A model generated the notes under the pieces. The model saw nothing but the letters and a program-made list of their open reading frames with translations, did no database searches and was not told where the DNA came from. Positions 1 through 64,000 of a stretch of DNA of 64,000 nt are shown here, piece after piece. The translations under genes and the position numbers were made by a program. Origin of the DNA: a virus; IMG/VR virus record IMGVR_UViG_3300035703_000058, positions 1-64,000 of that record, one strand, 5' to 3'. Positions within the stretch are counted from its first letter, which is position 1. Every line of letters begins with the position of its first letter.

Positions 1-81
1 GCTTGCAGATCGCGATGGCGTCGGTGGGCTCGCGGAGCCTGTGCGCGACCCGGCCCCACACGATCCACCCGTCGGCGGGCA

Positions 82-477
82 TCATGCCCAGCCCGCGCGC
101 TCGCATCGCCGCCAGCTCGTCCGCTGCTCGGCTCGGCGCCAGGGCTCAGCGCAAGCGGGGCACAGGTGCTCATCCTCGCCGATGGTGAGCGCGCAGGCGG
201 CGCAGACTGGCGCCGAGCAGGTGCGTACCACCGGGGGCCCATCAGCCATAATGCGGACCATCTCGGCGTTGATCCCGCGGACTTCGCGCGCGATCATGCG
301 TCTCTCGCTGGCACCCGCTGCCTCATAGGATGCCGCGAGCGCCTTGCCCTGCGCGTACAGCTCGACCACGTCGGCGATCTCCCACCACGCCCGCGGCGCG
401 TCGCACAGGTAGGCGGCTGGCGCGCCACATAGGCAGACCTCGCTGATGTGCGAGCAGAGAAAGGTGGGCCCGGTCAT
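82..477 (-). CDS. hypothetical Cys-rich protein
   Basis: ORF MTGPTFLC... with CLCG, CAACA and CPAC motifs; start overlaps the upstream stop. Confidence 0.5.
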   Translation of the reverse strand: MTGPTFLCSHISEVCLCGAPAAYLCDAPRAWWEIADVVELYAQGKALAASYEAAGASERRMIAREVRGINAEMVRIMADGPPVVRTCSAPVCAACALTIGEDEHLCPACAEPWRRAEQRTSWRRCERAGWA

Positions 478-703
478 CGCCGCTTCCGCCCCGGTGTGTC
501 GGGCATCGGGCGGCGAATGACGATGCCCGCCAGGGCGTTGGCGCAGCTCCAACAGACCCAGGGTCCGGTGTCGTCGTCCCCATGGCGGAGCAGTAGGGCG
601 GATCGAGGTAGACGACGTAGCCGGTGAGGTCCGCGGGCAACAGGTCCAGACCGCCGAACGCCGCGCTCGCAGCGGACAAAAAGGGGATTGGCAAAGGGAC
701 GAA

Positions 704-1204
704 TCATGGCGCCACCGACCACCCGACATGGGTGGCATCGGCAGCATGTCGGATCTGGCCGTGTGCGTCGCAGAAACCGAAGGTCACGCCGCGCTCGGCG
801 GCTTTGGGCATGTACTGGCCCGCGTACAGGTACAACGCCGCCAGCGGCACCTTCCAATACGGCGCCGACAACTCGCGGAGCAGGCGCTCGGTGTGCTCGG
901 TGCGCCTGACGACGTGGGCGAACGTGCGGGCCGCCCACCGGTCGTTGGCGTCGAGCTGGGCCAGCGCCGCCCGAACTGCAGAGCGTCGGGAGCCGAGCCC
1001 GGAGACGAAGACCCGCGTGAGGTCGGGCACCAGCCGCCCATCCGAGGCGGCGTAGACGTGGGTGGTCCACCCGGGGAGCAAGGCGCCGACGTCGTGCTCG
1101 CCCTCCACGTCGCTGTAGATCAGTTCGCCCACCAAGACGCCGCTGGCGTGGACGAGATAGAGGCGGGTCGGCCCATCGGCGATTGGGGCGTCGATGGTGA
1201 TCAT
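704..1204 (-). CDS. hypothetical protein
   Basis: ORF MITIDAP...; ATGA overlap with the mom-like gene. Confidence 0.6.
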   Translation of the reverse strand: MITIDAPIADGPTRLYLVHASGVLVGELIYSDVEGEHDVGALLPGWTTHVYAASDGRLVPDLTRVFVSGLGSRRSAVRAALAQLDANDRWAARTFAHVVRRTEHTERLLRELSAPYWKVPLAALYLYAGQYMPKAAERGVTFGFCDAHGQIRHAADATHVGWSVAP

Positions 1205-2010
1205 GCGACCCTCACGAGAGCTTCGCCCTTGGGGTAGGGTAGCGAGGGGAGCTTGGTGCCGTCCAAACGCCAGCCGTAGGCGATGTTGCCCGGGTGGCGG
1301 ACCCGTCGGAAGCGGGTGCGGTCGGCGAGCGCACGGCGCACATAGTCGCCGCCATCCTCGCCCAGCCGGCGCGTCGGTGCGCCCCACCGCTGTAGCTGCG
1401 CATAGGTGTAGTCGGCGCCGCGGTCGCCCGTGCGGAGCTTGGACAGGGCGCGCTCGGAGAGCACCGAGCCGTCGGGGCTGAGAATCAGCGTGCGCGGGGT
1501 GGATCGGCCAAGGTGCGCGCCGTTGGTGGCTTGGTAGATGACGCCTATATGGCCCGGCGTCACCACACGCCCGTCCAGGCTCACCCGCTGCACGGGGTCG
1601 GAGAAGCTGAGGACGCCGCCGACGTTGGGCAAGACGCGACGCAGCAACCGGAAGGCCCGGGCGATGAACCAGCTCTCGCCGTTGGCGGGCACGTCGTCAA
1701 GCAGGACGAGGCGGCCAAGCTCCACCGCCTCAACGCCTGGGAACCAGCAGTCCAGCACCTTCGGTCCGGCTGGCACCGAGAAGACCGCGACGCCGACAAG
1801 CTCCGCCGTGACCCATGCGCGGCTTCGGTACAAACCCACGGCGAGGCGGGCGGCAACGTAGGAGGCGCTGTAGTGGTGGTCGACCACGAACCGGCGGGCG
1901 TCGCGTTCCTCAACCACCTCGACGCCGTGGCGGGTCGGGTCGATGGGCTCGCCCGCGGGGCGGTAGGTGTCCCGGCGCTCGCGCCAGCGTTGGCAAACGA
2001 GTGGGTTCAT
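1201..2010 (-). CDS. mom: Mom-family (GNAT-fold) adenine-modification protein
   Basis: Motifs HHYS, LVGVAVF, ELGRLVLLDDVPANGESWFIARAF, VLSFSDP, GHIGVIYQATN. Confidence 0.8.
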   Translation of the reverse strand: MNPLVCQRWRERRDTYRPAGEPIDPTRHGVEVVEERDARRFVVDHHYSASYVAARLAVGLYRSRAWVTAELVGVAVFSVPAGPKVLDCWFPGVEAVELGRLVLLDDVPANGESWFIARAFRLLRRVLPNVGGVLSFSDPVQRVSLDGRVVTPGHIGVIYQATNGAHLGRSTPRTLILSPDGSVLSERALSKLRTGDRGADYTYAQLQRWGAPTRRLGEDGGDYVRRALADRTRFRRVRHPGNIAYGWRLDGTKLPSLPYPKGEALVRVA

Positions 2011-2672
2011 GGCGTTACCCGAAGAAACGTGAGGAGCGACGTGATGCCGCGTCGTTCCATTTCGTTCCCGAGTTCGTGCAACCGGGTGGCCTCTTCTTGC
2101 GAGTACGCCTTCATGGGCGATGGACCAAGCCCTGGGGGGTAGACCGTGGCTGGCCATACAAGCTTTGCGTTGCGCTCGCGCCAGTCGAAGTCATTGGCCA
2201 GCCAGCATGGCCCCTTGTGGACGATGCAGCCGCAGTCCTGTGGCAATTGTTCAGCCGCCTCGCGCCACCCTGCCGGCACGCCAATTTGCTCCTTGATCAC
2301 GTCCGGATGAAGCGTGCCGTCCTCAAACAGCGGGTCGCCGAATCGATGCGCCAGCCACCGTCGCCCGGTTTCGTCCTGCCATACGCAATACACCGGCTTG
2401 CGTTCCGGCACCGGGGTAGGTGTGGATGGCCAAGAGAGCGTTGGGGGCGGGGGCGGCGGCGCATCTGGCGTTGGCGGCGGTATGCTGGGCTTCGGCTTCG
2501 GCCTTTTGCGTGGTGGTGTAGGCGCCGTTCCGGGAACGGCGCCGCAACCGTTCACGATGGGCTTCGGAGCGTTTGATCGCGGCACATACACATTCGGCAG
2601 TGCCTTCGTGTCGATCATGAGTCGCCCGTCCGCGGCGATAGTCACCTCCTCCATTTTCGTGGCGTCAGCCAT
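2007..2672 (-). CDS. hypothetical protein with Pro-rich linker
   Basis: ORF MADATKM...; coupled to neighbouring genes. Confidence 0.5.
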   Translation of the reverse strand: MADATKMEEVTIAADGRLMIDTKALPNVYVPRSNAPKPIVNGCGAVPGTAPTPPRKRPKPKPSIPPPTPDAPPPPPPTLSWPSTPTPVPERKPVYCVWQDETGRRWLAHRFGDPLFEDGTLHPDVIKEQIGVPAGWREAAEQLPQDCGCIVHKGPCWLANDFDWRERNAKLVWPATVYPPGLGPSPMKAYSQEEATRLHELGNEMERRGITSLLTFLRVTP

Positions 2673-3141
2673 GCCGCGCCTCCCCATGAAGGGGGCACGG
2701 GCGGCCCGTCAACGCCTCGAACTCGCAGCCGCGGCACTCGCCATCGTGCGGCGTGGTCCAGGTGTAGCCGTCGCTGTCCACCACCACGCGCTCCTCTTCG
2801 GCGCACTCGCAGCCCACACGGAACTGCGGATCGACGGGCATCCAGAAGTGGCGGGCGTTGCCGGGGTGGTGGTTGTCCTCTTCGGCGCCGACAAGGCCGA
2901 AGGCGATGAGGGCAAGCTCCACGTCCTGCCGCCGGGGTCGGTGGCCGGCGCGGCTGATCGAGACGTGCCACTGTGGCCCGGGTTCGTCGCGGCGCGGGAG
3001 CTTGGCCATCTCCAGCGCCGAAATGACGCAGACCGCGCCACGGCGGTAGATGGCGGCGCTGAGGACGTTGGGGCCGGGGTAGGGGCCGACGTGCCTCCAG
3101 GCGGTGCCCTTCGGGGGGCGGTGGGCGAGGGTGGCGTTCAT
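2665..3141 (-). CDS. hypothetical phage protein (His/Cys-rich)
   Basis: WHVSIS...EEDNHH...HFW...CEC motifs; coupled ORF. Confidence 0.6.
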   Translation of the reverse strand: MNATLAHRPPKGTAWRHVGPYPGPNVLSAAIYRRGAVCVISALEMAKLPRRDEPGPQWHVSISRAGHRPRRQDVELALIAFGLVGAEEDNHHPGNARHFWMPVDPQFRVGCECAEEERVVVDSDGYTWTTPHDGECRGCEFEALTGRPCPLHGEARHG

Positions 3142-3563
3142 CGTTGCCGCCCACCAAACAAGCCGGTCTGCCGTTCGTCCTGCAGCGGAGTCGCATCGGC
3201 AGCCTGTGGCCATGACGTCGCGGTGCGCCAGCCGGGGAAGGGCATCTCGGCGCCACGCTCCCACCACCGACGGCGCCAGCCCCGGAAGCCTGTCACCTGC
3301 TCGGGAATCGTCACCGCGACGGCGCCACCGCGACGGCAGATCACCCACTGGCCTTCGTGGCGAACCAGTCGGGTCACGGGGGCGTAGCCGCGCACAAGAC
3401 CACGCGCGACGATGTAGAGGCGGTCGCCGGGTCCGATGTCAGGCTTCGCGCCGCCAAGAAAGAAGCCCCATTCCTCGCCCGTCTCGGGCTCTCCGGCGGC
3501 GTCGCCCTCACGAATCCAGTCGGGCCAGAAGCCCATCGGAACGGTTACAACGAGATCAGACAT
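3138..3563 (-). CDS. hypothetical protein, possible ASCH/PUA-like fold
   Basis: PGDRLYIV...GYAPV...GFRGWR; RBS-like GAGG upstream. Confidence 0.6.
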   Translation of the reverse strand: MSDLVVTVPMGFWPDWIREGDAAGEPETGEEWGFFLGGAKPDIGPGDRLYIVARGLVRGYAPVTRLVRHEGQWVICRRGGAVAVTIPEQVTGFRGWRRRWWERGAEMPFPGWRTATSWPQAADATPLQDERQTGLFGGRQR

Positions 3564-3566
3564 GGG

Positions 3567-3956
3567 TCACCTCATCCCTTCGTACATGCGCCACCGAAGC
3601 CAATCGCCGAAGGAAACGCCGATGTCGGCGCTGAGCCATGCCGTGTAGCGGTCCTTCGACCGTCGCTTGTGGGCTGGGGTCTCAGCCTGACGGGCGCGAT
3701 GCTGCTTGGCGTGAATGCGCAGCGCGTGGACCTTGCCGGCGGCGGTCACCAGCCAAGCACGGTCGCCAGCGGCGAGGTAGCCGGGCGCGCGCGCCTCGAC
3801 CATATGGCCCGCGGCGACAGCGGCCAGCACGTCGGGCCCGGGCTCGGCGCCGCTGACGTAGCTGTTGCGCCACGGTAAGACGTGCCGGTCGTCGAGCCCA
3901 AGGGCGTGGAGCAACACCTCGTCAGCGGCGCTCTTCGGGGTGCGGGTGTCAGCCAT
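3567..3956 (-). CDS. hypothetical phage protein
   Basis: LLHALG...WRNSY...SFGDWLR; coupled ORF. Confidence 0.6.
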   Translation of the reverse strand: MADTRTPKSAADEVLLHALGLDDRHVLPWRNSYVSGAEPGPDVLAAVAAGHMVEARAPGYLAAGDRAWLVTAAGKVHALRIHAKQHRARQAETPAHKRRSKDRYTAWLSADIGVSFGDWLRWRMYEGMR

Positions 3957-4401
3957 CGCTCGTCTCCCAGTCGGAGGCATCCTCGGTTTCGTCCTCGCCG
4001 ATGTACTCGTCAGGGTCCAGGTCAAGCGCCGAGCAGATCGCTTGTGCCGCGGTGGAGCCCACGCTCAGCGTCTCGGCGACGTGCGCCCAGCGCAGACCGC
4101 GCCCTTTGCCGGGCCGGGGGCGCCGGCAAACCTGACGCAGCAGGTCCAGCTCAGAGCGCTCGAAGGTGGGCACGTCATGGCGCACCCGCGCCACGAACGG
4201 CGTCGGGGTCGCGATGCGCCGCTGCTCTTCGGCGAACGGAACCGCCTCTGCCGTCTCGCTGCCGAGCACGCCGGAGTCGTCCTCATACAGCCCCGCTTCG
4301 GCGAGGCTGTCGGTGTAGCCGGCGCGGTTGGCGCGCCAGTAGGTGCCGCGCCCGCTTCGGTGGTCGGGCTTCACGCGGTAGACGAACAGGTCGCGCATCA
4401 T
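3949..4401 (-). CDS. hypothetical phage protein
   Basis: YWRANRAGYT...AGLY; GGAG RBS upstream. Confidence 0.6.
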   Translation of the reverse strand: MMRDLFVYRVKPDHRSGRGTYWRANRAGYTDSLAEAGLYEDDSGVLGSETAEAVPFAEEQRRIATPTPFVARVRHDVPTFERSELDLLRQVCRRPRPGKGRGLRWAHVAETLSVGSTAAQAICSALDLDPDEYIGEDETEDASDWETSDG

Positions 4402-4420
4402 GACTCCTGTGGGCGCCCGG

Positions 4421-4608
4421 TGTGCGGGCGGGTTGTGCGGGTTTCGGGACGCGCGGGGACCGCACGGGACACAATGGACCCGCACAGGCGCGTCAAGTGT
4501 GCAGGTTCAACCTGGACCGCATGGGTATCCCAAAGTCCGTGACGGACTTTACGAGGTGAGCGATTCCGCGCACTTGTGACGCTGTGCGGGTCTGGTGTGC
4601 GGGTCTGG
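4421..4608. other. candidate attP: palindromic core with integrase arm-type repeats
   Basis: Palindrome AAAGTCCGT-G-ACGGACTTT (4532-4550). TGTGCGGG at 4421, 4434, 4583 and 4596, an inverted copy at 4479-4486 and a variant at 4498. Non-coding, downstream of int. Confidence 0.6.
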
Positions 4609-4920
4609 CTATCCACCGGGCACCTCGCCAGGGCACGCCCTCGCCGCCGCCACGTCCTGCACCCGCCGCCTCGTCTCGGGTGAGAGCGCCCGCTTGCCAG
4701 CGGCGACATAGCCGATGGTGGAGCGAGAGACGCCGGCCTTGGTGGCGAGCGCGCACCGGGTCAGGTGATCGAGCAGGCCCACCACGAGCCGCTGATCTGC
4801 GGCGCGCTGCTCGGGGCTCGCGCCGGGTCGGCCCGGGCGTCGAAGGTGCGCGGCGCGGGGGTCGCCTTCCTCCAAGAGCAGGCGGGCGAGGGCGCGGCGG
4901 TCGGTCTGGTCGGTGCGCAT
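4609..4920 (-). CDS. XRE-like HTH protein
   Basis: ALATKAGVSRSTIGYVAAG; TAAGGAG RBS. Confidence 0.7.
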   Translation of the reverse strand: MRTDQTDRRALARLLLEEGDPRAAHLRRPGRPGASPEQRAADQRLVVGLLDHLTRCALATKAGVSRSTIGYVAAGKRALSPETRRRVQDVAAARACPGEVPGG

Positions 4921-5024
4921 GTGCTCCTTATAGGCCAAGCGCGCCGCAAGCGCCACACTACCGTATACAATTCTGTCTCCACCGCGGGCGCGCCGACGAA
5001 CGGCCCAGCATCGGGGCCGACTTC

Positions 5025-6176
5025 TCAGCGTTTGAAGGGAAGCACCTTCGCGGCGTCGGCTTCGGCGGCGGCGCTGGGGAGCACGCCGAGACGGGCCTTG
5101 GCGGCGGCGGCCTGGAGCTGCTGAGGGCCGGCGCGTCGCCTGTAGCGCAACGCGGTCTCCGGGCTGTGGCCGATGAGCCCGGCCTCGGTCTTGGCGTCGG
5201 TGCCGGCGTCGATAAGCTGATTGACGGCGCCGTAGCGGAAGGCATAGGCGGTGAAGGGGGCGATGCCGGCGCGCTCGGCGGCGGTGGCCAGCGTGTAGCG
5301 GGCCAGCCCCGCGATCTGATCGTAGGAGACGCCGAGCACGGTGCCGTGGGCGCGCTCGGGATGCCGGTCCAGCCACGCCAGCACGGCATCAGCGATCGAG
5401 GCGTCGACGGGCACCTCACGGGGGTTGGCCTTGCCGCGGGCGAAGACGAGCACGCCGCGCTCCAACTCGGTGCGACGCACGCTGAGCTGGTGCAGCTCGC
5501 CGGGGCGGCAGCCGGTCGCGAAGAGGATCAGGACGGCGAGGCGGCGCCAATCGTCGGGAACGTGGGGCAGCAGCAACTCCACCTCTTCGGGGGTGAGTGA
5601 CCGGCGCAGCTTCTCCGGGACGTTGACCCGGGCCGTCGGTGGGTCGGCACGCAGGGCCTCGATGTCGAGGTGCTTGCGTCCCCACACCCACGCCAGCGCG
5701 AGCACCCGGATGTCCTTGGCCACCGTCGATGGCTCGTAGCCCTGCCCGATCTTGGCGTCTCTGTAGCCGGCGATGTCGGCGTTGCGGAGCTGGGTGAGGC
5801 GGACGGCGCCGAGCCCGCCGAGCAGGCGCTGGGCAGAGACGCGGTGGGCCTTGCGGGTGACTTCGACGATGTCCGCCCGGGCGTCAACGGCGGCGATCCA
5901 CTCGCCGAGCAGGTCGCCCAGCAGCAGGACCGGGGCGGGGGTGCGCGCCGCCTTGCGCCAGGCGCCGCCGGTGTAGGCGGCCAGGATGGGGGAGTCGGTG
6001 CGGTCCAGCTCCTTGCGTGTGCCCCAGCCGCTCCACACGGTCGAGGACTTGCCATCGGCGTAGACCTCCGCGCGCCACCGCCACCGCTTCGGCGCCGCCG
6101 GGTCGGGTCCCCCGATGCAGCGCACGCGCACCTCGCCGAGCTTCCAGGGGTCGGGCTTGGAAGGCGGCTTGCTCAT
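5025..6176 (-). CDS. int: tyrosine recombinase/integrase
   Basis: LFATGCRPGEL (box I Arg), YAFR, IGHS...ALRY (catalytic Tyr). Confidence 0.9.
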   Translation of the reverse strand: MSKPPSKPDPWKLGEVRVRCIGGPDPAAPKRWRWRAEVYADGKSSTVWSGWGTRKELDRTDSPILAAYTGGAWRKAARTPAPVLLLGDLLGEWIAAVDARADIVEVTRKAHRVSAQRLLGGLGAVRLTQLRNADIAGYRDAKIGQGYEPSTVAKDIRVLALAWVWGRKHLDIEALRADPPTARVNVPEKLRRSLTPEEVELLLPHVPDDWRRLAVLILFATGCRPGELHQLSVRRTELERGVLVFARGKANPREVPVDASIADAVLAWLDRHPERAHGTVLGVSYDQIAGLARYTLATAAERAGIAPFTAYAFRYGAVNQLIDAGTDAKTEAGLIGHSPETALRYRRRAGPQQLQAAAAKARLGVLPSAAAEADAAKVLPFKR

Positions 6177-6436
6177 CGGGCACGCTTCGTTGACACGGCC
6201 CTCAGCGTACCACGTCGGGCCGACGGGGGCGCCGCGGGTGGTGGGGCCTGCCCCGCTCCGGTCAGGCGCCCGTGGCGGATCGCGTCGAGCAGGTCGTCGG
6301 TGATGACCCGCTCGGTGTCGCCGACGCCGTGGACCAGCCCCGCCGCCTGGAGCAGCGCCCGGGCCGTGGTCCGCCGCACGCCGAGCTGGCGGGCAGCTTC
6401 GGCGACGGTGAGCACGAGCGGGCGCGCGGGGGCCAT
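6173..6436 (-). CDS. xis: excisionase-like HTH protein
   Basis: LTVAEAARQLGV; ATGA-coupled to int. Confidence 0.7.
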   Translation of the reverse strand: MAPARPLVLTVAEAARQLGVRRTTARALLQAAGLVHGVGDTERVITDDLLDAIRHGRLTGAGQAPPPAAPPSARRGTLRAVSTKRAR

Positions 6437-6439
6437 GGG

Positions 6440-7027
6440 CTATTCGTCCTCGTTGCTGGCGCTGGGGTCCTGTGCCCCGGCTGCCTTGCACAAGGCGTCG
6501 ATGGCCTCAGCGGGCGATGCGTGGTCGCTGGGCGGCGGCGCCCCGGGCCCGCCGGTGCGCCAGTCGCCGCTGGGGGCGCGGGACAGCCACCGGCCATCGG
6601 CGGTGCTGGCGTTAGCGCACCACCACCAACCAGCGGGAAGCGGGGGAAACGACGCGCACAGGTGGGCGAGGTCGCGCAGCCCAGCCTCGATCGCGCTGAG
6701 GCGCGCTTCGACCCGCGGGGGCAGGGCGTCGGGCTCGCCAGGGACGGCGTCGCCCGCGCTCACTTCGGCCATCGTCGGCGGAAACGGCATCGGCCACCTC
6801 GCGGGGGTGGGCTCGTCATTTTCGCGCGACTCGGCCAACTCCGCAGCCAGGTCAACGCCAGGCGCAAGATGAACCGGTCGCCAGGGCTCACCGGGTCGGG
6901 TCGGCACGCTCACCCCGGCGCGAGCCAACAGCTTGTGTGCGTGGGCGAGGCGTGCCTCTAACGCGGGCACCTTCGCCGCCTCGGAGAGCAGGCGGTCTAC
7001 GGCGGTGCGGGCTTCGATCGGGCTCAT
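6440..7027 (-). CDS. hypothetical protein
   Basis: Coupled ORF MSPIEART... Confidence 0.55.
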   Translation of the reverse strand: MSPIEARTAVDRLLSEAAKVPALEARLAHAHKLLARAGVSVPTRPGEPWRPVHLAPGVDLAAELAESRENDEPTPARWPMPFPPTMAEVSAGDAVPGEPDALPPRVEARLSAIEAGLRDLAHLCASFPPLPAGWWWCANASTADGRWLSRAPSGDWRTGGPGAPPPSDHASPAEAIDALCKAAGAQDPSASNEDE

Positions 7028-7587
7028 CGGTCGCCTCCAAGCGCCCAAAGGCGCGAGTCAAGGATCTGCGGGTCGGTCTGGAGCAGCGTCTCCAACTCAT
7101 CCCAAACGGCCACGAGGGGCGCCCACGCTGGCCACCGCTCGGCCACAAGGGGCAGGCGCTCACGCAGATCGGGCACCCGCGCGAGCAGCCGCGAGCAGCG
7201 GCCGAAGTCGTCGGCGTCCCTTGGGGTGTCGCCGCGCGCGCCAACGTGCTCGGCTTCTTTGGCAGCCTGGCCCGTGCCTGCCGCGGCGAGAATGGACCGT
7301 GCCGAGAGGCCGGTGTCGGTGCCGCGCACCCAGCGCAGAGCCGGGTCGGCCGTGATGCGCGCGATGCTGGCCTCGATCTCCGCGCACCACTTGGCGGCGT
7401 TCGCGGGCGAGGTGAACACGAACGATTGGCGCAGCGCCGTAGCGATGCCCGCGTGGAGGTGCGTTGCACCGAGTGCGCGGGCCATCTGCGCCACTGCGTT
7501 GAATTGCTTGATTTGCAGCGGATCACGGACACAGACGCCATAGCGCATGATCTCGATAGTCACGGCGGAATCGGAAAAGTCAGTCAT
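7024..7587 (-). CDS. conserved hypothetical phage protein
   Basis: TGLSARSI...PRDADDFGRC..LL motif; GAGG RBS. Confidence 0.65.
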   Translation of the reverse strand: MTDFSDSAVTIEIMRYGVCVRDPLQIKQFNAVAQMARALGATHLHAGIATALRQSFVFTSPANAAKWCAEIEASIARITADPALRWVRGTDTGLSARSILAAAGTGQAAKEAEHVGARGDTPRDADDFGRCSRLLARVPDLRERLPLVAERWPAWAPLVAVWDELETLLQTDPQILDSRLWALGGDR

Positions 7588-7597
7588 CGGTCACCTC

Positions 7598-7662
7598 GAA
7601 AAGAAAAGCCGGGCCGCGACGAAGCGCAAGGAGGGCGCTGCCCAAGTGCCACGGTCCCGGCT
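7598..7662 (-). terminator. candidate intrinsic terminator or structured leader
   Basis: Stem AGCCGGG(A)CCG...CGGCCCGGCT enclosing an inner hairpin, then TTTCTTTTC. Confidence 0.4.
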
Positions 7663-7667
7663 AAGGG

Positions 7668-8384
7668 TCAGATAACGGCCGCCGCCCGGCGCAGGCGAAC
7701 CAGCGCCTCCGCGACGCGGTTGATCGCGCGCTCGCCATCGTGGTCTGAGCCATCGGTGGCGCTGACAGGCATCAGCATGTGAAGCATCTCGTGGACAAGC
7801 GTCGTCTCACAGTCCCGGTAGCCCGGCGCGATGTCGGCGGGCATGTCGGCGACGTCGAGCATACGAATGGTCGCCGCGCCGGTGCTCGCGTTGCTTGACA
7901 GAAAGCCGGCGGTGTAGGCGCCTTTGCCAAGGTCCACCCACTTGGGCAGACGGTAGGTTTCGAGTGTGATGTCCCAATCCATAAGCCGAAGTTCTCGGCT
8001 CCAGAAGTCGAGCAGAACGCCCAGGTCGTCCATCGTGGGCGCCTTGTACAGCGCGGGCGCGGGCGTCCCGGTCGATGGCCCGTCCAAGTTGGTGATCGCC
8101 TTGTGGGCGTCGTCGCAGAGCTTGGCGAGGTGCGCGGCTTCTGCCCGCTCTGCTTTCCACCCGTTGAGCGCGTAGGCGATCCAGTCGGGCAGCCCATTGG
8201 GCAACTCGCAGTCCTCGGGCGGCTGCGGCACAGGCGATGTGCTCATGACCGTTCGCGCAGCGGCGAGTACCGCGTGAAGGCGCTCACACTCAGCGCGAAG
8301 CACGGAGATTTTCCCGAGCAGGCGTGCCCGCTCGGTCGGTGTGGTTTCGTTCATGTCGTCCTCGTTGAAAAGTGAGTCACTCAT
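7668..8384 (-). CDS. HEXXH metallopeptidase-like phage protein
   Basis: W...LRLMDWDI and ETTLVHEMLH. Confidence 0.6.
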   Translation of the reverse strand: MSDSLFNEDDMNETTPTERARLLGKISVLRAECERLHAVLAAARTVMSTSPVPQPPEDCELPNGLPDWIAYALNGWKAERAEAAHLAKLCDDAHKAITNLDGPSTGTPAPALYKAPTMDDLGVLLDFWSRELRLMDWDITLETYRLPKWVDLGKGAYTAGFLSSNASTGAATIRMLDVADMPADIAPGYRDCETTLVHEMLHMLMPVSATDGSDHDGERAINRVAEALVRLRRAAAVI

Positions 8385-8769
8385 CGCGCACCCCCATCGC
8401 CGCGAGAAGGCGCTCGCGCTCGGCGATGCGACGGCTGCGCAGGCGATCCAGCGCGTCGATGTCGCTGCTCAGGTCGGCGAGACGGTGCTCGGCCTGCTGT
8501 CCCCGCCCGGTCAGCGCCTCCAGCGTGGCCACCCTGGCGCGGAGCGTGGCGATCGTGTTGTGTTTGGCCTGGATTGCGGCTTGCAGGCTACGCAGCGCCA
8601 CAGCCTGGCGCTCGATCTTGGCCTGCATGGCGGCGCGATCGAGTGCGTCTCGGGCACGATCGAGTGTGGCTCGGGCGCGCTCCGCTTGCAGCGCCTCGCA
8701 GGTCTGCATCATCGTGGGGTGCGCGGACATGTCCGCCGCGCAGAACGGGCAGCTCGTGGGGTTAAGCAT
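8377..8769 (-). CDS. coiled-coil hypothetical protein
   Basis: CPFC followed by a heptad-rich helix. Confidence 0.55.
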   Translation of the reverse strand: MLNPTSCPFCAADMSAHPTMMQTCEALQAERARATLDRARDALDRAAMQAKIERQAVALRSLQAAIQAKHNTIATLRARVATLEALTGRGQQAEHRLADLSSDIDALDRLRSRRIAERERLLAAMGVRDE

Positions 8770-9205
8770 TGACTTTCTCTCCGTACAAAACCACCCGCCA
8801 GCCCGCGCGAACCAGGAACGGCGCGAGCCATTCGATGTGACAGGGGTGGGTGCGCTTGGGACTGTCCGGACGCGCACAGGCGCAGAAAAGCGTGTCCCCG
8901 TCGGCGACGGGGACCGCTACGGCGCGCTTGTCTTCGCGGCGCACGCTGACGAGGGCTCCGGGGGCAAAGCGCCCCAAGCCGTCAAGATAGAGCCATCGAA
9001 GCCGGCACCTCTCGGCGTACTCCTCGATGCCGATCCGGCGCGCCTGGACGTCGAGCAGGTCATCCAGGAAGGGCGCCGCGACACCGACTTTACCATCGCC
9101 GCGCGCCCACCACGGAGGGTTGGCCATGGCGCACAGTTTGGCGCCTGGTCCGTGTTGGCCGCGGCTGGCGAGATTGGTGAGGTGCAGGGTCGGGCGGTCA
9201 GCCAT
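8762..9205 (-). CDS. hypothetical protein (possibly DUF488-like)
   Basis: TLFCAC...CH..WLA motif. Confidence 0.5.
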   Translation of the reverse strand: MADRPTLHLTNLASRGQHGPGAKLCAMANPPWWARGDGKVGVAAPFLDDLLDVQARRIGIEEYAERCRLRWLYLDGLGRFAPGALVSVRREDKRAVAVPVADGDTLFCACARPDSPKRTHPCHIEWLAPFLVRAGWRVVLYGEKVNA

Positions 9206-9833
9206 CGCGCACCTCCGCCGGCAAGGTGCCGTGCTTTTCGATGTGGGCGCGGAGAGTCTGGGCGTGTGCCCATGCGGCGGTCGCGGAAGGGTGCGAACAT
9301 CGGCGAGAGGTCCCGTCGAAGTCGGAGACGCGCACATCGTGGCGGCTGTCCACGCTCAAGACAAAAACATCGTGAACCCATTGGAGCCCGTGGCGTACCT
9401 CGCCATTCAACGCCTTGCCCGTGAAGTACCACCACCCTTCAGGCGCGGGGTCCTCCCCGACCAACATCAACCGAATCCTCCGCTCCTCAGCGAGCGCAAG
9501 GGCGGTGTCCATCTCAGTCCGCAGCCGGCGGACCTCGGCGATCAGGGCGGGCACGTCTTGGCGCGCGTGGGCGATAAAGTCGGTGTTCTCGCGCCACTGC
9601 TCGCCATCGTGGGCGGCGAGGTCCGGAGCTTGAAGCAGCGTAATCGCCACCGTCTCGCCTGCTCGCGAGCCGTCCATGCCGACGACGTTATCGTGGAACG
9701 CACCACGATCCTGCGTGCCGACGTAGTGGGCATTCATGTACGCCGTGTCGTCCGTGTGGACAGCGTACCAGGGTCCAGGGGTCGCCGCGTCGACGCGAGC
9801 TTCGACGGCTTCGAGGTCAAGGGGCATCTTCAT
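9198..9833 (-). CDS. Ead/Ea22-like phage protein
   Basis: AATPGPW...NTDFIAHARQDVPALIAEV. Confidence 0.7.
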   Translation of the reverse strand: MKMPLDLEAVEARVDAATPGPWYAVHTDDTAYMNAHYVGTQDRGAFHDNVVGMDGSRAGETVAITLLQAPDLAAHDGEQWRENTDFIAHARQDVPALIAEVRRLRTEMDTALALAEERRIRLMLVGEDPAPEGWWYFTGKALNGEVRHGLQWVHDVFVLSVDSRHDVRVSDFDGTSRRCSHPSATAAWAHAQTLRAHIEKHGTLPAEVRDG

Positions 9834-10020
9834 CCTCCACGATCTCGGCGGCCATCGCCATGAATTGGCCAAAGCGAGCGGCTTCCACGGCGTGAATGTT
9901 GAGCGCCTCTGCGCGCAGTCGCTCGATCTCGTCCAGGGCGGCGCTCAGATTGCCCAGCGGAGTCCCGTCGCCCTTGCCACAGAGCAGGCGCTTCGCACGC
10001 TCGGAAAGTTCCTCAGACAT
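9817..10020 (-). CDS. small hypothetical protein
   Basis: Coupled ORF with GGAGG RBS. Confidence 0.5.
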   Translation of the reverse strand: MSEELSERAKRLLCGKGDGTPLGNLSAALDEIERLRAEALNIHAVEAARFGQFMAMAAEIVEDEDAP

Positions 10021-10993
10021 TCGGCACCTCCGACCACTCGCGACCGTCCAAAAGGCGTCCGGCGGCTTTCTTGCCGACGCGCATCACCGAGGTATCGCCG
10101 CTCAGATGGCGGGCATCGGGAAGGGTCCGCCCGAGCGCAATCGCGGTCTTGCGCAGCAGGGCATCGGGCCAGAAGTGAACGGGAACGCCACCACCATCGG
10201 CGGGGCTCGCCTCATACATTCCCGTCCAGCCGGTGCCGTTGGCCTCGACTTCTTCACCGGGCGCCCACTCGCCCCACTGCTTGAAGAAATACGGCACCCC
10301 AGCGGCAACACACTGATCGCGCAAAGACCGTGCCCAATTCGGGTGCATCGGGCGGGCGCCGGGTCCGCTCTCGCCGCCCACGATGATCCAGTCGAGCGCG
10401 GCAAGGTGTGCATCGGCCAGCGCCACGGGGCCGAGCAGCGGCTCCACCGACAGCCACAGCCGCGGCAAGCCGAGCACAAGGGGCAGGCGCTCGTCTGCGC
10501 GCTGTTGGTCCTCCACGGTCACGCCGGGCCACACGACATCGGGGCAGCCGAAGTTCCTGAACCATGCGGCGGCGATGTTGGCGCGCTTCGTCAGCGTCAG
10601 CAGCACCGCGGCGGGGCGGCCATCGGGCAGGCGCAGCGCCGACAGGGCTGGAATCGTGTCGAGCCAGATCTGCGTCCGGACCATTGTGACGACAGGGTGA
10701 TCCTCGAAGATGTCGGCGAGGCTGGCGGTGAAGATGCGCAGCGGGCGGGCTTCGGCCTCGCCGCGCAAGACGGCCCGAAGGTGTGCCTTCGCCCAGCGCA
10801 CGGGCAGGCGCCAGTTGTCGGCGGCGCCCACCACGCGGGTCCCGTTCGGTCCCCACTCGCCGAGCACGGCGGGGTTCCTGAACGAGTTCGCCTTGGCGTA
10901 GCAGTGGGCGCACCCGGGGCTTACCTCGGTGCAGCCGCGGACGGGGTTCCAGGTGGCGTCAGCCCACTCGATCGCGGTTTCTCTTGCCATCAT
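10013..10993 (-). CDS. DUF5131 / phage Gp37-Gp68 family (radical-SAM-like)
   Basis: IEWADATWNPVRGCTEVSPGCAHCYA; WIIVGGESG; FFKQWG. Confidence 0.9.
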   Translation of the reverse strand: MMARETAIEWADATWNPVRGCTEVSPGCAHCYAKANSFRNPAVLGEWGPNGTRVVGAADNWRLPVRWAKAHLRAVLRGEAEARPLRIFTASLADIFEDHPVVTMVRTQIWLDTIPALSALRLPDGRPAAVLLTLTKRANIAAAWFRNFGCPDVVWPGVTVEDQQRADERLPLVLGLPRLWLSVEPLLGPVALADAHLAALDWIIVGGESGPGARPMHPNWARSLRDQCVAAGVPYFFKQWGEWAPGEEVEANGTGWTGMYEASPADGGGVPVHFWPDALLRKTAIALGRTLPDARHLSGDTSVMRVGKKAAGRLLDGREWSEVPNV

Positions 10994-11850
10994 ATTCTCC
11001 TGTTGGCTTGTTTGGCGTCCACCGCCAACTCGATGCGGAGGCGGTCGCTGCCGCGGTGGGTGATCTGCCGGATGCGCTCGCGGCACAAGCCGACGCGCTC
11101 GCCCAGCGCGGCGTGCGTGGTCGGTGCACAGTCGATGCCGTAGACGGCGCGAAGGAACTGCATCTCGCGCGGGTGACCCTTCTCCAGCCGGGCGATCGCC
11201 GCCCGCAGTCGGGCGACGTCGAGGCTGGCGGCGGCGGCTTCGTCGACCGGCACGGCGTCGGCGTCGGTGAAGAGGGCGTGCTGGCTGGCGCCGTCGGTGC
11301 CAGGCATAGGCGCGTCGAGGGACACACAGGCGAAGGCGCGGGCGGCGTTGACGTCGGCGACCGAGAAGCGACCGGCGGCCAGCTCGGCGGCAGGTTGACC
11401 GCGGTCATGGGCGCGGAGCATGGCCCGGGCAGCGCGCATCTCGCCTGCGATGGAGACGGCACCCCAGGTGTTGTCCGCCGCTTTGGTGACGCCGAGCCGA
11501 ATCCACCACCGGGCGACGGTGGAGAACTTGCCGCGCGCCGGATCCCAGATCACCGCGGCGCGGAACAGGTGCTCCAGGGCGGCGCCGGCCACTTCGTCGG
11601 CGTCGCGCAGCCGTGCGGCACGGATGTGCAGGTCGGCCATTCGGCTCGCCGCGATGCGCCACCGCAGCGCCTGGCCCTGCCGCCAGCGTGCCGCCAGCGC
11701 CGCCGGCTTCGGGGCGTCATGGACTTCGCAGTACGAGGCCCAGCGGGTGCCGCCCGGGCGCGCCGTGATGGCCATGTCGAGCGCGGCGGCCACCTCGTTC
11801 TCGATGGCCAGCGCTTCGGCGTGGAGTGCCTGGAGCTTGGAGGCTTTCAT
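10990..11850 (-). CDS. sigma-70-family RNA polymerase sigma factor 1
   Basis: Region 2 WDPARGKFSTVARWWIR; VSLDAP; region 4 GLCRERIRQI. Confidence 0.85.
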   Translation of the reverse strand: MKASKLQALHAEALAIENEVAAALDMAITARPGGTRWASYCEVHDAPKPAALAARWRQGQALRWRIAASRMADLHIRAARLRDADEVAGAALEHLFRAAVIWDPARGKFSTVARWWIRLGVTKAADNTWGAVSIAGEMRAARAMLRAHDRGQPAAELAAGRFSVADVNAARAFACVSLDAPMPGTDGASQHALFTDADAVPVDEAAAASLDVARLRAAIARLEKGHPREMQFLRAVYGIDCAPTTHAALGERVGLCRERIRQITHRGSDRLRIELAVDAKQANRRI

Positions 11851-12713
11851 GCCGCGCCTCGGGCCGCGTAGGGGCTCGCGGGGCGCGGCTGGGCGCCCAG
11901 CATCGAGCGGAGGGCTTCGAGCCCTTGGCGCTCGATGATGCGGGCGCGCTCGCGGGAGACGCCGTGCTCGGCGCCCACCTCCAGCAGCGTGCGCTCTTCG
12001 CCATCGTCGAGGCCGAAGCGGCGCCGGATGATGGCGTGGTCGCGGGGCTGGCGGGCGGCCAACAGGTCGAGGGCGAGGTGCAGCTCTTCGGCCAGCTCGT
12101 TGTCGGCGGCGACCACGTCGACGGCGGGGCTGTCGCCGGGCAGCAAGTCGCCGAAGTAGCCCTTGCCGTCCGGGGCGGGCGCCGAGAGCGACACCATTTT
12201 GAAGCCGCGGGCGGCGTCCACGGTGATGCGGCTGACGGGGGTGCCGACCGTGCCGCGCAGGCGCAGATCGCGGCGCACATCCGAGAGGCGACCGGACGGC
12301 CTGACGACCGGGGCGCGGTCGATGGCGCGCTGGACGCCCGCGCGCACCCAATACGAGGCGTGGGTGGCGAAGCTCGCACGCGACGGCGACCACGTAATCG
12401 CGGCGATGAACAAGGACTCCAGCGCCGTCGAGGCGATGTCTTCGGCGGCTTCGCCCAAGCCGCGGGTCCTGCTACGGATCTGGTGCTGCTGGGTGAGCGC
12501 GAGCTGCCAGCGCAGCACTTCGGCGCGCTGCCACAGCGCCCACGCCGCCGGGTGCGCGCGGACCACCTGCCGCGCGCGCATGTAGCCCGGGGCGCGGGTG
12601 GACTCGCGCGGGACGCTGCGCCGCCGCGGGCTGAGGTCGAGGTGCAGGTCGGCGATGACCCGCTGCTCCAGCTCCAGGGCGGCGAGGTGTAGCTGCAGGT
12701 GCTGGACATTCAC
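11847..12713 (-). CDS. sigma-70-family RNA polymerase sigma factor 2
   Basis: SFATHASYWVR; RRFGL...RTLLEVG...GVSRERARIIE. Confidence 0.85.
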   Translation of the reverse strand: MNVQHLQLHLAALELEQRVIADLHLDLSPRRRSVPRESTRAPGYMRARQVVRAHPAAWALWQRAEVLRWQLALTQQHQIRSRTRGLGEAAEDIASTALESLFIAAITWSPSRASFATHASYWVRAGVQRAIDRAPVVRPSGRLSDVRRDLRLRGTVGTPVSRITVDAARGFKMVSLSAPAPDGKGYFGDLLPGDSPAVDVVAADNELAEELHLALDLLAARQPRDHAIIRRRFGLDDGEERTLLEVGAEHGVSRERARIIERQGLEALRSMLGAQPRPASPYAARGAA

Positions 12714-13348
12714 GCGGCACCCCCGGACTTCTGCGCGGCGCGCTCGGCGTCCACGATCTGCGCCCACGTCTCGCGCGTGTAGGTGATGCGCTTGACCCCC
12801 TTGGTGGGGAGCGTCTGGAGGGACCCGTTGTCGCCCGGGTAGGCGGCGAGCCTCAGCTCGTCAGCGTTCATCCGGTAGACCCGCCACCAGACGGTGTTGA
12901 TGCACAGCCGCCCCCGCGGGTGAACGCGGCGGAGCGGAGACATCACGATCTCGTTGGGGCGCAGATAGGCATCATCGGTGTGCAGGCGGTCGCAGTCGGG
13001 CACCAACTGGGTGCCGGGCCACGGCCAGCCCCGCACGTTCGCGGCGTGCTCCCAAGCGTCCGCCGCGCTGCCGTTGCCCGCCGAGAGCGCGCGGGCGTAG
13101 ACGTCGATGCTCAGCGGCTCGAAGCTGCCGTTGGTGGCGTAGGCGCCGAGCCGCCTGATCTCGGCGAAGTCGCCGACATCGAAGCGCGCGCCGTGCTCGA
13201 TCAACCTGCACAGCACATAAGTGAGGGCGCGGTTGGCCTCGCCGCGGAGTGGTGCCCTGCCGTGCCCGGCGGGTCGTTTCTCGGTGAGGATTGCGGTGTG
13301 CAGGCTCATGAGGGCCGACAGCGCCGCCGTGCGTTCGATGCGTTCCAT
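12710..13348 (-). CDS. hypothetical protein
   Basis: AAGGAG RBS; coupled ORF. Confidence 0.6.
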   Translation of the reverse strand: MERIERTAALSALMSLHTAILTEKRPAGHGRAPLRGEANRALTYVLCRLIEHGARFDVGDFAEIRRLGAYATNGSFEPLSIDVYARALSAGNGSAADAWEHAANVRGWPWPGTQLVPDCDRLHTDDAYLRPNEIVMSPLRRVHPRGRLCINTVWWRVYRMNADELRLAAYPGDNGSLQTLPTKGVKRITYTRETWAQIVDAERAAQKSGGAA

Positions 13349-13358
13349 GGGTGTCTCC

Positions 13359-14663
13359 TTAGAAGGGGATGTCGTCGGCGGGGTCGATGTTGTTGACGGG
13401 GGCGCCTCCCGCCTTGACTGGCCGGGCAAAGCGGCCCGCGCCCCACTCGGAGCGCCGATAGCGGCCACCGTCTGCGGTGTGGATGTAGGCGGCTGTCACC
13501 TCGTCGATAGAGGTGCGAACCCAAACATCCTCGTCTGGGCCGGGCTCGCCCAGCGCGGGGCGCTCGACTGGCTCGCACGAGTAAAGGCACCCGAACACCG
13601 AGCCGTCGGCGGCGCGGAAGAGCCCGGTGGCGTCCTCCACGTAGCCGCTAAGGACGCCGCGGGACCGGCCGCCAGCCTGCTGGACCTGGAAGAGACGCAA
13701 CGCTGGGGCGGCGGGCTGCTTGACCGCGGGGGGGCGAAGGTGGGTGTCCGCCACCGCGTCGTCGATGGCCATCTTCAACTCGCTGGGGCTGGTGACCCCG
13801 AAGGCGTTGGCCGCGTCGGTGGCGACGCCCATCCAGGCGGCGATGTCGCGGGCCTGCTTGGCGAGGTCGGCGGTGGGGTCGAGGTTCAGGACGGCGACCA
13901 CCACCTGGAGCTTGTCGGCGCTCTGGGCGAGGGCGTCGCGGAGACCGTTGTTCTCCTTGACCAGCGCGGCGGACTTGGGGCGTTCAGGCCATGGTGGCAG
14001 CTCGGTGATGTGTATAGCATCCGGGTGGTTAGCCCGGTGCATCGCGATCGCTGCGGGGTCGTGATTCAACGCCAGGACGGGCTCCACGCCCAGCTCCAAC
14101 TCACGGCGCTCGGCGTCGCTGATCTTGGTGGCAATCTCGGCCTCGCTCAGAGGCGCCTTGCCAGCCGGGGGTTTGGCGACGGCCACCGTGGCGTGCTTCT
14201 GGCCGCGCCGGTCCGGGCCGGCGATGGCCTCGTAAGCTCCGACGTTTCGGGCGGCGGTGCGGCATCCGTCACACACGCCGCGAACGTGCGGGGGGCCGGT
14301 GCAGCCGTCGTTGCGGCACAGATCGGGGTGAAGGTCGGCGTTGGGGCGAAGCTTGAACACACGGGGCACAGGGGGCTCCTTCGCCGCCAGCGTGGACGCG
14401 GACGGCTCGATGGGGGTGGGTGTCGGTCGGGCGCCAACAACGGCGCTCAGGGGGCGGGTGTCGGGCGAGGTGGTGAGCCCCCGGGTGATGGGGCGGACGG
14501 TCGGCGCCTTGGCCCGGGCGTCGCGCTCGGCCAGGCGGCGGTTGCGCTCTTCGTGGCCGTGTCTGGCGCACAACCCGTAAGCCTCCCCAGCACCGGCGAT
14601 CGGCAGACCGCAGCGGGGGCGGGCGCACAGGCCGTCGATGTCGGTCAGATCGAGGTCCATCAC
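13359..14663 (-). CDS. multi-Cys protein with SSB-like acidic C-terminal tail
   Basis: Two Cys/His clusters; ends DPADDIPF. Confidence 0.6.
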   Translation of the reverse strand: MMDLDLTDIDGLCARPRCGLPIAGAGEAYGLCARHGHEERNRRLAERDARAKAPTVRPITRGLTTSPDTRPLSAVVGARPTPTPIEPSASTLAAKEPPVPRVFKLRPNADLHPDLCRNDGCTGPPHVRGVCDGCRTAARNVGAYEAIAGPDRRGQKHATVAVAKPPAGKAPLSEAEIATKISDAERRELELGVEPVLALNHDPAAIAMHRANHPDAIHITELPPWPERPKSAALVKENNGLRDALAQSADKLQVVVAVLNLDPTADLAKQARDIAAWMGVATDAANAFGVTSPSELKMAIDDAVADTHLRPPAVKQPAAPALRLFQVQQAGGRSRGVLSGYVEDATGLFRAADGSVFGCLYSCEPVERPALGEPGPDEDVWVRTSIDEVTAAYIHTADGGRYRRSEWGAGRFARPVKAGGAPVNNIDPADDIPF

Positions 14664-15475
14664 TCACCGCACAGGTGGGGCAGGCCCAGCGCGTTGAGAA
14701 CTGCCAGGGTCCCGTCCTTGGCGATCGTCAGAGTGACGGGGGAACCGCTGCACCGTGGGCATCGCGCCGTGGGCTTGGGCCGCTCGGGCCACGCGGGGAG
14801 CGGGGTGCCGGTCACTTCGTGCCAGCCACAGGAGGGGCGCTCGCGATGGCCCGCCCGGTAGGCCCACGCGCAATAGTCGGCCTCTTGTGCCAGCGCACGG
14901 GCTTGCTGGCGCGCGAAGAAGGCGTCCAGCGGGAGCGTGGAGAGGCGGCTGTCTACGTCGGCGGCCACGCGGGGCAGGACCAGCGCGGTGGCCATCGTGT
15001 CCCCGGCGGCGCCGTGGGCGTCCAGGGTGCAGCCCATCTCGGCGGTGACGTCGGTGAGCTTGTTGTCCCCGTACTTGCCGTTGGGCCGGGCGCGGCGCAG
15101 AACGTGGGCGTCTACCCAGGGCCAAGGGATCAGGGCCGGGTCGTGGCCCGCCCGGGCCACCTCGTAGCGCAGGCGACCGTAGTCGAAGGGAGCATTGTAG
15201 GCGACGCAGACGCGGCCCTCGATGGCCGCCAGGAAGTCGCCGAGCACGTCGGCGAAGGCGGGCGCGTCGGCTACGTCGGCGTCGGTGATGCCGTGGACGT
15301 TGGTCGCGCCGGGCTCGATGGGCACGCCGGGGTTGACTCGGACGCAGAAGGCCACCCGGGGCAGCTCGCGGTAGGCGGCGTGGACCACCGCCAACTCGAC
15401 TACGCGGGCGTCGGGGCCTACGCCGGTCGTCTCGGTGTCGATGACGGCGATGGCGGCGTCTTGGAGGGTGGTCAT
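14660..15475 (-). CDS. DEDDh 3'-5' exonuclease (DnaQ-like)
   Basis: IDTETTG, YNAPFD, AHGAAGD. Confidence 0.9.
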   Translation of the reverse strand: MTTLQDAAIAVIDTETTGVGPDARVVELAVVHAAYRELPRVAFCVRVNPGVPIEPGATNVHGITDADVADAPAFADVLGDFLAAIEGRVCVAYNAPFDYGRLRYEVARAGHDPALIPWPWVDAHVLRRARPNGKYGDNKLTDVTAEMGCTLDAHGAAGDTMATALVLPRVAADVDSRLSTLPLDAFFARQQARALAQEADYCAWAYRAGHRERPSCGWHEVTGTPLPAWPERPKPTARCPRCSGSPVTLTIAKDGTLAVLNALGLPHLCGE

Positions 15476-15795
15476 GAGGAGGCGTCCAGCGGCAGCGCCC
15501 GCAGACGGTCACGCTCCGCCACCACGGCGCGCGCCGCTTCGAGCAGGTCGTAGTCGCCAGCCGTCGAGACGCCGAGAATGCGGCACAGCTCGATGCTCTC
15601 GTCGAGTAGGTCCCTGGCTTCGTCGTCCGCGGCGGGCGGCGACTCGGCCGGCACAACCAGCCGGGTCCAGGTGGTCACGTCGGTGTGCCCGTCGGGGCGG
15701 GCGATCAGGATGCGTCCATCGGGCGCGGTGCCGTAGACGAATACCCACGAACCGTCCAGCATGGCGAGAATCGGCGTAGAAAGAAGGCTACTCAT
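15472..15795 (-). CDS. hypothetical protein
   Basis: Coupled ORF. Confidence 0.5.
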   Translation of the reverse strand: MSSLLSTPILAMLDGSWVFVYGTAPDGRILIARPDGHTDVTTWTRLVVPAESPPAADDEARDLLDESIELCRILGVSTAGDYDLLEAARAVVAERDRLRALPLDASS

Positions 15796-15808
15796 CGGAC
15801 AAGGCTCC

Positions 15809-17158
15809 TCAAAACAGGTGGTCGGCGAGGTCTGGCGTGATCACCAGAGGCTCGGGTTGGGCGTCGGGCTCCGGCGCCGTCCAGGGCGTCACGGGGCCGT
15901 CCGGGGGGTCGTCGCCGGGGTGGGTCAGCACCAGCGGCGACGGGCCATCGGGGGCGGCGGAGGCGGCGGATGGCTCGTGAAAGCCCCAGCGGGCCGTGGG
16001 CTTCCGCACGGTGAGTTCGGCGATCAGGGCGTCGCGCTCATCGTCGCGATCGGGTCCGGGCAGCGCCAACACCACGCCCGCCTTCAAGCCCGTCATGCTG
16101 CCCAAGGCGCGCAGCAGGGTGCGCTGGGCTCCAGCCGGCGCGGCCCCGGTCACCAACTCCCACAGGCGGAACATCGCCTCGTGGTGTGGCTCCGCCCGCG
16201 TCGCCTGCTGCCAGCCAAGCAGGCGACCACTCACCTCCAGCGGCTCGTCATCGGTCAGCTCGCGCAGCGCCAGCTCAAGCTGGTCGGCGTGGGCGCGGTA
16301 GGTGGCGTAGCGGCGGGCGGTGTCGGCCGCGTTCTTCGCCGCGGGGTCGGCCACCTCGCAGACCCGGCGGTAAAGACAGCCCATGCAGGCGGGGCCGGGG
16401 TTCGCCGGGCGCGGCGCCTTCATCCGCTTCATCGCCCGCGCCAGCGCGCCGATCTCCGCGCGCCAGAGGTCGAGGTCCTGGAGGGCGTAGCCGTTGAGGT
16501 CGTCGGTCGACTCGAAGGTGGCGCCGCTGCGCAGGTTGACGACTTCGCGGCGAACCCAGTCCACCACCTCCGCGTCGGGGAAGAGGGTGGGCAGGTGGGC
16601 CAACAACAGCAGGACGTAGCCCCGCATCTGGAGCGTGTCGGGTGCGTCGGGGCCGGTGGTCCAGGCGGACTTGTAGTCGCGCACGTAGGCGACGACGTGT
16701 CCGCCTTCCTCCTCGTAGACACCGCAGACGTCCAGGATGCCCCGGTAGAGCGCCTTGGGGTCGCGGTAGTCGCACGGCTCCCAGTCGCCGTCTACGGCCA
16801 GGCCGATCTCGGCGCGTGCCCCTTCGGGGAGCGTGTAGTCGGTCATCGAGAGGTAGCGCAACGCCACCTCGACACCGACCTTGGCGCGCTCCAGGGGCAG
16901 CGGGGGCTGGGGGCGGCCGTTGTGGGTGCGGCCCTCCAGGGCCAACTTCGCCAGCACGCTCGCGGCGATGCGCTCGGCGATCTGCTGCCGCATCCCGTGG
17001 CCGGCGTTGATCTCGCGGTGTACGGCGTCGAGCACCGCATGGGCGGCGACCCCGGCGGCGAAGACGTGGTCATCGCCGGAGACGCCGTGCTCCATGAAGT
17101 CGAGTGCGTGGGCGCACCCACGGGCAAGGGTGCGCAGGCTGGTGGAGCTGGGGATCAT
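15809..17158 (-). CDS. PD-(D/E)XK nuclease, RecB/Cas4-like
   Basis: GILD...VRDYKS; Q..GY; N-terminal Cys plus CMGCLYRRVC. Confidence 0.8.
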   Translation of the reverse strand: MIPSSTSLRTLARGCAHALDFMEHGVSGDDHVFAAGVAAHAVLDAVHREINAGHGMRQQIAERIAASVLAKLALEGRTHNGRPQPPLPLERAKVGVEVALRYLSMTDYTLPEGARAEIGLAVDGDWEPCDYRDPKALYRGILDVCGVYEEEGGHVVAYVRDYKSAWTTGPDAPDTLQMRGYVLLLLAHLPTLFPDAEVVDWVRREVVNLRSGATFESTDDLNGYALQDLDLWRAEIGALARAMKRMKAPRPANPGPACMGCLYRRVCEVADPAAKNAADTARRYATYRAHADQLELALRELTDDEPLEVSGRLLGWQQATRAEPHHEAMFRLWELVTGAAPAGAQRTLLRALGSMTGLKAGVVLALPGPDRDDERDALIAELTVRKPTARWGFHEPSAASAAPDGPSPLVLTHPGDDPPDGPVTPWTAPEPDAQPEPLVITPDLADHLF

Positions 17159-18150
17159 GGGGCGGGGCGCTCCACGGGCATGTCTTCGTAGTCGGCCTCG
17201 ACCACTTCGCGCGCGCCCGGCAGGGCGAGCAGAGGACGGCCCTCGCTGGACAGCAGGGGGCGCGCTTCGGCGAGCTGCTGGGCCCGCCAGACCAGAAAGG
17301 ACTGGAGCGTCTGGCCGTCGGGAAGGTCCTGGTGTATCTCGGGCACCCACACCTCCGTCTTGCGGGCCGGGAAGGTGCGGCGCACAAGTCCGATCCGAAT
17401 GGGCAGCCCGTAGACGTTGGGCTCTCCTTCGCCGCCGAGCTGGCGCCACTGCTCGCAGATCGCAGCGTAGAAACCCCACCACTGCATCGTGGCGACGCTC
17501 ACGGGGCCGGACACCTCGATCATCGCGGGCAAGGCCGGGAAGGGCGTCGCGGCGGGCCAGCGAAGCTGGAACAGAAGCGTCGTCTTGCGCGCACACAGGG
17601 TCACCGGGCGACCCTGTATAGTGACTTCCTGCCGGAACTCGCAGCGGTCACCAGCGCAGACGATCTCCTCAAACGTCGCCGTCTTCGGATTCCACCGTTG
17701 GGCGACGTGGCCATCGCCGGTGCAGGCGGGGCGGCGTAACGGGTTCGCGCTTTGCCCGGGAAGCTGGTGGGCCGCAAAGCGCGTGAACGCGCAACCGCCC
17801 TCGGTGCGGGCCGGGGCGTGAAACTCCCCGTGGATCAGCGTGCCCCGCAGCTCGCGGCGCTTCTGGTTGTGGGCGGCCTGCAAAAGGGCCGCCTCCTGTT
17901 CGTCCAGGCTCTCCCCGCGCTCGCGAACGCGCACCAGCTCGGGGGGGAGCAGGGCGTTAAAGGCCACGTAGGCCGGGTGGGGTACGGACCGCGCCTCCAT
18001 GCCGCTCCCGTTGGCGCGGTACTCGGCCAGGTGAAAGCGGTCCTTGTGGGTCACGCCGTAGCCCTTCGTGGCCTTCAACCCCATCCGAACGCGAACGGCG
18101 GGGTGTTGGTCGGGACGAATGCCAAGAGCGTGTAGATCGTGGCGCATCAT
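17155..18150 (-). CDS. recombination directionality factor-like (Gp3-like) protein
   Basis: RMG.K...; CTGDG...C...CEF...C pattern; next to the nuclease. Confidence 0.6.
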   Translation of the reverse strand: MMRHDLHALGIRPDQHPAVRVRMGLKATKGYGVTHKDRFHLAEYRANGSGMEARSVPHPAYVAFNALLPPELVRVRERGESLDEQEAALLQAAHNQKRRELRGTLIHGEFHAPARTEGGCAFTRFAAHQLPGQSANPLRRPACTGDGHVAQRWNPKTATFEEIVCAGDRCEFRQEVTIQGRPVTLCARKTTLLFQLRWPAATPFPALPAMIEVSGPVSVATMQWWGFYAAICEQWRQLGGEGEPNVYGLPIRIGLVRRTFPARKTEVWVPEIHQDLPDGQTLQSFLVWRAQQLAEARPLLSSEGRPLLALPGAREVVEADYEDMPVERPAP

Positions 18151-18338
18151 GCCTCCGCGGTCGCCTTGACGACCGAGATACGGGTGTCCTGAAGCGCATC
18201 GGCCAACAGCGGCCCGACGCGCGTGCCCTCTACAAGCCAGAAACCCGGCGCGACCTGCTCGGCGTCGCAGTCGTGCAGGCGCACAAGGCGCAGCAGCCAG
18301 CGAAGGGCACGCAGGGAAACCGGAGCGTAGAGGAGCAT
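18147..18338 (-). CDS. small hypothetical protein
   Basis: Coupled ORF. Confidence 0.4.
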   Translation of the reverse strand: MLLYAPVSLRALRWLLRLVRLHDCDAEQVAPGFWLVEGTRVGPLLADALQDTRISVVKATAEA

Positions 18339-18363
18339 GTGACCATCCTATCCGGAGAGGGTG

Positions 18364-18465
18364 TCAGAACCTGACCGGCACCATCATCCAATACGCGACG
18401 ATGATGCAGGCAAAAACAAAAAAAGCAACAATAATCTCAACACACACGGCGCAATCAACGGGCAT
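18364..18465 (-). CDS. small hydrophobic (single-TM) peptide
   Basis: MPVDCAVCVEIIVAFFVFACIIVAYWMMVPVRF; start overlaps the upstream gene end. Confidence 0.35.
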   Translation of the reverse strand: MPVDCAVCVEIIVAFFVFACIIVAYWMMVPVRF

Positions 18466-19093
18466 GGCGCCCCCCTTCCTGGCGGCGAACCGGGATCGGC
18501 TCATGACCATAGCGTTGAGCATCGGTGAGATCGTGCGAGGTCAGGCCGTCGATGGCCTCACCTCTCAGAGCGATGTCGATCTCGCGCGGGTCCAGCGCTG
18601 GGCAGCGCCAGCCGCGCTGCAGGTAGCTTTGCAGGCGCCGGGGGTCCGTCTGCCGAAGGAGCACGATGCGATGGGCTTCGGCGTCTTCGATGGCGCCTTC
18701 CAGGGCGAACGCCCGGATGCCATCCGACACCAGGCCACAGGCGCGGATGTCGTTCTTGGCGAGCACCCGCTGGGGTGTGCCGCCAGGCAACAACACCAGA
18801 TCGTAGGCTGGTCCTGTGTCGCTGCCAAGCACCGCGGTCCCTGAGCGGGGGTTGTGACGCAGCAGCTGCAGACCCGCGTGCAACAGCGCGGCGTGGGCGC
18901 CTGCGAGCTCCTCTTCGCGGAAGAAGAAGAGGTCCACGTCCTTGCCGGGAAGCTCCCCGGACTCGGCGCGGGTGAGCAGGCCACCGCCCAGCACAGGGCC
19001 GGCGTCCAGGGAGAGGCGGATGCCGAACTCGGCGAGGCGCCGGGCGTGGTCGGCAACGTGCCGCGGCGGGACATACTCAAGCGTGAACGTCAT
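18455..19093 (-). CDS. Pol-beta-superfamily nucleotidyltransferase
   Basis: VLGGG...KDVDLFF (hG-G plus DxD); later YDLV and NDI. Confidence 0.65.
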   Translation of the reverse strand: MTFTLEYVPPRHVADHARRLAEFGIRLSLDAGPVLGGGLLTRAESGELPGKDVDLFFFREEELAGAHAALLHAGLQLLRHNPRSGTAVLGSDTGPAYDLVLLPGGTPQRVLAKNDIRACGLVSDGIRAFALEGAIEDAEAHRIVLLRQTDPRRLQSYLQRGWRCPALDPREIDIALRGEAIDGLTSHDLTDAQRYGHEPIPVRRQEGGRHAR

Positions 19094-19494
19094 ACGCTGG
19101 CCCTTCGCACGCGGCGCACCGCGTATTCGCCCGTCGGGTCGATGCCCATGGCGAGAGCGACGACCGCGGCGAGCTGGTCGGCGCCGCGCTCGACAAGCGC
19201 CACGGCCTGCCCAACGTCCCGGGCGTCACCTCCAATCAGGGCGAACCCGGCACAGATCAACTCGCGGTCAGCGGGCGGCGCTGGCGCTGGCCGCATGACC
19301 GCCTGAACACGGCCAACGGCGTCCGCGATGACGGGCAGATCGGCGGCGATCTTGGCGTCCTGCATCGCGGCGTCCAGGCAGCCCGCGATCTCTTCGATCG
19401 TGTCGAAGGGCCGGATCGAGTAAAAGCCGATCAGGTGCTCGGCGCCCTGTAGAAGCGCAAGCAGGGTGGCGCCGTCGGGCACAAGGTCGTCCAT
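19090..19494 (-). CDS. hypothetical protein
   Basis: GGAGG RBS; ATGA coupling. Confidence 0.55.
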   Translation of the reverse strand: MDDLVPDGATLLALLQGAEHLIGFYSIRPFDTIEEIAGCLDAAMQDAKIAADLPVIADAVGRVQAVMRPAPAPPADRELICAGFALIGGDARDVGQAVALVERGADQLAAVVALAMGIDPTGEYAVRRVRRASV

Positions 19495-19556
19495 CGCATC
19501 CTCCGAGTCAGCGCCGCCGGCTATCTGGCCGGACCGGCGGCGCCTGTTCTCGCTGC

Positions 19557-20012
19557 CTACTCTGGCTGCCGAGTGTCCGACCCGGCGCGGTCTTGCCCAC
19601 TTTGGGCGAGGCGGGCGAGCGCGTTGGTGTGCGCGCGCCAGCATTCGACGGCGTGCTCCAACGTCGGGTGTCCGAGACACGGATCCGCCTGACGGGTGCG
19701 ACGCCAACACTGCACCTCCAACATCCCGCTGCCCGCTGGATTGATGGTAATGCGGCACGAACGATCATGCGCCGCAAAGACCAGCCGGCTCAGCTCGTCA
19801 CGATCGGTGGTGGAAAGACCGTCACGAACGGACATCCGGGCGCCATTGCCCCACGAGCGCAGGCAGCGCCAATTCCTGCTGATGTTCCATGGGCCGGTGG
19901 ACAGGCCGGCGCACAGAATGGTCACCAGCTCCTGTTCGACGGCGTCGAGGGGGCGTCTCAACGTGCCGCTGACCCATTCGCAGGCGCCGGTGTTGAGGGG
20001 CAGCTCAGACAT
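19557..20012 (-). CDS. hypothetical phage protein
   Basis: LST.D...L.RLV..AHD...R motif; GGAGG RBS. Confidence 0.6.
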   Translation of the reverse strand: MSELPLNTGACEWVSGTLRRPLDAVEQELVTILCAGLSTGPWNISRNWRCLRSWGNGARMSVRDGLSTTDRDELSRLVFAAHDRSCRITINPAGSGMLEVQCWRRTRQADPCLGHPTLEHAVECWRAHTNALARLAQSGQDRAGSDTRQPE

Positions 20013-20223
20013 GGGTCACCTCCTCATAAAGTCGAGCACCACCCACGCACCTGGACGCGACAATCTGCACCCAGCCACGCCACAGCCGGGCGACCATGCG
20101 GTGGCCGTCGCGGGCAGCGGTGACGGGCTCGCCCTCGCCGCGCTCGAAGGCTTCGGCGGCGTCAAGAATCGTTGGGGGTGCCGGCTCGATCCGGTGGGTG
20201 AAGGCGTCCTCGTTCATGACCAC
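20005..20223 (-). CDS. small hypothetical protein
   Basis: Coupled ORF. Confidence 0.45.
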   Translation of the reverse strand: MVMNEDAFTHRIEPAPPTILDAAEAFERGEGEPVTAARDGHRMVARLWRGWVQIVASRCVGGARLYEEVTHV

Positions 20224-20465
20224 CTCCCTGGCATGCCGAGTCGGCGCTCCAACAGGTCGATGTACGCGGCGAGATTGCCGTCTGCGTTCCGTACCGGATC
20301 ACGATGGGCGAGATCCCGGTGGGCGGCTGGGTCCTGGCGCATGGCGAGAATGAACGGGGCGCGCTCCCGGGGTGTGGCCTTGCCCCAACACTCGGCGCAA
20401 AGCGCGCCGCCGGGCATGGGCTTTGGGCTCGTCGGCAGCGGTCGATGGCAGCGAGGGCAGGTCAA
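20214..20465 (-). CDS. small zinc-finger protein
   Basis: CPRC...CAEC; TTG start overlapping the upstream stop. Confidence 0.45.
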   Translation of the reverse strand: MTCPRCHRPLPTSPKPMPGGALCAECWGKATPRERAPFILAMRQDPAAHRDLAHRDPVRNADGNLAAYIDLLERRLGMPGRWS

Positions 20466-20956
20466 AGGGCCTCCCCGATGCCGCCGACGGGGGCGGACTG
20501 CGGTTTGCGCAGAAACAGCAGGGTGCCGTCGGGGTTGAGCCCCAGCTCGGAGCAGACCGTGGCCCGCTCGGGGCCATACTCGATGAGGAGGCCCCGCTGG
20601 GTGCGGCCCAGCAGGAGTGCGGCGAGCTTGCCGGCCAGCAGGAGCACGGGAACCGGCATCGGCAGGGCGGCGGGAACAAACGTGCGCAGGGCGGCGTCTA
20701 CCGCATCGGCGGCGGGACCATCCCACACCCGCCGGGCGAGGCCCAGCGCGGCCCCGAAATGCTCGGCGGCGGCTTCGAGGGCGGCGCGGTCGGTGATGGC
20801 GTCGCCGGTCATGACCACTTCGGCAAGCGCGCGCTCGAAGCGCAGCACCAGCGGCTCGGTGTCCTGCATCCCCGCCGGCAGCGGGGCGAAGGTGCCGAGC
20901 TGGGCGCGGCTGTCAGCGAGGCGGACGTGGAAGTCGTTGAGCAGGTCGTTGAGCAT
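20462..20956 (-). CDS. hypothetical protein (first gene of the leftward operon)
   Basis: GGAG RBS; follows an AT-rich control region. Confidence 0.55.
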   Translation of the reverse strand: MLNDLLNDFHVRLADSRAQLGTFAPLPAGMQDTEPLVLRFERALAEVVMTGDAITDRAALEAAAEHFGAALGLARRVWDGPAADAVDAALRTFVPAALPMPVPVLLLAGKLAALLLGRTQRGLLIEYGPERATVCSELGLNPDGTLLFLRKPQSAPVGGIGEAL

Positions 20957-20979
20957 CGCTGTCTCCGAGGTGGTGAAGA

Positions 20980-21060
20980 CAGTGTATGTGCTCCTCACAT
21001 ATGTTGCAAGCACATTATGTAAACTTTCATCGGCGGTTTGCAAAAGCGATATATGAACGC
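20980..21060. promoter_or_regulatory. AT-rich divergent control region (PL-like)
   Basis: Sharp GC drop; ACATATGT and ACATTATGT palindromes; minus-strand TTTACA-N16-TATGTG. Confidence 0.5.
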
Positions 21061-21076
21061 TCGCAACGGAGGTCGA

Positions 21077-21268
21077 ATGCACGACGCGAAGGGGCAGGGT
21101 CGCCCACAACTTGAGCTGGTGCGGCACAGCGTCACCAGCGGGCCGACAGAGGAGGAGGTCAACGCCGCGCGCATCATCGCGGCGATGCAGGACGCCACAC
21201 CCGAACAGCTTCTCATGCTGCGGCGGGTGGCTGAGGCGCTGGTCTACCCGGCGGCGGTCTCGGCCTGA
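21077..21268 (+). CDS. small protein convergent with the repressor
   Basis: GGAGG RBS; 63 aa helical ORF. Confidence 0.55.
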   Translation: MHDAKGQGRPQLELVRHSVTSGPTEEEVNAARIIAAMQDATPEQLLMLRRVAEALVYPAAVSA

Positions 21269-21606
21269 GCCTGCGATTCAGCGAAGAGGATGAGCCCGCG
21301 TAGAACGCGCGGTGTAATGCGACCTATCAGGCGCGCCAGCGTGAGTAGTGTTTCCACCTGCTCGGGGTTCATCGCCGCAACCACCTCGCGGAACCGCCCC
21401 ATGATGTCGTCTGGCGGCAGCGGGTCGAGGCTGACGATCAGGCCCAGCGCCTGCATCCAGGCGGTGTAGTCGGTCACCGTGACGGCGTAGGCGCCGCGCT
21501 CGGTTCGCGAGACCCATGCCTGGTCTCGGCCCATCCGGCGCGCCAGCTCGCCCTGAGACACGCCGGCCTTGAGTCGCTCACGGCGAAGTATCGCGTTCGG
21601 GATCAT
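21244..21606 (-). CDS. CI-like XRE repressor
   Basis: LRRERLKAGVSQGELARRMGRDQAWVSRTERG; divergent from the cro-like gene. Confidence 0.85.
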   Translation of the reverse strand: MIPNAILRRERLKAGVSQGELARRMGRDQAWVSRTERGAYAVTVTDYTAWMQALGLIVSLDPLPPDDIMGRFREVVAAMNPEQVETLLTLARLIGRITPRVLRGLILFAESQAQAETAAG

Positions 21607-21666
21607 GGCGTCACTCTGCCCCGGCGGGGGCGACGCGGCTAATGTGGGGAGCACATGAATTCCCTG

Positions 21667-21695
21667 TTGCCGCGCAATGCGATTGCGGCTATGTG
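21667..21695 (+). promoter_or_regulatory. candidate PR promoter
   Basis: TTGCCG-N17-TATGTG ending 8 nt before the cro ATG. Confidence 0.4.
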
Positions 21696-21703
21696 ACAGG
21701 CGC

Positions 21704-21934
21704 ATGGAAGCGAACACCACCACCGAATCCCCACTTCGACGCCTGCGCGTGGCCCATGGCATGTCGCAGCGTCAGCTCGGCCTTCACCTTGGCATCGATC
21801 AGGCCGCGGTCTCCCGCCTGGAGACTGGCGAATACGAACTGCGAGAGGCGCAGATACGCATCCTCGTGGCCGTGTTCGGCGTGTCGGCGGACGAGCTGTT
21901 GGGGTTGACATCGGTGCCCTCGGTGTCGGCGTGA
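21704..21934 (+). CDS. Cro-like XRE regulator
   Basis: LRRLRVAHGMSQRQLG..LGIDQAAVSRLETG. Confidence 0.85.
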   Translation: MEANTTTESPLRRLRVAHGMSQRQLGLHLGIDQAAVSRLETGEYELREAQIRILVAVFGVSADELLGLTSVPSVSA

Positions 21935-21963
21935 AGTCCGCGTCGGCGCGGCTGTTTGAGCAT

Positions 21964-21982
21964 CTATGCGATTGGCGCATAG
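21964..21982. promoter_or_regulatory. candidate operator palindrome
   Basis: CTATGCG-N5-CGCATAG; ATGCGATTG also occurs at 21677-21685. Confidence 0.35.
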
Positions 21983-22077
21983 AGCGTCAAACCCCGATAT
22001 GACGGGTTCGTCACTTTTTCGAGAGGCCAAGATGACCGACCCCTGCACCGTCGCGCCGCGCCGCATCGGAGGTGGCC

Positions 22078-22683
22078 ATGGTCCACTTTGACGCGCCGAC
22101 TTGGCTGACCGGCGAGGCCAGCACGCCCGGGAAGAAGCACGCCAAGGCGGCACAGACGGGTCGTGAAGGCCAGCGCCGGGGACTTGGCTTCGAGGACGCG
22201 CTCGATGGCCTGCACGCCGCCTACAACGCCGCCGGGCGCGCGTGGGTAATCAAGGTGCCGGCGCCCTATCGGGTGCTGGGCAAGCCCACCGGCAGCCGGT
22301 TCACGGCGGCTTGGGAGGGCGAAGGTCCGCCCGACTATGCCGGCGCCGTCGGTGGCCGCCCGATCTGCTTCGATGCCAAGCAGACCGCCGGGGACCGATG
22401 GAGCTTTGACGCGCTCGCGCCGCATCAGGCCCAGCACTTCGACCGGGCGGCCGCGCAGGGCGTTGCCTGCTTCGTCCTGCTGTGGCTCGACGGCAACGTC
22501 TGGTTGGTGCCGTGGGCGACGCTGGGGCCGCGGTGGTGGGCTTGGCGCGAGCGGCGGGCGCTGCGTGAAGCCGTCCCCTATGGCAGCGCCTCGCTGTCTA
22601 CGGCGGGTCTGCACGACGTTGGCCACCGCTGTCAGGGCTACGACTGGCTGCCGGTTTTCTCGCGGCTGTGGGGGGCGCCATGA
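22078..22683 (+). CDS. recU: RecU-like Holliday junction resolvase
   Basis: G..FE...Y...IK.P.P; PDYAG; FDAKQT. Confidence 0.8.
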   Translation: MVHFDAPTWLTGEASTPGKKHAKAAQTGREGQRRGLGFEDALDGLHAAYNAAGRAWVIKVPAPYRVLGKPTGSRFTAAWEGEGPPDYAGAVGGRPICFDAKQTAGDRWSFDALAPHQAQHFDRAAAQGVACFVLLWLDGNVWLVPWATLGPRWWAWRERRALREAVPYGSASLSTAGLHDVGHRCQGYDWLPVFSRLWGAP

Positions 22684-23228
22684 TCGCCGTTCGCCCCGGG
22701 CGCCGCGCCTACGACGTGCTGCGCCTCATCGTCGACAGCCCGGGCGAGCACACCGCCGCCACGCTGGTGGACGCGCTCGACCCGGCGCCGCGGCGCACGG
22801 TGCCCTTCACCCGTGACGACCCGCCGTCGAGGTGGGCCGCGATGGTGGCTGAGCACCGCCGCGCGAGTTGCGCGCGCATGGCGCGCCTGCTCGGGAAGCT
22901 GGTTGAACAGGGGCTGATCGCCAAGGTGATGCCGCCCCGGCTGAGCCCGGAGTTCCTGGCGATGGCAGCCATCGGGGGCGCCGAGCGTGCGCTCTTCCAC
23001 GCCCACCCGGCGTTTCCGGCGCGGCCCAAGGACCTGCTGCACGGGCACCTGGAGATGGTGCGGCAGGTGGAAGAACTACCCGGGTCGGCGCGCGATCTGC
23101 TCGGCGCCCGGCCCAGCGGCGCCCGCCAGCGCGTGTACCGCGAGTTGATCGGCTGGGGCGTGGTGGTCGCGCCGCAGCAGCGGTGGCCGACCGAGGCGGG
23201 GGTCGCGCTGATTCGGGGTGGCGCATGA
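22680..23228 (+). CDS. hypothetical protein (winged-helix-like)
   Basis: Coupled ORF; LGKLVEQGLI. Confidence 0.55.
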   Translation: MIAVRPGRRAYDVLRLIVDSPGEHTAATLVDALDPAPRRTVPFTRDDPPSRWAAMVAEHRRASCARMARLLGKLVEQGLIAKVMPPRLSPEFLAMAAIGGAERALFHAHPAFPARPKDLLHGHLEMVRQVEELPGSARDLLGARPSGARQRVYRELIGWGVVVAPQQRWPTEAGVALIRGGA

Positions 23229-23437
23229 GTCAGCTCACCCTGCTGGCGTCGCCGACGCCGTGGCGGCCCGGGCTGCGCGGGCTCGCGTGGTTCATCGAGG
23301 GCGGGCGCTGGGCCTCCATGCTCGTGCTGGCCGTCGAGGGCGACCGCGTGCGCGGCGCCACCAACGAGGGCATTCGCGTCCTCGATGCCCGGGCGCTTCA
23401 CCCACGCCCGCACAGCCTTGGGGGTCGCCGTGGCTGA
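23225..23437 (+). CDS. small hypothetical protein
   Basis: Coupled ORF. Confidence 0.45.
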   Translation: MSQLTLLASPTPWRPGLRGLAWFIEGGRWASMLVLAVEGDRVRGATNEGIRVLDARALHPRPHSLGGRRG

Positions 23438-24305
23438 GCCCTTCGTCCGCTGGGTCGGCGGTTCACAGCGGTCGCTCGGGGCGCTGCGCGAGCGCCTGCC
23501 CGCCGATGCGGCGCGGCGCCGCTACGTGGACCCCTTCCTCGGTGGCGGCGCGCTGCTGTGGGCGCTGAAGCCCCGGCGGGCGCTGGTCTCCGATGCGTGC
23601 GCCCCGCTGATCGCGGCGTGGCGCGCGCTGCGCGATGCGCCCGAAGAGCTGCTGCGCGAGCTGGCGGTGCTGCAGGCGCTGCGTGAGACGACCGACCTGC
23701 CGAGCTGGTATCGGCTCGTGACCGACCTGCTCGGGCAGGACGGCACCGACGTCGAGCGCGGCGCCCGGCTGATCGCCGTGAACAGGTCCTGCTACAACGG
23801 GCTGTGGCGGGAGAACGGATCGGGTCGGTTCAACGTGGCGCTCGACCCGGCGTCGGCCAAGCGCGACCTCGTGCGGGCGGACCTGCTGCGGGGCTGTGCG
23901 GCGGTGCTCGGCACCATGGACATCGAGGTCTACGCTCGGTCTTGGGAGGCCACCGTCGAGGCGGCCGGGTCGGGTGATTTCGTCTACGCCGACCCGCCCT
24001 ATGACGCTGAGGTAGACGAGGGCGCCCAGCCCAGCCTGATCGGTGGCCCGCCCGCCGTCGAAGGGCACCGCTACACCGCCGCCGGTTGGATTCGCGGCGA
24101 CCTGGTGCGCCTGGCGGACGCCCTCGCTGTGGCCCGGGACCGCGGCGCCTACGTTCTCAGCACGAACAACCCCACCACCTTCGCCGTCCAGCTCTTCGAG
24201 GCCCGCGGCTTCCGCTTCGACGTGGTGCAGACGCCGCGCTCGGTCAGCCGCGATGGGGCCGGTCGCGGAGTGGTGAATGAGCTTATCGCCGTGGGGGTGC
24301 CGTGA
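23430..24305 (+). CDS. dam: Dam-like (D12 class) DNA adenine methyltransferase
   Basis: RWVGG, YVDPFLGGGA, YNGLWR.N..G.FNV, FVYADPPY. Confidence 0.9.
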   Translation: MAEPFVRWVGGSQRSLGALRERLPADAARRRYVDPFLGGGALLWALKPRRALVSDACAPLIAAWRALRDAPEELLRELAVLQALRETTDLPSWYRLVTDLLGQDGTDVERGARLIAVNRSCYNGLWRENGSGRFNVALDPASAKRDLVRADLLRGCAAVLGTMDIEVYARSWEATVEAAGSGDFVYADPPYDAEVDEGAQPSLIGGPPAVEGHRYTAAGWIRGDLVRLADALAVARDRGAYVLSTNNPTTFAVQLFEARGFRFDVVQTPRSVSRDGAGRGVVNELIAVGVP

Positions 24306-25399
24306 TCCCACTCTACACCAGCCGCCGCACGTCCGCCTATTTCGGTGACTGCCGCGACGTGCTCGCCCACCTGATCGCCAAGCGCGGGGCCTTCGCCTCG
24401 ATGGCTTGGATCGACGGCCCCTACGGCATGGGCAAGGGCGAATGGGATCGGCTCACCGGCGCGCGGCACAACCGGAGTGCGGTCCCTGACGAGGCGGTGG
24501 AGGCGCGCGTCTCCCGCTATGTGGACCTGCTCTCGGACCTCGACCCGGACGGCGCCGACCTCGCCGCGTGGTACGCGCCCGTGCTGTATAGGATCTCGGC
24601 GGCGTGCCTCCAGTCGGCGAGTGCCTACGTCTGGAACACGGACGCGGGCGAGGCGGTGTTGCGCCCGATCATGCAGGCGCTTGGGTGGACGTTCCGGGGG
24701 CGGGTGACTTGGGACAAGATGACCACCAAGGCACTCATCGGTGCCAATGACATGCGGACCTGGCTGGACGTCACCGAGGTCTGCGGCTTCTACCAGCGGG
24801 AGCCGGCGGATCTGTTCGAGGCCCTTGCGAGTCGGATGTGCTCAGAGCGTGACCGTGTTGGCGTGAGCCGGGCCGCGATCGATGCTGCTGCTGGTACGTC
24901 GAATGTCTCGCAGTACTGGTGGCAGTCGCGAGGCTGGAGGCTTCCCACCCGCCCGATGTGGGACATCCTACAGCGTGTTTCCGGCGGGTTCCGCTGGGAT
25001 TGGGAGGACTTGAGGCGCGAGGAGGAGGGGGTCCGTGCGGCATGTCCGGCCTTCTCTGCCCCCATCGGCGTCTCCAACGTTTGGCGCCACAACGCCGTGA
25101 GCGGGTCGGAGCGGTTGCGCATCAACGGCGAGGCCCACCCCTGCCAGAAGCCGCTCGCGTTCGCTGAGCGCGCCATCCTCGCCAGCACGCGCCCCGGCGA
25201 AGTCGTGTTGGATCCCTTCGCTGGGACTTGCCGCTGTGCCGTCGCTGTCGAGCGCCTGCCCGCCTCCGAAGCCCGCGAGGTGGTCAGCATCGACACGGAC
25301 CGATGCTGGCTCGAAGCCGTGCGGCCCTCGCTCCTGAGCGATCCGATGGCGACCGCGACCGCGGCGCAACCCTCACTGTTCGGAGGCTCTCGTGAGTAG
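24302..25399 (+). CDS. beta-class N4/N6 DNA methyltransferase with inserted HTH
   Basis: GDC, IDGPY, HPCQKP, VLDPFAGT. Confidence 0.8.
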   Translation: MIPLYTSRRTSAYFGDCRDVLAHLIAKRGAFASMAWIDGPYGMGKGEWDRLTGARHNRSAVPDEAVEARVSRYVDLLSDLDPDGADLAAWYAPVLYRISAACLQSASAYVWNTDAGEAVLRPIMQALGWTFRGRVTWDKMTTKALIGANDMRTWLDVTEVCGFYQREPADLFEALASRMCSERDRVGVSRAAIDAAAGTSNVSQYWWQSRGWRLPTRPMWDILQRVSGGFRWDWEDLRREEEGVRAACPAFSAPIGVSNVWRHNAVSGSERLRINGEAHPCQKPLAFAERAILASTRPGEVVLDPFAGTCRCAVAVERLPASEAREVVSIDTDRCWLEAVRPSLLSDPMATATAAQPSLFGGSRE

Positions 25400-25982
25400 C
25401 TGGCCCGCTCCCGTCTCAATAGAATGGGGTCCGCCCGGCGACAGCTCGTCTCCGTGGCGCATCGTCCTGCGCTGCCGGTGGGGCGAAGGTCCGCCGCTGG
25501 TCGTCTGCGGGCTTAACCCGTCCACGGCGGACGCGGACAAGCCAGATCCGACTTGTGTCCGGTGGCTGGGCATGGCGCAGCGCTGGGGCTTCTCGGCGCT
25601 CACCGTCGCCAACGTCTACCCGCTGCGGGCGACGTCACCGAAGGACCTGGAGCACGGGCGCTTCGCCATCGAGGGGCATGAGCCGCGCATCGTCGGACGC
25701 CTGCCCCCGGACGAGGTGCGCGACACCCTGGAAGCGCAACGCAACGAGGCGGTGAGGGCGTGCGGGTTGCTCCTGTGTTGTTGGGGTGCGGGTGGACCCG
25801 CCAGCTCCGCCTTCTGGGGTGGCGCGCCCGGCTTTCCCCGCCTTGTGTACCTGCACCGCGCTAACGGCTGCCCGATCCACCCGCTCGCCCGGATCAAGGG
25901 CGTCGAGGTGTCCAAGCTTCGCCCCCGATGCTGGTGGACGGGGAAGCTTGTTCCGCTTCCGATCGACAAGGGAGACGCATGA
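25392..25982 (+). CDS. DUF1643 family protein
   Basis: GLNPSTADA..PDPT; NVYPLRATSP; WG; HPL. Confidence 0.85.
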   Translation: MSSWPAPVSIEWGPPGDSSSPWRIVLRCRWGEGPPLVVCGLNPSTADADKPDPTCVRWLGMAQRWGFSALTVANVYPLRATSPKDLEHGRFAIEGHEPRIVGRLPPDEVRDTLEAQRNEAVRACGLLLCCWGAGGPASSAFWGGAPGFPRLVYLHRANGCPIHPLARIKGVEVSKLRPRCWWTGKLVPLPIDKGDA

Positions 25983-28066
25983 CGCCGCGTTACAAAGCCG
26001 TAGACCTGTTCGCCGGGGGCGGCGGTGCCTCGCTGGGCATCGAGTGGGCGCTTGGCGTGCCGCCCGTGTTGGCGGTCAACCACTGCCCGGCGGCGATACA
26101 CATGCACGCCGCCAATCACCCACAGACGATACATCTTACCGAGGATGTGTTTGACGTTTCGCCGTGGACCGTACACACCGGCGGCAAGGGACTGGATCTG
26201 CTTTGGGCCTCGCCGTCCTGCACGCACTTCTCCAGGGCGCGAGGCGGTAAGCCAGTCCGCGAGCAATTGCGCACGCTCGGTTGGGTGGTGGTCGAGTGGG
26301 CGCGGGCCATCGCCCCCCGCGTAATAATCACAGAGAACGTTGCTGAGATGCTCACGTGGGGTCCGCTGAATGGCGACGGCACCCCGATCAAGGCGCGGGC
26401 GGGCGAGACGTTCCGGGAGTGGGTAAAAGCGCTCCAGCTCGCGGGATATCGTGTCGAGTGGCGCATCCTCAACGCGGCCGACTTCGGCGCGCCGACGCGC
26501 CGCAAGCGCCTGTTCATCGTCGCCCGGCGCGACCGTGAGCCGATCCGATGGCCGACACCGACGCACGGGAACGGGCTCGCACCGTGTGGGATCGTCGCCG
26601 ACTGCATCGACTGGAGCATCCCATGTCCGTCGATCTTCACCCGCAAGAAACCGCTGGCCGCCGCGACCTTGCGCCGCGTGGTCGAGGGCATCCGACGCTA
26701 CGTGCTGAACGGGCGACCCTTTCTGGTCAACCTCACGCACGGCGCCCGGGTGGAAAACGTCGATGAGCCCGCGCGCACCATCACCGGCGCCCACCGCGGC
26801 GAGAAGGCGGTCGTTGGTCCGCACCTGCTCAACCTGAGCCATGGCGGTCGCTCGGAGCCCGTGGACGAGCCGGCGCGGACCCTGACGGCGACGCCCAAGG
26901 GCGGTGACCGGATGGTGGTGGCGCCGATGTTCACCCGTGCGCATGGGCACGGCTGGGATTGTGGCGGTGGACCCTCAACACCGCCTGATGGGTTGCTGCC
27001 AACCCTGACGGCGACGGACGAGCACGCGCTGGGCGCCGGCCATCTCGTCAAGCTCTACGGCAAGTCCACCGTCGCGGACATCGCCGAGCCCATGCCGACC
27101 ATCACGGGCACCGACAAGCTGGGGCTGGCGTGCGCGTTCCTGGACAAGATGCGGGGCTCAGCGCGTGCGGGCCAGCGCATCGATCAGCTGGCGCCCACCG
27201 CGACCGCTGGAGGTGAGCATCAGGCGCTCATCGCGGCGAGCATCGTGCGCCACAACGGCACCACGCCCGGCCACGGCAACGCGGGCCGGGCGATGAACGA
27301 GCCCTTGGGCGCGGTGACCTCGGTGGACACCCACGGGCTGATGTCGGCCTATCTGGTGAGTACCGCGAATGGCGAGCGCGAAGGCCAGCGGCCACGAGCG
27401 CGGCCTGTCACCGAGCCGCTGACCACCGTGACCGTGACGGGCTCGCCGGGCGCCATCGTGGGCGTCGGCCTCGCCCGCTATCATGGTGAGCGGCGGGACG
27501 GGGAAAACCCCCGTGTGGATGCGCTGGATGCGGCCATGCCGGTCCAGACGACGGAGAACCGCTTCGGCCTGATCGCGGGCAGCCTCGTCGCCTACTACGG
27601 CTCCGAGACCGACGGGCAGGGCCTGAACGAGCCGCTGCGCACGGTGCCAACGAAGGACCGCTTCGCGCACGTCGATTGCGACCTTCGCCAGCAGCTCACG
27701 GACGCGCAGCTCGACACGGCGCTCGCGGTGGGTCAACTCCTGACCGCGCATGGCGTCGCGGTGGGTGCCGATGGCCTGGTGAGCCTGATTGTCGACGGCG
27801 AGCTGTACGTGCTCGTAGACATCGGGCTGCGGATGCTCACACCGCGCGAGTTGGCCCGGGCGCAAGGTTTCCCGGACACCTACCTGCTGACCGGCACCCG
27901 CAGCGAGCAGATCGCCCGCATCGGCAACAGCGTCTGCCCGCCCGTGGTGGAGGCGCTCGTTCGGGCGCAGCTTCGGCCCGAGACCGTGCGTTGGGTCGTA
28001 GATGACCCCCGCGGTGGTGTGCGCCGCCCACCTGTGCGCACACGCCAGACGAGCGCGCAGGCATGA
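25979..28066 (+). CDS. dcm: C5 cytosine DNA methyltransferase (phage type, repeat-expanded TRD)
   Basis: DLFAGGGG, SPSCTHFS, ENV, R.RLF, IGNSV; repeated EPxxTxT units. Confidence 0.92.
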   Translation: MTPRYKAVDLFAGGGGASLGIEWALGVPPVLAVNHCPAAIHMHAANHPQTIHLTEDVFDVSPWTVHTGGKGLDLLWASPSCTHFSRARGGKPVREQLRTLGWVVVEWARAIAPRVIITENVAEMLTWGPLNGDGTPIKARAGETFREWVKALQLAGYRVEWRILNAADFGAPTRRKRLFIVARRDREPIRWPTPTHGNGLAPCGIVADCIDWSIPCPSIFTRKKPLAAATLRRVVEGIRRYVLNGRPFLVNLTHGARVENVDEPARTITGAHRGEKAVVGPHLLNLSHGGRSEPVDEPARTLTATPKGGDRMVVAPMFTRAHGHGWDCGGGPSTPPDGLLPTLTATDEHALGAGHLVKLYGKSTVADIAEPMPTITGTDKLGLACAFLDKMRGSARAGQRIDQLAPTATAGGEHQALIAASIVRHNGTTPGHGNAGRAMNEPLGAVTSVDTHGLMSAYLVSTANGEREGQRPRARPVTEPLTTVTVTGSPGAIVGVGLARYHGERRDGENPRVDALDAAMPVQTTENRFGLIAGSLVAYYGSETDGQGLNEPLRTVPTKDRFAHVDCDLRQQLTDAQLDTALAVGQLLTAHGVAVGADGLVSLIVDGELYVLVDIGLRMLTPRELARAQGFPDTYLLTGTRSEQIARIGNSVCPPVVEALVRAQLRPETVRWVVDDPRGGVRRPPVRTRQTSAQA

Positions 28067-28455
28067 GCGGCGAAATGATGGCCACCCTACGCCGCTTTTG
28101 CAGCCTGCCACGCGCCCGCCTGCGGGCACGCGCGTACACATATGCGCAGGCAGGCACGCGCGGGCGCGACGATGCCCCGAAAGGCACGGGGCAACCTGCG
28201 ATGACGCCGCCCCAGCGCCAAGCCGTTGCCGACACCGACCCGGCGGTGCCCCGCGGCGCCCACGGGCTCGTCATCCACCACACCGCCACGGCGGGCCGCC
28301 ACGCCGTCGAGGTGGTGGTCGGCCCGCGGTTGTCCTGTGCCGCCATCGCCGCCAGCCCGGACGAGGCGCTGCGCGTGGCCGTCGCCCTGTCACAAAGCTT
28401 CGCGCCCGGCCACCCGGGCCTCGCTGAACTGCTCGCCCCTCGGAGGTCGCCATGA
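28063..28455 (+). CDS. hypothetical protein
   Basis: Coupled ORF; start uncertain. Confidence 0.4.
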   Translation: MSGEMMATLRRFCSLPRARLRARAYTYAQAGTRGRDDAPKGTGQPAMTPPQRQAVADTDPAVPRGAHGLVIHHTATAGRHAVEVVVGPRLSCAAIAASPDEALRVAVALSQSFAPGHPGLAELLAPRRSP

Positions 28456-29678
28456 CTGCTCCCCCCCGCTACGAGATGCGCGCTGCGGCTGTCGCCGCAA
28501 TCAAGCCGCGGTCATGCTTGGTGGTCTACCTCGTGCTGGTGGACCGGCTCGGCGACAACGCGACCTGCTGGCCCAAGGTCGGGTCCATCATGGCGGACAC
28601 CGGCTGTGCCGAGCGCACCGTGCAGGCCGCCCTTCGCGTGTTGGAGCAGACCGGCTGGATCGCGCAGGTCAAGGACAGCGACCGTCGGGCCAACGAGTAC
28701 AGCCTGCACATCGGGGGCGCCATCGAGCGCGTCACGAAGGCGAGGGACGCGCACGAGGTTGCACCCGATGGTGCAGCCGATTGCACCCCTGCTGAGGCGC
28801 AAGGGATTGCACCCATGGGTGCAGCCGATTGCGCCGATGGGTGCAATCCGTTGCGGCTTGGGGTGCAATCCGCTGCACCCGAACCTGTCCATGAACACCT
28901 ACAAGAACAAGAAATAACTCCAAAACGCGCCTGTGTGCCCACACACGCACACGAGGCCCCCTCGCAGCCCGCCCAACTCAGCCTCACGCCGGAGCCGCAA
29001 CCGGCACCCAAGCCGCAGCCCCAGTCGCAGCCCAAGCGACCGTCGAAGCCACAGCCCCCGAAGCCGGAGCCGCTGGACCCGGCGGTGTGGGATCGCTTCG
29101 CCGCGCTGGCCGTCGAGTCGGGCCAGGTCGGCAAGCTCCCGGAGCCCGGGGCGCAAAGCTACCAGAAGGGCAAGACCCGGGCCGACGTGCTGGCCGCGCT
29201 GGTGGCCGAGCACGGCGCCGAACGGGTGCTGGCGGTCTGGCGGCACACGCTGACCTCGCCGCGGAAGGACCCGACGTGGTGGCGAACGAACCGCGAAGGA
29301 CCCTCGCTGATCGGCGCATTCCTGGCCGGGGAAGCGTTTCAGAAGCTCGCCGACGACCTGGAGGCGGCCCAATCGCGGGTCGCCAAGCCCAAGCTCGTCT
29401 CGGTGCTCACCCTTGATGGCTTGCACCCGATCGACAAGCTCGTCGCGGTGATCCGCCAGTTCGGCGACGAGCCGCCCGCGGAGGAGGTCACCCGGGCCGC
29501 GTGCGGCACCGCCGAGCACTTCGCCGACGTGGTCGAGGCGGCGCGCTACGTCGGCCGCTGGGGCGGCGGCAGGGGCACCGTGCGGGCCGGGTGGTATCAA
29601 ATCTACCAGAACCCGAGTAGCGCGGCGGACTTTCGTAAGGATTGGGATCGCGCCCAGCCGATGCGGCAGGCCCAATGA
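28452..29678 (+). CDS. phage replication initiator (N-terminal wHTH)
   Basis: CWPKVGSIMADTGCAERTVQAALRVLEQTGWI; precedes DnaB. Confidence 0.8.
   Translation: MTAPPRYEMRAAAVAAIKPRSCLVVYLVLVDRLGDNATCWPKVGSIMADTGCAERTVQAALRVLEQTGWIAQVKDSDRRANEYSLHIGGAIERVTKARDAHEVAPDGAADCTPAEAQGIAPMGAADCADGCNPLRLGVQSAAPEPVHEHLQEQEITPKRACVPTHAHEAPSQPAQLSLTPEPQPAPKPQPQSQPKRPSKPQPPKPEPLDPAVWDRFAALAVESGQVGKLPEPGAQSYQKGKTRADVLAALVAEHGAERVLAVWRHTLTSPRKDPTWWRTNREGPSLIGAFLAGEAFQKLADDLEAAQSRVAKPKLVSVLTLDGLHPIDKLVAVIRQFGDEPPAEEVTRAACGTAEHFADVVEAARYVGRWGGGRGTVRAGWYQIYQNPSSAADFRKDWDRAQPMRQAQ
28759..28925. repeat. iteron-like cluster, candidate replication origin
   Basis: About 8 copies of (T/C)TGCACC(C) in both orientations, then an A-rich tract. 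Confidence 0.6.
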
Positions 29679-31186
29679 AGCCCCGCCGCGTCGTCACCCG
29701 GGCCCTGGAGACCCGCTCCTCTCCGCAGTCGCTCGAAGCCGAGCGCGCCGTGCTGGGCGGTTTGCTGTTGCTGGCGGGCGCCCCAACCGACCATGACCTC
29801 CTGCGTGAGCTGTGCGAGGGACTGCGCGCCGAGCACTTCTACAGCTCCGACCACGGACGCCTGTTCGCCCTCATCGCCGAACGCGCCAAGACCGCCGCGC
29901 CGCTCGACGTGCTGGGTCTCGCCGATCACATCATGACGACCGAGACCGCGGTGAACTTCGGTGGCCTCACCTATGCCACCTCGTTGCCCGAGCAGGTCCC
30001 CACCACCGAGAACCTGGACTACTACGCGGGCATCGTGCGCGAGAAGGCCGCGCGCCGCGAAGTGCTCGATCTGGCCAACGAACTGCGCGCAGGCGCTGTC
30101 GATGGCACCGAGCTGGAAATTATCCTCAGCCGCGCCAAGGTCGGGCTCGACAGCCTGGACGGTGCCGGCGGCGAGCGGGTGCGCCGCGATACCCCGGTGC
30201 TCGACACGGTGTCGCGGTTCATGACCCGCATCGACGAAGAGCAGTCGCAGCTCATCCACGGGGACGCCCGCGTCGTCACCTACGGCTTTGAGGCCCTGGA
30301 CAAGTTCGGCCCGCCGTTGCCCGGCGACCTCGTCATCATCGGCGGGCGGCCCGCGATGGGCAAGACCCAGCTCATGCTTCAGGCGCTGGTCCATATGGCC
30401 CAGCAGGGCAAGGAGATGGGCCTGCCCGGCGTGGTCTACGTGTGCTCGCTGGAGATGGGCGAACACCAGCTCATGGCCCGCATCATCAGCTCGCTCTCAG
30501 GCGTGCCCTACAAGAGCATCCTGAACCCACGGTTGCGGCTGACCGACGACCAATATCGCGCCGTCACCGAATGGGCCGATTGGCTCGCCACGCTGCCCAT
30601 CGTGGTCAACGATCAACCGGCCCGCACCATCGAGTCGGTGCGGGCGTCGGCCATCCGACTGCGCCGACGCCACGGCGGAATGCTCGCGATCGGCCTGGAC
30701 TACCTCCAGCTCGCAGGCACCGACGAAGACACCGAGACTCGCGCCCGTGAGGTCGCCTTCATCGCGCAGGGCGCCAAGGAGATCGCCAAGACGGTCCACT
30801 GCCCGTTCCTGCTCGCCGCCCAACTCAACCGCGGCGTCGAGGCTCGCGCCGACAAGCGCCCGTTCCTCTCAGACATCGGCGAGGGTGGGGGCATCGAAGC
30901 CGCCGCCGATCAGGTCGTGTTCCTCTACCGCGACGACTACTACCACGCCGACAGCCCCAACCCCGGCAAGGCCGAAGTCCTGTGCGCCAAGATGCGCAAC
31001 GGCGAGACCGGCAAGGGAATTCTGAACTTTGAGGATGGCGTTTTCAGCGACGTCATCGACTACACGGGAGAAGACTATGGACGTACACCTGACCCTGGAC
31101 GCCAACGGCAACGCCCACATCGGAGACGGCCTGCATCGCGTGGTCATCGACCGCCCCATCCTGGAGGCGCTGAAAACGATGATTGA
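29675..31186 (+). CDS. dnaB: replicative DnaB-like helicase
   Basis: AERAVLG, GRPAMGKT, SLEM, DYLQL, QLNR, IEAAAD. Confidence 0.95.
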   Translation: MKPRRVVTRALETRSSPQSLEAERAVLGGLLLLAGAPTDHDLLRELCEGLRAEHFYSSDHGRLFALIAERAKTAAPLDVLGLADHIMTTETAVNFGGLTYATSLPEQVPTTENLDYYAGIVREKAARREVLDLANELRAGAVDGTELEIILSRAKVGLDSLDGAGGERVRRDTPVLDTVSRFMTRIDEEQSQLIHGDARVVTYGFEALDKFGPPLPGDLVIIGGRPAMGKTQLMLQALVHMAQQGKEMGLPGVVYVCSLEMGEHQLMARIISSLSGVPYKSILNPRLRLTDDQYRAVTEWADWLATLPIVVNDQPARTIESVRASAIRLRRRHGGMLAIGLDYLQLAGTDEDTETRAREVAFIAQGAKEIAKTVHCPFLLAAQLNRGVEARADKRPFLSDIGEGGGIEAAADQVVFLYRDDYYHADSPNPGKAEVLCAKMRNGETGKGILNFEDGVFSDVIDYTGEDYGRTPDPGRQRQRPHRRRPASRGHRPPHPGGAENDD

Positions 31187-31283
31187 GCGCCACGCCGTCG
31201 GAGAGGTCGCCCGCGGCAGCGTCGAGGCCCGCCCGCTGATCTGCTACGCCGTCCCCGCGACGCCCGCATCGTGGCCGCAATGA
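31077..31283 (+). CDS. small protein, paralogue A
   Basis: GGAG RBS; paralogous to the next ORF. Confidence 0.6.
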   Translation: MDVHLTLDANGNAHIGDGLHRVVIDRPILEALKTMIERHAVGEVARGSVEARPLICYAVPATPASWPQ

Positions 31284-31305
31284 CATTCACGTACGGAGGT
31301 GACTT

Positions 31306-31533
31306 TTGACCGCAGCAATTACCCTGGACGCCAACGGCAACGCCATCATCAGCGATGGCCTCCACCGCATCGGCCTGGACGCTCCCGTCGTGGCCGCGCT
31401 CGCGGATCTGCTGTTGGAGCGCATAACCCAAACGGGCCGCCCTCCGTTCCGTGAAGTGCGCGCTGCCCAGGCCATTCTCGTGGTGCCGCTGGCGGCCGAG
31501 ACGACGGCGCACGAGGCGGTGTCCAACCCGTGA
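31306..31533 (+). CDS. small protein, paralogue B
   Basis: GGAGGT RBS, TTG start; TLDANGNA.I.DGLHR shared with paralogue A. Confidence 0.6.
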   Translation: MTAAITLDANGNAIISDGLHRIGLDAPVVAALADLLLERITQTGRPPFREVRAAQAILVVPLAAETTAHEAVSNP

Positions 31534-31543
31534 GGAGGCGTCC

Positions 31544-32536
31544 ATGAAGTCCACCCCCGAAGACCTTGTGTGTGCCGCCCACCGTCACGAGCAGTACGCC
31601 CAGCGCGCGCTCGGACTGGACGATGACGCGGTGCTCGGCCACGCGCCGATGCAGTTCCGCAACACCCGCACCCGCGCCGCCTACGTCGAGGGTCTGCGTT
31701 GTGCCCAGCGGTCGAAGCCCAGCGCGTCAGCAGCGGCGCACCTGGCGATGGCCGACGCGCTGTACTGGTGTCTCGCCAGGCGCTCGGTGGACATCTTGCG
31801 CCCGCGCCGTCGCAGCATCGCCTACGACTCAGCCGACGCCACGCAGGAGGGTCTGCTGTGGTTGGTGAAGGCGGCGCAGCGCTTTCAGCCCGGCATGGGC
31901 GCCTGGAAGCGTTACGCGATCTCATGGCTCATGGCGGCAGGCGTTCGCGGTCGCGCGGGCGGCTTGTCGTTGCACGATCGCGAGACGCTGGCGCGCCTGC
32001 AGCGGCTGCTGGCACACGGCGAGGCGGTCGGCCACCCACCCACCCGTCAGGAGCTGGCGCGCAGCATCGGGCGCCCCGTGGAGTTCGTGGACCGCCTCCT
32101 CAGCGCGGCGACACCCCTGGCGGTGGTCGACGAACACGAGCCGGACGCCACCGACGAAGACGAGAACGCCAGCCTCAACGTGGACCTCCTGTTGGCCCGC
32201 CTGACGCCGCGTGAGGCGTGGGCGCTCGCCCGTCGCTACGGCCTCTGGCACACCCGCGCGGTCTCGTGTCGCGTCATCGGCGCCGAGCTGGACATCGCCA
32301 CAGAGCGCGCGACGGAGCTGATACGCGACGCCGCCCAGCACGTCGCCGCCGCGGTGGCACCGACCCCGTGGGCCTTCGACCGGCGCGGTCTGCGCTGGGC
32401 GCTGCTGGCCCACACGGGCGCCTCCATCGGGCAGATCGCGAGCCGGGAGGGCGTTCCGGTCGGTCAGGTGGCGACGGCGGTCCGGTTGTGCCGCGACGAA
32501 GCGGGACTGCTCGACGCGACCTCGTGTGCAGCATGA
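31544..32536 (+). CDS. sigma-70-like factor 3 (probable late sigma) with extra C-terminal HTH
   Basis: QEGLLWLVKAAQRFQP...YAISW; PTRQELA; LTPRE...RRYGL; directly before the packaging genes. Confidence 0.8.
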   Translation: MKSTPEDLVCAAHRHEQYAQRALGLDDDAVLGHAPMQFRNTRTRAAYVEGLRCAQRSKPSASAAAHLAMADALYWCLARRSVDILRPRRRSIAYDSADATQEGLLWLVKAAQRFQPGMGAWKRYAISWLMAAGVRGRAGGLSLHDRETLARLQRLLAHGEAVGHPPTRQELARSIGRPVEFVDRLLSAATPLAVVDEHEPDATDEDENASLNVDLLLARLTPREAWALARRYGLWHTRAVSCRVIGAELDIATERATELIRDAAQHVAAAVAPTPWAFDRRGLRWALLAHTGASIGQIASREGVPVGQVATAVRLCRDEAGLLDATSCAA

Positions 32537-33372
32537 CTGAGGAAATTCTGCCCATTCCCTACCTGAGCCCCGGCGAGGCGGAGCTCTACCACGCCCTTGG
32601 CGACAAGGTGCGCGGCCGCGTCATCGCCGCGAGCCGCGCGGTCGCCGAAGGTATGTTGGGCTACAAGAAAGCCGGCCGCGTGTACGACGTCGCGGAGGTG
32701 ATCGGGCTCGTCCAGGCCATCGTCCAGCCGATCCGCAACCGCGAGCAACCGCCCCCGTGGCAGTCCGCGGTGCTGGAGCCGACCAGTCCACAGCAGTTCG
32801 TCCCCGCGGCGAACCTGCTGCCCGCCGTGGACACCATCGTCGAGTTGGACGTGGGCGGCGCCAAGACCCTCTCGGAGTTCGTCGCCGACGGCCGCCTGAC
32901 GGCGGCACAGGCCACGGCGGTGATGATGCTCGCGCTCGGCGAGCCGACCTATCAGGTGGCGGACAAGCTCCGCGTGCAGCGCACGGTGGTCTACGAATGG
33001 CGCCGCAAGCCCGCCTTCGTGGAAGCGTATGGGCTGGTCGTCCGCGAGCGCGCCGAAAGCCTCATGGCCAAGCTCGACGACGCGCAGACGCTGGCGCTGT
33101 CCACATTGGTCGAAGCCCTCCAGGCGACCACCATCGACCGCCTGGACAAAGAGGTGCCGGACTGGGATGCGCGCCTGAAGGCTGCAAAGGAACTGCTCGA
33201 CCGCGGTGGCCGTGCCCTCAAGACCAACCGCATGGTGGTCGCCGCGTCCGTGATGAAGGACGACATGAGCCTGGAGGACCGCATCGCCAAGCTCATGGAG
33301 GAGGAGCGCGAGCTTGAAGAGGACCTGCGCCGCCTGTCCACGCCGCTGACGGTCATCGAGGGCGGACGGTGA
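32533..33372 (+). CDS. probable terminase small subunit (HTH)
   Basis: QVADKLRVQRTVVYEWRRKPAF; RLKAAKELLDR; position before terL. Confidence 0.65.
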   Translation: MTEEILPIPYLSPGEAELYHALGDKVRGRVIAASRAVAEGMLGYKKAGRVYDVAEVIGLVQAIVQPIRNREQPPPWQSAVLEPTSPQQFVPAANLLPAVDTIVELDVGGAKTLSEFVADGRLTAAQATAVMMLALGEPTYQVADKLRVQRTVVYEWRRKPAFVEAYGLVVRERAESLMAKLDDAQTLALSTLVEALQATTIDRLDKEVPDWDARLKAAKELLDRGGRALKTNRMVVAASVMKDDMSLEDRIAKLMEEERELEEDLRRLSTPLTVIEGGR

Positions 33373-35006
33373 GAGCAGACGAAACCACCGCCGCGCTGCT
33401 GCGTCGCCACCGCGAGGTGGTGGAGCAGCGCGGTCGGCTGCAGTACCAGGCCGCCCGCCCCCACTGGGCTCGCAAGGTGCTGGAGGGCGGCCCCGGCAGC
33501 TACGCCGCCTTCGTCCGCTGGGCCTGGCACATCTTGGAGCCCGGCACGCTGCTCCGCTGGAACTGGCACATGGACGTGGTCTGCGACGCCATCCAGCGCC
33601 AGATCGAGGGCGACCCCACCTACCGGCGCCTGCTGCTCGTGCTCCCTCCCGGCACCGGCAAGTCCATCACTCTGGCGGGGTGTCGCGACCCCTACATGTG
33701 GCTCGCCCAGCCCTACCGCCGGACAATCTATTTGAGCGCCAATGATGGCAATGCCACGCGGGACAGCCGCCGGGCTCGCAACATCATCCAGTCACCTGAG
33801 TATCAGGAGCTGATGCGGGCGGCGGCTGAAAAGCACGGCATGGAGCCGTGGAAGTTGGCACACGACCAGAACGAAACGACAAACTTTGAGAACAGCCAGC
33901 GAGGGTTCAGGCAATGCTTGGGTATGGGATCCGACGTCACAGGCAAGCGCGGCGACGACCTTGTGATCGACGACCCGATGGACGCCAAGGAAGCCCTTCT
34001 CGGCACACCCGAAACGATCGAGCGAAGAATGAAGGAGGCGAGCGATATAATCGGCAGCGTGCTCACAAGTCGCGTTAACGACCAGGAAACCGCCTCTATC
34101 ACGATCATGATGCAGCGGCTTTACCCAAGCGACCCTGCCGGAATGGCGATTGCCGCTGGTGGCTGGAAGGTCATCGTGCTGCCGATGGAGTATGACCCTG
34201 ATCTGCCTGACGCCTGTGGTGGGCCGTGTGTGGAGGATCGGCGCCGCGTGAGGGGCGAGAGTCTCCACCCCGGCAAGTTTCCAGAGCATGTGATAGCCAG
34301 ACTGAAACAACCTCCGATCAACGGGCTCGGCCTCGTCCAGTTCGAGGGCCAGTACAACGCCAAGCCCAGCCAGAAGTCGTCCAAGCTCTACGACGCGGCG
34401 TGGTTCGCGAACACCTACCACCAAGCCCCGGCGGTGATGCGGCGGGAGATGGACCGGGTGGCGCTGGTCTGCGACGCGAGCTTCAAGAAGACCGGCACCT
34501 CCAACGTCGCGCTCGAAGTGTGGGGCAAGCGGCAGGGCCGCCTTTACCTGCTGCACGAGGTCTGCCGCAAGATGGGCTATCGGGAGACACGCGCCGAGAT
34601 CCGCCGTCTCGTTGGCGCCTGGAGCGTGGACGAGGTGGTGGTGGAGGACAAAGCCAACGGGTCGGCGCTTGTGGACGATCTCGGCAACAGCCACGAAGAC
34701 GAACACGAGCCACCGCTCGGCGTGCCGGTGGTGCCCTTCAACCCCGGCACCACCTCGAAGGTCGAACGTGAGGAGCTGTACAGCGTGCCCGCCTTCGCCG
34801 CCGGCAACGTGCTGTTGCCGGAGCCCCAGCACGCGCCCTGGGTCGGCGACTACGTGGCCGAGCACCTTGGCGGCACCATGAACGACCGCCGCGACACGAC
34901 CTCGATGGCGATCGCGTGGCTGCGTCGCGGCGAACGCGCCCGCGAATCCTCGGTGTTGGACCTGTTCGCCCACAGCCACAACGACGGCCTCATCGTGGGC
35001 TCCTGA
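33369..35006 (+). CDS. terL: terminase large subunit
   Basis: WNWH, PPGTGKS, TGKRGDDLVIDDP, MQRL, VEDKANG. Confidence 0.93.
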   Translation: MRADETTAALLRRHREVVEQRGRLQYQAARPHWARKVLEGGPGSYAAFVRWAWHILEPGTLLRWNWHMDVVCDAIQRQIEGDPTYRRLLLVLPPGTGKSITLAGCRDPYMWLAQPYRRTIYLSANDGNATRDSRRARNIIQSPEYQELMRAAAEKHGMEPWKLAHDQNETTNFENSQRGFRQCLGMGSDVTGKRGDDLVIDDPMDAKEALLGTPETIERRMKEASDIIGSVLTSRVNDQETASITIMMQRLYPSDPAGMAIAAGGWKVIVLPMEYDPDLPDACGGPCVEDRRRVRGESLHPGKFPEHVIARLKQPPINGLGLVQFEGQYNAKPSQKSSKLYDAAWFANTYHQAPAVMRREMDRVALVCDASFKKTGTSNVALEVWGKRQGRLYLLHEVCRKMGYRETRAEIRRLVGAWSVDEVVVEDKANGSALVDDLGNSHEDEHEPPLGVPVVPFNPGTTSKVEREELYSVPAFAAGNVLLPEPQHAPWVGDYVAEHLGGTMNDRRDTTSMAIAWLRRGERARESSVLDLFAHSHNDGLIVGS

Positions 35007-35009
35007 CCC

Positions 35010-35019
35010 CGCGATAGCC
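35010..35019 (+). promoter_or_regulatory. late-promoter motif before the portal gene
   Basis: CGCGATAGCC; T of TAG is 13 nt before the ATG. Confidence 0.55.
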
Positions 35020-35027
35020 AGCAGGAC

Positions 35028-37505
35028 ATGGCCAGCTTCCGTCAGCACCTCGCCGCCGGTCTTCGGGCGGCCCTACAAGGCCCGCCCCCGGCCGCCACCC
35101 CGCCGCCCGCAGCGCGCGCCGACACGCTCGGCGCGATCAGCCCGACGTCGGCGGCGGCGCTGATCAACCCGATCAGCGGCATCGGCTCCGCGGACGACTC
35201 CGGCGCCGCCAGCCGCCCGAATCTCTCCCGCGAACGCCTGAGCATGGACGAGCTGGTGGCGCTGCTCCGGGGCAGCCTCTACCGGCGTATATGCGACGTG
35301 ATCCCGTCTGATGCCATGCGGCGCGGCCTCATCGTCACCGATGACACCCGCCGGTCCAATCCGCTGCAGGTTGAGCTGGAGCAGTTCGATGTGGCGGCGA
35401 CGCTCCGACGGGCCGCCACCTTGGGCCGCGCGCTCGGCACCGCCTGGATCTGGCCCGTAGTCGAGGATGGCGGCGCCCCGCTGTCGGAGCCGCTGGACAT
35501 GCAGCGCGTCACCCGCCTCTACGCGCTGCACGTCCTGGATCCGCGCGACCTGACCGTGTGGACCTGGAGCCGCAACCTGCGCGAGCCCGGCGCGGGCCAG
35601 CCGTTGCTCTACACGTTGCAGCCTTGCCGCCCTGAGCTGTACGTGCCCCCCAACACGCTCATCCACCGCAGCCGCCTCATAGCCTTCTGGGGGGATGAAC
35701 TACCCCCATCAGAGCAACTCTACGGGAACGAGTCGCCGCTGGGCGACGCCATTGGTCAGACGATGTGGGATGGGCTACGCAACCTCACGCAGACCAGCGC
35801 GGCGGGCGCCCGGTTGGCTGAGGAGCTGTCCATCGCGGTGTTCTATCTGGCGAAGATGCCGGAGAAGGACGCCGCGGGCGGGCGCGACCTGCTGCGCACG
35901 GCCCTGAACAACATCATGCGCTACAAGTCCATCGCCCACGGTCTTGTGCTCGGCACGGGCGACAAGGCCGAGCGGCTGGGCGCCAACGCTTCGGGCTTTG
36001 ACACGCTCACCGAGGCGGGCTGGGAGGTCCTGCAGTCCCTCTCCGGGGTGCCGGCGGCGCGCCTGCGCGGCGTCGCCCCGAGCGGGCTGTCCACCGACGG
36101 CGCGAGCTGGCAGCAGAGCTACTACAGCGACGTGGACGCATGGGCTTCGGAGCGTTTGCAGCCCGCCGCCCGGCAGATCGTCCGCCTGCTGTACAGGCAC
36201 CGCGGACAGGAGCCCGCCTCCTGGCACGTCGGCTTTGGCCCGTTCTACCACCTGTCGATGCAGGAGCAGGCGCAGCTACGCCTGCTCACCGCCCAACACG
36301 ACCAGCTCGCCGAACAGGCCGGCTGGGTGACCGGCGAGCAGATCCGCCGCTCCCGCTACGGCGACGGCGGCTGGTCCTTCGAGATCCAGCCGGCCACCGA
36401 CGGGGACGAGGCACGGCTCACCGGCGCCGTTGACCCGGAAGAGGCCGAAAAGACGCTTGCCGATCTGACGGGGGCGCCGCCGGACCCGCTGACCGCCGAG
36501 CAGGTCAAGCTGGTACAGGAGGTGCTGGGCAACGTCAGCGCCGGCAAGGTCACCACCGAGGTGGGTCGCCTGCTCCTGGAGGGCGTGGTTGGCGCCACGC
36601 GCGCCGCCGCCCTCATCGGCGCACAGGGCGCCGCCACCACAGTCGACGCCCCAGACCTCACCGCCCAACGCACCCTGGCCGCCTCGATGACCGCCCACGG
36701 GGTCGAACGCTGCGAGCACGGCGCCGTGAACCGCTGCCGGATCTGCGGCATCGAGCGCGATCGGGCGCTCGTACTGGGCGCCGATGGCCAACCCACCCGC
36801 GACGCCGAGGGCCGCCCGGTGTGGGCGGTGCGCTGGCGGGCGCTGGGCGACCCCGATCCAACCCCGGACGCGACCACCACCGAGCCCCGACAGGACGCCG
36901 ACTTCGGCGGCAAGGCCCTGCTGTCGCTCACGCTGGGCGAGACGGGGCGCGCCGCTTGGGCAGAGCTGGCGCGTCGGGCAACCGACATCACCGGCCCCCT
37001 GGAGGGCTACGAGGTCGGCGAGAACGGCATCGCCGAGCCCCCACACGTCACGGTGCTCTACCTTGGCGCCGTCGCCGACGAACACCTCGCGGAGATCGAA
37101 CGCAGAGCGACCGCGGTCGTCGCCGACTTCGGCCCCATCGCGCTCCGGGCGAGCAGGATCGGCACGTTGCCCCCCGGGCCAGCCAGCGAGGGACGGGTGC
37201 CGGTGGTCGCCGAGATCCGAGCGTGGGAGCTGCCCGAGCTGAACGACCGCCTGCTGCGCGCGCTCGCGCCGTTCGTGACCGCGGATCAGTTCGCGCGCTT
37301 CCGGCCCCACGTCACGCTCGGCTTTGCCACCAACCCTACGCCCGAGCAGGTGGCCGCGCTGACGGAGATCCTGCCCGACACAGGGCCGACCGACATGATG
37401 TCGCTGGGCAGCGTCGCCGCGCTGGACCTCCACCACGGCAATCGGGTGGTGGCGCGGTTGCCCCTGCGCGGCACCCGGGCAGACGCCGATGCTGCTGAGC
37501 CCTGA
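35028..37505 (+). CDS. portal protein (DUF1073-like) fused to a C-terminal 2H phosphoesterase (Acb1-like)
   Basis: IHRSRL, GVP..RL.G..P.GL...G and YY portal motifs; two HVT motifs in the last ~190 aa. Confidence 0.85.
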   Translation: MASFRQHLAAGLRAALQGPPPAATPPPAARADTLGAISPTSAAALINPISGIGSADDSGAASRPNLSRERLSMDELVALLRGSLYRRICDVIPSDAMRRGLIVTDDTRRSNPLQVELEQFDVAATLRRAATLGRALGTAWIWPVVEDGGAPLSEPLDMQRVTRLYALHVLDPRDLTVWTWSRNLREPGAGQPLLYTLQPCRPELYVPPNTLIHRSRLIAFWGDELPPSEQLYGNESPLGDAIGQTMWDGLRNLTQTSAAGARLAEELSIAVFYLAKMPEKDAAGGRDLLRTALNNIMRYKSIAHGLVLGTGDKAERLGANASGFDTLTEAGWEVLQSLSGVPAARLRGVAPSGLSTDGASWQQSYYSDVDAWASERLQPAARQIVRLLYRHRGQEPASWHVGFGPFYHLSMQEQAQLRLLTAQHDQLAEQAGWVTGEQIRRSRYGDGGWSFEIQPATDGDEARLTGAVDPEEAEKTLADLTGAPPDPLTAEQVKLVQEVLGNVSAGKVTTEVGRLLLEGVVGATRAAALIGAQGAATTVDAPDLTAQRTLAASMTAHGVERCEHGAVNRCRICGIERDRALVLGADGQPTRDAEGRPVWAVRWRALGDPDPTPDATTTEPRQDADFGGKALLSLTLGETGRAAWAELARRATDITGPLEGYEVGENGIAEPPHVTVLYLGAVADEHLAEIERRATAVVADFGPIALRASRIGTLPPGPASEGRVPVVAEIRAWELPELNDRLLRALAPFVTADQFARFRPHVTLGFATNPTPEQVAALTEILPDTGPTDMMSLGSVAALDLHHGNRVVARLPLRGTRADADAAEP

Positions 37506-38451
37506 CCGCCGCGCCGACGCGGTACAGCAGCGCCTGCACCTGGAGGCGGTTGACCGGTTGACGGCCAACTACTACGCCGACCTGGAGCGCCGCGAGCGCC
37601 GCCTGCACGAAGAGACGGTGCGGGCGCTGCGGGGCAGGCTGCGGGCGGACAGCACCGAAGACCCGATCGCAGCCGCGGACCGCGCCGCCCTGCTTGGCCT
37701 GCTCGGACGCATCGCCCGCGCCCGGAAGGGCGAGCACGCACCCGACCAGCGCGACCTGGACCGGCTGTTTGGCCGCGCCGATCAGGCCACCACCGCCCAC
37801 ACCCGCCGCACCGTCGCCGCCACCGTCCGCGGCCGTGGCGTCGCCGAGCTGTTGGCGGACGCGCCCGCCATCGACCCGAAAGCCATGCGGGCCAACTTCA
37901 TCGCGTCCAACGTGGACCTCATCCGGTCGATCGACACCCGCTACCTCGCCGACGTGGCGACCCTGGTGGACACCGCGGCCAACGAGGGGCGCGCCTGGTC
38001 CTGGTTGGCCCGGTCGCTGGAGGATCGATACGCGGTCAGCCGCAGCCGGGCGCAGCTCATCGCCCGCGACCAGCTCGGCAAGCTCACCGGCCAGCTCACG
38101 CAGGTCCGCCACCTGGAGCTGGGCCTCGACGCCTACCAGTGGATGACGAGCGGAGATGAGCGGGTGCGGCGCAGCCACGAACGCCTGGAGGGCCGCATCT
38201 TCCGGTGGGATGCCCCGCCCCCAGTCGGCCACCCCGGCGAAGACTTCCAATGCCGCTGCACGTCGCGCGCGGTGGTCTCCGCAGCCCACGCCGAACATCT
38301 CCGCGGGCTGGCCGAGCAGCGCGCCCGCGCACAGGCCCAGCGCATCGCGCAGTCCCCGATCGTGCTCGGCACCATCGTGGCCCGGCAGGGGCGGCGCCTC
38401 GACCCCGCACGGTTGGCCGAGTTCCGCGGCGAGTTCAGGCGGGCGGCTTGA
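37489..38451 (+). CDS. SPP1 gp7 / MuF-like head morphogenesis protein
   Basis: RAQLIARDQ, W.TSGDERVR.SH, PGEDFQCRC. Confidence 0.92.
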   Translation: MLLSPDRRADAVQQRLHLEAVDRLTANYYADLERRERRLHEETVRALRGRLRADSTEDPIAAADRAALLGLLGRIARARKGEHAPDQRDLDRLFGRADQATTAHTRRTVAATVRGRGVAELLADAPAIDPKAMRANFIASNVDLIRSIDTRYLADVATLVDTAANEGRAWSWLARSLEDRYAVSRSRAQLIARDQLGKLTGQLTQVRHLELGLDAYQWMTSGDERVRRSHERLEGRIFRWDAPPPVGHPGEDFQCRCTSRAVVSAAHAEHLRGLAEQRARAQAQRIAQSPIVLGTIVARQGRRLDPARLAEFRGEFRRAA

Positions 38452-38641
38452 CCCGCCGGCCCTGCAGGACCACCACGCCCAGCTTGATCGCGTAGCGCGC
38501 GACGGCGGTGTCGCTGTCGAGTGTGGCGAGCAGAGCCGGATCCTGCTCGGACAGCAGCCGCCGTAGCTGCTGCATCGTCTGGTTGTCGATGTAGATGCGC
38601 GCCGCCTGCTTCGAGCTGGCGGCTTCGTTGCTTCCGACCAT
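38435..38641 (-). CDS. small antisense protein, ribbon-helix-helix-like
   Basis: ARIYIDNQTMQQLRRL...AVARYAI; GGAGG RBS; own promoter motif CGGGATAGCC. Confidence 0.5.
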   Translation of the reverse strand: MVGSNEAASSKQAARIYIDNQTMQQLRRLLSEQDPALLATLDSDTAVARYAIKLGVVVLQGRRVKPPA

Positions 38642-38725
38642 GTGGCCTCCGTGGGTCAACACTGGCCGGGCTATCCCGGTTCGTCACCGCCGCGACCCGC
38701 CCCAAAGCCGATCGGCAAAAGCCCG

Positions 38726-38735
38726 CGCGGTAGCC
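38726..38735 (+). promoter_or_regulatory. late-promoter motif before the protease gene
   Basis: CGCGGTAGCC; T of TAG is 13 nt before the ATG. Confidence 0.5.
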
Positions 38736-38743
38736 CCTCCGCG

Positions 38744-40018
38744 ATGGCCACCACCGCCCGCCGCTTTGACGACAAGCTCGGAGCCCCCCTGCTCCGGGTG
38801 TTCGTGCGCCCGGAAGACGGCGCCCGGCTCTGCGAAGGCATCGCAACCCAGGAAGGCGTGCTCGTCTACCGCAACGCAGACGGCACCGAGCGCCTGGAGC
38901 TGGTGACCCGACAGGCGGTGCTCGACACGGCAGCGACCATCGGCCGCGCGACGATGACGCTCCACCACCCCGAAGACGGCTTCGTCGGCCCGGACAACTA
39001 CCAGCGCCACGCCATCGGCGACGTCGACGGCGATGTGCGCGTGGAGGAGTTCGGCGCGCAGGGTGGCTTCGCGCGGGTCCGCGTGTTGACCGCGGTCCGC
39101 CGCGCCGACGCCCTCGATGCCCTCGCCGCTGGCGTCTGCCAACTCAGCAGCGGCTACGAGGTGGACCTGGACGAGACGCCCGGCGTCCACCCGGTCTTCG
39201 GTCGCTACGACGCCTGTCAGGTGGGCCGCCGCATCAACCACCTTGCGCTCGTGCCGGAGGGTCGCTCCGGCCCCGAAGTGGCCCTGCGCACCGACTCCGC
39301 CGACGCCGTGTGCGCCCGGCGCATCGACCACCACGAAAGCGGGGCGACCCGCATGGACTCGACCATGAAGCACCTGCTTGTGGCGCTGGGGCTGCTCGGC
39401 ATCACCCTGCGCGCAGACGCCAAGGACGACGATCAGGGCGCCGCCCTGGTCGAAGGCATCAAGAAGCTGAAGGCCGACATGGCCGAGATGGGCGAAAAGC
39501 TCGCCGCCGCCGAGAACGGCGGGGACGCGCTCAAGGCGTTCCTCGACGCCTACCAGCTCAAGGACCTCGCCGCGCTCAAGGCGAAGTTCGCCGAGATGGG
39601 CGCCCAGCTCACCGCCGCCCAACAGGAGGCCGCCGCCGCCAAGGCTGCGCTCCAGGCGAAGGAGGACGAAGCCGCCGCCGCCGCCCAGCAGGCCGAGATT
39701 GGGCGCATGGACGCGCTGGCCAAGCAGCTCGGCCTCAAGACCGACGGCCTCGACCTCAAGGCCAAGCGGCTGGCCATCGCCAAGACCCGCGTCGACAGCA
39801 TCGACGCCAAGGCCAGCGACACCTACATCGCCGCCGTGCTCGACATCATCGAGGGCGACCTCAAGGCCCGGGGCCAGCGCGCCGACGCCGCGGGGGCCAC
39901 GGGCGCCCGCCTCGACGATTGGGCCGACAAGCGCGGCGACCGGCGTGAGGACGCCAAGGACGAGTTCTACAACCCCCACGTGGCCCACTCCGATGCGGCC
40001 TTTCGAGGTGACAAGTGA
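38744..40018 (+). CDS. DUF2213 prohead protease/scaffold
   Basis: GVLVY, T..HP, LSSGY, NHLALV..GRSG; C-terminal coiled coil. Confidence 0.88.
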   Translation: MATTARRFDDKLGAPLLRVFVRPEDGARLCEGIATQEGVLVYRNADGTERLELVTRQAVLDTAATIGRATMTLHHPEDGFVGPDNYQRHAIGDVDGDVRVEEFGAQGGFARVRVLTAVRRADALDALAAGVCQLSSGYEVDLDETPGVHPVFGRYDACQVGRRINHLALVPEGRSGPEVALRTDSADAVCARRIDHHESGATRMDSTMKHLLVALGLLGITLRADAKDDDQGAALVEGIKKLKADMAEMGEKLAAAENGGDALKAFLDAYQLKDLAALKAKFAEMGAQLTAAQQEAAAAKAALQAKEDEAAAAAQQAEIGRMDALAKQLGLKTDGLDLKAKRLAIAKTRVDSIDAKASDTYIAAVLDIIEGDLKARGQRADAAGATGARLDDWADKRGDRREDAKDEFYNPHVAHSDAAFRGDK

Positions 40019-41205
40019 GCGCCAACGGCTTCTTCGAGCGCGCCAGCGATGTGCGCACCAACCGTCCGATCGGCTTCATCGGGCAGGTGCTCGGGTACTT
40101 CCGCTCCCGCAGCGGCAACAACCAGCGCCCCCAGGCCGCGCAGATCACGACCATCGCCATCCCGGCGAGCCCGGACAGCAGCACCGCCTACTCGGTGGTG
40201 ATCGACGGCGTGACCTGCACCTACACGACCGACGCCTCCGCTACCCAGGCCGAGCTTGGGGCGGGCCTGGAGGCGGCCATCGAGGTTCAGGCGGGCGCGC
40301 GCGGACGGATGTCGCCCAGCTACTCGGGCGGCACCCTGACCCTGACCGGCTCCTGGCCGGGCATCTCCTACACCGTCACCACGTCGGGCGGCACCGGCGG
40401 CGGCGCCATCGGCTCCGCGACCACGGCGACCGCGGCAGCGTCGGCGACGGCGGTGCAGTTCGGGCGCGCCCTTTGCACCGACGGGCAGGTGACCGACGAA
40501 GGCACCCCGAAGGTGTTCATGCCGACCACGGCGCTCTTCTCGGCGCAGGTGAAGACCTTCACCTACGCGAGCGTGGCCAGCGGGGACAGCATCCAGACCC
40601 GCGTGGTCATGAACGGCGATGAGATCCTGGTCTCGACGCCCTACAACACCTCGCACGCGCAGTCGCTCATCGACCACGCGGCGGCGCTGGAGACGGCGCT
40701 CAACGCGACCTTCGGCGCCGGCTATGGCGCGGTGGCGGCCCGCAGCTCCGACACCATCACCATCACCGCCGACGTGGCGGGCGCCGAGTTCAGCGCCGTC
40801 AGCGACGTCGTCGGCTCCGGCGGCGGCACGGTCAGCGCGGCCAACACCACCGGCCCCAGCATCTCGACCTCAGTGGCGCGGGCGCTGATCGGCGTCTCGA
40901 AGCGCCGGGCGGACGTCGAGAACGTCACCGTCGATGGCGACGATCCCGCCTACGCGGCCAACCGCGGCGTCGAGTACGTCGTGCACGGCGAGATGTTGGT
41001 CGCCCGCGACACCACGGAGACCTGGGATCGCAACTCGCAGACCTGGGTTTCGGTGTCCACGTCCGCCACGCTCAGCGGCCGCCTCTACGACACCGGCTCG
41101 TCCACCCGGGTCTGGATCCCGCAGGAACTCATCCGGCTCGTCGCTCAGGAACCCTCCACCCACACCGACGGCATCGGTCAGATCGCCGTCAACATCGGAG
41201 TCTGA
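40015..41205 (+). CDS. capsid decoration/cement protein
   Basis: Thr/Ser/Gly-rich; VQFGRAL; lies between protease and MCP. Confidence 0.6.
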   Translation: MSANGFFERASDVRTNRPIGFIGQVLGYFRSRSGNNQRPQAAQITTIAIPASPDSSTAYSVVIDGVTCTYTTDASATQAELGAGLEAAIEVQAGARGRMSPSYSGGTLTLTGSWPGISYTVTTSGGTGGGAIGSATTATAAASATAVQFGRALCTDGQVTDEGTPKVFMPTTALFSAQVKTFTYASVASGDSIQTRVVMNGDEILVSTPYNTSHAQSLIDHAAALETALNATFGAGYGAVAARSSDTITITADVAGAEFSAVSDVVGSGGGTVSAANTTGPSISTSVARALIGVSKRRADVENVTVDGDDPAYAANRGVEYVVHGEMLVARDTTETWDRNSQTWVSVSTSATLSGRLYDTGSSTRVWIPQELIRLVAQEPSTHTDGIGQIAVNIGV

Positions 41206-41207
41206 CC

Positions 41208-42332
41208 ATGTCACGGTTTGTCGAGGTTCTGGAAGGTGGTTGCGAGGGCGAGCTGTCGTCCTCCGACTACTACGCCGGTGCGGTGGAGGAGTTCCGCGCC
41301 ACCCTCAAGACCAAGCTGGACGCGCGCGGGCGCCGTGTGGACAACGCCTACACGGCGTCGATGACGCGGCTGGACAGCTATCTCGCCAGCGCCAACGACC
41401 GCCGCGGGGACGCCTTCGTGCCCGGCGCGGGCAACTACAACCCCCGCGACCTCACCCAGCGCATCAAGCGGGCGATGGAGGAGCGCCTGCAGCCGCTCAC
41501 CGCGGACAAGTGCTTCCCGATCAACACGGAGCTGGACCCGGGCGCGCTCACCTACGAGCAGACCCGGCTGATGACCACGGGCCGGGCGATCGAGTACCGC
41601 GGCGGGCTCGGCGATGACGCCCCGACCGTCGAGGTTGGCCAGTCCTCGGTGCAGCAGCCCATCTTGGGCGGCATCATCAAAGTGGTCAACGACTTCCGCG
41701 AGCTGGCAGCCGACCGCTTCGCGGGCGTCGATCGGGCGGCGAAGAAGATCGCGGGCGCGCGCCGCTCGATGCAGGAGCTGCGCAGCCGCTGGATCTGGCG
41801 CGGCAGCCAGGCCAACGGCATGTACGGCATCATCGGCCACCCCTACGTGGACACCGCCACCTCGCAGGTGCCGTACACCAGCGCCAGCGCGGTGGCCGAC
41901 ATCATCGCCGACTTCGTCTACTGGGCGCAGTGGGCGGACAACCAGTCCGGCAGCGCCTACAAGCCCGACTCGGTGGTCATCGGCCAGAAGCTGTACAACT
42001 ACCTCGCCGGGACGGTGATGGCGCTGAACAACAGCTCCAACGTCACCATCCTGGAGATGTTGAAGCGGCTCTGCCCGGACATCGTCAACTGGATGTCGGC
42101 GCCCGAGCTGAACGCCACGGTCGCCTCGAACGTGCATGGACTGTTCTTCTACGCCAAGGGCACCGGCGAGCTGGACCGCTCGGTGGAGCTGATGGACGCC
42201 ATGCCCGCCACGCTGCTCGCGCCCGAGAAGCGCGCGCTTGGCGAGCAGACCTTCATGGTGATGTTCTTCGGCGGCGCCAACCAGCGCAGCGCCGGGGACA
42301 ACCTGCTTGTTCACGTCGAAGGCCCCGCGTAG
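41208..42332 (+). CDS. major capsid protein (DUF2184-like)
   Basis: Size and position; G....GMYGIIGHP; PDSVVI. Confidence 0.8.
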   Translation: MSRFVEVLEGGCEGELSSSDYYAGAVEEFRATLKTKLDARGRRVDNAYTASMTRLDSYLASANDRRGDAFVPGAGNYNPRDLTQRIKRAMEERLQPLTADKCFPINTELDPGALTYEQTRLMTTGRAIEYRGGLGDDAPTVEVGQSSVQQPILGGIIKVVNDFRELAADRFAGVDRAAKKIAGARRSMQELRSRWIWRGSQANGMYGIIGHPYVDTATSQVPYTSASAVADIIADFVYWAQWADNQSGSAYKPDSVVIGQKLYNYLAGTVMALNNSSNVTILEMLKRLCPDIVNWMSAPELNATVASNVHGLFFYAKGTGELDRSVELMDAMPATLLAPEKRALGEQTFMVMFFGGANQRSAGDNLLVHVEGPA

Positions 42333-42346
42333 GGCAAGGAGTAGCA

Positions 42347-42589
42347 ATGAACGTCCGAAACGTGGGCACCCAGCGCATCATCGTGGGCCCGGGCCCCGCC
42401 TCCACGCGCGCCGATATGGGCGAGGCCGGCGCCGGCTTCATCCTGCACGCCAAGAACGACAAGCTCCAGAGCGGCGAGCCGGCCAACGTGCGTCCGGTGA
42501 CGGCCGCACAGCGCAAGGTGCTGGAGGGCATGGCAGCGTTCCAGGCGCTGACCAGGCACAACAGCTACGGCGTGGAGTTCAGCGGCTGA
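42347..42589 (+). CDS. small virion protein
   Basis: AAGGAG RBS; follows MCP. Confidence 0.6.
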   Translation: MNVRNVGTQRIIVGPGPASTRADMGEAGAGFILHAKNDKLQSGEPANVRPVTAAQRKVLEGMAAFQALTRHNSYGVEFSG

Positions 42590-42978
42590 TGGCCGTGGAC
42601 ACCGCTGCGATCCTGGCGGTGTTCCGCGTGGTGGCGCCTGAGTTCTCCGCGACCTCAGACGCCACCGTCAACGCTCTGTCCGCGATCGAGGGCACCAAGG
42701 TGTCCGCCACGGCGTTCGGGGCCAACACCTCGGAAGCCGTGGCGCACCGCGTTGCGCATCTGCTGGAGATTCAGGCGCGTCTGGCCGCGGAGACAGCCAG
42801 CGCCCGCGGCCCCGGCGTCACCACGTCGGTGAGCACGGGTGACCTCTCGATCAGCCGCAGCTTGAGCATTACGGCGGCGACGGCGGGCGACGCCTGGTGG
42901 ATGCAGACCGCGCACGGCCTGGCCTACCTGGCGCTGCGAGACGAGCAGGGCGAGATCGGCTACTGCTGGGCCGGTTGA
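42589..42978 (+). CDS. DUF4054-like head-tail adaptor
   Basis: FR...PEF, AHLL, S.STGDLSIS, W.QT.HG..Y. Confidence 0.8.
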   Translation: MAVDTAAILAVFRVVAPEFSATSDATVNALSAIEGTKVSATAFGANTSEAVAHRVAHLLEIQARLAAETASARGPGVTTSVSTGDLSISRSLSITAATAGDAWWMQTAHGLAYLALRDEQGEIGYCWAG

Positions 42979-43412
42979 TGGTCACCGACCGCGACCACGG
43001 CTACCGCGGGTTGCTTCGTCGCCTGCTCGGCGTGCGCGAGTACGCGACCCGCGTTGGCATTCACGAAGAGGACGGCAGCGACCTCGCCGTCATCGCGGCG
43101 GCCAACGAGTTCGGCACCACGAACGGCCACGTCCCCGAGCGCAGCTTTCTGCGCGCGACCGTGGACGCCAACGCCACCACCTACGGCGACGAGCTGGACA
43201 AAGCCGTCCGCGCCCACGTAGACGGGCGCCGCACCCTCGACGTCGGTCTTGGCCGGCTCGGCGCGCGCGTCGAAGGCGACATCAAGCAGTTCATGACGGA
43301 CCTCCAGGATCCGCCGAACGTTTTTTCTACCATCGCCCGCAAGGGCAGCAGCAACCCGCTCATCGACACGGGGCGACTGCGGGCGACCATCCGGCATGAG
43401 GAGGAGCCTTGA
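42978..43412 (+). CDS. neck / tail-completion protein
   Basis: NEFGT...PERSFLR; PLIDTGRL. Confidence 0.8.
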   Translation: MVTDRDHGYRGLLRRLLGVREYATRVGIHEEDGSDLAVIAAANEFGTTNGHVPERSFLRATVDANATTYGDELDKAVRAHVDGRRTLDVGLGRLGARVEGDIKQFMTDLQDPPNVFSTIARKGSSNPLIDTGRLRATIRHEEEP

Positions 43413-43774
43413 TCCTGCTGGGCGCGACCACCATCACCCGCCGCCGCTACAGCGCGGGCTCGCGGGCCTCCACCGGCTACTGGACCGAGGGGTCCACCAC
43501 CGACACCTCCATCACGGCGTCGGTGCAGCCGGCGTCAGGCAAAGACCTCAAGCTGCTGTCGGAGGGCGAGCGCACCAAGCGCGCCATCAAGGTCTACACG
43601 ACCGCCGACCTGCGCACGACGTCGCCCCAGAATGGCACCCGCTCAGACGAGCTGGTCATCTCCGGCGTGACGGGCATCGACGACGGCACCTATCAGGTGC
43701 AGCACGTCGAGTCCTACTACGCGCTGCTCGCCCACAACAAGGCCATCGCCGTACGCCGCCAGGAGGCGCCATGA
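43409..43774 (+). CDS. head-closure protein
   Basis: ASVQP..GKDL..L.EGER. Confidence 0.7.
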   Translation: MILLGATTITRRRYSAGSRASTGYWTEGSTTDTSITASVQPASGKDLKLLSEGERTKRAIKVYTTADLRTTSPQNGTRSDELVISGVTGIDDGTYQVQHVESYYALLAHNKAIAVRRQEAP

Positions 43775-44310
43775 GCATACGCGGCGACATCCTTCAGGCG
43801 GTCCGCGGCTGGCTCAAGGCGGCGTCCAGCCTGACCGACGCACAGGTCATCCCCGCCGACGACATCGGCCCGCGCCCGGCGCTGCCCTACCTGACCGTCA
43901 AGGTGGTGGTGGCAGACCTTCCGGTCGGCGAGGACGAAACCCGCTACGCCCTGAACGGTGACGACGACCCCACCGTCACCGTTCACGGCACCCGCCGCGG
44001 CACGGTGTCTGTGCAGGGCTACGGGGCCGCCGCAGAAGAATGGCTGGTCACCGCGCGTCTGGCGCTGCGCCTGCCCACCATACAGGCGACGCTCAACACG
44101 GCGGGCCTGACCGTGGTGCCCATCGGGGCGCCGCGTGACGTCGCCGTGGTGCTCGACACCAGCTTCGAGGCGCGGGTCGTCTGGGATCTTGAGGTCCTCT
44201 ACGACGTCAGCTCCGCGGCGGAAGAGGAGATCGCCGCCGCGATAGCCACTGTCACATCGGTGCTCAGCCCCGGCGCGCTGACCACCACCTCCACCCTCGA
44301 TCTCACCTGA
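43771..44310 (+). CDS. tail terminator protein
   Basis: PRPALPY; position before the sheath. Confidence 0.7.
   Translation: MSIRGDILQAVRGWLKAASSLTDAQVIPADDIGPRPALPYLTVKVVVADLPVGEDETRYALNGDDDPTVTVHGTRRGTVSVQGYGAAAEEWLVTARLALRLPTIQATLNTAGLTVVPIGAPRDVAVVLDTSFEARVVWDLEVLYDVSSAAEEEIAAAIATVTSVLSPGALTTTSTLDLT
44238..44247 (+). promoter_or_regulatory. internal late-promoter motif upstream of the sheath gene
   Basis: Exact CGCGATAGCC, using a rare ATA codon. Confidence 0.45.
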
Positions 44311-44319
44311 GAGCACACC

Positions 44320-45429
44320 ATGGCCGTCGTCACGCACCTGGACCGCATCGGCGTCACCGTCAACCTGGACGCCGTGGGGGCGCAGCAGGCGGGCTTCTAC
44401 GTGCTCTACCTGGTGCCGCTGGCGGCCAACAGCCTCAACAGCGCCACCTACATGACGTTCGCGTCCTTCGCGGAGGTCGATGCGGCGAGCACCGCCGGCT
44501 ACATCTCGGCCACCACCCTCCAGGCGCTCACCGACGTCTTCGCCCAGGCGCGGGTGCCGAGCCAGATCCACGTCGCCAGCGTGGACCTTGCGTCGTCGTC
44601 CGGCTCGATCCCCGACACCTACGCGCTGGTCATCGCGTCGATGATCAGCGAGGGCCTGGACTTCTACGCCGTATGCATTCAGGACCGCGACAACACCGAC
44701 GTCGCGACGGTCTCCGACTACATCGAGGCGCTGGCCAGCGAGCGCCCCTACATCTTCGTTGGTCAGTCCTCCGACAGCGACTGGAAGACTGCCACGCCCG
44801 ACGCCGCCTTCAACACCGTCGTGGGCAACGAGCGCACCGTGCTCGTCTACCACGACACCTCCACCGAGCACAACGACCTCGTGTGGGCTTCGTGCGTGCT
44901 CGCCTTCACCCCCGACAGCTACTCCGCGCCTTGGAACCGCCCGCTGACCGACATCGTCGCCCTTGCGACCCTGACGAGCGCCGAGAAGGGCTACCTGCGC
45001 ACCAACAACGCCAACTTCGGCGCGCGTCTCAACTCCACCTACACCTTCTACATGGACCCCGGCCGCACCATGGCGGGCCGGGCGGCGTCGGAGCGGGTGT
45101 CGGCGGACTGGTACGCCATCCGGGTCCAGGAAGGTCTGGCCCAGCTACTCGGCGACCTCACCAACCGCGGCCAGAAGCTCACCGTATCGGTGCGCGGCGT
45201 GCGGCAGGTCGAGGCCATCGCCCGCGAAGTCTACGAGCGCGGCGTCACCGCAGGCCACTTCGAGCCCAACCAGCTCACCTTCACCTCCGCGACCATCAAC
45301 GCCGATGGCACCATCTCCAGCGCCGACCTGACGGCGCAACGCATCCGGGTGACCGCAAACATCCAGCTCACCACGGGCGCCATCACGATCGCTTTCACCG
45401 CCAACCTCAGCCGCACCGCGGTCAACTGA
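44320..45429 (+). CDS. tail sheath protein (DUF3383-like)
   Basis: F.Q...P; DW...R.QE; position. Confidence 0.8.
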   Translation: MAVVTHLDRIGVTVNLDAVGAQQAGFYVLYLVPLAANSLNSATYMTFASFAEVDAASTAGYISATTLQALTDVFAQARVPSQIHVASVDLASSSGSIPDTYALVIASMISEGLDFYAVCIQDRDNTDVATVSDYIEALASERPYIFVGQSSDSDWKTATPDAAFNTVVGNERTVLVYHDTSTEHNDLVWASCVLAFTPDSYSAPWNRPLTDIVALATLTSAEKGYLRTNNANFGARLNSTYTFYMDPGRTMAGRAASERVSADWYAIRVQEGLAQLLGDLTNRGQKLTVSVRGVRQVEAIAREVYERGVTAGHFEPNQLTFTSATINADGTISSADLTAQRIRVTANIQLTTGAITIAFTANLSRTAVN

Positions 45430-45439
45430 GAGGTCTCCT

Positions 45440-45892
45440 ATGCCCGGGCCCACGAAGATCCACGATCTCGCACAGGTGGTCCTCACCATCGGCGGCTACA
45501 CGATCAGCGGCTACGGCGAAGGCGGCGCCGTCAAGGTCGAGCCGGTGTCGTCCGCCGTCGAGTCCACCGTCGGCCACGATGGTCAGGTCACCTACAGCCG
45601 CACCAACGACGCGCGGGCGAAGGTGACCATCACCGTGCGCGGCAACTCGGTCGCCCACAAGCACCTGAGCACGCTCATGCAGGCGCAGCTTGCGGCGCCG
45701 GTGCTGGCCCCGATGGCGTTCCTGCTCGTCAACGCGCAGACCGGCGAGCGGTTCGCGTCGGCCTACTTCGTCTTCCTGGAGCACCCGGGCGTCGAGCAGG
45801 CCAAGGGCGTCACTGATCGCGTCTACATCGGCGAGCTGCCCTACGGCTTTGACGCCGGCAACTACGACGCCGCGCCTCTGGTCGCGGTCTGA
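45440..45892 (+). CDS. tail tube protein (DUF3277-like)
   Basis: I.GY.EG; VG.DG; follows the sheath. Confidence 0.8.
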   Translation: MPGPTKIHDLAQVVLTIGGYTISGYGEGGAVKVEPVSSAVESTVGHDGQVTYSRTNDARAKVTITVRGNSVAHKHLSTLMQAQLAAPVLAPMAFLLVNAQTGERFASAYFVFLEHPGVEQAKGVTDRVYIGELPYGFDAGNYDAAPLVAV

Positions 45893-45900
45893 GGCCACCC

Positions 45901-46344
45901 ATGAGCCAACTCCCACCCCCGGTAGAAGTCCAGATCGGCGACGACAACGGCGTCGCGCACGCCTACCTGATCAGCCTGCACCCCGCCGCGGAGGGCCAGC
46001 GGGTTGTCTGTCAACTGCTCGGCCTGGTGGCCGGTCCGCTCGCCGAGCTGATCGCCGCGGGCATCGAAGGCGGCAGCGCGGCCAACGTGGACTTCCAGGG
46101 CATCGGCCGGCAGGTCGGCGCCACCCTGCTGGGCGACGCGCCGCCCAAGCTCATCCGGGAGCTGTTGCGGTACACGGCCCGTGATGGCCGCGCGATGGCC
46201 AACGAACACGAGTTCAACGTCGCCTACACCGGCAACTACGGCGAGCTGATGGTGGCGCTCTCGGAGGTCGTTCGGAACAACCGTTTTTTGCCGCTGTCGC
46301 GTATCAGCTCCATGCTGCCGGGGGCGAGGCCGACCCCGTCGTAA
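45901..46344 (+). CDS. tail assembly chaperone (gpG-like)
   Basis: Between tube and tape measure; slippery site near the 3' end. Confidence 0.75.
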   Translation: MSQLPPPVEVQIGDDNGVAHAYLISLHPAAEGQRVVCQLLGLVAGPLAELIAAGIEGGSAANVDFQGIGRQVGATLLGDAPPKLIRELLRYTARDGRAMANEHEFNVAYTGNYGELMVALSEVVRNNRFLPLSRISSMLPGARPTPS

Positions 46345-46544
46345 CTGCCGCCCTGACCCGGGCCGCCGAGCGCGGCGTCGATTGGTGGATCATGCGCGTC
46401 GTCGTTGACCCTCGCATCCCCGATGGACTCGCAGCGATGCGCACGCTGAGCTTCGCCGACATCTACCACGCGCACCTCGCCCTGGACGCCCTCGACACCA
46501 TCGAGGCCCATCGACGCGCCCAGCAGCCCGGGGGTGGGCGATGA
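46284..46544 (+). CDS. -1 frameshift extension of the tail chaperone (gpT-like)
   Basis: T TTT TTG at 46284-46290; the -1 frame is open to TGA 46542-46544. Confidence 0.75.
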   Translation, partial: FFAAVAYQLHAAGGEADPVVTAALTRAAERGVDWWIMRVVVDPRIPDGLAAMRTLSFADIYHAHLALDALDTIEAHRRAQQPGGGR

Positions 46545-48328
46545 TCGTCCGGGAGCTGTTGGTGCGGCTCGGCGTCATCGCCGACCCCGGCAAGGTCAAG
46601 GACTTCGACGGCGCCATCGACGACCTGAAGGCCAACATGGGCGCGCTCGTGTCGGTCTCCAAGCAGGTGGTCGCGGTCGGCGCCGCGGTCGGCGCGGCGT
46701 TTGGCCTCCAGGCCGTCGCCACCGCCAGCGCCACCATCGAGATCGAGCGGCAGGCGGCGGCGCTCGGGCTCAGCACAGACGCCTACCAGGAATGGAAGGC
46801 CGCCGTGGGCGCCTTCGGCGTGGACACCAAGGACCTCGCCGATGGCTTCGGGCAGGTCGCGCAGGTCATCGGCAACGCGCAGGACGGCGCCGACAACGCC
46901 GTCAAGACGTTCAAGAGCCTGAACATCGAGATCGCCGACCTGAAAGGCAAGTCGGTGGAGGAGGTCTTCTACCTCATCGCCGATGGCATACAGGCCACCA
47001 CGGACAGCGGCGACCGACTGCGCGCGGCCAACACCCTGCTGGGCGAGCAACTTGCCCGCCAGCTCCTGCCCCTGCTCGTGGAGGGCTCAGCCGGACTCGA
47101 CGCCTATCGCCGCCGTGCCCGCGAACTCGGCGGCGTGCTGGACCGCGACGCCATCGACCGGGGCCGCGAAGCCGCGCAGGTCTTCGCCCAATTCCGCATC
47201 GTCACCCAGGGGCTCCGCAACGAGCTGGGTCTGGCCTTCCTGCCGTTGATGACGCACCTCGCCACCATCTTCGTCGAGGTGGCTGCCGGAAGCCGCGGCT
47301 GGATCGGGCAGCGCATGGAGGTCGCGGTCAGGCGGATCAGCGAGGCCCTGGAGACGCTGACACGGCACGCGGAAGAGGTCGATGTGGTCGTCCGCGAGCG
47401 GTTCGGCGGGTGGGCCAACATCCTGGAGCGCGTGAAGAGCGTCGTGGTGCTGCTCGCGACGGCGCAGGCGTGGCGCACGCTCGTCAGCGCCATCACCGCG
47501 GTGCGGGCGGGATTCGTCGCACTCACCGCGACCGGCGGGCTGCTGGCAGGCGCATCCTTCGCCACGGTGCTCGGGTGGGCCGTGGCGCTGGCGGCGGCGT
47601 TGGTGGCCCTCTACCTCGTTGTAGACGACCTGTGGACCTATTTCCGCGGCGGCGAGTCAGTCATCGGCGACTTCCTGGCCGGCTCCGAGCGCGCCCGGGC
47701 CACGCTCGCCGCGCTTGGCGACGCGGCACGCGCCGCTGGGCTATTCCTGTCGTCCCTCTGGCTGGCGACCAGGACGTACAGCGCGATCGTGATGAGCGCG
47801 CTTGGGCCCGCGCTGCCCTACCTGCAGAAGCTCGCCGACATCATTCTGACCGGACTTGGCAATCAGGCGCTTGCGAGCCTGCGCGCCTTCACCACTGGAA
47901 TGCGGTTCGCCGCAGAGGCCATCGCGTTCGTTGCGATCACGGTTCAGGAGTTGATGCGCGTGCTGGACGGCCAGCTCAGCTTCAGCGCCATGCTGGAGAG
48001 CATCAGCGACCGGACGGGAAGCCTCGTCTTTGAGGGTCGCAAGGCGCTGGATCAGGGGATCATGTCTCTACCTGGAATCGGCGCCCTCACTGGGGGTGAC
48101 ATGCCCGCGGGCTACGTGCCACCCAGTCGGCCCGCCGTCTACGTGCCCAACGCAGCACCCTTCGCACTGCAGGCGGGGTCTGCGACGCCCAGCGTGACCA
48201 CGAACTCCGTGGGCGGAAACACCAACAACTACTTCGGGCTCAGCACCCGCGACATCGAGGAATTGCAATACCGTGAGGGGCTGGTGCAGGGACGCCAACT
48301 CGCCGCGCTGGCCGGAACGGGGTTCTGA
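46541..48328 (+). CDS. tape measure protein
   Basis: MIVRELLVRLG start; Ala-rich helical; DDLWTYFRGGESVIG. Confidence 0.88.
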   Translation: MIVRELLVRLGVIADPGKVKDFDGAIDDLKANMGALVSVSKQVVAVGAAVGAAFGLQAVATASATIEIERQAAALGLSTDAYQEWKAAVGAFGVDTKDLADGFGQVAQVIGNAQDGADNAVKTFKSLNIEIADLKGKSVEEVFYLIADGIQATTDSGDRLRAANTLLGEQLARQLLPLLVEGSAGLDAYRRRARELGGVLDRDAIDRGREAAQVFAQFRIVTQGLRNELGLAFLPLMTHLATIFVEVAAGSRGWIGQRMEVAVRRISEALETLTRHAEEVDVVVRERFGGWANILERVKSVVVLLATAQAWRTLVSAITAVRAGFVALTATGGLLAGASFATVLGWAVALAAALVALYLVVDDLWTYFRGGESVIGDFLAGSERARATLAALGDAARAAGLFLSSLWLATRTYSAIVMSALGPALPYLQKLADIILTGLGNQALASLRAFTTGMRFAAEAIAFVAITVQELMRVLDGQLSFSAMLESISDRTGSLVFEGRKALDQGIMSLPGIGALTGGDMPAGYVPPSRPAVYVPNAAPFALQAGSATPSVTTNSVGGNTNNYFGLSTRDIEELQYREGLVQGRQLAALAGTGF

Positions 48329-48912
48329 TGCCCACCGCCCTCTACGCCGACGACGGCACCTTTCTGCGCTTCGACGGCACCGCCACCGTGCGGGTCATCG
48401 CCGCCGACTCCGTGACCCGCCACCCCACCGAGCGCGGCGTCACCATCACCGACCACGTCCAGCGCGAGCCCCTGAGCGTGTCCATCGTGGCCACCGTCAC
48501 CGAGAGCCCACTGCAGGAGCAGTCGGAGGTCAGCGGGGCCACCGCGGGCCTCACCGGCGAGGCCCGCCCACGCGCTGCGATGGACTGGCTCAACAGCCAC
48601 CGCGGACAACGCCTGACCCTCGTCAGCGACGGCTACGACGACCTCGACGACCTCGTGCTCGTGCGGGTGCCCAACGAGGTCACCGCGAGCCGCCAGCGCA
48701 TACTCAGCTTGGAGCTGACGCAGATCCTGGTGGCGTCGGTCGAATACGTCGCCATCCCGCCCGAGCTGCCCCCGGCGGCCACCGCACACGCCTTCGCCGA
48801 CGCCGCCGATCTTGGCGAGCAGGGCACCATCTCAGGCACCGACGACACCGCCCAGCAGGCCCGCGACGTGTCGGCCGCAAGCCTCCTGTTGACCTACATC
48901 GGAGGCGGGTGA
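48328..48912 (+). CDS. baseplate / tube-initiator (Dit-like) protein
   Basis: VTRHPTERG..ITDH. Confidence 0.75.
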   Translation: MPTALYADDGTFLRFDGTATVRVIAADSVTRHPTERGVTITDHVQREPLSVSIVATVTESPLQEQSEVSGATAGLTGEARPRAAMDWLNSHRGQRLTLVSDGYDDLDDLVLVRVPNEVTASRQRILSLELTQILVASVEYVAIPPELPPAATAHAFADAADLGEQGTISGTDDTAQQARDVSAASLLLTYIGGG

Positions 48913-49277
48913 TGGCGACCTCGATCCTGCCCGGCTACCCGAACCTGCCCGAACACAGCTACGTCGTCACGCTGGGCGAGGCCCGTTACCGCGTGACGCT
49001 GATCTGGCGCGAGCGGCCCGCGTCCTGGTACATGGACCTGCACACCCAGGATGGCACCGAGCTGGTGCTGGGCAAGCGGCTCGCCCCGGGTTGGTCTCCG
49101 CTGGCCGGCGCAGACCTCGGAGAGCACGCCCCCGATGGGCTCCTCTACTGCCGCGGCCCGGACAACTACAGCCGCATGGACCTCGGAGACACGCTCGTGC
49201 TGGTCTACGTGCCGCAGGAGGACATCGACGCCGCCACGACCGTCGAGGCGAGCGCGCTCACCTTCGAGGTGGCCTGA
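48912..49277 (+). CDS. baseplate plug-like protein
   Basis: W.ER..SWYMDL; LG....LVY. Confidence 0.7.
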   Translation: MATSILPGYPNLPEHSYVVTLGEARYRVTLIWRERPASWYMDLHTQDGTELVLGKRLAPGWSPLAGADLGEHAPDGLLYCRGPDNYSRMDLGDTLVLVYVPQEDIDAATTVEASALTFEVA

Positions 49278-50089
49278 TGGTGCCCTTCGGGCGTCAGGTC
49301 ATCCTGGAGTTCGGCTTGCCCGGGCAGCAGGGCCGCCGCTTCCGGGACCTGTCGGTCACCTTCCGGGTGGAGATGACGCAGACAGCGACGCCCAACACGG
49401 CCCGCATCGTGGCCCGCAACCTCGCCGCCGACTCCGTGGCGCTCCTGCAGCGCGACGGCGTGGTGGTGCGCCTGCTGGCCGGCTACGACGCCCCCCGCCT
49501 CGTCTTCCAGGGCGAGCCCGTCCGCAACGGCGTCGATGAGCGCTATGAGGGCACCGACCGCGTCCTGACGCTTGACCTGCAGGACGGCGGGCGCAGCTAC
49601 CGTCTGGGCCGCGTCTCGGTCTCCTACGCGACCGCGACCACGCTCGGGCAGGTGCTGGACGCCGTGACAGACCAGCTTGGCTTGCCGCTCGGCACCATCG
49701 ACGTCGATCGCACGGTCGGGCTCGGGCGCGGCATCGTGCTCCGCGGCCCAGCCCGCGACGTGCTGGACCAGATCGCGGAAGCCTCCGACGCCCGCTGGTC
49801 CATCATCGACGGCGCCCTGAACATCATCGCCCGCACCGGCAGCCTGGCGGACCAGGCCGTCGTCTTCTCGGCTGCCCGCGGCAACCTCATCGGCTCCCCC
49901 AGCCGGAAGGACGGCGGCGTCGAGGTCAAGGGGCTCATCGCCCCCAGCCTACGCCCCGGCAAGCTCTTCCGGGTGGAGAGCGCGTTCATCACCGGCGACT
50001 ATGTGGCCACCGAGGTGGACTTCATGGGCGGGCTGCGCGAGCAGGACTTCTACGTGGTCGCGCGGGGCCGCCCCCGCCGGAGCGTGTGA
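49277..50089 (+). CDS. baseplate hub protein
   Basis: PNTA.I...NL, L.AGY, WSI.DG, LIGSP. Confidence 0.8.
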   Translation: MVPFGRQVILEFGLPGQQGRRFRDLSVTFRVEMTQTATPNTARIVARNLAADSVALLQRDGVVVRLLAGYDAPRLVFQGEPVRNGVDERYEGTDRVLTLDLQDGGRSYRLGRVSVSYATATTLGQVLDAVTDQLGLPLGTIDVDRTVGLGRGIVLRGPARDVLDQIAEASDARWSIIDGALNIIARTGSLADQAVVFSAARGNLIGSPSRKDGGVEVKGLIAPSLRPGKLFRVESAFITGDYVATEVDFMGGLREQDFYVVARGRPRRSV

Positions 50090-50766
50090 TGCACCAGAAC
50101 GACGCGCTGCTGGGTCTTGTCCGCGCCGAAGTCGCGCGGGTCCACACCACCTTCCCCGGCGTAGTCGTGCGCTACGACCGCACCCGCCAGACCGCCGCCG
50201 TGCAGATCGTCCCGCGGTTCCGCTGGCGCAACCCCGACACCGATGAGCTGGTGTTCGAGCAGGTCCCGCAGCTCCCGGACGTGCCGATCCTCTTTCCGGC
50301 GGGCTCCGGCGTGTCACTGGTCTGGGATCTCGCCGCGGGCGACCCGGTGTGGGTGGTGGTGGCCGACCGCTGCATCGCCGAGTGGAAGGCGACCGGCAAC
50401 GCCGACACCGAGCCGCAGACCCCCCGGCGCTGGGACTTCTCCGACGCCGTGGCCTTTCCCGGTGGCGCCTGCCCGGCGGACCCGCTGTCCGGCACGGCGC
50501 TCCCGTCGGCGGCGGGCATGGTGGTCCTCAAGGGTGGCGACGTCCGGCTGGGCAGCTCGGCGGCGGTGTCGGGCGTGGCGCTGGCGCCGTTGGTGGAGGC
50601 CCAGCTCACCACGCTGGAGACGGCGCTACAGACGGCGCTCACCGCGGGCATTGCGGCCGGCGGCGGCGGCGTAATCGCTGCGCTCACCGCGATGCAGACG
50701 GCGCTGACGACGGCGCTGGCGGCGTGGCCATCCACCACCGCGGCGACGAAGGTCAAGGCGGAGTAG
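50086..50766 (+). CDS. Gp138-like baseplate spike
   Basis: VP..FP...GD...DR.I..W; R..DFSDA. Confidence 0.8.
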   Translation: MMHQNDALLGLVRAEVARVHTTFPGVVVRYDRTRQTAAVQIVPRFRWRNPDTDELVFEQVPQLPDVPILFPAGSGVSLVWDLAAGDPVWVVVADRCIAEWKATGNADTEPQTPRRWDFSDAVAFPGGACPADPLSGTALPSAAGMVVLKGGDVRLGSSAAVSGVALAPLVEAQLTTLETALQTALTAGIAAGGGGVIAALTAMQTALTTALAAWPSTTAATKVKAE

Positions 50767-50772
50767 TCGCCC

Positions 50773-50800
50773 TTGACGCGCGGAAGCGACGCGCTACAGG
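50773..50800 (+). promoter_or_regulatory. candidate sigma70 promoter for the tRNA
   Basis: TTGACG-N16-TACAGG, 6 nt before the tRNA. Confidence 0.35.
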
Positions 50801-50806
50801 TTGTAC

Positions 50807-50879
50807 TGCGACTTGACGCAGCGGTTAGCGTGCTGGCCTCATAAGCCGGAAGTCGGTGGTTCGAATCCACCAGTCGCTA
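50807..50879 (+). tRNA. tRNA with CAT anticodon (Met or Ile2); CCA not encoded
   Basis: Acceptor (T)GCGACT/AGTCGC(T)A; D stem ACGC/GCGT; anticodon arm CTGGC-CTCATAA-GCCGG; T arm GGTGG-TTCGAAT-CCACC. Confidence 0.92.
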
Positions 50880-51239
50880 CTTCTCAGGCCGCTGGACGGG
50901 CCACGCAGCCCTCGGTCGACTGGCTGTCCCGCGCGCCCACCGCTTCGCGAGCTTCAACGCCATCGCGCCCGGACGTCGGCTGCTCGTGCTGGGCAGCACC
51001 TCAGCGGCCACGGCATTCCAGGACCCGAGCCGGACGAACGCCTCGTAGCACCGCGCCCCCGTCAAGCGCCCCGGCGGCCACGGCAGCCCGGCGAGTTGGG
51101 CGTATTCGAGGGCCAGCCGCCGGGCAGTGGCCCGGGGCACGTCCAACCGACCCGCGGCGCCGGTCAGCGAGCACCCGGCGACCATGAGCGCGTACAGGCG
51201 CTGACCGGTGTCCGGTGGATGCAGGCGCGGGCGGGTCAA
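50877..51239 (-). CDS. small HTH-like protein, last gene of the csf operon
   Basis: SLTGAAGRLDVPRATARRLA; TTGA overlap with the cysH stop. Confidence 0.55.
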   Translation of the reverse strand: MTRPRLHPPDTGQRLYALMVAGCSLTGAAGRLDVPRATARRLALEYAQLAGLPWPPGRLTGARCYEAFVRLGSWNAVAAEVLPSTSSRRPGAMALKLAKRWARGTASRPRAAWPVQRPEK

Positions 51240-52075
51240 GATACCGCCCGAACAGCCGGATCGATGTCGGCGGCGAGCTGCCACAGGTCGGGCCACCAGC
51301 GGCGCAGCCATGCGTAATGGCTGCCAATCGTCGCGGGCAGACCGCCCACGACCCACCAGCTCTTGCGCAGAGACAGCGCATCCATCCCCGGGTCAACGCA
51401 CAGATAGCAGGGCAGCAACGGCACCTGCTCGCGAACCAGGAAGGCGTGAACGTCGAGCGCGCTCCAGGCGGCGATGGGCTGGGCCACCGTGAGCCCGTCC
51501 TTGCGCCTGTAGACGCTGCCGCGGGTGGCGTTCATGGCGCGCCCCCGGCTCTCGCCAGCCCTCAGCCCGAGCAGCGCGCCATCGTAGCCATGGTGTAGAC
51601 GATGGGCGTTCAGCAGCCCATAGAAGTGCTCGGCGCTCAGCTCGGCGGTTCTGCCGTGGTGGTCGTTCAGCAGCGACCGCTGCCCGGCGAGCACCGACCA
51701 CAGCGACACACCGGGGCTCAGGATGTCCAGGTGCAGGCCAAGATGGCGGCAAAGGTGCTCGATGTAGGCCCGTTCGCCGGGGTAATCGAGGTCGTCCTTG
51801 ACGCTCACGGCGGGCGGGTGCCAACCATGCAGGGCCAGCAGCGCCGCCATGGCTGAGCTGTCCTTGCCGCCGCTCAGGCTCGCGCACCAACCCACCGACA
51901 CCGCCGCGGCCGCATCCAGCGCCCGTCGCGCGACTGTGATCTTGTGGTCCATGGCTCGGGAGCGCGCGTGCAACGCCACCGCCCGCCACGGATAGTGCAG
52001 GCCCACATCCGAACGCCCGGGCAACGCACCATCGCCGCACCAGGCGATGATCTGGCGGAGCCAGTCAGTCCTCAT
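51236..52075 (-). CDS. cysH: CysH/PAPS-reductase-like PP-loop protein (type IV-B associated)
   Basis: SLSGGKDS, LGLRAGES..R, PIAAWS..DV. Confidence 0.85.
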   Translation of the reverse strand: MRTDWLRQIIAWCGDGALPGRSDVGLHYPWRAVALHARSRAMDHKITVARRALDAAAAVSVGWCASLSGGKDSSAMAALLALHGWHPPAVSVKDDLDYPGERAYIEHLCRHLGLHLDILSPGVSLWSVLAGQRSLLNDHHGRTAELSAEHFYGLLNAHRLHHGYDGALLGLRAGESRGRAMNATRGSVYRRKDGLTVAQPIAAWSALDVHAFLVREQVPLLPCYLCVDPGMDALSLRKSWWVVGGLPATIGSHYAWLRRWWPDLWQLAADIDPAVRAVS

Positions 52076-52658
52076 CGACCATCTCCCAGGCGCCGGAGAA
52101 CTCGACGTTGCGGAACAGCTCGGCGACCCCGGTCACCTGCTTGTAGCGGTAGATGGTGTCCAGGTCCACACCCAGGGCCAGGGCGATCTGTTCGTCCTCC
52201 ATGCCCTGCTCGCACATCCGGCGTATCAGGTCGGCGTCGAGGTCCACCTGATGCACGCCGCGGGCCTTGTTGAACTGCCACGTCGCCGCCAGCCGCCGCG
52301 ACAGATCGTGCGGCAACACCACCACGGGCAGGTAGTCACAGTCCAGCCAGTCCGGCCCCAGCACCATCTTGCGGTGGGCGCCGTCGATGACCACGAACAG
52401 GCGCTGCTCAGGATCGAACACGGTGACGATGGGAAAGCAAAACCCGTTGTCGAGCACCGACTGGAGCAGCAGCTCCATCTTGTCGGGGCTCACGCTGTTG
52501 GGGTTGTAGAAATTCTCGACTACCAGCTCCGCACGAACCAGCACGGCGCGCAGGCAGGGCACCGGAATGCGTCCGCGGGTCTTGGAGGTGATGTAGGCGC
52601 CCTCCGACCCCCCAGCGCGCCACGCCTCGAAGTCGGCCATCGTGTCGATCCTGAGCAT
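52065..52658 (-). CDS. ibrB: IbrB-like ParB/Srx-domain protein
   Basis: N.YNPNSV...MELL..S...GF..PIV; IDGAHR; NKARG.H; C-terminal HTH. Confidence 0.85.
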   Translation of the reverse strand: MLRIDTMADFEAWRAGGSEGAYITSKTRGRIPVPCLRAVLVRAELVVENFYNPNSVSPDKMELLLQSVLDNGFCFPIVTVFDPEQRLFVVIDGAHRKMVLGPDWLDCDYLPVVVLPHDLSRRLAATWQFNKARGVHQVDLDADLIRRMCEQGMEDEQIALALGVDLDTIYRYKQVTGVAELFRNVEFSGAWEMVDED

Positions 52659-53791
52659 CAGAGCACCTCGGCGTAATGGGCGATGAGCGCGTCGCGGGGG
52701 TCGGCCTTGTTGTCAACCGGCAGGTTGTTCTCGTAGTCGTTGAGAACGAGCTGGCGGCATTGCTGCCGGGCCACGAACTCATTGTCCAGGTGCCCGCCGA
52801 ACCGGCGACGTAAGATGTCCGCCTTGGCCGGATCCGGGTGGGTCGCCAACAGGAAATCGCGGTAGACCCGCCACGAACGAAAGTTCTTCGGCAGCTTGCG
52901 GCATCGAAACAGCGTCGCCGCCTTGGCCGTTTCCTGCGCAAGCGCAATGCCCCTGATGCGCTTCTGCAGCCGCGCGTAGGTCTTGGGCTCAAAGGCAGGC
53001 AGGTCGGCCAGCGCGCGAAAGCTGCGCTCGTGTATGAGCGAAGACACTCGCCGCTCGCCCAGCGGGTAGCCCATCTTGTGCTGGAAGTCGTAGACCCTGG
53101 AGTACCTGAGCCCCTCCATGGCGATGTACTTCCAGACATCGTGCGCGTTCCAGTCGTAGATCGGGTAGAGCGTGACGGTGCTCGCCCGGCGTGTGCCCCA
53201 ATAGACGCGCTGGCCGTCGCCGATCTCGATGGGGTGCTTGGTGACCGCGCGCCAGCGGTTCGGGCTCTCTCCGGCGGCGCGCAGGCCGACCAGAAAGGCG
53301 TGGCCGGGGTAGCAGCGGGCGAAAGTCTCGATCACGTCGTAGAAGCCAAAGCCCTTGTTCCGGTCGCGCACGGTGACCTGCTCGGGCGCCCACGGTGGGT
53401 GCTGGATGGCGTCGCGCTCCTTTGCGCGCATCCAGGTTTTGTGCTCCCCCGGCTCCCAGGCGTTGAGCTGACCTTCGGTCAGGCTGGTCGCGTTGGTGAG
53501 GCGGAAAGGCACCTGAAGCCACAGCGGCCGCGTGTTCTCCGGGTACAGCGCCATCAGGTAGCGCACCTGCTCAACGCTGCTCTGGTACATGACCTCCTCA
53601 TCGAGCAGGTGTACGCCGATGCGCAGCCCCCGGCGGTTGGCCTCCACCAAGGCAAGATGAGCCAACACGGTGCTGTCCTTGCCGCCGCTCACGCTGACGA
53701 TCACCTTGTCGCCGAAGGCGTCGAAGACCATGCGGACACGGCGCTGGGCAGCGGCGAGCACGGTCTCACCCGTGTAGTGCTGTCGCGACAT
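52658..53791 (-). CDS. ibrA: IbrA-like PAPS-reductase-domain protein
   Basis: VL.AA..R, SVSGGKDS, DEE, GLRA..ESPNR, YPIYDW...DVW, NDY. Confidence 0.88.
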   Translation of the reverse strand: MSRQHYTGETVLAAAQRRVRMVFDAFGDKVIVSVSGGKDSTVLAHLALVEANRRGLRIGVHLLDEEVMYQSSVEQVRYLMALYPENTRPLWLQVPFRLTNATSLTEGQLNAWEPGEHKTWMRAKERDAIQHPPWAPEQVTVRDRNKGFGFYDVIETFARCYPGHAFLVGLRAAGESPNRWRAVTKHPIEIGDGQRVYWGTRRASTVTLYPIYDWNAHDVWKYIAMEGLRYSRVYDFQHKMGYPLGERRVSSLIHERSFRALADLPAFEPKTYARLQKRIRGIALAQETAKAATLFRCRKLPKNFRSWRVYRDFLLATHPDPAKADILRRRFGGHLDNEFVARQQCRQLVLNDYENNLPVDNKADPRDALIAHYAEVL

Positions 53792-54668
53792 CGCGCACCC
53801 TCCCAGCCCACGCGGTGTAACGGTCGAAGTACCAGCGGTCTACGGCGAGATCCGACACCAGCAGGGTGGCGTTGGCCTGACGGGTCACGGCCAGCGCGTC
53901 GGCGTAGTCGACGAAGTTGTGGGGGACCTCCAACAACAGGCGCGCACGGTCGTCGGCCACGTCGCGAAAGGTGGCCACATCACCACCAAGACGCTGGTTG
54001 CGGGCGAGGTAGGCGTGTCCGTTCAAGGCGCGAAATCGAGCACCACCCCCGACAAGCGCAAGGTTGCGGGGCAGGACGTGGGGGTCCTTGTCGCCGTCTT
54101 CACGCAGCTCGGCGAGCAGGCGTGCCTTCGTCGCGGCGTATGTCGCTTTGGTTCTGGCGTCGGTCTCCACAGCGCGCACGGTGAAGGCGGGCAACAGCGA
54201 ACGACCCACCACCCGCACCTCAGAGAGCATCGACGGCGCGAAGGCGTCGCGCTTCCACTTCGACCGCGTGACCCAGTCGATGAGGATCATGACGTCGTCG
54301 GGCTCGGCGATGATTGGCAAGGTCTGAAAGACCAGGACGTGCGGCGTGCGCTGGAGGTAGTTGCGCAGGCAGTTGTAGCCGAGATCGTGCCGGTTCTGCG
54401 TGCGCAATCCTTCATTGACCACGATCAGGGTGTCGGGGTCGATCCGCTCCAACAGCGGGTAGTAGTACCGGTACATGACGATGTTGGGCCAGTCGATGAA
54501 CAGGCCGGGCGCGCCGATCTCGGTGCTGGGGTCCAGCAGCTCACGATCCCAGCCAGGCAGGCAGAACCGGCGCGGCGTGAAGACGACGACCTTGGTGAGC
54601 CCGCGCTCCACCATCGTCGCGCGGATCATCTCGGCGCGCTCGACGGGGGTGTGGCCCAAGCAGATCAC
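53766..54668 (-). CDS. hypothetical protein, possibly a degenerate SNF2/SF2 ATPase-like fold
   Basis: LIVVNEGLRTQNR and VLVFQTLPII..PDDVMILIDW; GTGA coupling. Confidence 0.55.
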   Translation of the reverse strand: MICLGHTPVERAEMIRATMVERGLTKVVVFTPRRFCLPGWDRELLDPSTEIGAPGLFIDWPNIVMYRYYYPLLERIDPDTLIVVNEGLRTQNRHDLGYNCLRNYLQRTPHVLVFQTLPIIAEPDDVMILIDWVTRSKWKRDAFAPSMLSEVRVVGRSLLPAFTVRAVETDARTKATYAATKARLLAELREDGDKDPHVLPRNLALVGGGARFRALNGHAYLARNQRLGGDVATFRDVADDRARLLLEVPHNFVDYADALAVTRQANATLLVSDLAVDRWYFDRYTAWAGRVRDVATALHG

Positions 54669-55315
54669 GGGGTCACCGTGTAGCCGCGCCTGACCAACCA
54701 GGCGACCGTCCTGGCCAACCGCTTCGGGTTCAGTTCGCTCCCGATGGCGTTCAGCCCGTAGTGGTGGGCCATGCGGCTGGTCATTCCCAAGCCCATGCAG
54801 GGGTCGCACACCCAGTCGCCGGGCGTGAGGGCGAGCCCATCAAAGACGCGGCGGGTCATCGCCTCACCGTGCAGGCCGGTGGGGTCCGTGACGATGGGGG
54901 TGCGGCCGAAGTGCAGCAGCAGGTTGGGCAGCAGGCGAGAACCGCTGCCGTAGAGGACCGCGTAGCGCCCGATGTCCGGCAGCATCCACCCTGGCAGGGT
55001 GCCGGCCACGTCCAGCAGCATGCCGTGGTGCTTCGGGTTGGTCGCCTGCTCCACCAGGACGTCGTCCGCGCCCCGGGCCATGCACGCCACGGCCACCGAG
55101 CACCACGCGCGGAGAAAGGCGTCGTAGGAGTCGCACCGCTCGCGACCCGCGTGGGTGCGCCAGTAGGTCGCGTTGCCAGGGTTCCAGGGCGGATCGCTGT
55201 AGACCAGACGGACACGATCGGGAAGGTGTGCCTGATACCACGCCAGCGTGGTCGGGTCTTGCAGGTCCCCACACAGCAAGAGCTGGCGTTGCTGCCCGCG
55301 GGTGCAAACGTACAT
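54665..55315 (-). CDS. compact beta-class amino (N4/N6) methyltransferase
   Basis: LLCGD, VYSDPPW, VCDPCMGLG.T, GSELN. Confidence 0.8.
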   Translation of the reverse strand: MYVCTRGQQRQLLLCGDLQDPTTLAWYQAHLPDRVRLVYSDPPWNPGNATYWRTHAGRERCDSYDAFLRAWCSVAVACMARGADDVLVEQATNPKHHGMLLDVAGTLPGWMLPDIGRYAVLYGSGSRLLPNLLLHFGRTPIVTDPTGLHGEAMTRRVFDGLALTPGDWVCDPCMGLGMTSRMAHHYGLNAIGSELNPKRLARTVAWLVRRGYTVTP

Positions 55316-55317
55316 GC

Positions 55318-56028
55318 TCACTCCGACGGGCGCGCCTGCCAGCACGCCACCCGCTGCCCGCCGTAGTAGGGCGGACGCAGCGGCAGAAGGGTTTGGACGG
55401 TGTGGGCGGGTGGATTGGACGCCCGCCCCACGGGGAGGTGTCGGAGCCGCACATCGTCGAGGTAGTCGCCCGGGGCGGGACCGCCCACGGCGACCCGCCA
55501 GCCATCAACCCAGCCGATGCCATGGCAGCCCAACCCGCCGATCGCCGGCACCGGCGCGAGCAACCTGCCGAGCTGGTCCAGCGGCGCCAGATCCCAGCCG
55601 AGCGTGCGGTTGACCTCGCCGACGCGGGCCTCGTCCAGCACGCCGGTCCACACCAGCTCGCGGCACGCCGCCCACAGGTGCTTGCGCACGCGCAGGCTCT
55701 TGTCGGGGCCAGCCTTCATGTCCACGGGCCCGCCGGCCCGATGGCGCATGTACCAGTCCACAGGTGCCCGGCGGTGCAGGTGGTGGGTGCGTTCAGGCCC
55801 GACCGGCGCCGCCTGAGAGGCTGCCCACCACCACAGACCCCCGTCGGCGACAACCGCCGCGAACGGCAGCAGGTCCCATACACGCGGGTTGTAGGCCGGG
55901 TGGGCGACCGGGTCCAGCCGATTCAGCCACATCGCCAGCCCAACCCCCGCGAGCGCGTCCAACATCGGCGGGTTGGGCAGGTTCGGCCCGGGCGGGCGCA
56001 GCGCCGCCGTGACGGTGACCGGAATCAC
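55318..56028 (-). CDS. csf3: Csf3 (Cas5-like RAMP), type IV
   Basis: VTA.L...LDA.A; GPDKS.R; Gly-rich loop IGGLGCHGIG.V..W; C-terminal LRPPY. Confidence 0.75.
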   Translation of the reverse strand: MIPVTVTAALRPPGPNLPNPPMLDALAGVGLAMWLNRLDPVAHPAYNPRVWDLLPFAAVVADGGLWWWAASQAAPVGPERTHHLHRRAPVDWYMRHRAGGPVDMKAGPDKSLRVRKHLWAACRELVWTGVLDEARVGEVNRTLGWDLAPLDQLGRLLAPVPAIGGLGCHGIGWVDGWRVAVGGPAPGDYLDDVRLRHLPVGRASNPPAHTVQTLLPLRPPYYGGQRVACWQARPSE

Positions 56029-57053
56029 GACAGCCACGCCAGGATGCGGTCGCGGCGGTCGGCCAGATGTGCCCGCAGCGCCCCCGCACACTGCTCGTCC
56101 GCGGCGTCCATGGTCGCCACCGGGGCGGCGTCGGTCACCGTGAAGGGCGCCGCCGGTTCGAGCTGCCAGGCGCCCCGCACGCGCACCGACAGGGCACCGA
56201 AGTTCTCCCGGGCCACACCGCCCACACGGGCGCCTGAGCGAATCCAGTCCGCGATCGCCAGCAGCAGCGTCCACAGCTCCACCTCGGTGGCGTTCACCAG
56301 CCGGACCTCGCCGATCAGCGGCACCCCCGCGGAGATCGCCTCGTAGGCGTAGGGCATGGACTCGTTGGCCCGGCGGCGCTCCACCGCGCCCACCTTGCCC
56401 CCACCGGCCCGCCGCTCGGCCAGCACACCTGCGTGGACGGCCTGCACCCGCTCGTCCACCGCGAGCAGGAGCGCGGCCGTGGAAGAGCTGGCGAGATCAT
56501 GGCGATATCGCTGTTCGGTGTGGGTGGCCTGCGCAAGCGCAACGGGGCCGCGCCGATCTGCAAACACCGGCTCGGCGCGCCCGTCGATGGTCGCCACCGC
56601 CGGCTGCAGCCCCGCCGCGACGGCCTCCTGTGCCCACACCGCGAGCCCCGCCACCTGCACGGCGCCGCGGTTGGGTGTGCCGGCGTCCATCGACCCGAAC
56701 ACGCCCAGCAGGGGGCAATTCTGCCGCAGCTCCCACTGCTCCAGGGCGTTGTACCCGCCGACGTCGCCCTTCTCGTAGCGCCCGCCCTTCAGCAGCAGGC
56801 GCAGCCGGTCCCGGCCCAACTGCTCGATGCCCAACTCGGCGAGGTAGCGGGCGACGGCGTGCTCGCGCAGCGTCGCCTTGAGCGCCGCCCCGGACAGCAT
56901 CGGCACCAACAACTCCCGGTAGTCGCCGAGCGTGTCATCCCACACCACCATGCGCTGCCGGCGCAGCACCTGCTCGTTGCCCTCGGTGCTCTCGCCGTGC
57001 GCGAGCGGGGCGAGGGTGACGGCGGTGAGGTGAAACACGTAGGAGGCGATCAT
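56025..57053 (-). CDS. csf2: Csf2 (Cas7-like backbone RAMP), type IV
   Basis: TLAPLAHG, VPMLSG..LK..LR, L.KGG, PLLGVFG, M.Y.YE.I..G, VGG....FG. Confidence 0.85.
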   Translation of the reverse strand: MIASYVFHLTAVTLAPLAHGESTEGNEQVLRRQRMVVWDDTLGDYRELLVPMLSGAALKATLREHAVARYLAELGIEQLGRDRLRLLLKGGRYEKGDVGGYNALEQWELRQNCPLLGVFGSMDAGTPNRGAVQVAGLAVWAQEAVAAGLQPAVATIDGRAEPVFADRRGPVALAQATHTEQRYRHDLASSSTAALLLAVDERVQAVHAGVLAERRAGGGKVGAVERRRANESMPYAYEAISAGVPLIGEVRLVNATEVELWTLLLAIADWIRSGARVGGVARENFGALSVRVRGAWQLEPAAPFTVTDAAPVATMDAADEQCAGALRAHLADRRDRILAWLS

Positions 57054-57580
57054 GCGGACTCTCCGGGCGGTGTGGAAACCAAAAGGGCCGGCCTGGAAAG
57101 GTTTCCGGGCTGGCCGGCAAGCGAATCCGGGGCCGCGGCAAGATCGCGCACCAGCTCGCGGGCGACGTTGGCGAGGGTCAACGCGACGGGCAGCGTGGTG
57201 CCGCCAAGCAGGGCAGCGACGTGGCGGCCCGGCTGGGCGTCGGCGGCGCGCACCCACAGCGTCTCGTCATCGCTGAGCCAGCGCCCACCCCGCATGCCCA
57301 GCTTCTCCCCGAGCTTGACGGCCAACTCGTGCAGGCTTCTCGGGCTGGTTCGGGCGACGGCGCGCACCCGGGCCTCAAAGGCGTCGCGGTTCTCGTGATG
57401 CGGCTTGGACCGCCGCAACACCGCGTCGGCGGCGAAGGCGCGGCTCCAGGCCAACGCGAGCACCACGGTCAACTCGGCGCCACCCATGCGGCGCTCCCGC
57501 GCGTCGAAGCCAAGCGCGGGGTTGTCGGCGATGGGGCCGATGTCGCCCACGGCGACCGCGTAGAGGTCAAGGTGACGCAT
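57050..57580 (-). CDS. cas11: Cas11-like small subunit, type IV-B
   Basis: Helical ~176 aa protein between csf1 and csf2 (assigned by position). Confidence 0.55.
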   Translation of the reverse strand: MRHLDLYAVAVGDIGPIADNPALGFDARERRMGGAELTVVLALAWSRAFAADAVLRRSKPHHENRDAFEARVRAVARTSPRSLHELAVKLGEKLGMRGGRWLSDDETLWVRAADAQPGRHVAALLGGTTLPVALTLANVARELVRDLAAAPDSLAGQPGNLSRPALLVSTPPGESA

Positions 57581-58565
57581 CGCGGCCTCGCAGTTCGCCG
57601 ACAGGGCGGCGCAGATAGAGGGCGAGGTCCAGCAACGGGCGGTGCCGATGCTTGGCGATCGTGGGCCCATGCTGGGCGATCAGCGGCAGCGCCTCTGCCC
57701 CGCCGCTGTAGGCGCCGCTGACGAGGGCCTCTTCGCGCACCCCCGCCAGCAACAGGGCCTCGATGGCTTCGATCAGCCGCGCGAGTGTCGGCGCCCTGTA
57801 GGTGATGCTCTGCCCGGCGAACCAGACGACCCGCGGCGCGCCCGGCCGCCACTGCTCGGGCATCGCGAAAAGCGCGCAATGCTTCTTCTCGACGCTCAGC
57901 ACGTTGGCGCCGAGGTGGCCGCCGTCGAGGTCGTCGCGCAGCAGGTGGCGACGCATCGCGGGCTTCTCGGCGTCGGTCATCGGGCGCCAGCGCGGCATGC
58001 CGTTCGGGTCGGGCAACGTGACGTGGTGCCAGACGAAGAACCGCTGCTCCAGCCCCGGAGCGAGGCGGTCGGCCGGGTAGGCGCCGACGTAGCGGACGGG
58101 GCCAACGTCGCCGGGCGCGACGCGCTGGCGGTCGAGCTGTGCGGCCCACGCATCCTCCGCGCTCTTCGGCGTCGCGGGCGTCCACAGCCCGATCGTGCCG
58201 TCCGCAAGCTCCAGCACGAGGCGCTTCTGTGCGGGCGCGCCGTCGATGCAGACCTCGGTGCGCCGGTTGCCCCGCCAGGCCAACGTGGCACGCTCCCGCA
58301 GACGCTCGGCCGCGAGCGACCCGGGCAACGCAAAGCCACTCGCCAGCGTCCACCCACAGGCGGCGCACAGGTGGGTCGCGTGGCCAGCCCGGGCGAAGTC
58401 ACGGGCCGGAAACGTGTCGGGCAGCAACCGCAGCGGCCACCCCTCGCCGGACGCATTCACCCCACACCACCAGCAGGGACCGGTGTAGGCGGTAAAATCG
58501 GGATGTGTGGGGCGGCCTGCGGCCTCCCACAGCACCCATGTCGCGCTCGGCATCATGTAGGCCAT
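57567..58565 (-). CDS. csf1: Csf1 (Cas8-like large subunit), type IV
   Basis: N-terminal CWWCG...CAAC zinc motif; KKH motif; heads the csf cluster. Confidence 0.7.
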   Translation of the reverse strand: MAYMMPSATWVLWEAAGRPTHPDFTAYTGPCWWCGVNASGEGWPLRLLPDTFPARDFARAGHATHLCAACGWTLASGFALPGSLAAERLRERATLAWRGNRRTEVCIDGAPAQKRLVLELADGTIGLWTPATPKSAEDAWAAQLDRQRVAPGDVGPVRYVGAYPADRLAPGLEQRFFVWHHVTLPDPNGMPRWRPMTDAEKPAMRRHLLRDDLDGGHLGANVLSVEKKHCALFAMPEQWRPGAPRVVWFAGQSITYRAPTLARLIEAIEALLLAGVREEALVSGAYSGGAEALPLIAQHGPTIAKHRHRPLLDLALYLRRPVGELRGRDASP

Positions 58566-58596
58566 GTACCCCAACGGGCCACAACGCGCAACCCTG

Positions 58597-58947
58597 CTAC
58601 TCGGCGACCGACACCGCCCCCGCCAGCCACGGCCCAAGCGGCGGCGGCAGCTTCGCCGCGTACAGCGCCAGCACCGCGGCGTCCACCACCTCGTCGTGGC
58701 CGGCATCGCGCAGCCCACGCCCCAGCCCGGCGAGCGCCACCACCAACAGGGACAACAGATCCAGGTTAGCCCGCGCCGCAGACGCCAACAGGCGCCCGAT
58801 CGGGGTGTCGTCGAGCGTCATCCCGTAGACGACATCGGCGATGACGATGGCGTCGCGGGGGTCGTCGGGATCGTGGGGACCCAGCTCGGGCTGGGTCGCG
58901 CCAGGGCAACCGTGGATCAGGTCGGTCAACTCGCACAGGTCGTACAT
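58597..58947 (-). CDS. hypothetical protein, first gene of the csf operon
   Basis: GAGG RBS; ORF MYDLCEL... Confidence 0.5.
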   Translation of the reverse strand: MYDLCELTDLIHGCPGATQPELGPHDPDDPRDAIVIADVVYGMTLDDTPIGRLLASAARANLDLLSLLVVALAGLGRGLRDAGHDEVVDAAVLALYAAKLPPPLGPWLAGAVSVAE

Positions 58948-59163
58948 CGGCACCTCGTCTGGTACATGGCGCGAGCAGGCGAAGTGTGAATCTTTTTCTG
59001 CATGTTGGCGCGTTGGTTAGCTCGGCCATCGGACCGGTTGTACACTTCGCCAACGTTCGGCCTTTCCGCGTGGGGCCGTGAATGGCGCCGACCCCCGGTG
59101 CGTCTACGCGCGACTTGCCACCAAAGGCTGTCCGGCGTAGAGTGGCGGTCAAAAGGAGTCCCC

Positions 59164-59727
59164 ATGCTCACACTCGCTCTTCTCGCCCTGCTCGGATGCG
59201 CCCCCACCTGCAACGAGGTGGAGGGGGCGATCTGTGCGGACGACGTTCAGGCGCTGCAGGAGCGTATGGACCAGCTCGAAGCCGCTGGCGCCACCTACGC
59301 CTGGTTCGACCAGGACGGCGTCCAGGTGACCGATGGGCCGGAGCTGGTGTGGTTTGACGAGGCGGGGGTGCTTTGGCAGGTGGACGCCGATCGAGGCATC
59401 CCCGACGCCTACGCCACCGAATACGACGTGGCGGGAACGGTCTTCCACATGACCGAGGACTGCTCGGACCCCGGCTACTACGGCGGGTTGGCCTCGCCCA
59501 AGGTGGCCTTCTACAACGGGGACGCCCGCGACGATTACCCGGTCTACGTGCGCGATGCGTCACCCGACGAGATTTACGCCCGGGCCGTGGCTTACGAGGC
59601 CGATAGCGGCGAGTGCCGCGAGGGCGGGCCGAATCGTGACCAGCACCTGGTTCCGACGACCGAGCTGCACGAGATTGCCCGACCCGATGTGGTGTGGCCA
59701 GCCCCGCTCTACCCGAAGACCTTGTAG
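59164..59727 (+). CDS. putative lipoprotein
   Basis: AAGGAG RBS; MLTLALLALLGC lipobox-like start; acidic mature part. Confidence 0.65.
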   Translation: MLTLALLALLGCAPTCNEVEGAICADDVQALQERMDQLEAAGATYAWFDQDGVQVTDGPELVWFDEAGVLWQVDADRGIPDAYATEYDVAGTVFHMTEDCSDPGYYGGLASPKVAFYNGDARDDYPVYVRDASPDEIYARAVAYEADSGECREGGPNRDQHLVPTTELHEIARPDVVWPAPLYPKTL

Positions 59728-59733
59728 CGGGGA

Positions 59734-60942
59734 CTACATTCCAGGCGCCTGGATGTGGCCCTCGGTGTACTCGACCGTCACGTCGGCTACCTTGCAGCCA
59801 CCGCCGGTCTTGTCCAGTATCAAACGCCAAAAGTAGTAGTACGTACTCGGATCCAGCGTTTGACTGATGGCCCCGGAATCAAACAACGTCCAGGCGCCCG
59901 TGGTTGCGAATTCGGTGGCCTCGGTGTAGTTGAGTAGCACGCCCTCCGCACCTGCTCCGTTTCTGGCCACCCTCACAAATTCCAAGCTGAGCTGGTCACC
60001 CGCGGCGTTGCGGTTGTAGCGCAACTTGATCTGGGTGATGGCCCGCCTCGCACCCGCATTGATCGCCGTAGTGGTGTTCACCGGCAGCACCAACGGCCGG
60101 ATGAGCGGCACATAGGTGCCGTCGGTGGGCTCCACATACGGAGGTGTCGCGCCCACGAACATCGTCAGCGTGCCATAGGCGCCTGACCCATCCTGGATCA
60201 TGCTCACCCACCCACCCGCATAGGGCGAGATATCCAGCTCAAAGGTCTGTACGCTGGAGTAACGGACGAAGGTGTTGTCGACCGCGTACGGCTCCAAGGT
60301 CACACCCTCGTTGGCGGTCAGGAGTCCCGCCGCCGTGAGGGCCGCCTGCACGTTCACGCTGCCATCCACGTCCAGGTTCGCCACCCCCGCCCCGGTGTTC
60401 CGCACGTAGAGGGTCTGGTTGGAGCCGCTGCTGACCTCGAAGGCCCAGGCCGCCGACGCCGCCAGCGTAGACCGCCACACGCCGCCGACCAGCTCCAGCT
60501 CCACCCGCGTCGCCGAGCCGATGGCGTCAACCTGCAGGATGACCGCCTCGGCGAGCGAGGCACCAACCCCGATCGTCGCGGTGTTGTCGCTGGCCCGCCC
60601 GGCGTCTCGGAACTCCAGCCGCCCGCCCTGACCGGCCCCGGTGCCCTCGCCGCGGATGACGACGGAGTCGCACACGATGTCCTCATGCGACCCGTCGGCG
60701 ATGGCGCCGCCGAAGGCGTCGGTGGTGTTGGCGGTGTAGTGCTCTTCGGCGAAGGGGGTGCCAGCCTCGTTGGTGAGCCACTCCAGATACTCCCCGATCT
60801 CGTAGAGCGCGCGGTTGAGTTGCGAGGCCGTCAGCAGGTCGTAGCTGGCGTAGCCGTCCAGCCGGAGCTGGTTGGGCAGCACGGTGGAGGCGGGTGGCGA
60901 CGTGGTGGCCCACTGGAAGACGGAAAAGGCGGGGATGGCCAC
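59734..60942 (-). CDS. tail fibre / receptor-binding protein
   Basis: WA...GY...A..LN N-terminus after the wedge genes; beta-rich C-terminus. Confidence 0.65.
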   Translation of the reverse strand: MAIPAFSVFQWATTSPPASTVLPNQLRLDGYASYDLLTASQLNRALYEIGEYLEWLTNEAGTPFAEEHYTANTTDAFGGAIADGSHEDIVCDSVVIRGEGTGAGQGGRLEFRDAGRASDNTATIGVGASLAEAVILQVDAIGSATRVELELVGGVWRSTLAASAAWAFEVSSGSNQTLYVRNTGAGVANLDVDGSVNVQAALTAAGLLTANEGVTLEPYAVDNTFVRYSSVQTFELDISPYAGGWVSMIQDGSGAYGTLTMFVGATPPYVEPTDGTYVPLIRPLVLPVNTTTAINAGARRAITQIKLRYNRNAAGDQLSLEFVRVARNGAGAEGVLLNYTEATEFATTGAWTLFDSGAISQTLDPSTYYYFWRLILDKTGGGCKVADVTVEYTEGHIQAPGM

Positions 60943-60950
60943 GGGGGCTC

Positions 60951-61538
60951 CTACGGGTAGAGTTGGCGGGAGAGGGCGCCCGCGCCGAACCCGGCGGGGG
61001 TGGCGTTGGCGGGGGACTCGAAGCCGACCGGGCTGGCGGTGTACTCGACCAGCAGCATGGTCACCCCGGCGGGCTTGATGGCGACCATGAAGCGCATCAC
61101 CCGGCCCAGCAGGGCGTCGGCCAGCGGGGTGGAGCGCCCGAAGTACAACCGAAACCCGGCGGCGAACATGTCGTAGTGGACCGCCACGCAGGGCGCGGCG
61201 ATCAGCTCCAGGATGGCCAGCAGCTCGTCCGGTGTGCCGTTGCACTTCCTGGCGAGCAGACGCGCGGCGATGAAGCGCCGGTAGTCGGCGTCGTCCAGCC
61301 CTTCGCGGCGCTCGCCGACGATGGACCCGAGCAGGTCCAGGTCCGCGTCGTTGGCGGTGTCAAGCCCGAGCGCCAGGGCCCGGGCGGCGATCTCGTCCTC
61401 CAGCACCTGACAGCCGTGGGCGAGCGCGCGGACGAACGCCTCCAGGCGCGGCTTGCCATACAGGCCGGCGGGCAGGTTGTTGACGGCGGCGTCGCCGATG
61501 AGGAGGTTGTGTACCAGCTCGTAGGTGTCGGAGGCCAT
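60951..61538 (-). CDS. baseplate wedge protein (DUF2612-like)
   Basis: LDTA....LDLLG.IVG..R.GL.DADYR; PAGV. Confidence 0.8.
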   Translation of the reverse strand: MASDTYELVHNLLIGDAAVNNLPAGLYGKPRLEAFVRALAHGCQVLEDEIAARALALGLDTANDADLDLLGSIVGERREGLDDADYRRFIAARLLARKCNGTPDELLAILELIAAPCVAVHYDMFAAGFRLYFGRSTPLADALLGRVMRFMVAIKPAGVTMLLVEYTASPVGFESPANATPAGFGAGALSRQLYP

Positions 61539-62725
61539 CAGGTCGTGACGCTCGCGGTGCCGTTGAGGGTGCAGCGCTCGTAGAGGTTCGGGGTGACGAC
61601 GGCGGCGCCGTTGAGGGTGATGGCGCTGACGCGGCGGACGCCGGTCACCCGCATGATGGCGGTGTCGTCTTCGTCGTCGTTGCGACCGGCCTTGAGGTCG
61701 TCGTCGGTGATCTCCTCACCGATGGCGGCATCGGCGAAGTAGGCGGCCACGGCGTCTTTGACGGCTTGCGAGACGTCGGCCAGCACGTAGCCGGTGTCCA
61801 GCACCACCGTGACGGCGACCGTCACCGACAGATCGGCGACGTCATCCCACCGAACTGTTTTCGTCAGCCCATCGCCGCCCGTGATGGTGACGACGTTGTC
61901 GCTCCCGTTGGTCTTGATGCCCGCGGCCAGCCGCTCATAGACGGTCTCGGCGATCTCTTCCTTCTGCGCCGTCGTGAGGTCGGCGCCGGGCGGATCGAGG
62001 ATGATGGCGATGGACTGTGGGTCAAGGTTGACGCCGCCGGTCGTCACCGAGGCGGCGGTGTCGTTCTCGATGACGATGGCCGTGTCGATGTAGTCGAGGT
62101 CGGTCAACGCGGCCCGGATGGCGTTCGTTGAGCCCGACCCGGCGAACTGCAGCGAGGCCGCCTGTCGCAGCCGGTAGGCGCTGTCCGTCTCCAGGGCGCG
62201 GCCCGCGGTGGCGGCGGCCGCGTTGGACACCGCGGTCCAGCCGGAGACCGGCGTCACGATGGTGTCGATCTCGGTGGCGAGCGCGGCCACCGCCCCGGCT
62301 TCGACGGCCTGCACGGTCGCCGACACGGTGCCCCCGCCGCCGATGGTGGCGTCGTCGGTCAGCGCCCACCGGGCCGCGCCGTCGGTGCCGCCGCCCTCAA
62401 CAATCTTGCCCTGTGGGATGACGGTGCCGGCGGTGCCGGTGAGGGTAACGGTCGCCGTCGAGTGGGTGGCCTGGTTGCGGGCGATGCCACGAAGGGCGCC
62501 GATGCCGTCGAGCTGCGTACCCTGCGCGGAGTCGGGGTCAAGCTGGTCGTTGAGCGACTGCAGGGCTTCGCCAAGGTTGCCCAGCTCGTTGGCGAGCACC
62601 GCGAAGAGCACATCGAGCAGATCGCCGCGCCCGACCTCCACGGTGCCGCCGTTGGCGTCGGCGGCGAAGGCGGAGCGCATTGCGGTGTCGAAGTCGGTCG
62701 CGCGGGGCGCGGAGTAGCTGGCCAT
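61538..62725 (-). CDS. baseplate J/gp47-like protein
   Basis: DPDSA.G.QLD; GTAGTVIP; GR..ETD..YR.R. Confidence 0.9.
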   Translation of the reverse strand: MASYSAPRATDFDTAMRSAFAADANGGTVEVGRGDLLDVLFAVLANELGNLGEALQSLNDQLDPDSAQGTQLDGIGALRGIARNQATHSTATVTLTGTAGTVIPQGKIVEGGGTDGAARWALTDDATIGGGGTVSATVQAVEAGAVAALATEIDTIVTPVSGWTAVSNAAAATAGRALETDSAYRLRQAASLQFAGSGSTNAIRAALTDLDYIDTAIVIENDTAASVTTGGVNLDPQSIAIILDPPGADLTTAQKEEIAETVYERLAAGIKTNGSDNVVTITGGDGLTKTVRWDDVADLSVTVAVTVVLDTGYVLADVSQAVKDAVAAYFADAAIGEEITDDDLKAGRNDDEDDTAIMRVTGVRRVSAITLNGAAVVTPNLYERCTLNGTASVTT

Positions 62726-62731
62726 GGTGTC

Positions 62732-63157
62732 CTATGGCGCCGTGGGCGCCACCACGATGGCGCGCGGGCGAATGGTGATGGCGGGGTAGGTGTTGCCGCC
62801 GACCGCCGTGGGCGTCGCGACGATCTCCAGGTGCGTGCCGTCGGCGGTGACGGCGTTGCCGGTCACGGTGAGCAGGCCGGTGGTGCGGTTGAGGCTGCCG
62901 GTCCAGTCGGAGACGCTGACGACGCCGACGGTCTCCCGGACTTCGCGGCGGACCCGGGCCACGATGGCGTCCACGGCGACCGGCTTCGTGGTGAGCCAGA
63001 CCACGTACGGGAGGCCCTTCGTGGCGTCGCGCAGGCCCTCACCGAGATGGGTCGTGAGCCGGATGTAGACGCGCTGCGCGACCAGCTCGGCGCCGACGTG
63101 GGGCCGGCCATACAGCGGCAGATCGCCATCGGTGTCCAGCGCAAGGTCAATCGGCAT
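62732..63157 (-). CDS. gp25-like baseplate / sheath initiator
   Basis: DL.LD..GDL; QR..IRL....GE..D...GLPY. Confidence 0.75.
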   Translation of the reverse strand: MPIDLALDTDGDLPLYGRPHVGAELVAQRVYIRLTTHLGEGLRDATKGLPYVVWLTTKPVAVDAIVARVRREVRETVGVVSVSDWTGSLNRTTGLLTVTGNAVTADGTHLEIVATPTAVGGNTYPAITIRPRAIVVAPTAP

Positions 63158-63160
63158 GGT

Positions 63161-63198
63161 GGGGGGCTATCGCGCCTCGCGGCCCGCGATAGCCCCCC
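63161..63198. promoter_or_regulatory. perfect 14-bp inverted repeat, likely back-to-back late promoters
   Basis: GGGGGGCTATCGCG-N10-CGCGATAGCCCCCC between divergent structural genes. Confidence 0.6.
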
Positions 63199-63217
63199 GG
63201 CAGACCCGGAGCAGCGC

Positions 63218-64000
63218 GTGGCCTCGCTACCCCAGAACGTGAACATCATCGGTGAGCTGTCAGCGTGCCGCCGGCCATCGTGGACCCGGCTGGTGACGAC
63301 GGCTATCACGTCGGCGCCCGATGCCGCCGACGATGGCGTCAGCCTCGCCGACGCCGCGAGCCCGGCGTCGCGCATCATGATCTGCCTACGTGAAGACGTG
63401 TGGCGCCGCACCGCCCGGGTGACGGTGACGACCCGTGACGCCGCGACCAACTACACGGTCACCGTCAACGGCACCGCCATCGCCACCACCACCGGCGCCT
63501 TCGCCACCAACGACGCCATCCTCGTTGAGCTGAAGGCGAAGATCGCCGCCGATGCGACCGTGGGCGGCGCTGCGGCCACGCCGATCGTCACCAGCTACCT
63601 CGTCGACAGCAACGGATCGACCACCGTGGGCACCGCCGGGGGCGGCAACGCCGCGGTGGCGCTCATCGTCATCGGGCTGGCACAGACCGACTACTCGATC
63701 GCCGTCTCGGCGGGCGGCACCGGCGTGCTCGCCTGCAAAGCGGATCCGCTGACCGCCACTGCCTACATCTACGTGACCGCCGATGGCGTCGCCAACGGCG
63801 CCACCACGAACAAGCCCGCTACGACGGATTGGGCGCTCATCGACGATGGGTCGAAGTCGGTCACCTACCGCGGGTTGGCCCTGAACCTCAACACGGGCGG
63901 CTGGGAACGCCTGCATGTCGAGCTGGGCTCCATCGCCGGACACGCCAGCGACGGCGGCTCCGTCACCTACACCGACACCAACTCCCCCCAGGTCTTCATC
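63218..64000 (+). CDS. probable virion structural protein (partial, runs off the window)
   Basis: GGAG RBS and GTG start; open 261 codons with strong GC3; Thr/Ala/Gly-rich; absent from the ORF track. Confidence 0.65.
   Translation, partial: MASLPQNVNIIGELSACRRPSWTRLVTTAITSAPDAADDGVSLADAASPASRIMICLREDVWRRTARVTVTTRDAATNYTVTVNGTAIATTTGAFATNDAILVELKAKIAADATVGGAAATPIVTSYLVDSNGSTTVGTAGGGNAAVALIVIGLAQTDYSIAVSAGGTGVLACKADPLTATAYIYVTADGVANGATTNKPATTDWALIDDGSKSVTYRGLALNLNTGGWERLHVELGSIAGHASDGGSVTYTDTNSPQVFI

Follow-up and report, generated by a model that had tools for sequence, protein, structure and literature searches.

The window, the whole 64,000-nucleotide stretch of DNA from an uncultured phage that was analysed, carries the genes for TerL, portal, MuF, protease-scaffold and major capsid protein (MCP) as one block on the + strand (Table 1). 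The portal gene is one open frame without breaks, and its product (~88 kDa at full length) matches the portal family phrog_146 (E of 3e-57) and contains PF06381, PF13563 and PF02834, all above their curated cut-offs. The protein runs from the portal core through a linker and a Cys/His module to an EPRQDA motif, a 2H phosphoesterase domain and a TRADA motif, with the MuF gene overlapping the end of the portal gene by 17 nt. The motifs that the initial annotation had read beyond the portal core all lie where it placed them: CEH at residue 562 (nt 36711), CRIC at 570 (nt 36735), EPRQDA at 619 (nt 36882), the two HVT motifs at 673 (nt 37044) and 761 (nt 37308) and TRADA at 816 (nt 37473). Its start for this part of the gene, 36640, marks the right region but is off the reading frame by a single base; the codon begins at 36639. 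In established portal structures the C-terminal end points into the capsid interior.

Table 1. Features of the fusion gene and of the neighbouring head genes (nucleotide positions in the window; residues in the respective protein).
Feature	Residues	Position	Strand	Evidence or remark
Portal-Zn module-2H phosphoesterase fusion gene (P0001)		35028..37505	+	Single ORF, 825 aa
R-A-D, predicted N-terminal portal processing site	30-32	35115..35123	+	R.D column in 15/17 fusion portals
Portal core PF06381	79-426	35262..36305	+	Pfam E 1e-46
Cys-His-Cys-Cys module, probable zinc-binding	542-612	36651..36863	+	C562, H564, C570, C573
R-Q-D then A-D-F, predicted 2H-freeing site	621-623	36888..36896	+	R.D column in 15/17 fusions
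2H phosphoesterase fold	629-812	36912..37463	+	HVT at 37044-37052 and 37308-37316; pLDDT 93.6
R-A-D, predicted C-terminal site	817-819	37476..37484	+	R.D column in 12/17 fusions; leaves ADAAEP
MuF-like head morphogenesis protein		37489..38451	+	PF04233 E 7.6e-20; phrog_324
DUF2213-type head maturation protease + coiled-coil scaffold fusion		38642..40018	+	PF09979 E 3.5e-19; phrog_530 E 2e-47
Major capsid protein		41208..42332	+	phrog_264 match begins at aa 73
MCP R-G-D, delta-domain/core boundary	66-68	41403-41411	+	R-x-D column in five lineages

The same portal-2H architecture recurs in 16 other 90%-identity clusters and in many independent contigs, and when the partner domains of the 150 best 50%-identity representatives were called with local HMMs, 73 proved to be fused to a PF06381 portal. 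A hidden frameshift separating the portal from an independent 2H gene was rejected because the frame is single and open and the architecture is found in many independent contigs, and this recurrence across clusters, contigs and representatives likewise rules out the fusion as an assembly artefact. The relatives come from alignment-based scans of viral and genome contigs, in which single-sequence pattern scans found none. The C-terminal 288 residues gave no tblastn match in 50,697 phage records, and the capsid protein gave a single weak match (Acinetobacter phage vB_AbaSI_5, 28.6%); with no close cultured relative, none therefore anchors the cleavage site discussed below. The published proteome of phage 7-7-1 concerns a different head module. 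Support was low in a FastTree phylogeny of the 2H domains, the largest pure portal clade reaching 0.23.

Among the same 150 best representatives the 2H subfamily is also joined to one HK97-type portal, one MuF protein and one DUF2213 protease; five further fusions are to S78 or XkdF proteases, and L035 is another XkdF-protease fusion. By these domain calls the subfamily is repeatedly fused to proteins predicted to occupy the procapsid interior, including three families of prohead protease. The portal fusions themselves vary, some carrying an optional cassette of ~120 residues (the 'WLGWGGD' module), and one relative (P0013) continuing into a further module of ~200 residues past the C-terminal R-x-D site.

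The C-terminal domain is by sequence and predicted fold a 2H phosphoesterase with intact catalytic motifs, which bears out the original reading of the paired HxT motifs. Members of this superfamily are recognised by two H-x-T/S motifs, one pair member on each of two pseudo-symmetric lobes, and the window domain conforms to this pattern. PF13563 matches residues 670-780 (E of 4.6e-13; 49.9 bits against a cut-off of 27, and 53.4 bits in the genome search) and PF02834 the same domain (E of 6e-10; 39.6 bits against 23.3), while the predicted model retrieves 2H enzymes at the top ranks of both fold searches (Foldseek and VIA). The fusion protein contains just two H-V-T motifs, 88 residues apart. 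Both histidines and both threonines of the pair are invariant in all 17 fusion homologues and at least 90% conserved among 145 relatives, so that the domain is a real one and not a chance resemblance.

Within the superfamily, sequence and modelled fold alike place the domain nearest the LigT/ThpR cyclic phosphodiesterases. The closest structural neighbours in VIA are the D. radiodurans CPDase (5h7e, Z of 17.3) and the T. thermophilus and P. horikoshii enzymes (1iuh and 1vdx, Z of 17.2), with 169-173 residues aligned at an rmsd of 3.1-3.2, followed by Usb1 (Z of 16.1) and E. coli LigT (Z of 15.6); Foldseek returns 1vdx and 5h7e first, and the best PDB sequence match is again 5h7e (E of 4e-4). 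The LigT/ThpR enzymes, E. coli ThpR (4qak/5ldi) among them, share with the window domain both H-x-T motifs and a similar context of motif 1, but they are standalone cellular enzymes, whereas the window domain, 18-21% identical to them, lies inside a predicted virion protein. A fold search of viral proteins also returned proteins of actinophages, such as a structural protein of Gordonia phage GMA2 and a capsid morphogenesis protein of Microbacterium phage OneinaGillian. Our literature search found no paper on 9q2y and 9q2g, two phosphodiesterase structures from Burkholderia phage BCSR5.

This neighbourhood is a ground for supposing that the enzyme is directed at RNA, either as a ThpR/LigT-like 2',3'-cyclic phosphodiesterase working on RNase-made ends or as an injected Usb1-like RNase attacking host RNA, a reading that we consider unlikely though not negligible. 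The ends in question would come from host RNases that cut anticodons or act in abortive infection. Consistent with it, motif 1 ('PHVT[VL]LYLG') aligns with 'HVTLSYLP' of the D. radiodurans CPDase, and TIGR02258 is the sole NCBIfam match in the 2H region with E < 0.01; in the 2H section of Iyer et al. 2017 (PMC5512222) an RNase role, proposed by analogy with PBECR-portal/MuF fusions, is the option favoured first. However, the TIGR02258 score (30.1-31.2 bits) falls well below the equivalog cut-off of 65.7 bits, and the second H-x-T is followed by G-F in place of the A-R of the D. radiodurans CPDase in the one pairwise alignment made. Searches of the 75,417-bp phage genome found no RtcB, PF09414 RNA ligase or KptA, a result that speaks against an RNA-repair pathway of the phage and would leave end-healing without a phage-encoded sealing step.

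The initial annotation had instead called the domain Acb1-like, a label that does not hold at the family level. The Acb1 model PF23474 gave no match in the fusion protein at E<=0.1 or in the whole phage genome at E<=10, whereas generic 2H models score 40-53 bits, and the model itself functions, since a distant standalone relative (L020) scores 29.1 bits with it. In the structure comparison Acb1 (7t26) ranks 41st in VIA with a Z of 11.5, about 6 units under LigT/ThpR and also below Usb1, AKAP18, plant CPDase and viral 2'-5' phosphodiesterases. That the domain is nevertheless a true Acb1 orthologue, a member of the T4 57B/FBB1 anti-CBASS nucleases fused to a portal, would fit the shared superfamily fold and paired H-x-T motifs, the 137 residues over which 7t26 aligns, the fact that L020 reaches the Pfam Acb1 cut-off, and the Acb1-annotated phage proteins at ranks 29-36 of the viral fold list. 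With forty entries placed above Acb1 in structure, LigT/ThpR at their head, and with the D. radiodurans CPDase as the best PDB sequence match, we regard this orthology as very improbable. Size also differs, the window domain spanning ~185-195 residues and Acb1 being a free, compact protein of ~150 residues with a C-terminal lid (PMC9117128). Acb1 (T4 gp57B; Erwinia phage FBB1, 7t26/7t27; Hobbs et al. 2022, PMC9117128) is likewise a phage-encoded 2H phosphoesterase, and it is a plausible functional analogue of the portal-fused domain in the destruction of nucleotide signals.

Between the portal core and the 2H domain lies the Cys-His-Cys-Cys module, in which the four putative ligands together with N, G, R, G, P and W residues show no variation across 15 sequences drawn from two portal families. 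AlphaFold models it as a helix, a knuckle and a β-hairpin (pLDDT of 89.2), and from its conserved residues and model it probably binds zinc. Comparison with PDB folds returned nothing significant (best Foldseek E of 0.2; best Z of 2.3 in the wide VIA search), a missing or weak match being no proof of a new fold.

The window portal contains just three R.D motifs, each at a module boundary, and these are the only three columns at which R.D is conserved across the 17 fusion portals (Table 1); a fourth R.D site in the alignment precedes an optional inserted module. At the site before the 2H domain D-A-D is invariant in all 17. Among the 73 portal-fused representatives, 57 (78%) have R.D within the 20 residues before the first 2H strand, against a background of 10%, 29% of standalone forms (4/14) and 17% of other fusions, and residues 1-4 of the model, at the junction, are disordered.

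The same motif runs through the head module. In five head proteins R.D[AS] occurs 16 times against 2.8 expected (z of 7.9, a count that none of 2000 shuffles reaches), whereas its mirror motif occurs twice against 2.9 expected and R.D in non-head ORFs 27 times against 31; 11 R.D columns are common to divergent lineages, whereas 13 control motifs have 0-5 such columns apiece. In the MCP, R-x-D stands at the same column directly before the conserved core in all five divergent lineages examined. The MuF protein has R-x-D at residues 8-10 and 52-54, both common to relatives, and the protease-scaffold has 14 R.D motifs, with six columns common to at least four of five divergent lineages. The boundaries RQD-A and RAD-A, which the initial annotation had proposed as maturation-protease sites, are thus conserved and share one consensus with the capsid delta-domain boundary and with the protease-scaffold and MuF sites; the 2H cargo is bounded by the same consensus as capsid propeptide and scaffold. 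This gives the idea of maturation sites real comparative support, cleavage itself being predicted. The conservation and position-specific enrichment of R-x-D are matters of observation, as are the architecture, the intact motifs, the confident fold and the recurrence of the fusion.

As the enzyme cutting at R-x-D we propose, from sequence, the DUF2213-type protease encoded in the same block. The papers found to mention DUF2213 give no cleavage specificity for these proteases, and a sequence search returned no solved structure of one. Cleavage after the Asp would give predicted mature termini at T33 of the portal, at A624 and D819 of the cargo and at A69 of the capsid protein (AFVPG..., with a predicted mature mass of 33.4 kDa). 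The predicted A624-D819 fragment (196 residues, 20.8 kDa) agrees in size with the free ~20-kDa product that had been expected to start after RQD.

If the extension is instead never cut, the 2H and zinc modules would be permanent appendages of the portal crown, perhaps with a role in assembly or packaging, or idle once assembly is over, and R-x-D would be kept for another reason, for example scaffold docking. Cleavage is, after all, a sequence-based prediction, and the motif is not universal: about a fifth (~22%) of portal-2H fusions have no R.D at the junction, the relatives L013 and L016, whose proteases are likewise of phrog_530, show no clean site, many fusions stop directly after the last strand with no second site, and the stretch between portal core and zinc module has no R-x-D. 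Against this stand the exact coincidence of R-x-D, in five lineages, with the MCP delta/core boundary, a classical cleavage position, the bracketing of every optional module by the motif, the disorder of the junction in the model, and the rarity of R.D both before standalone 2H domains and behind 2H domains that have other fusion partners (3/28). An uncut extension seems to us improbable, more so than an enzyme directed at RNA.

We favour an account in which the inward-pointing C-terminal end of the portal carries a small, probably zinc-binding domain and a 2H phosphodiesterase of the LigT/ThpR-like branch. Twelve copies of the fusion would enter each procapsid with the portal ring. During head maturation the DUF2213-type protease would cut after the Asp of R-x-D, as it would in trimming the capsid delta domain, the protease itself with its scaffold, and MuF. 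The cut would free the 20.8-kDa enzyme inside the head, while the zinc module, with no R-x-D before it, would remain on the portal, and the freed enzyme would leave with the DNA and be active as soon as infection begins. We infer the packaging, cleavage and ejection of the enzyme as well as its substrate, and the account taken whole stands in our judgement evenly balanced between right and wrong. Several points count against it. A dose of twelve molecules for each virion is low, and a 21-kDa protein, once folded, would need unfolding for passage through the phage tail. The conserved 6-10 residues past the last R-x-D have no obvious role, and among characterised enzymes the nearest are RNases (Usb1) or act on 2',3'-cyclic phosphate ends of RNA (ThpR/LigT) rather than on cyclic oligonucleotides. 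Given delivery, the likeliest task would be hydrolysis of host defence nucleotide signals, either cyclic or 2'-5'/3'-5'-linked oligonucleotides, the enzyme being Acb1-like in action though outside the Acb1 family; to this task we give slightly under an even chance.

In T4 the internal proteins and Alt, and in phiKZ and SPN3US (PMC10052503) the inner-body or ejection proteins, are cut by the prohead protease at short consensus sites with an acidic last residue. The proposed principle would be analogous: cargo that has entered the procapsid would be trimmed at the consensus of capsid and scaffold by the head protease and ejected with the DNA. In those phages, however, the cargo either is a protein of its own or bears a targeting peptide that can be removed, and the consensus is L/I-x-E or S/A/G-x-E, whereas here the portal is the proposed carrier, the dose would be at most 12 copies, the protease comes from a different, uncharacterised family (DUF2213) and the proposed consensus is R-x-D.

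Fusions of 2H domains to MuF or portal proteins are described by Iyer et al. 2017 (J Bacteriol 199:e00245-17; PMC5512222, in 'The 2H phosphoesterase domain' and Fig. 5B) and again by Iyer et al. 2022 (Viruses 14:1977; PMC9503650, in section 3.4.5), and these passages suggest that the fusion proteins are packed into the head and injected, so as to counteract immune signals made of (oligo)nucleotides. The fusion studied here has the hallmarks that the 2017 passage gives for the 'polyvalent' class, an effector and a portal or MuF protein in one polypeptide encoded among late head genes, and shares with the fusions in both passages the 2H domain C-terminal to the portal and the logic of packaging and injection. 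The 2H section of the 2017 survey likewise reports no associated RNA ligase. Neither passage describes R-x-D bracketing, a match to the capsid site or the CHCC module, and processing there is assigned to autoproteolytic zincin-like domains, whereas we propose the prohead protease. Because the fusion and the injection idea were published in 2017 and 2022, enzyme loading via portal fusion is already predicted in print, and the phage is a good but not a new example of it.

What the present comparison may add is a reading in which R-x-D is the site of DUF2213-type prohead proteases, with the cut behind its Asp, the C-terminus of the portal is a modular 'cargo rack', and a new zinc fold is retained on the crown. 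The rack would hold interchangeable cassettes (the 2H domain, the ~120-residue 'WLGWGGD' module and the ~200-residue module of P0013), each with the site of the protease on both sides and hence delivered at a fixed dose of at most 12 free enzyme copies per virion. We offer this reading tentatively, a little short of even confidence. In practical terms the R-x-D consensus, the exact mature termini and the 20.8-kDa fragment are predictions that can be checked directly. Head-packaged enzymes act before any phage gene expression, so that such an enzyme would be the opening move of the phage against host immunity. If it degrades defence signals, counter-defence of the Acb1 type would extend to a second, virion-delivered branch of 2H enzymes, and if the cargo-rack reading is true, it would supply the first rule of cleavage specificity for proteases of an uncharacterised family and make virion cargo predictable from sequence.

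The head module of the phage forms a single plus-strand block (nt 33369-42332) in a virus record of 75,417 bp with direct terminal repeats and ~70% G+C, of which the window covers the first 64 kb. A tail sheath gene lies downstream, so the phage is a myovirus; no close cultured relative was found in the phage collection. The portal-2H fusion proposed by the initial annotation is confirmed, every motif that it named lying at its place in one frame, apart from the coordinate 36640, which misses the reading frame by one base.

Features of the head module and predicted maturation products
Feature	Position	Strand	Remarks
Large terminase	nt 33369-35006	+	
Portal-2H fusion gene	nt 35028-37505	+	one uninterrupted 825-aa frame
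MuF-like protein	nt 37489-38451	+	
DUF2213/phrog_530 'head maturation protease' fused to coiled-coil scaffold	nt 38642-40018	+	
Conserved 396-aa head-module protein, phrog_33525	nt 40015-41205	+	between protease-scaffold and capsid genes
HK97-type major capsid protein, phrog_264	nt 41208-42332	+	
Portal core, PF06381	aa 79-426		Pfam, above curated cut-off
CHCC module	nt 36651-36863		
2H phosphoesterase, PF13563 + PF02834	aa ~669-780		Pfam, above curated cut-offs
Predicted portal propeptide	residues 1-32		
Predicted mature portal with zinc module	residues 33-623		63.8 kDa
Predicted free 2H enzyme	A624-D819		20.8 kDa
Predicted C-terminal hexapeptide	residues 820-825		
Predicted mature capsid protein	from A69		33.4 kDa

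The portal core is separated from the 2H domain by a linker and a 70-residue module in which C562, H564, C570 and C573 are invariant (15 sequences). This CHCC module, a probable zinc-binding domain, is modelled with confidence (pLDDT 89.2) as a metal knuckle combined with a helix and a β-hairpin; fold searches of solved structures detected no relative. Because the module also forms the C-terminus of Mu-type (PF06074) portals lacking a 2H domain, it is an independent, mobile portal appendage; portals with the module and without any 2H domain make up the protein clusters P0018-P0021 and P0168. The identity of the 2H domain is borne out by both Pfam matches and by a model of pLDDT 93.6, which falls below 50 only at the first four residues (TEPR) and is less confident at the last few (final block mean 68).

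The 2H domain, initially labelled Acb1-like, is a LigT-branch enzyme outside the Acb1 family, with a likeness to Acb1 at the superfamily level only. This assignment follows from the Acb1 model, the closest database matches and the fold ranking. The Pfam Acb1 model PF23474 is functional, giving 29.1 bits for a distant standalone relative (locus L020), and matched neither the window portal protein at E<=0.1 nor the whole phage at E<=10. By sequence, 5h7e, a 2',3'-cyclic phosphodiesterase of D. radiodurans, is the top match in the PDB, and the sole NCBIfam match in the region with E <0.01 is TIGR02258 (RNA 2',3'-cyclic phosphodiesterase), at a score far under its equivalog cut-off. DALI-scale re-ranking placed LigT/ThpR structures first (5h7e, 1iuh and 1vdx; Z 17.2-17.3), followed by Usb1 (16.1), E. 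coli LigT (15.6), AKAP18 (13.5), plant CPDase (13.2), phage BCSR5 phosphodiesterase and coronavirus ns2 (12.4), rotavirus VP3 (12.3), Acb1 7t26 (11.5) and penguinpox cGAMP phosphodiesterase (10.8). The PF23474 result and the gap between 7t26 and LigT/ThpR argue against Acb1 family identity. In a library of viral models, proteins annotated as Acb1 come no higher than 29th; ranked above them are a standalone phage '2'-5' RNA ligase superfamily' protein and large structural/morphogenesis proteins of actinophages. The domain may work like Acb1 without belonging to its family.

The same portal-2H architecture recurs in 16 other clusters at identities down to 36% (word-indexed search), and an exhaustive phmmer search with only the 2H domain as query returned 231 representative clusters. 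The best 150 of these comprise 73 fusions to PF06381-type portals, 40 proteins of <=260 aa, a single DUF2213-protease fusion and 36 proteins with other partners. Ten sampled from these 36 included XkdF-type and S78 prohead proteases, MuF, an HK97-type portal, and giant multidomain proteins with topoisomerase IB or NAD-dependent DNA ligase. The 2H domain is N-terminal to an XkdF/S78_2 protease in P0034, P0042, P0080 and L035:9215-11239, and to an S78 prohead protease in P0051 and P0133. Portal, MuF and prohead protease share a location inside the procapsid, and the portal C-terminus faces the capsid interior in solved structures. Because all three partners sit inside the procapsid, their recurrent fusion to 2H domains makes the best case for the enzyme as putative capsid cargo. 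Support in the 2H domain tree is too low for counting fusion events. At locus L035 the 2H domain has a CxxC...CxxC stretch in front of it, and a portal-MuF fusion gene adjoins. In P0099 (2214 aa) and P0105 (1309 aa) the 2H domain comes first, next a superoxide-dismutase C-terminal-like domain, and after it a type IB topoisomerase or NAD-dependent DNA ligase. P0153 (1220 aa), an HK97-type portal (PF04860) with a C-terminal 2H domain, represents a second portal family with this putative cargo; its N-terminus has a weak Hint-domain match (25.5 bits, under the 28.4-bit cut-off).

The window portal contains R-x-D only at aa 30, 621 and 817, and these are the only R-x-D columns conserved across the alignment of 17 fusions (15/17, 15/17 and 12/17). 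The motif upstream of the 2H domain reads R-x-D-A-D-(F), with D-A-D invariant (17/17), equalling the conservation of the catalytic residues; most portal fusions without R-x-D retain x-D-A-D. R-x-D lies <=20 residues before strand 1 in 57/73 portal-fused representatives against a background of 10%, compared with 4/14 standalone forms and 4/23 other fusions, and it follows the last strand in 28/46 portal fusions versus 3/28 other fusions. It also precedes, as R-x-D-A-D-D-F, an optional ~120-aa module that separates the zinc module from the 2H domain in P0002, P0003, P0005, P0008, P0009 and P0015 (alignment columns ~905-1015; 'FKVPxGAKGNARKVLAWK ... PWRDAGWVSWLGWGGD') and occurs upstream of 2H in L013 and L016. 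This module, which has no Pfam match at E<=0.01 in P0003 and P0015, looks like a second cargo cassette. In P0013 an additional ~200-aa C-terminal module follows 'GERVDAAD', the site ending the 2H domain, and would fit a string of cassettes separated by protease sites.

An alignment of the other head proteins covered five or six lineages in which the DUF2213 module is homologous (the window, L026, L040 from a Schumannella MAG, L032, L041/L042 from a Myxococcota MAG, and L002), with extra MuF and portal sequences from L017. All five capsid proteins carry R-x-D in one column right before the conserved core (RGD|AFVPG in the window, core match from aa 73), the classical place of delta-domain removal. 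The protease-scaffold has six R-x-D columns common to nearly all lineages, including the protease-domain end and the C-terminal tail, and MuF has N-terminal sites. In head proteins R.D[AS] is seen 16 times where 2.8 are expected (z 7.9); its mirror motif is seen twice where 2.9 are expected, and non-head ORFs show no R-x-D excess. Eleven R-x-D columns are common to divergent lineages; the 13 control motifs have 0-5 each. We infer that the DUF2213 protease recognises R-x-D. The cut would probably fall after the Asp, on the model of the T4 and phiKZ head proteases with their acidic P1. The flanking motifs originally put forward as putative sites gain support from their conserved columns and from the same motif at the capsid core boundary.

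The 396-aa protein, possibly an auxiliary scaffold or a decoration protein, has R-x-D at aa 298-300 in 5/5 lineages. About 35 poorly conserved residues follow the GTG start listed for the protease-scaffold ORF (38642-38760). Conservation sets in close to 'RRFD' (aa 40-43), so this may be where the true start or an N-terminal processing site is located. MuF genes of the L032 lineage (L032:5602-7848; also L005, L006, L007, L029-L031) contain ~430 extra residues, flanked by 'lwqC' and 'rC', with 'TPNHP' and a terminal 'IITHNC', that look like an intein.

2H enzymes hydrolyse 2',3'-cyclic phosphates, cleave 2'-5' and 3'-5' oligonucleotides and act as RNases. The structural closeness to ThpR and Usb1 is compatible with an RNA-directed activity, which we consider rather unlikely. 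A phage-encoded RNA-repair pathway is unlikely because RtcB, PF09414 RNA ligase and KptA are absent from the 75,417-bp genome. The phage resembles in this the 2H set of Iyer et al. 2017 (PMC5512222), whose members are reported there never to associate with RNA ligases. Degradation of defence nucleotide signals is a tentative reading that approaches an even balance; the remaining probability goes to another function or to no post-injection role. Precedents for such signal destruction are Acb1 and the viral 2'-5' and cGAMP phosphodiesterases, the latter two present in the 2H fold lists.

The gene belongs to an already published class with a putative role. Iyer et al. 2017 described 2H domains fused to MuF or portal (PMC5512222, Fig. 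5B) and proposed a Usb1-like RNase or breakdown of nucleotides from nucleotide-activated defence systems, and Iyer et al. 2022 proposed that such fusions suggest head packaging and injection against (oligo)nucleotide signalling (PMC9503650, section 3.4.5). The available parts of these papers do not describe the site-bracketed modular layout tied to a DUF2213 protease, the zinc module, or prohead proteases as fusion partners of this 2H subfamily. Delivery and counter-defence by the 2H enzyme, as published before, are plausible, and an enzyme that enters the host at time zero would suit the destruction of defence nucleotides.

Follow-up and report, generated by a model that had tools for sequence, protein, structure and literature searches.

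Subtype IV-B of CRISPR-Cas is exemplified by the locus on plasmid pMYCSM02 of Mycobacterium sp. JS623 (PDB 7JHY), in which csf1, cas11, csf2 and csf3 follow one another in this order, accompanied by a CysH-like partner with SGGxDS as its PP-motif and without a conserved cysteine, and from which an array, cas6, adaptation genes, a helicase and a nuclease are all missing. According to one proposal (PMC8175902), this partner, CasCysH, is an ATP alpha-hydrolase and modifies the nucleic acid to which the Csf complex binds. As for ParB-like proteins, phage T-dioxygenases need such activators on dsDNA (PMC13229309), and DpdB of the Dpd DNA modification system is a ParB-like ATPase (PMC12839542). The operon described here shares the Csf gene order, the absences, the type of CysH-like partner and the location on a mobile element (a plasmid in JS623, a tailed phage here) with the JS623 locus, and it carries a second set of genes in addition. 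We found no published account of the pairing of Csf with an IbrAB cassette, nor of the cassette composed of SNF2 helicase, dSNF2, IbrA, IbrB and methyltransferase.

An operon of type IV-B and nucleic acid modification genes in a tailed phage

The window, i.e., the whole stretch of 64,000 nucleotides that was analysed, corresponds to bases 1-64000 of a 75,417-bp record from a subsurface metagenome, which belongs to a tailed phage (portal, tape measure, baseplate and DnaB genes, 127-bp terminal repeat). The GC3 frame plot and the list of open reading frames confirm what the preliminary description of this DNA had claimed, namely, a minus-strand block of 11 co-oriented and mostly overlapping genes at 50877-58947, in the order g1, csf1, cas11, csf2, csf3, MTase, g7, ibrA, ibrB, cysH-like and g11 (Table 1). 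Nine of the 10 junctions overlap, the exception being a gap of about 31 nt between g1 and csf1: csf1 and cas11 share 14 nt, cas11 and csf2 meet in ATGA, GTGA recurs at three junctions (csf2/csf3, csf3/MTase and MTase/g7), the overlaps of g7/ibrA, ibrA/ibrB and ibrB/cysH measure 26, 1 and 11 nt, respectively, and cysH and g11 meet in TTGA. The reported lack of an array, cas6, cas1/2 and dinG in the window was upheld as well. Across the whole 75,417-bp record, no CRISPR-like array was detected, Cas1 gave no match, and the Helicase_C_2 (DinG type) and SNF2-rel_dom (SNF2 helicase) domains are absent; a local Cas6-like HMM has no match in the phage record, and there is no effector nuclease among the operon genes. 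A tRNA-Met gene adjoins the operon; none of 27 related loci has a tRNA gene in this position.

Table 1. Genes of the phage operon, in operon order
Gene	Coordinates	Strand	Length	Assignment and evidence
g1	58597..58947	-	116 aa	First ORF of the operon, no assigned family; GC3 plot supports the frame
csf1	57567..58565	-	332 aa	Type IV large subunit, Cas8-like; PADLOC Csf1_0_IV, 3.2e-8
cas11	57050..57580	-	176 aa	Small subunit; in the type IV-B position, flanked by csf1 and csf2
csf2	56025..57053	-	342 aa	Type IV Cas7; PADLOC Csf2_0_IV, 1.4e-31; phrog_22746, 4e-21
csf3	55318..56028	-	236 aa	Type IV Cas5; PADLOC Csf3_0_IV, 8.1e-10
MTase	54665..55321	-	218 aa	Beta-class N6-adenine/N4-cytosine DNA methyltransferase; Pfam N6_N4_Mtase, phrog_67
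g7	53766..54668	-	300 aa	Degenerate SNF2-like protein (dSNF2); AF2 and Foldseek
ibrA	52658..53791	-	377 aa	PAPS-reductase-family PP-loop ATPase with DUF3440; Pfam, phrog_2302
ibrB	52065..52658	-	197 aa	ParB/Srx-like N-terminal domain and C-terminal HTH; phrog_2159 (ParB-like), 3.3e-35
cysH-like	51236..52075	-	279 aa	CasCysH-type PP-loop protein; Pfam PAPS_reduct, 1.7e-10
g11	50877..51239	-	~120 aa	Last ORF, possibly HTH; frame supported, coding statistics weaker

HMM, profile or fold comparisons bore out the preliminary calls for the nine genes from csf1 to cysH-like. Csf2 is a type IV Cas7, its profile matching Csf2 of PDB 7JHY at 2e-19; the sequence of Csf3 fits the type IV Cas5 models. The Csf proteins of this phage are very divergent: Csf2 scores 25.6 bits against NCBIfam cas7_csf2, with a cut-off of 130 bits, and has only 17 close homologues, every one of them metagenomic. 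The start of csf1 was set by the frame plot, with ATG codons at 58565, 58556 and 58553 each possible. Homologues of Csf1 (30-37% identity) are encoded upstream of csf2 in the related loci L002, L003 and L006-L008, and those of Csf3 after csf2 in L002-L008. Our HMMs for Csf and CysH recognise the JS623 genes, a local Csf1 HMM made from the above homologues recovering the reference csf1 at 1e-8 and a local Csf3 HMM recovering csf3 at 3e-25. For Cas11, the only PDB match of the profile is 7jhy_h, Cas11 of 7JHY (E 0.084), and the AF2 model is all-helical (pLDDT 69), with 7jhy_g as the top Foldseek match (probability 0.97, TM 0.52/0.61); the protein aligns weakly with its positional counterparts in other loci, and most Csf loci have an ORF of 125-190 aa in this position. 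In the CysH-like family, SGGKDS is conserved and a cysteine is conserved nowhere. Its relatives on plasmids (E<=1e-6) are confined to those of Rhodococcus and Mycobacterium, the plasmid with the JS623 type IV-B locus among them, and a weak match to Asn_synthase was also obtained.

The methyltransferase matches Pfam N6_N4_Mtase with 29.4 bits (cut-off 26.7) and phrog_67 at 1.2e-8, and its motifs, DPP(W) followed by the SAM motif D-x-C-x-G-x-G, are each at least 90% conserved among 54 family members. The product of g7 has no match in Pfam; its AF2 model (pLDDT 94.6) matches the ATPase cores of ISW1, Chd1 and Ino80 in Foldseek (E ~2e-8, TMq ~0.6), and the nearest Atlas clusters are SNF2-related (0.94). 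It lacks a P-loop, strand 1 being followed by a 3-residue loop, and its motif II reads N-E-(C/G); we propose that g7 is a catalytically dead SNF2-like adaptor. The g7 family is small: 1.84 billion proteins include 218 cluster representatives of it, in 3 of which g7 and an SNF2 helicase form one chain (Rosetta-stone fusions). IbrA matches PAPS_reduct (2.1e-9), DUF3440 (7.8e-7) and phrog_2302 (5.6e-69), with weak matches to ATP_bind_3 and TilS and weak, partial matches to the DndC and BrxP HMMs; in an alignment of 42 sequences, SGGKDS is invariant and the number of invariant cysteines is zero. In IbrB, D-G-x-H-R and many further residues are at least 90% conserved, and the match to HTH_7 (6.7e-5, 23.4 bits) falls slightly below the cut-off of 23.8.

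The two end ORFs are of a different kind. The first, g1, has no match in Pfam, NCBIfam, PADLOC or PHROG, is without a homologue in L002/L009, the sister locus, and lies outside the conserved system. The last gene, g11, previously called an HTH protein, has small HTH proteins as its nearest Atlas clusters (0.87-0.89), a lead only, and no HMM matches it. It is not kept in L009.

Csf and SNF2 helicase genes alternate beside one cassette

The preliminary description regarded the four extra genes, MTase to ibrB, as a peculiarity of this operon. They represent instead a widespread phage cassette that also occurs without Cas genes, then with an SNF2 helicase. Sampling via g7 yielded 57 loci beyond the window (53 viral and 4 from MAGs, with near-duplicates among them) that carry g7-IbrA-IbrB, mostly with the methylase; the order g7-ibrA-ibrB is kept in Csf and SNF2 loci, and the methyltransferase, found in nearly all loci, is placed before g7 or after ibrB. 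In 23 of the 57, the cassette has csf1-csf2-csf3 as neighbours, the gene order taking at least 8 forms, so that the combination of csf genes, methyltransferase and ibrAB noted for the window is a recurrent one; the other 34 loci have the cassette without Csf. A CysH-like gene adjoins the cassette only where csf genes are present, namely, in 21 of the 23 Csf loci and in none of the 34 Csf-less ones; among the Csf loci it is missing in L037 and in L050, where the contig stops short of the expected cysH-like position. Conversely, 25 loci, none of which has Csf, encode a complete SNF2 helicase (SNF2-rel_dom and Helicase_C) immediately upstream of g7. Csf and an SNF2 helicase occur together in 0 of the 57 cassette loci. 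The SNF2 HMM matches in L042 and L044 are fragments. The slot upstream of g7 is occupied by Csf in L014, L040, L050, L052 and L053 and by SNF2 in L025, L027, L051 and L063, and the modules are interleaved, with cysH or csf3 beyond the cassette, in the window and in L019, L032, L035, L038 and L065.

On the IbrA tree, 8 switches between Csf and SNF2 are needed, at least 4 of them forced by well-supported branches; label shuffles gave a mean of 16 switches, and 0 of 500 were as low as 8. Between the window and L009, identity amounts to 83% for IbrA, 72% for IbrB and 30-39% for Csf1, Csf2 and Csf3. The Csf proteins diverge far faster than the cassette, a gap that may reflect module replacement rather than co-evolution. 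Furthermore, none of IbrA, IbrB, g7 and the methyltransferase is found within 8 kb of the JS623 reference locus, and IbrAB is present in 4 of 11 viral type IV-B loci in a CysH-seeded sample (6 of the 9 newly found loci lack it), which indicates that type IV-B exists independently of the cassette. No g7 or Csf2 homologue was found in 50,697 GenBank phage records, and no CRISPR array or mini-array in the flanks of L002, L003, L006 and L007. Some relatives (L006, L007, L015 and L072) retain a Cas6-like gene, which suggests processed guide RNAs.

A complex model of IbrA and g7 has an ipSAE of 0.65, a value attained by 58 of 80 solved complexes and by 2 of 110 mismatched pairs; the best control reached 0.06. 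Contacts agree by at least 35% between model runs, with a partner pLDDT of at least 88, and link IbrA residues 364-377 with g7 residues 181-203 and 275-279, with invariant residues on both sides. The modelling supports, short of proof, the binding of g7 to the conserved C-terminal tail of IbrA.

A possible composite system

We lean, with slightly better than even confidence, towards one composite system of two modules, in which Csf and CysH stand in for the SNF2 motor as the cassette's partner that engages nucleic acid. One module would be the array-less type IV-B effector (Csf1, Cas11, Csf2 and Csf3) with its CasCysH-type PP-loop partner, and the other the phage cassette of methyltransferase, dead SNF2-like adaptor g7, IbrA and IbrB. 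In phages without Cas genes, the true SNF2 helicase upstream of g7, at times fused to it, would drive the cassette, and Csf with CysH would fill its place in the window phage and in roughly two of every five cassette loci. IbrA would be anchored by g7 via its conserved C-terminal tail, and IbrB would act on duplex DNA, in the way of the ParB-like proteins that accompany other DNA-modifying enzymes. The Csf ribonucleoprotein, built on an RNA, may bind and open nucleic acid instead of an SNF2 translocase powered by ATP. Both PP-loop proteins, CysH-like and IbrA, would perform ATP alpha-hydrolysis and, because both lack a conserved cysteine, probably adenylation chemistry rather than sulfur transfer, resulting, with the methylase, in covalent marking of DNA. 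The purpose would most likely be protection or marking of the phage genome against host restriction. The observation that underlay the preliminary interpretation is confirmed and the interpretation itself partly supported: the operon may encode the RNA-guided modification machine that was envisaged. The alternation of Csf and SNF2 beside one cassette provides a testable clue to type IV-B function.

Phage accessory genes gather in hot spots for reasons besides common function, and type IV-B with CysH and the IbrAB cassette could be unrelated modules of one variable accessory island of tailed phages, packed tightly because compact operons are selected for, and functionally separate. We consider this improbable: each module is indeed found alone, gene order is highly variable, and the Csf proteins and those of the cassette differ greatly in evolutionary rate; however, the strict exclusion of SNF2 over 4-8 or more switches in the IbrA tree, the interleaved orders and the GTGA coupling over module borders (csf3/MTase and MTase/g7) would be left unexplained, and Csf sits in the exact slot upstream of g7 that SNF2 has elsewhere. 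PP-loop ATPases commonly modify tRNA, e.g., those of the TilS, ThiI and TtcA types, and a Csf filament holding a tRNA or transcript for modification by the two PP-loop enzymes would fit the tRNA-like leanings of the weak IbrA matches, the Asn_synthase match of CysH-like and the adjoining tRNA-Met gene. The JS623 Csf complex, moreover, co-purified with heterogeneous non-CRISPR RNA (PMC7937560, PMC8175902). Yet the methylase is of the DNA N6/N4 family, the ParB-like IbrB and SNF2 helicases handle DNA, and the tRNA neighbour is not conserved, making an RNA substrate quite unlikely.

Phage-borne interference or exclusion, with Csf silencing competitor or host DNA or RNA and the cassette marking the phage's own DNA as self, has precedents: type IV-A silences without a nuclease, type IV loci target rival plasmids (PMC7038947, PMC12669027), and in Dnd and type 4 BREX the modification is the task of PAPS-reductase family proteins (PMC12839542), with IbrA weakly matching DndC and BrxP. 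The Cas6-like gene of some relatives points in the same direction. Nevertheless, the phage and the flanks inspected are devoid of arrays and mini-arrays, the operon is devoid of an effector nuclease, many phages have the cassette without a restriction-like partner, and the alternation with SNF2 is accounted for less naturally, so that we rate this possibility as unlikely. The preliminary description also proposed that guide-less Csf takes up host crRNAs as an anti-CRISPR sponge, with the cassette separately shielding phage DNA. An array-less, phage-borne locus would suit this idea, which is treated in PMC7038947; that work itself rated it unlikely for a machine of such complexity, and neither the obligate CysH partner nor the exclusion between Csf and SNF2 is accounted for. 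We found no support for a sponge here and regard it as very improbable.

Comparison with known systems

The JS623 locus differs from the operon in having no cassette within 8 kb, whereas in the window the cassette lies between csf3 and cysH and is translationally coupled. The 25 Csf-less SNF2 cassette loci share the g7, IbrA, IbrB and MTase families with the window and lack a CysH-like gene, with the SNF2 helicase encoded ahead of g7; in the window, this is reversed. Previously known IbrA/IbrB pairs (E. coli ibrAB; phrog_2302 and phrog_2159) consist, as here, of a PAPS_reduct and DUF3440 protein followed by a ParB-like one, with less than 35% identity to the window homologues in cultured phages; the phage pairs include those of Flavobacterium and Mycobacterium phages. 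Subtype IV-A likewise has a nuclease-less Csf complex and places Csf and a superfamily-2 motor in one functional circuit. However, its crRNA-guided complex recruits the DinG helicase, whereas Csf and SNF2 are alternatives rather than partners here, and it has an array and Cas6, unlike the array-less window phage. Since IbrA and CysH-like have no conserved catalytic cysteine, phosphorothioation of the Dnd kind is unlikely. Dnd (DndC/DndB), type 4 BREX (BrxP), Dpd (DpdA/DpdB) and the ParB-dependent T-dioxygenases nonetheless combine, like the window, a modifying enzyme with a ParB-like protein, and the likeness extends to the PP-loop/PAPS-reductase fold beside a ParB/Srx fold and to the setting of mobile-element conflict (PMC12839542, PMC13229309).

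An array-less type IV-B module in a tailed phage

The IMG/VR phage record carrying the operon, of which the window makes up bases 1-64000, is 75,417 bp long, with a 127-bp terminal repeat and a GC content of ~70%. The window encodes a portal, a tape measure, a baseplate hub and wedge, a DnaB-type helicase and a large DNA methylase, and the structural and replication genes among these (portal, tape measure, baseplate, DnaB-type helicase) identify the virus as a tailed phage. Among public runs, only one contained the complete region; it is a subsurface metagenome and may be the sample of origin. The window sequence was found in none of the RNA runs. The operon comprises g1, csf1, cas11, csf2, csf3, a methyltransferase (MTase) gene, g7, ibrA, ibrB, a cysH-like gene and g11. 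Nine of the ten junctions overlap (as ATGA, GTGA or TTGA, or by 1-26 nt), and the sole gap, between g1 and csf1, measures ~31 nt. Eleven genes on the minus strand joined in this way bear out the gene arrangement given in the preliminary description, as do the analyses listed in the table below. For g11, which had been labelled HTH, a weak protein-atlas lead does point to an HTH-like protein, but no family match was obtained. The tRNA gene adjoining the operon was the only match in an Rfam search, and its adjacency to the operon is not conserved across 27 related loci.

Features of the window and of related loci, with their positions (those with an L handle refer to the related locus)
Feature	Position	Strand	Basis or remark
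Operon, eleven genes	50877-58947	minus	ORF listing, GC3 statistics, frame plot
g1, first operon ORF		minus	no family found
g11, last operon ORF		minus	
tRNA-Met (CAT), converging on operon	50807-50880	plus	overlaps g11 stop by 4 nt
Divergent gene on other flank of operon	59002-59727	plus	
Second DNA methyltransferase, 712 aa	25928-28066	plus	replication region; phrog_116, 6.4e-95
Palindromic motif, about five copies	28746-28880		spacing 22-24 bp
DnaB-like helicase gene	29642-31186		
Radical-SAM enzyme after csf3	L003:7638-9182; L005:2616-3902		B12-binding-like N-terminal domain
Cas6-like proteins	L006:7608-8396; L007:4400-5239; L015:6660-8534; L072:9214-9981		weak Cas6b_C/CRISPR_Cas6 matches; array-less loci
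Protein Y, ~260 aa	L006:9672-10448; L067:8220-9005		overlaps ibrA start, in g7 place
CasCysH-type gene, Rhodococcus jostii RHA1 pRHL2 (L070)	431655-432458		local HMM, 6e-45
ibrA-ibrB-MTase trio, Fusobacterium varium plasmid pFV113-g1-2 (L066)	65027-67312		
Cassette-linked SNF2 helicase, 820 aa	L058:6013-8475		LAGLIDADG_3 domain ahead of ATPase core

Elsewhere in the genome, the 712-aa methyltransferase and the operon MTase together give the phage at least two DNA methylases. Palindromes of the TTGCACCC-N3-GGGTGCAA type fall within or next to the ORF that immediately precedes the DnaB-like helicase gene, and resemble replication-origin iterons or operator sites.

Profile and structure comparisons confirmed the Csf assignments made from the sequence. 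Csf2 matched the PADLOC profile Csf2_0_IV (1.4e-31), and a profile built from the window Csf2 and 17 metagenomic homologues (A1) matched the Csf2 chain of the type IV-B complex structure PDB 7JHY (2e-19). Its score against NCBIfam cas7_csf2 was 25.6 bits, far under the 130-bit cut-off, and the protein is thus a divergent type IV Cas7. It has few relatives: a single-protein scan of viral contigs and an A1 profile scan of genome contigs both found nothing, and megablast and tblastn searches of GenBank phages returned no relative of the operon region, g7 or Csf2. Csf1 (PADLOC Csf1_0_IV, 3.2e-8) and Csf3 (Csf3_0_IV, 8.1e-10) are, on these matches, the predicted large subunit (small Cas8-like) and Cas5 of a type IV-B complex, and local HMMs from the window clade pick up csf1 (1e-8) and csf3 (3e-25) of the reference type IV-B locus on the plasmid of Mycobacterium sp. 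JS623. The ORF between csf1 and csf2 had no HMM match of its own. A profile of it with its positional counterparts gave a single PDB sequence match, Cas11 chain 7jhy_h (E 0.084), and its AF2 model is helical (pLDDT 69), with chain 7jhy_g as the top Foldseek match (prob 0.97, TM 0.52/0.61). Position, sequence and predicted fold are therefore consistent, if modestly so, with a Cas11 small subunit.

The array, cas6, cas1 and DinG genes that had been reported missing from the window are missing throughout: no CRISPR-like array and no match to Cas1, to Helicase_C_2 (DinG type) or to a local Cas6-like HMM was found across the whole 75.4-kb record. With array, Cas1, Helicase_C_2 and Cas6-like proteins as the features covered, we counted the locus as lacking an array, cas6, adaptation genes, a DinG/RecD helicase and a nuclease, as expected of type IV-B.

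Two PP-loop proteins, a methyltransferase and a ParB-like protein

The cysH-like protein matched PAPS_reduct (1.7e-10) and has an invariant SGGKDS motif; among plasmids, its relatives are confined to those of Rhodococcus and Mycobacterium, the JS623 type IV-B plasmid included. Judged by its PAPS-reductase fold, SGGxDS motif, lack of a catalytic cysteine and apparent membership of a clade shared with type IV-B, it agrees with CasCysH as described in PMC8175902. The CasCysH-type gene of pRHL2, by its sequence, belongs to the Cas-linked CysH clade as an orphan, since it has no csf within 8 kb and large zinc-ribbon proteins on its flanks.

The MTase matched Pfam PF01555 (N6_N4_Mtase; 29.4 bits, cut-off 26.7). 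Two motifs are each at least 90% conserved, D-P-P-W (residues 33-36 in the family alignment) and D-x-C-x-G-x-G (close to the C-terminus), and DPPW ahead of the SAM motif indicates the beta-class order. IbrA carries PF01507 (PAPS_reduct; 38.1 bits, cut-off 22.5) followed by PF11922 (DUF3440; 29.5 bits, cut-off 25), and matched phrog_2302 (5.6e-69); its homologues in GenBank phages are <35% identical. IbrB, whose gene overlaps ibrA by 1 nt, matched the ParB-like phrog_2159 (3.3e-35) and no Pfam ParB model at E<=0.01; it has a conserved D-G-x-H-R motif and a C-terminal HTH. As regards Dnd-type phosphorothioation, the conserved catalytic cysteine is absent from both PP-loop families: among 42 IbrA sequences no cysteine is invariant or at least 90% conserved, and the cysH-like family has no conserved cysteine. 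Matches to DndC and TIGR03183 were partial and far under the cut-offs.

A degenerate SNF2-like protein predicted to bind IbrA

The 300-aa g7 protein had no HMM match, PF00176 included. Its AF2 model (pLDDT 94.6) matches the SNF2 ATPase cores of ISW1, Chd1 and Ino80 (E ~2e-8, TMq ~0.6); Foldseek returned at least 170 PDB matches at E<=0.001, of which the best 50 are all SNF2-family ATPases, and the protein atlas agrees on this identity. The two RecA-like lobes of the SNF2 fold are present, but Walker A and DExx are not: a 3-residue loop without GK[ST] follows strand 1, leaving the P-loop missing, and at motif II, where D-E-x is expected, the family has [NDH]-E-[CG] and the window protein N-E-G. 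Thus, g7 has the SNF2 fold but is a degenerate rather than an active member.

The g7 family contains 54 sequences, and 218 cluster representatives were found among 1.84 billion proteins. In three of these representatives an SNF2 helicase and then g7 are joined in a single chain, and the HMMs of g7 and of the SNF2 helicase found beside it in related loci (see below) give weak reciprocal matches. From this, g7 appears to be a degenerate paralogue acting together with the helicase. Three extended representatives with unexplained N-terminal parts (P0150, P0172 and P0176) had no match to the local Csf HMMs, so that no Csf-g7 fusion was seen.

A model of the IbrA-g7 complex scored 0.65 versus 0.06 for the best control. 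Of 80 solved complexes, 58 reached that mark, as did 2 of 110 mismatched pairs. Contact agreement between runs was at least 35% and partner pLDDT at least 88. In the modelled interface, the C-terminal tail of IbrA (364-377, with D364 and P365 invariant) lies against g7 181-203 and 275-279, which include the invariant g7 residues P196, P200, L203 and W279; the conserved g7 motifs concerned are D-P..P-R-x-L and W-Y. Binding of g7 to the conserved IbrA tail is thus supported by modelling, not proven.

Csf and an SNF2 helicase are mutually exclusive neighbours of one cassette

Co-occurrence of csf genes with MTase and ibrAB, which the preliminary description had proposed to survey, proved recurrent. 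A survey seeded with g7, with iterated local HMMs run over all ORFs, covered 57 loci besides the window (53 viral contigs and 4 MAG contigs). The order g7-ibrA-ibrB is invariant across them, and the MTase gene immediately precedes g7 or immediately follows ibrB; we refer to these four genes as the cassette. In 23 loci, csf1-csf2-csf3 stands beside the cassette, in at least 8 gene orders, and most of these have an ORF of 125-190 aa in the Cas11 position. The CysH-like gene is present in 21 of the 23, whereas it adjoins the cassette in none of the 34 Csf-less loci. In 25 loci, the gene immediately upstream of g7 encodes a complete SNF2 helicase (SNF2-rel_dom and Helicase_C), and the two genes often overlap as ATGA. 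The two partners occur together in no locus, and no SNF2 helicase is encoded anywhere in the record of the window phage. Csf occupies in L014, L040, L050, L052 and L053 the exact slot held by SNF2 in L025, L027, L051 and L063. Sister cassettes that differ in partner include L042 against L046, L047 and L049, and L063 against L024. When the Csf/SNF2 label is mapped onto a maximum-likelihood tree of IbrA, 8 changes are required, at least 4 of them forced by branches with SH-aLRT >=95; shuffled labels required 16 on average and as few as 8 in 0 of 500 replicates. Given these repeated switches, the exclusion does not reflect a single lineage split. Among the nine loci with neither partner, five are cut short upstream and no third type of partner emerged.

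Several loci show further rearrangements. Upstream of the cassette in L017 and L055, both partner-less, are free-standing homing endonuclease genes (LAGLIDADG and RRXRR), and the LAGLIDADG_3 domain of the L058 helicase could represent either an intein or a homing endonuclease fused to the helicase. In L059 and L060, g7-ibrA-ibrB is present as a tandem pair, as is ibrA-ibrB in L041 and L054, and L056 ends in a truncated second g7. The pFV113-g1-2 plasmid, a mobilizable plasmid from a human isolate, carries a minimal trio next to which no g7, Csf or SNF2 gene is annotated; its IbrA is 56% identical to that of the window.

Among the nearest Csf2 relatives with usable context, a 133-kb viral contig (IMGVR_UViG_3300013121_000015; L002/L009) has the same gene order as the window. 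Identity is 83% for IbrA, 72% for IbrB, 63% for CysH, 59% for g7 and 56% for MTase, but only 30-39% for Csf1/2/3, a contrast that reflects either fast evolution of Csf or its replacement by a homologous Csf module. Other loci differ in content: L006 reads csf-cas6-like-MTase-ibrB-Y-ibrA-cysH and L007 csf-cas6-like-cysH, while L003 and L005, among the closest relatives of the window Csf2, continue from csf to a radical-SAM enzyme rather than to cysH or the cassette; there the array-less type IV-B core is joined by an accessory enzyme of another kind. No CRISPR-like repeats were found in L002, L003, L006 or L007, and Cas6-like genes without repeats in the flanks of L006 and L007 hint at a processed, non-CRISPR RNA. 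In loci ordered MTase-ibrB-Y-ibrA, the g7 place is taken by protein Y, which has no Pfam match; no homology to g7 was detected for the 258-aa protein of L006 (hhalign against the g7 family, prob 2.9%). The plasmid NZ_CP071309.1 of the cultured haloarchaeon Actinarchaeum halophilum YIM 93972 likewise reads csf1-cas11-csf2-csf3-cysH-x-MTase-ibrB-Y-ibrA, with an unrelated 261-aa protein where g7 would be.

A proposed composite system and its alternatives

Taken as a whole, the data best support a composite system, which we hold somewhat more likely than not, in which one cassette works either with Csf and CysH or with the SNF2 helicase. Csf would supply nucleic-acid binding or opening, by analogy with the helicase it replaces, and g7 would tether IbrA. 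IbrB would be a ParB-like activator on duplex DNA, analogous to those of the ParB-dependent phage T-dioxygenases (PMC13229309) and of Dpd (PMC12839542). As no cysteine is retained in either PP-loop enzyme, their chemistry would be adenylation and not sulfur transfer; methylation would come from the methylase. We infer a DNA substrate and a counter-defence purpose. The preliminary description had proposed an RNA-scaffolded or RNA-guided modification machine or a crRNA sponge; its observation of the operon is confirmed and its interpretation is supported in part. In a stronger and rather unlikely form, an RNA-guided DNA writer, the Csf ribonucleoprotein would be a natural RNA-templated DNA opener that took the place of an ATP-driven SNF2 translocase on repeated occasions and delivers a covalent modification; the mark would be made by IbrA, IbrB, the CysH-like protein and the methylase, and placed on selected DNA, which might be the genome of the phage itself, guided by phage transcripts.

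The JS623 locus is recognised by the local Csf and CysH HMMs but has no IbrA, IbrB, g7 or cassette MTase within 8 kb. A CysH-seeded, g7-independent scan of viral contigs yielded at least 11 Csf loci; among the matches listed, 4 of 11 carry IbrAB and 2 of these also g7. The pairing with the cassette is therefore frequent in uncultured phages and not obligatory for type IV-B. That the two modules are merely co-located by chance is improbable to us beside the repeated exchange of Csf and SNF2 in one slot, and we give a phage-borne exclusion system a similarly low probability. RNA rather than DNA as the substrate sits less well with a ParB-like IbrB; we hold it quite unlikely. Least credible is a crRNA sponge.

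Relation to known type IV-B systems

To our knowledge, type IV-B is the one widespread CRISPR-Cas subtype without known function, and we know of no explanation for IbrA/IbrB either, common as they are in phages and plasmids. The window locus and its relatives tie these two puzzles together through a comparative fact, namely that on one conserved cassette Csf with CysH can stand in for an SNF2 helicase, and the reverse, but the two exclude each other. The operon is of high interest because the question of type IV-B function becomes one of concrete experiments: Csf is predicted to engage or open DNA for the cassette and to contact g7/IbrA, DNA marks and bound RNA can be measured, and A. halophilum is a cultured carrier of a related locus.

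Published passages on type IV-B describe the link to cysH, occasional Cas6 and carriage by phages and archaeal viruses, and the neighbourhood figures add an ADP-ribosyltransferase and an N6-MTase (PMC7038947, 10.1101/270033, PMC8175902, PMC10848311, PMC12669027). Neither the ParB passages of PMC8175902 and PMC12669027 nor the cysH and IV-B passages of the other three mention an IbrA/IbrB or a ParB-like partner, and no SNF2-like partner is described in the passages of these five papers. No publication joining type IV-B with components of the cassette was found in the literature searched. The sole handle on this subtype has so far been its CysH-like partner, itself unexplained (PMC7038947, PMC8175902). 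If the modification reading is true, the operon would encode a natural RNA-linked DNA-modifying machine; if the RNA-guided reading is true as well, the purpose of both type IV-B and IbrAB would be settled, and type IV-B would be the first natural RNA-guided epigenetic writer.

Follow-up and report, generated by a model that had tools for sequence, protein, structure and literature searches.

A cassette of four translationally coupled genes, encoding a minimal DPPW methylase, a degenerate SNF2-fold protein (mini-SNF2) and an IbrA/IbrB pair, lies within the type IV-B operon of an uncultured phage. In related loci, an intact SNF2 helicase and type IV-B Csf genes alternate, nearly to each other's exclusion, as neighbors of the same cassette. 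We propose a mobile phage cassette of which these four genes form the conserved core; their products would act together with one exchangeable partner, either the helicase or the Csf/CysH proteins, and we assign this model as a whole a probability of roughly 0.55. The replacement of the usual SNF2 helicase by Csf genes is a testable clue to the function of type IV-B systems.

A nine-gene operon with an embedded four-gene cassette

The analyzed window of 64,000 nucleotides comprises positions 1-64,000 of IMGVR_UViG_3300035703_000058, the complete genome (75 kb, 70% GC) of an uncultured phage. The operon consists of nine genes with one transcriptional direction (Table 1), and the cassette is placed between csf3 and a cysH-like gene. 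A preliminary description of this DNA had delimited the cassette to positions 52065-55315, as a coupled block that separates csf3 from cysH. The coordinates proved to be exact for all four genes, which are on the minus strand, and the coupling is evident from gene overlaps and ribosome-binding sites: every junction of the nine-gene operon overlaps or abuts, with ribosome-binding sites in place. Third-position GC in the four cassette genes is 0.81-0.86.

Table 1. Genes of the phage operon in the order of transcription
Gene	Coordinates	Strand	Remarks
csf1 (type IV Cas8-like)	57567..58706	-	PADLOC typeIV_Cas8 3.2e-8; start uncertain
cas11-like small subunit	57050..57670	-	position-only assignment; start probably 57580; ATGA overlap with csf2
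csf2 (type IV Cas7)	56025..57053	-	PADLOC typeIV_Cas7 1.4e-31; NCBIfam cas7_csf2 weak
csf3 (type IV Cas5)	55318..56037	-	PADLOC typeIV_Cas5 8.1e-10; start 56037 or 56028
MTase	54665..55315	-	ATG at 55315; GGAG ribosome-binding site; starts 2 nt past csf3 stop
mini-SNF2 (iSNF2)	53766..54668	-	GTG start overlaps MTase stop (GTGA)
IbrA	52658..53791	-	GGGAGG ribosome-binding site; 26-nt overlap with mini-SNF2
IbrB	52065..52658	-	TGATG overlap with IbrA
cysH-like	51236..52075	-	11-nt overlap with IbrB; final gene of operon

The PADLOC type IV models for Cas8, Cas7 and Cas5 verified csf1, csf2 and csf3, respectively. The cas11-like open reading frame had no profile match; its size and the interval between csf1 and csf2 fit type IV-B, and the homologous position in another locus (L018) matches typeIV_Cas11. 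The cysH-like protein (279 aa) is of the CasCysH type, with a PAPS_reduct match of 41.6 bits and the PP-loop SGGKDS. Among 31 related phage type IV-B loci, 28 have a homologue after csf2-csf3, and the sequence of two more breaks off beyond csf2. The presence of csf1, csf2, csf3 and the cysH-like gene, together with the absence of an array, Cas6, DinG and RecD, places the operon in subtype IV-B; no array-like repeats were found, and no helicase, SNF2 or other, was matched in the nine genes. The gene set csf1-csf2-csf3 plus the cysH-like gene, with the candidate cas11 between csf1 and csf2, is that of subtype IV-B with CasCysH, for example, the Csf complex of Mycobacterium sp. JS623 (PMC7937560, PMC8175902), with which the phage operon also shares the lack of an array, Cas6, nuclease and helicase and the location on a mobile element; it differs from the published loci in the four-gene enzyme cassette between csf3 and cysH. 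It should be added that most published plasmid type IV-B loci are described with cysH only (PMC8175902; 10.1101/780106), and therefore the Ibr cassette is unnecessary for type IV-B in general, a point that weighs against the model.

The proteins encoded by the cassette

The methylase (216 aa) is a beta-class amino-methyltransferase, as its motif IV (DPPW, residues 41-44) precedes the SAM-binding motif I (DPCMGLG, 171-177) and it matches Pfam N6_N4_Mtase (PF01555) with 29.6 bits, above the curated cut-off of 26.7. The AF2 model (pLDDT 96.9) has the fold of M.MboIIA (Z 17.5), M.BceJIV (Z 17.0), CcrM (Z 15.9) and M1.HpyAVI (Z 15.9), and 172-190 of the 216 residues align onto the cores of M.MboIIA, M1.HpyAVI and M.RsrI; motif order is likewise the same as in M1.HpyAVI and M.MboIIA. 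The MT-A70 complexes METTL3-METTL14 and Tetrahymena MTA1c have the DPPW catalytic motif in common with the phage enzyme (Z 10.9-11.8); by sequence, membership in MT-A70 was rejected, the profile matches being to PF01555 only. The preliminary description had noted that the enzyme has almost no target-recognition domain (TRD), and the AF2 model bears this out: between the catalytic and SAM-binding halves there is only a 12-residue loop (138-149), shorter still than the corresponding region of M1.HpyAVI. The related methylases in other cassettes comprise 170-220 aa, have DPPW in 60 of 74 members, match PF01555 in 19 of 27, and are encoded directly upstream of mini-SNF2 or directly downstream of IbrB.

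The second protein had been labeled SNF2-like, which is correct at the level of the fold. The AF2 model of its 300 residues (pLDDT 94.6) shows two RecA-like lobes with SNF2-type topology, and VIA comparisons with SNF2 ATPase cores gave CSB (Z 18.8, rmsd 3.4, 288 of 300 residues aligned), SWR1 (Z 17.1) and INO80 (Z 16.6), in agreement with a Foldseek match to ISW1 (3e-8) and with ESM features that indicate SNF2-related clusters. No sequence-family match (SNF2-rel_dom, PF00176, or Helicase_C) was found in Pfam, NCBIfam, PHROG or PADLOC; in hhalign, the protein pairs with the neighboring SNF2 helicases at 47% probability (E 1.9e-4), aligning GTGKT with LGxxxxEK and DES with NEC. The family (216 clusters at 50% identity) has lost both Walker A (GxGK[ST]) and Walker B (DExH), for which the consensus reads LGxxxxEK and VVNE(C/G)LRTQN, with N or H at the position of the Walker B Asp. 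A GRNxR pair (R223, R226) is invariant and might represent SNF2 motif VI. In four cases (L078, P0123, P0137, P0138), mini-SNF2 is naturally fused to a SNF2 helicase. Homologues of mini-SNF2 in cultured phages were not found.

IbrA (377 aa) has the PP-loop SVSGGKDS and matches Pfam PAPS_reduct (38.1 bits, cut-off 22.5), DUF3440 (29.5 bits, cut-off 25) and phrog_2302 (5.6e-69), and thus has the PP-loop and both domains of IbrA/YbdN. Of the columns in an alignment of 81 IbrA sequences, over 90 reach a conservation of at least 95%, and none of these is a Cys. IbrB (197 aa) matches the ParB-like phrog_2159 (3.3e-35) over residues 16-195, and combines, like IbrB/YbdM, a ParB/Srx-like N-terminal domain with a DGxHR motif (DGAHR at 92-96; D92, G93, H95 and R96 conserved in 82 sequences) and a C-terminal resolvase-type HTH (HTH_7 23.4 bits, slightly below the cut-off of 23.8). 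Pfam ParB_N matches the homologue in L097 and not IbrB of the window. The domain pair is that of the E. coli ibrAB island and of YbdN/YbdM of K-12, and IbrA homologues of cultured phages have at most 35% identity to the phage protein. Adjacent, coupled genes of the IbrA/IbrB type are frequent in phages (PMC4541368; PMC9068703).

The pairing of a ParB/Srx protein with a PP-loop enzyme and an ATPase is known for Dnd-type systems. In Dnd, Ssp and BREX type 4 (DndB, DndC, BrxP), such a ParB/Srx protein, a PP-loop enzyme of the PAPS-reductase family and an ATPase are likewise combined, for DNA modification (PMC12839542). However, Dnd-type phosphorothioation is unlikely for the phage because profile searches found neither a desulfurase nor an SMC-like gene in the nine-gene operon, IbrA has no conserved cysteines, and PADLOC gave no more than marginal scores for DndC (24 bits) and BrxP (19 bits); the DndC equivalog TIGR03183 reached 16.5 bits against a cut-off of 290.4.

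Alternation of SNF2 helicase and type IV-B genes

A search via IbrA (>50% identity) or via mini-SNF2 revealed the four-gene core in some 78 further loci from viruses or MAGs. Unlike the ibrAB pair known so far, the pair here and in these loci stands with mini-SNF2 and the DPPW methylase: mini-SNF2, IbrA and IbrB are present in essentially all loci, with the small methylase beside IbrB or mini-SNF2 in nearly all. An intact SNF2 helicase (Pfam SNF2-rel_dom plus Helicase_C) is located upstream of mini-SNF2 in 53 loci, and all 47 of 47 adjacent helicases have kept Walker A GxGK[ST]. Type IV-B Csf genes and CysH stand in place of the helicase in 16 loci, and likewise in this phage, whose entire 75-kb genome contains no SNF2-rel_dom match; Csf assignments in other loci were confirmed with PADLOC. 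The helicase alone accompanies the cassette in 52 of the other loci, Csf alone in 16, and neither in nine, mostly with short flanks, the Csf-negative calls being based on flanks of about 7-8 kb. One locus (L031) has both, an observation that does not favor the model. Without correction for phylogeny, the alternation has a Fisher p of 1.7e-9; when shared ancestry is allowed for, about five independent contrasts remain, with the helicase opposite to Csf in about four and alike in none (sign test p = 0.125, underpowered).

The csf genes, cysH and the cassette occur in at least five different interleavings. In this phage and L075, the cassette separates csf3 from cysH; L016, L017 and L018 have it between cysH and csf3, L041 has it behind cysH, and in L013 it is encoded on the opposite strand. 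In L013 and L037, the helicase is missing even where csf genes do not fill its position. An unrelated phage lineage of Firmicutes type has csf2-csf3-cysH followed by IbrA-IbrB, with neither mini-SNF2 nor methylase, in seven of 31 loci (10 of 31 if three full cassettes are counted).

A model of the cassette and its alternatives

Gene context, that is, recurrent co-location, interleaved orders and the near-exclusivity of Csf with the SNF2 helicase, supports a functional link between Csf and the cassette. In the proposed model, IbrA would be a PP-loop enzyme for ATP-dependent adenylation of a substrate, IbrB an HTH-containing protein of the ParB/Srx type that binds NTPs, mini-SNF2 an inactivated SNF2-like adaptor, and the methylase a TRD-less N6-adenine/N4-cytosine enzyme. 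The four proteins most likely act as a single complex for the chemical marking of nucleic acid, probably of the DNA of the phage itself; alternatively, they might act on RNA or on a small molecule. The core would require one further DNA-engaging partner, which in most phages would be the active SNF2 helicase, whose gene immediately precedes that of mini-SNF2 or is joined to it, and in this phage the array-less Csf complex and the CysH-like enzyme.

It is rather unlikely that the cassette and the type IV-B genes, as distinct accessory modules, are functionally unconnected and collect in the same variable phage region. Phage accessory islands gather unrelated genes, both modules are mobile and often solitary, and the phylogenetically independent events are few after correction. 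Nevertheless, this explanation fits poorly with the translational coupling at every junction, the varied insertions of the cassette relative to csf and cysH, the lack of the helicase even where its position is free of csf genes, and the occurrence of the same pairing in a second IbrA subfamily.

The preliminary description had proposed that the specificity of the methylase is supplied in trans, possibly by the Csf ribonucleoprotein. MT-A70 catalytic subunits depend on partner subunits for substrate binding. Since the phage methylase is reduced to its catalytic core, the first half of the proposal is plausible; small size alone is no proof of partner dependence, because the small beta-class enzymes with solved structures (M1.HpyAVI, M.MboIIA) have sequence specificity of their own. 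The second half, with the Csf ribonucleoprotein as the missing target-recognition module for a methylation of DNA or RNA that is guided or scaffolded by RNA, is quite unlikely. The missing TRD would suit it, as would the 2 nt between csf3 and the methylase gene, a junction kept in the closest relative (L010), and the abundance of Csf in the clade of methylases encoded at the upstream position (6 of 10 members). However, members of this methylase family also belong to 52 cassettes without Csf, and the Csf-linked methylases are polyphyletic (6-11 changes of the Csf label on the tree). The nearest relative outside the sister phage, with 51% identity, belongs to a Csf-free cassette with a SNF2 helicase (L021), and in many Csf-linked loci the whole cassette separates the methylase from the csf genes. 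In addition, the system has no CRISPR array, and the RNA bound by the IV-B complex described in the literature was heterogeneous (PMC7937560). In the model of a cassette with exchangeable partners, IbrB or mini-SNF2, the constant neighbors, are the more likely and more economical source of target selection.

A regulatory role, in which the cassette, for example as a ParB-like activator bound to DNA, would induce further genes of phage or host instead of placing a protecting mark on DNA, is distinctly unlikely. It would agree with the HTH of IbrB and with E. coli IbrA/IbrB, which were described through their activation of prophage eib genes (cited in PMC4541368). That E. coli IbrAB is known solely as such an activator runs counter to the model, as the cassette might regulate instead of modify. 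In contrast, the enzyme-like conservation of IbrA with its intact PP-loop and the constant presence of a methylase that looks catalytically intact and of a SNF2 helicase argue for modification, and gene activation could itself follow from DNA modification.

An auxiliary sulfur metabolism, with IbrA and the cysH-like protein as PAPS reductases that raise host sulfate assimilation, is hardly tenable: the PAPS_reduct matches and the PHROG labeling of both as auxiliary metabolic fit, but both lack the catalytic cysteine motif ECGxH, IbrA has no invariant cysteine, the equivalog scores are far below the cut-offs for an assimilatory PAPS/APS reductase (TIGR00434 22.7 versus 165.1 bits; NF002537 27.1 versus 154), and the linkage to DNA-binding and DNA-modifying partners is constant.

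No published description of the pairing of Csf with the Ibr cassette was found in a literature search, and in the published descriptions of type IV-B no mention of IbrA, IbrB, ParB or SNF2 was found. A figure legend in 10.1101/270033 lists an ADP-ribosyltransferase and an N6-MTase with type IV-B.

Organization of the locus

The virus record comprises 75,417 bp with direct terminal repeats and a GC content of about 70%, and the window covers 64 kb of it. Plus-strand genes for the tail and the baseplate extend to about 50.8 kb of the window, and an operon on the minus strand runs from about 58.7 kb to 51.2 kb. Third-position GC singles out one reading frame for each gene of the operon, and inspection of start codons and ribosome-binding sites revealed that all junctions overlap or nearly so. 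This bears out the coupled block claimed in the preliminary description, whose coordinates (52065-55315) correspond exactly to the four middle genes of the operon: a 216-aa DPPW methylase (MTase), a 300-aa SNF2-like protein (mini-SNF2), IbrA and IbrB, together called the cassette. A scan of the operon for promoters and terminators did no better than chance and thus offers no sign of an internal promoter upstream of the cassette. A CRISPR array is absent, and a DNA search of cultured phages gave zero matches.

Genes of the minus-strand operon, listed in operon order
Gene	Position in the window	Strand	Basis of identification
csf1		-	PADLOC model
cas11-like		-	
csf2		-	PADLOC model
csf3	stop 55318	-	PADLOC model
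MTase	ATG 55315	-	Pfam + PHROGs
mini-SNF2 (SNF2-like)	GTG 54668, GTGA overlap	-	fold match
IbrA (PAPS_reduct + DUF3440)	ATG 53791	-	Pfam + PHROGs
IbrB (ParB-like + HTH)	ATG 52658, TGATG overlap	-	Pfam + PHROGs
cysH-like	ATG 52075	-	

The DPPW methylase is not the sole methylase of the phage, because a 372-aa open reading frame on the plus strand (24281-25399) encodes a further N6_N4 DNA methyltransferase of larger size (Pfam match at 24566-25258, 57.2 bits). At 28759-28880 of the window, a 22-nt unit with a near-palindromic core (TTGCACCC.ATGGGTGCA) is repeated about five times in tandem; a CRISPR array would have a longer period, and the repeat may represent an array of protein-binding sites or a series of stem-loops.

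The cassette in other genomes

Related viral and MAG loci (L-numbers) were recovered by an alignment scan of genome contigs with mini-SNF2 (9 loci) and a scan of viral contigs with IbrA (73 loci), and all ORFs in their six frames were then searched iteratively with profiles; a single-protein scan of viral contigs with mini-SNF2 returned zero loci. Essentially every locus with an IbrA of more than 50% identity has mini-SNF2, IbrA and IbrB together, and each cassette contains a single DPPW methylase, located either directly upstream of mini-SNF2 or directly downstream of IbrB. The hosts implied by the MAG titles belong to the Pseudomonadota, Acidobacteriota, Chloroflexota, Myxococcota and Bacillota. 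Since the core recurs across loci and host phyla, the four genes are, judged by sequence comparison, an autonomous, mobile core rather than a peculiarity of one phage. In cultured phages, only distant homologues of IbrA (at most 35% identity) and none of mini-SNF2 were found, the latter also giving zero matches in tblastn.

SNF2 helicase and Csf as alternative partners

In locus L004, the ORF coupled upstream of mini-SNF2 encodes a true SNF2 helicase (SNF2-rel_dom + Helicase_C), and a profile derived from it detected a helicase with an intact GxGK[ST] motif directly upstream of mini-SNF2 in 53 loci. Type IV Csf2 and Csf3, mostly together with a cysH-like gene, are present in 18 loci, and PADLOC spot checks agree. 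The two kinds of partner are hardly ever found in one locus: of the 78 loci with a resolved mini-SNF2, 52 have only the helicase, 16 only Csf, one both and nine neither (Fisher p = 1.7e-9), the last group mostly having short flanks, and when the count is restricted to loci flanked by 5 kb or more on each side, the respective numbers are 23, 8, 1 and 2 (p = 2e-5). The whole genome of the phage studied here has zero matches to SNF2-rel_dom. Mapped onto the IbrA tree, linkage to Csf requires 6-9 changes; phylogenetically independent contrasts of Csf and helicase (n = 5, about 4 opposite and 0 same) have the expected direction and are too few for significance (p = 0.125), for which at least 6 would be required. 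The location of Csf and CysH in the usual place of the SNF2 helicase amounts to a natural substitution experiment. Csf and cysH genes are interleaved with those of the cassette, and several gene orders occur.

Gene orders in loci with Csf (cassette genes in brackets; iSNF2, mini-SNF2)
Locus	Gene order
Window, L010	csf1-(cas11)-csf2-csf3-[MTase-iSNF2-IbrA-IbrB]-cysH
L075	csf1-csf2-csf3-[iSNF2-IbrA-IbrB-MTase]-cysH
L016	csf2-cysH-[MTase-iSNF2-IbrA-IbrB]-csf3
L017, L018	csf2-cysH-[iSNF2-IbrA-IbrB]-MTase-csf3
L041, L045	csf2-csf3-cysH-[iSNF2-IbrA-IbrB-MTase]
L037	[cassette] … csf2-cysH-csf3-csf3
L013	cassette; cysH-csf3-csf2 on opposite strand

Two csf3 (Cas5) paralogues, both confirmed by PADLOC, lie in tandem after cysH in the Csf-linked loci L037 (13083-14497), L038 and L040. 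In L018 (5066-6364), a 433-aa open frame matches type IV Cas11 (residues 65-165) and Cas7 (207-432), which may reflect a fusion of Cas11 to Csf2 or the merging of two genes into a single ORF call.

As a reverse test, a search seeded with a Csf2 protein yielded 31 phage type IV-B loci (a single-protein scan of viral contigs with the csf2 of the window returned zero loci). Among the 29 of these with sequence downstream of csf2, all contain csf3 and 28 contain cysH. The full cassette is present in 3 of the 31 loci, and in 7 more IbrA-IbrB alone directly follows cysH. One of these seven, L097 (4267-7297), a low-GC locus from a different phage type, has a Pfam-confirmed csf-cysH-IbrA-IbrB arrangement with neither mini-SNF2 nor methylase, and directly downstream lie a sigma-like gene and the gene for the small terminase subunit. 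Chance co-location can hardly account for the recurrence of the IbrA-IbrB pairing in the Csf2-seeded loci. A link between Csf and the cassette is well supported by gene context.

Mini-SNF2 as a probably inactive relative of SNF2 ATPases

Mini-SNF2 has no sequence-family match in Pfam, NCBIfam, PHROG or PADLOC, and PDB sequence searches with the mini-SNF2 profile, IbrA, IbrB and the CysH-like protein gave no useful match. Nevertheless, the 'SNF2-like' label was right as to fold and descent. An AF2 model based on 24 homologues (pLDDT 94.6) matches the SNF2 ATPase core along the entire length of the model, with 288 of 300 residues aligned to CSB (Z 18.8) and further matches to SWR1 (Z 17.1), INO80 (Z 16.6) and, by Foldseek, ISW1 (3e-8), and language-model features likewise indicate SNF2 clusters. 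However, profile-profile alignment with true SNF2 helicases pairs their GTGKT and DES with degenerate motifs, LGxxxxEK at the Walker A position and VVNE(C/G)LRTQN, with Asn or His replacing Asp, at the Walker B position, and mini-SNF2 is thus probably not an ATPase. The family is conserved at 285-315 aa (54 homologues in one search) and forms 216 clusters at 50% identity among 1.84 billion representatives. Natural fusions of mini-SNF2 with a full SNF2 helicase in one polypeptide of 752-1144 aa occur in L078 (5756-8023) and in the protein clusters P0123, P0137 and P0138, which were recovered by exhaustive profile search, a word-index search for longer forms having given none. These fusions hint at which protein is the docking point; mini-SNF2 is predicted to bind the Csf complex in this phage and the helicase in the other loci.

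Target choice of the methylase

All methylases of the cassette belong to a single family, 170-220 aa in length, with DPPW in 60 of 74 members and motif I, D(L/P)CMG(R/K)G, near the C-terminus. For the methylase of the window, the modelled structure (pLDDT 96.9) resembles beta-class DNA amino-methylases in fold (M.MboIIA, Z 17.5; M.BceJIV, Z 17.0; CcrM and M1.HpyAVI, both Z 15.9), whereas MT-A70 enzymes score lower (Z 10.9-11.8). Only a 12-residue loop occupies the position of the target-recognition domain (TRD) of beta-class enzymes, confirming the earlier statement that there is almost no TRD.

IbrB and mini-SNF2 are the constant companions of the methylase, and the Csf-linked methylases are not a clade, since the MTase tree requires 6-11 changes of this label; the parsimonious reading is thus that IbrB and mini-SNF2 supply DNA binding and target choice. 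Solved small beta-class methylases possess sequence specificity of their own, and by analogy the cassette methylase may be self-sufficient in target choice. The preliminary proposal that the Csf ribonucleoprotein is the source of specificity is not favoured, given this polyphyly and the fact that the nearest relative of the methylase of the window and L010 (51% identity) is that of L021, from a helicase-type cassette without Csf. If target choice resides in IbrB and mini-SNF2, Csf, like the helicase, would act on the cassette as a whole.

A possible role for type IV-B systems

The function of type IV-B has been an open question since the subtype was defined, and the cysH-like gene is the only published clue. 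As accessories of IV-B, reviews and surveys of type IV name cysH and, in a figure legend of 10.1101/270033, an ADP-ribosyltransferase and an N6-MTase, but no others; the occurrence of type IV-B in viruses is already known, and the literature assigns no function to IbrA and IbrB. Literature searches on IbrA/IbrB, DUF3440, YbdN/YbdM and type IV-B retrieved no description of the cassette or of its type IV-B link. The composite of Csf and cassette combines already known kinds of systems.

It might be speculated, with a probability of roughly one in five, that the array-less Csf ribonucleoprotein and CasCysH form a targeting or DNA-engaging device that has repeatedly taken over the delivery role of the SNF2 translocase in a phage machine for DNA modification (mini-SNF2 as adaptor, IbrA, IbrB and the TRD-less methylase), so that type IV-B would direct the chemical marking of nucleic acids and not interference. 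Type IV-B acquires a defined set of enzyme partners, namely IbrA, IbrB, the TRD-less methylase and a probably inactive SNF2-like adaptor, and this set, the substitution and the fusions make the question of its function experimentally concrete.

Chemistry of IbrA

IbrA is conserved in the manner of an enzyme: more than 90 alignment columns reach a conservation of at least 95% among 81 sequences, and its PP-loop is intact. The 81 sequences share no invariant cysteine, the ECGxH motif is missing from both IbrA and the cysH-like protein, and the CysH, CysD and DndC equivalog scores are far under the cut-offs, which makes sulfate assimilation and Dnd-type phosphorothioation unlikely. Membership of the cassette in BREX type 4 was rejected. 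In the model offered by other PP-loop enzymes, a substrate oxygen is adenylated and later substituted, and by analogy IbrA probably acts in this way. With this locus and its relatives, the long-unexplained IbrA/IbrB (YbdN/YbdM) family gains a fuller genetic context. In the viral contigs L021 (8001-11249), L022, L067 (4790-9643) and L072, either the IbrA-IbrB pair or the whole mini-SNF2-IbrA-IbrB unit is present twice in tandem, the second IbrA copy having about 45-50% identity to the IbrA of the window.
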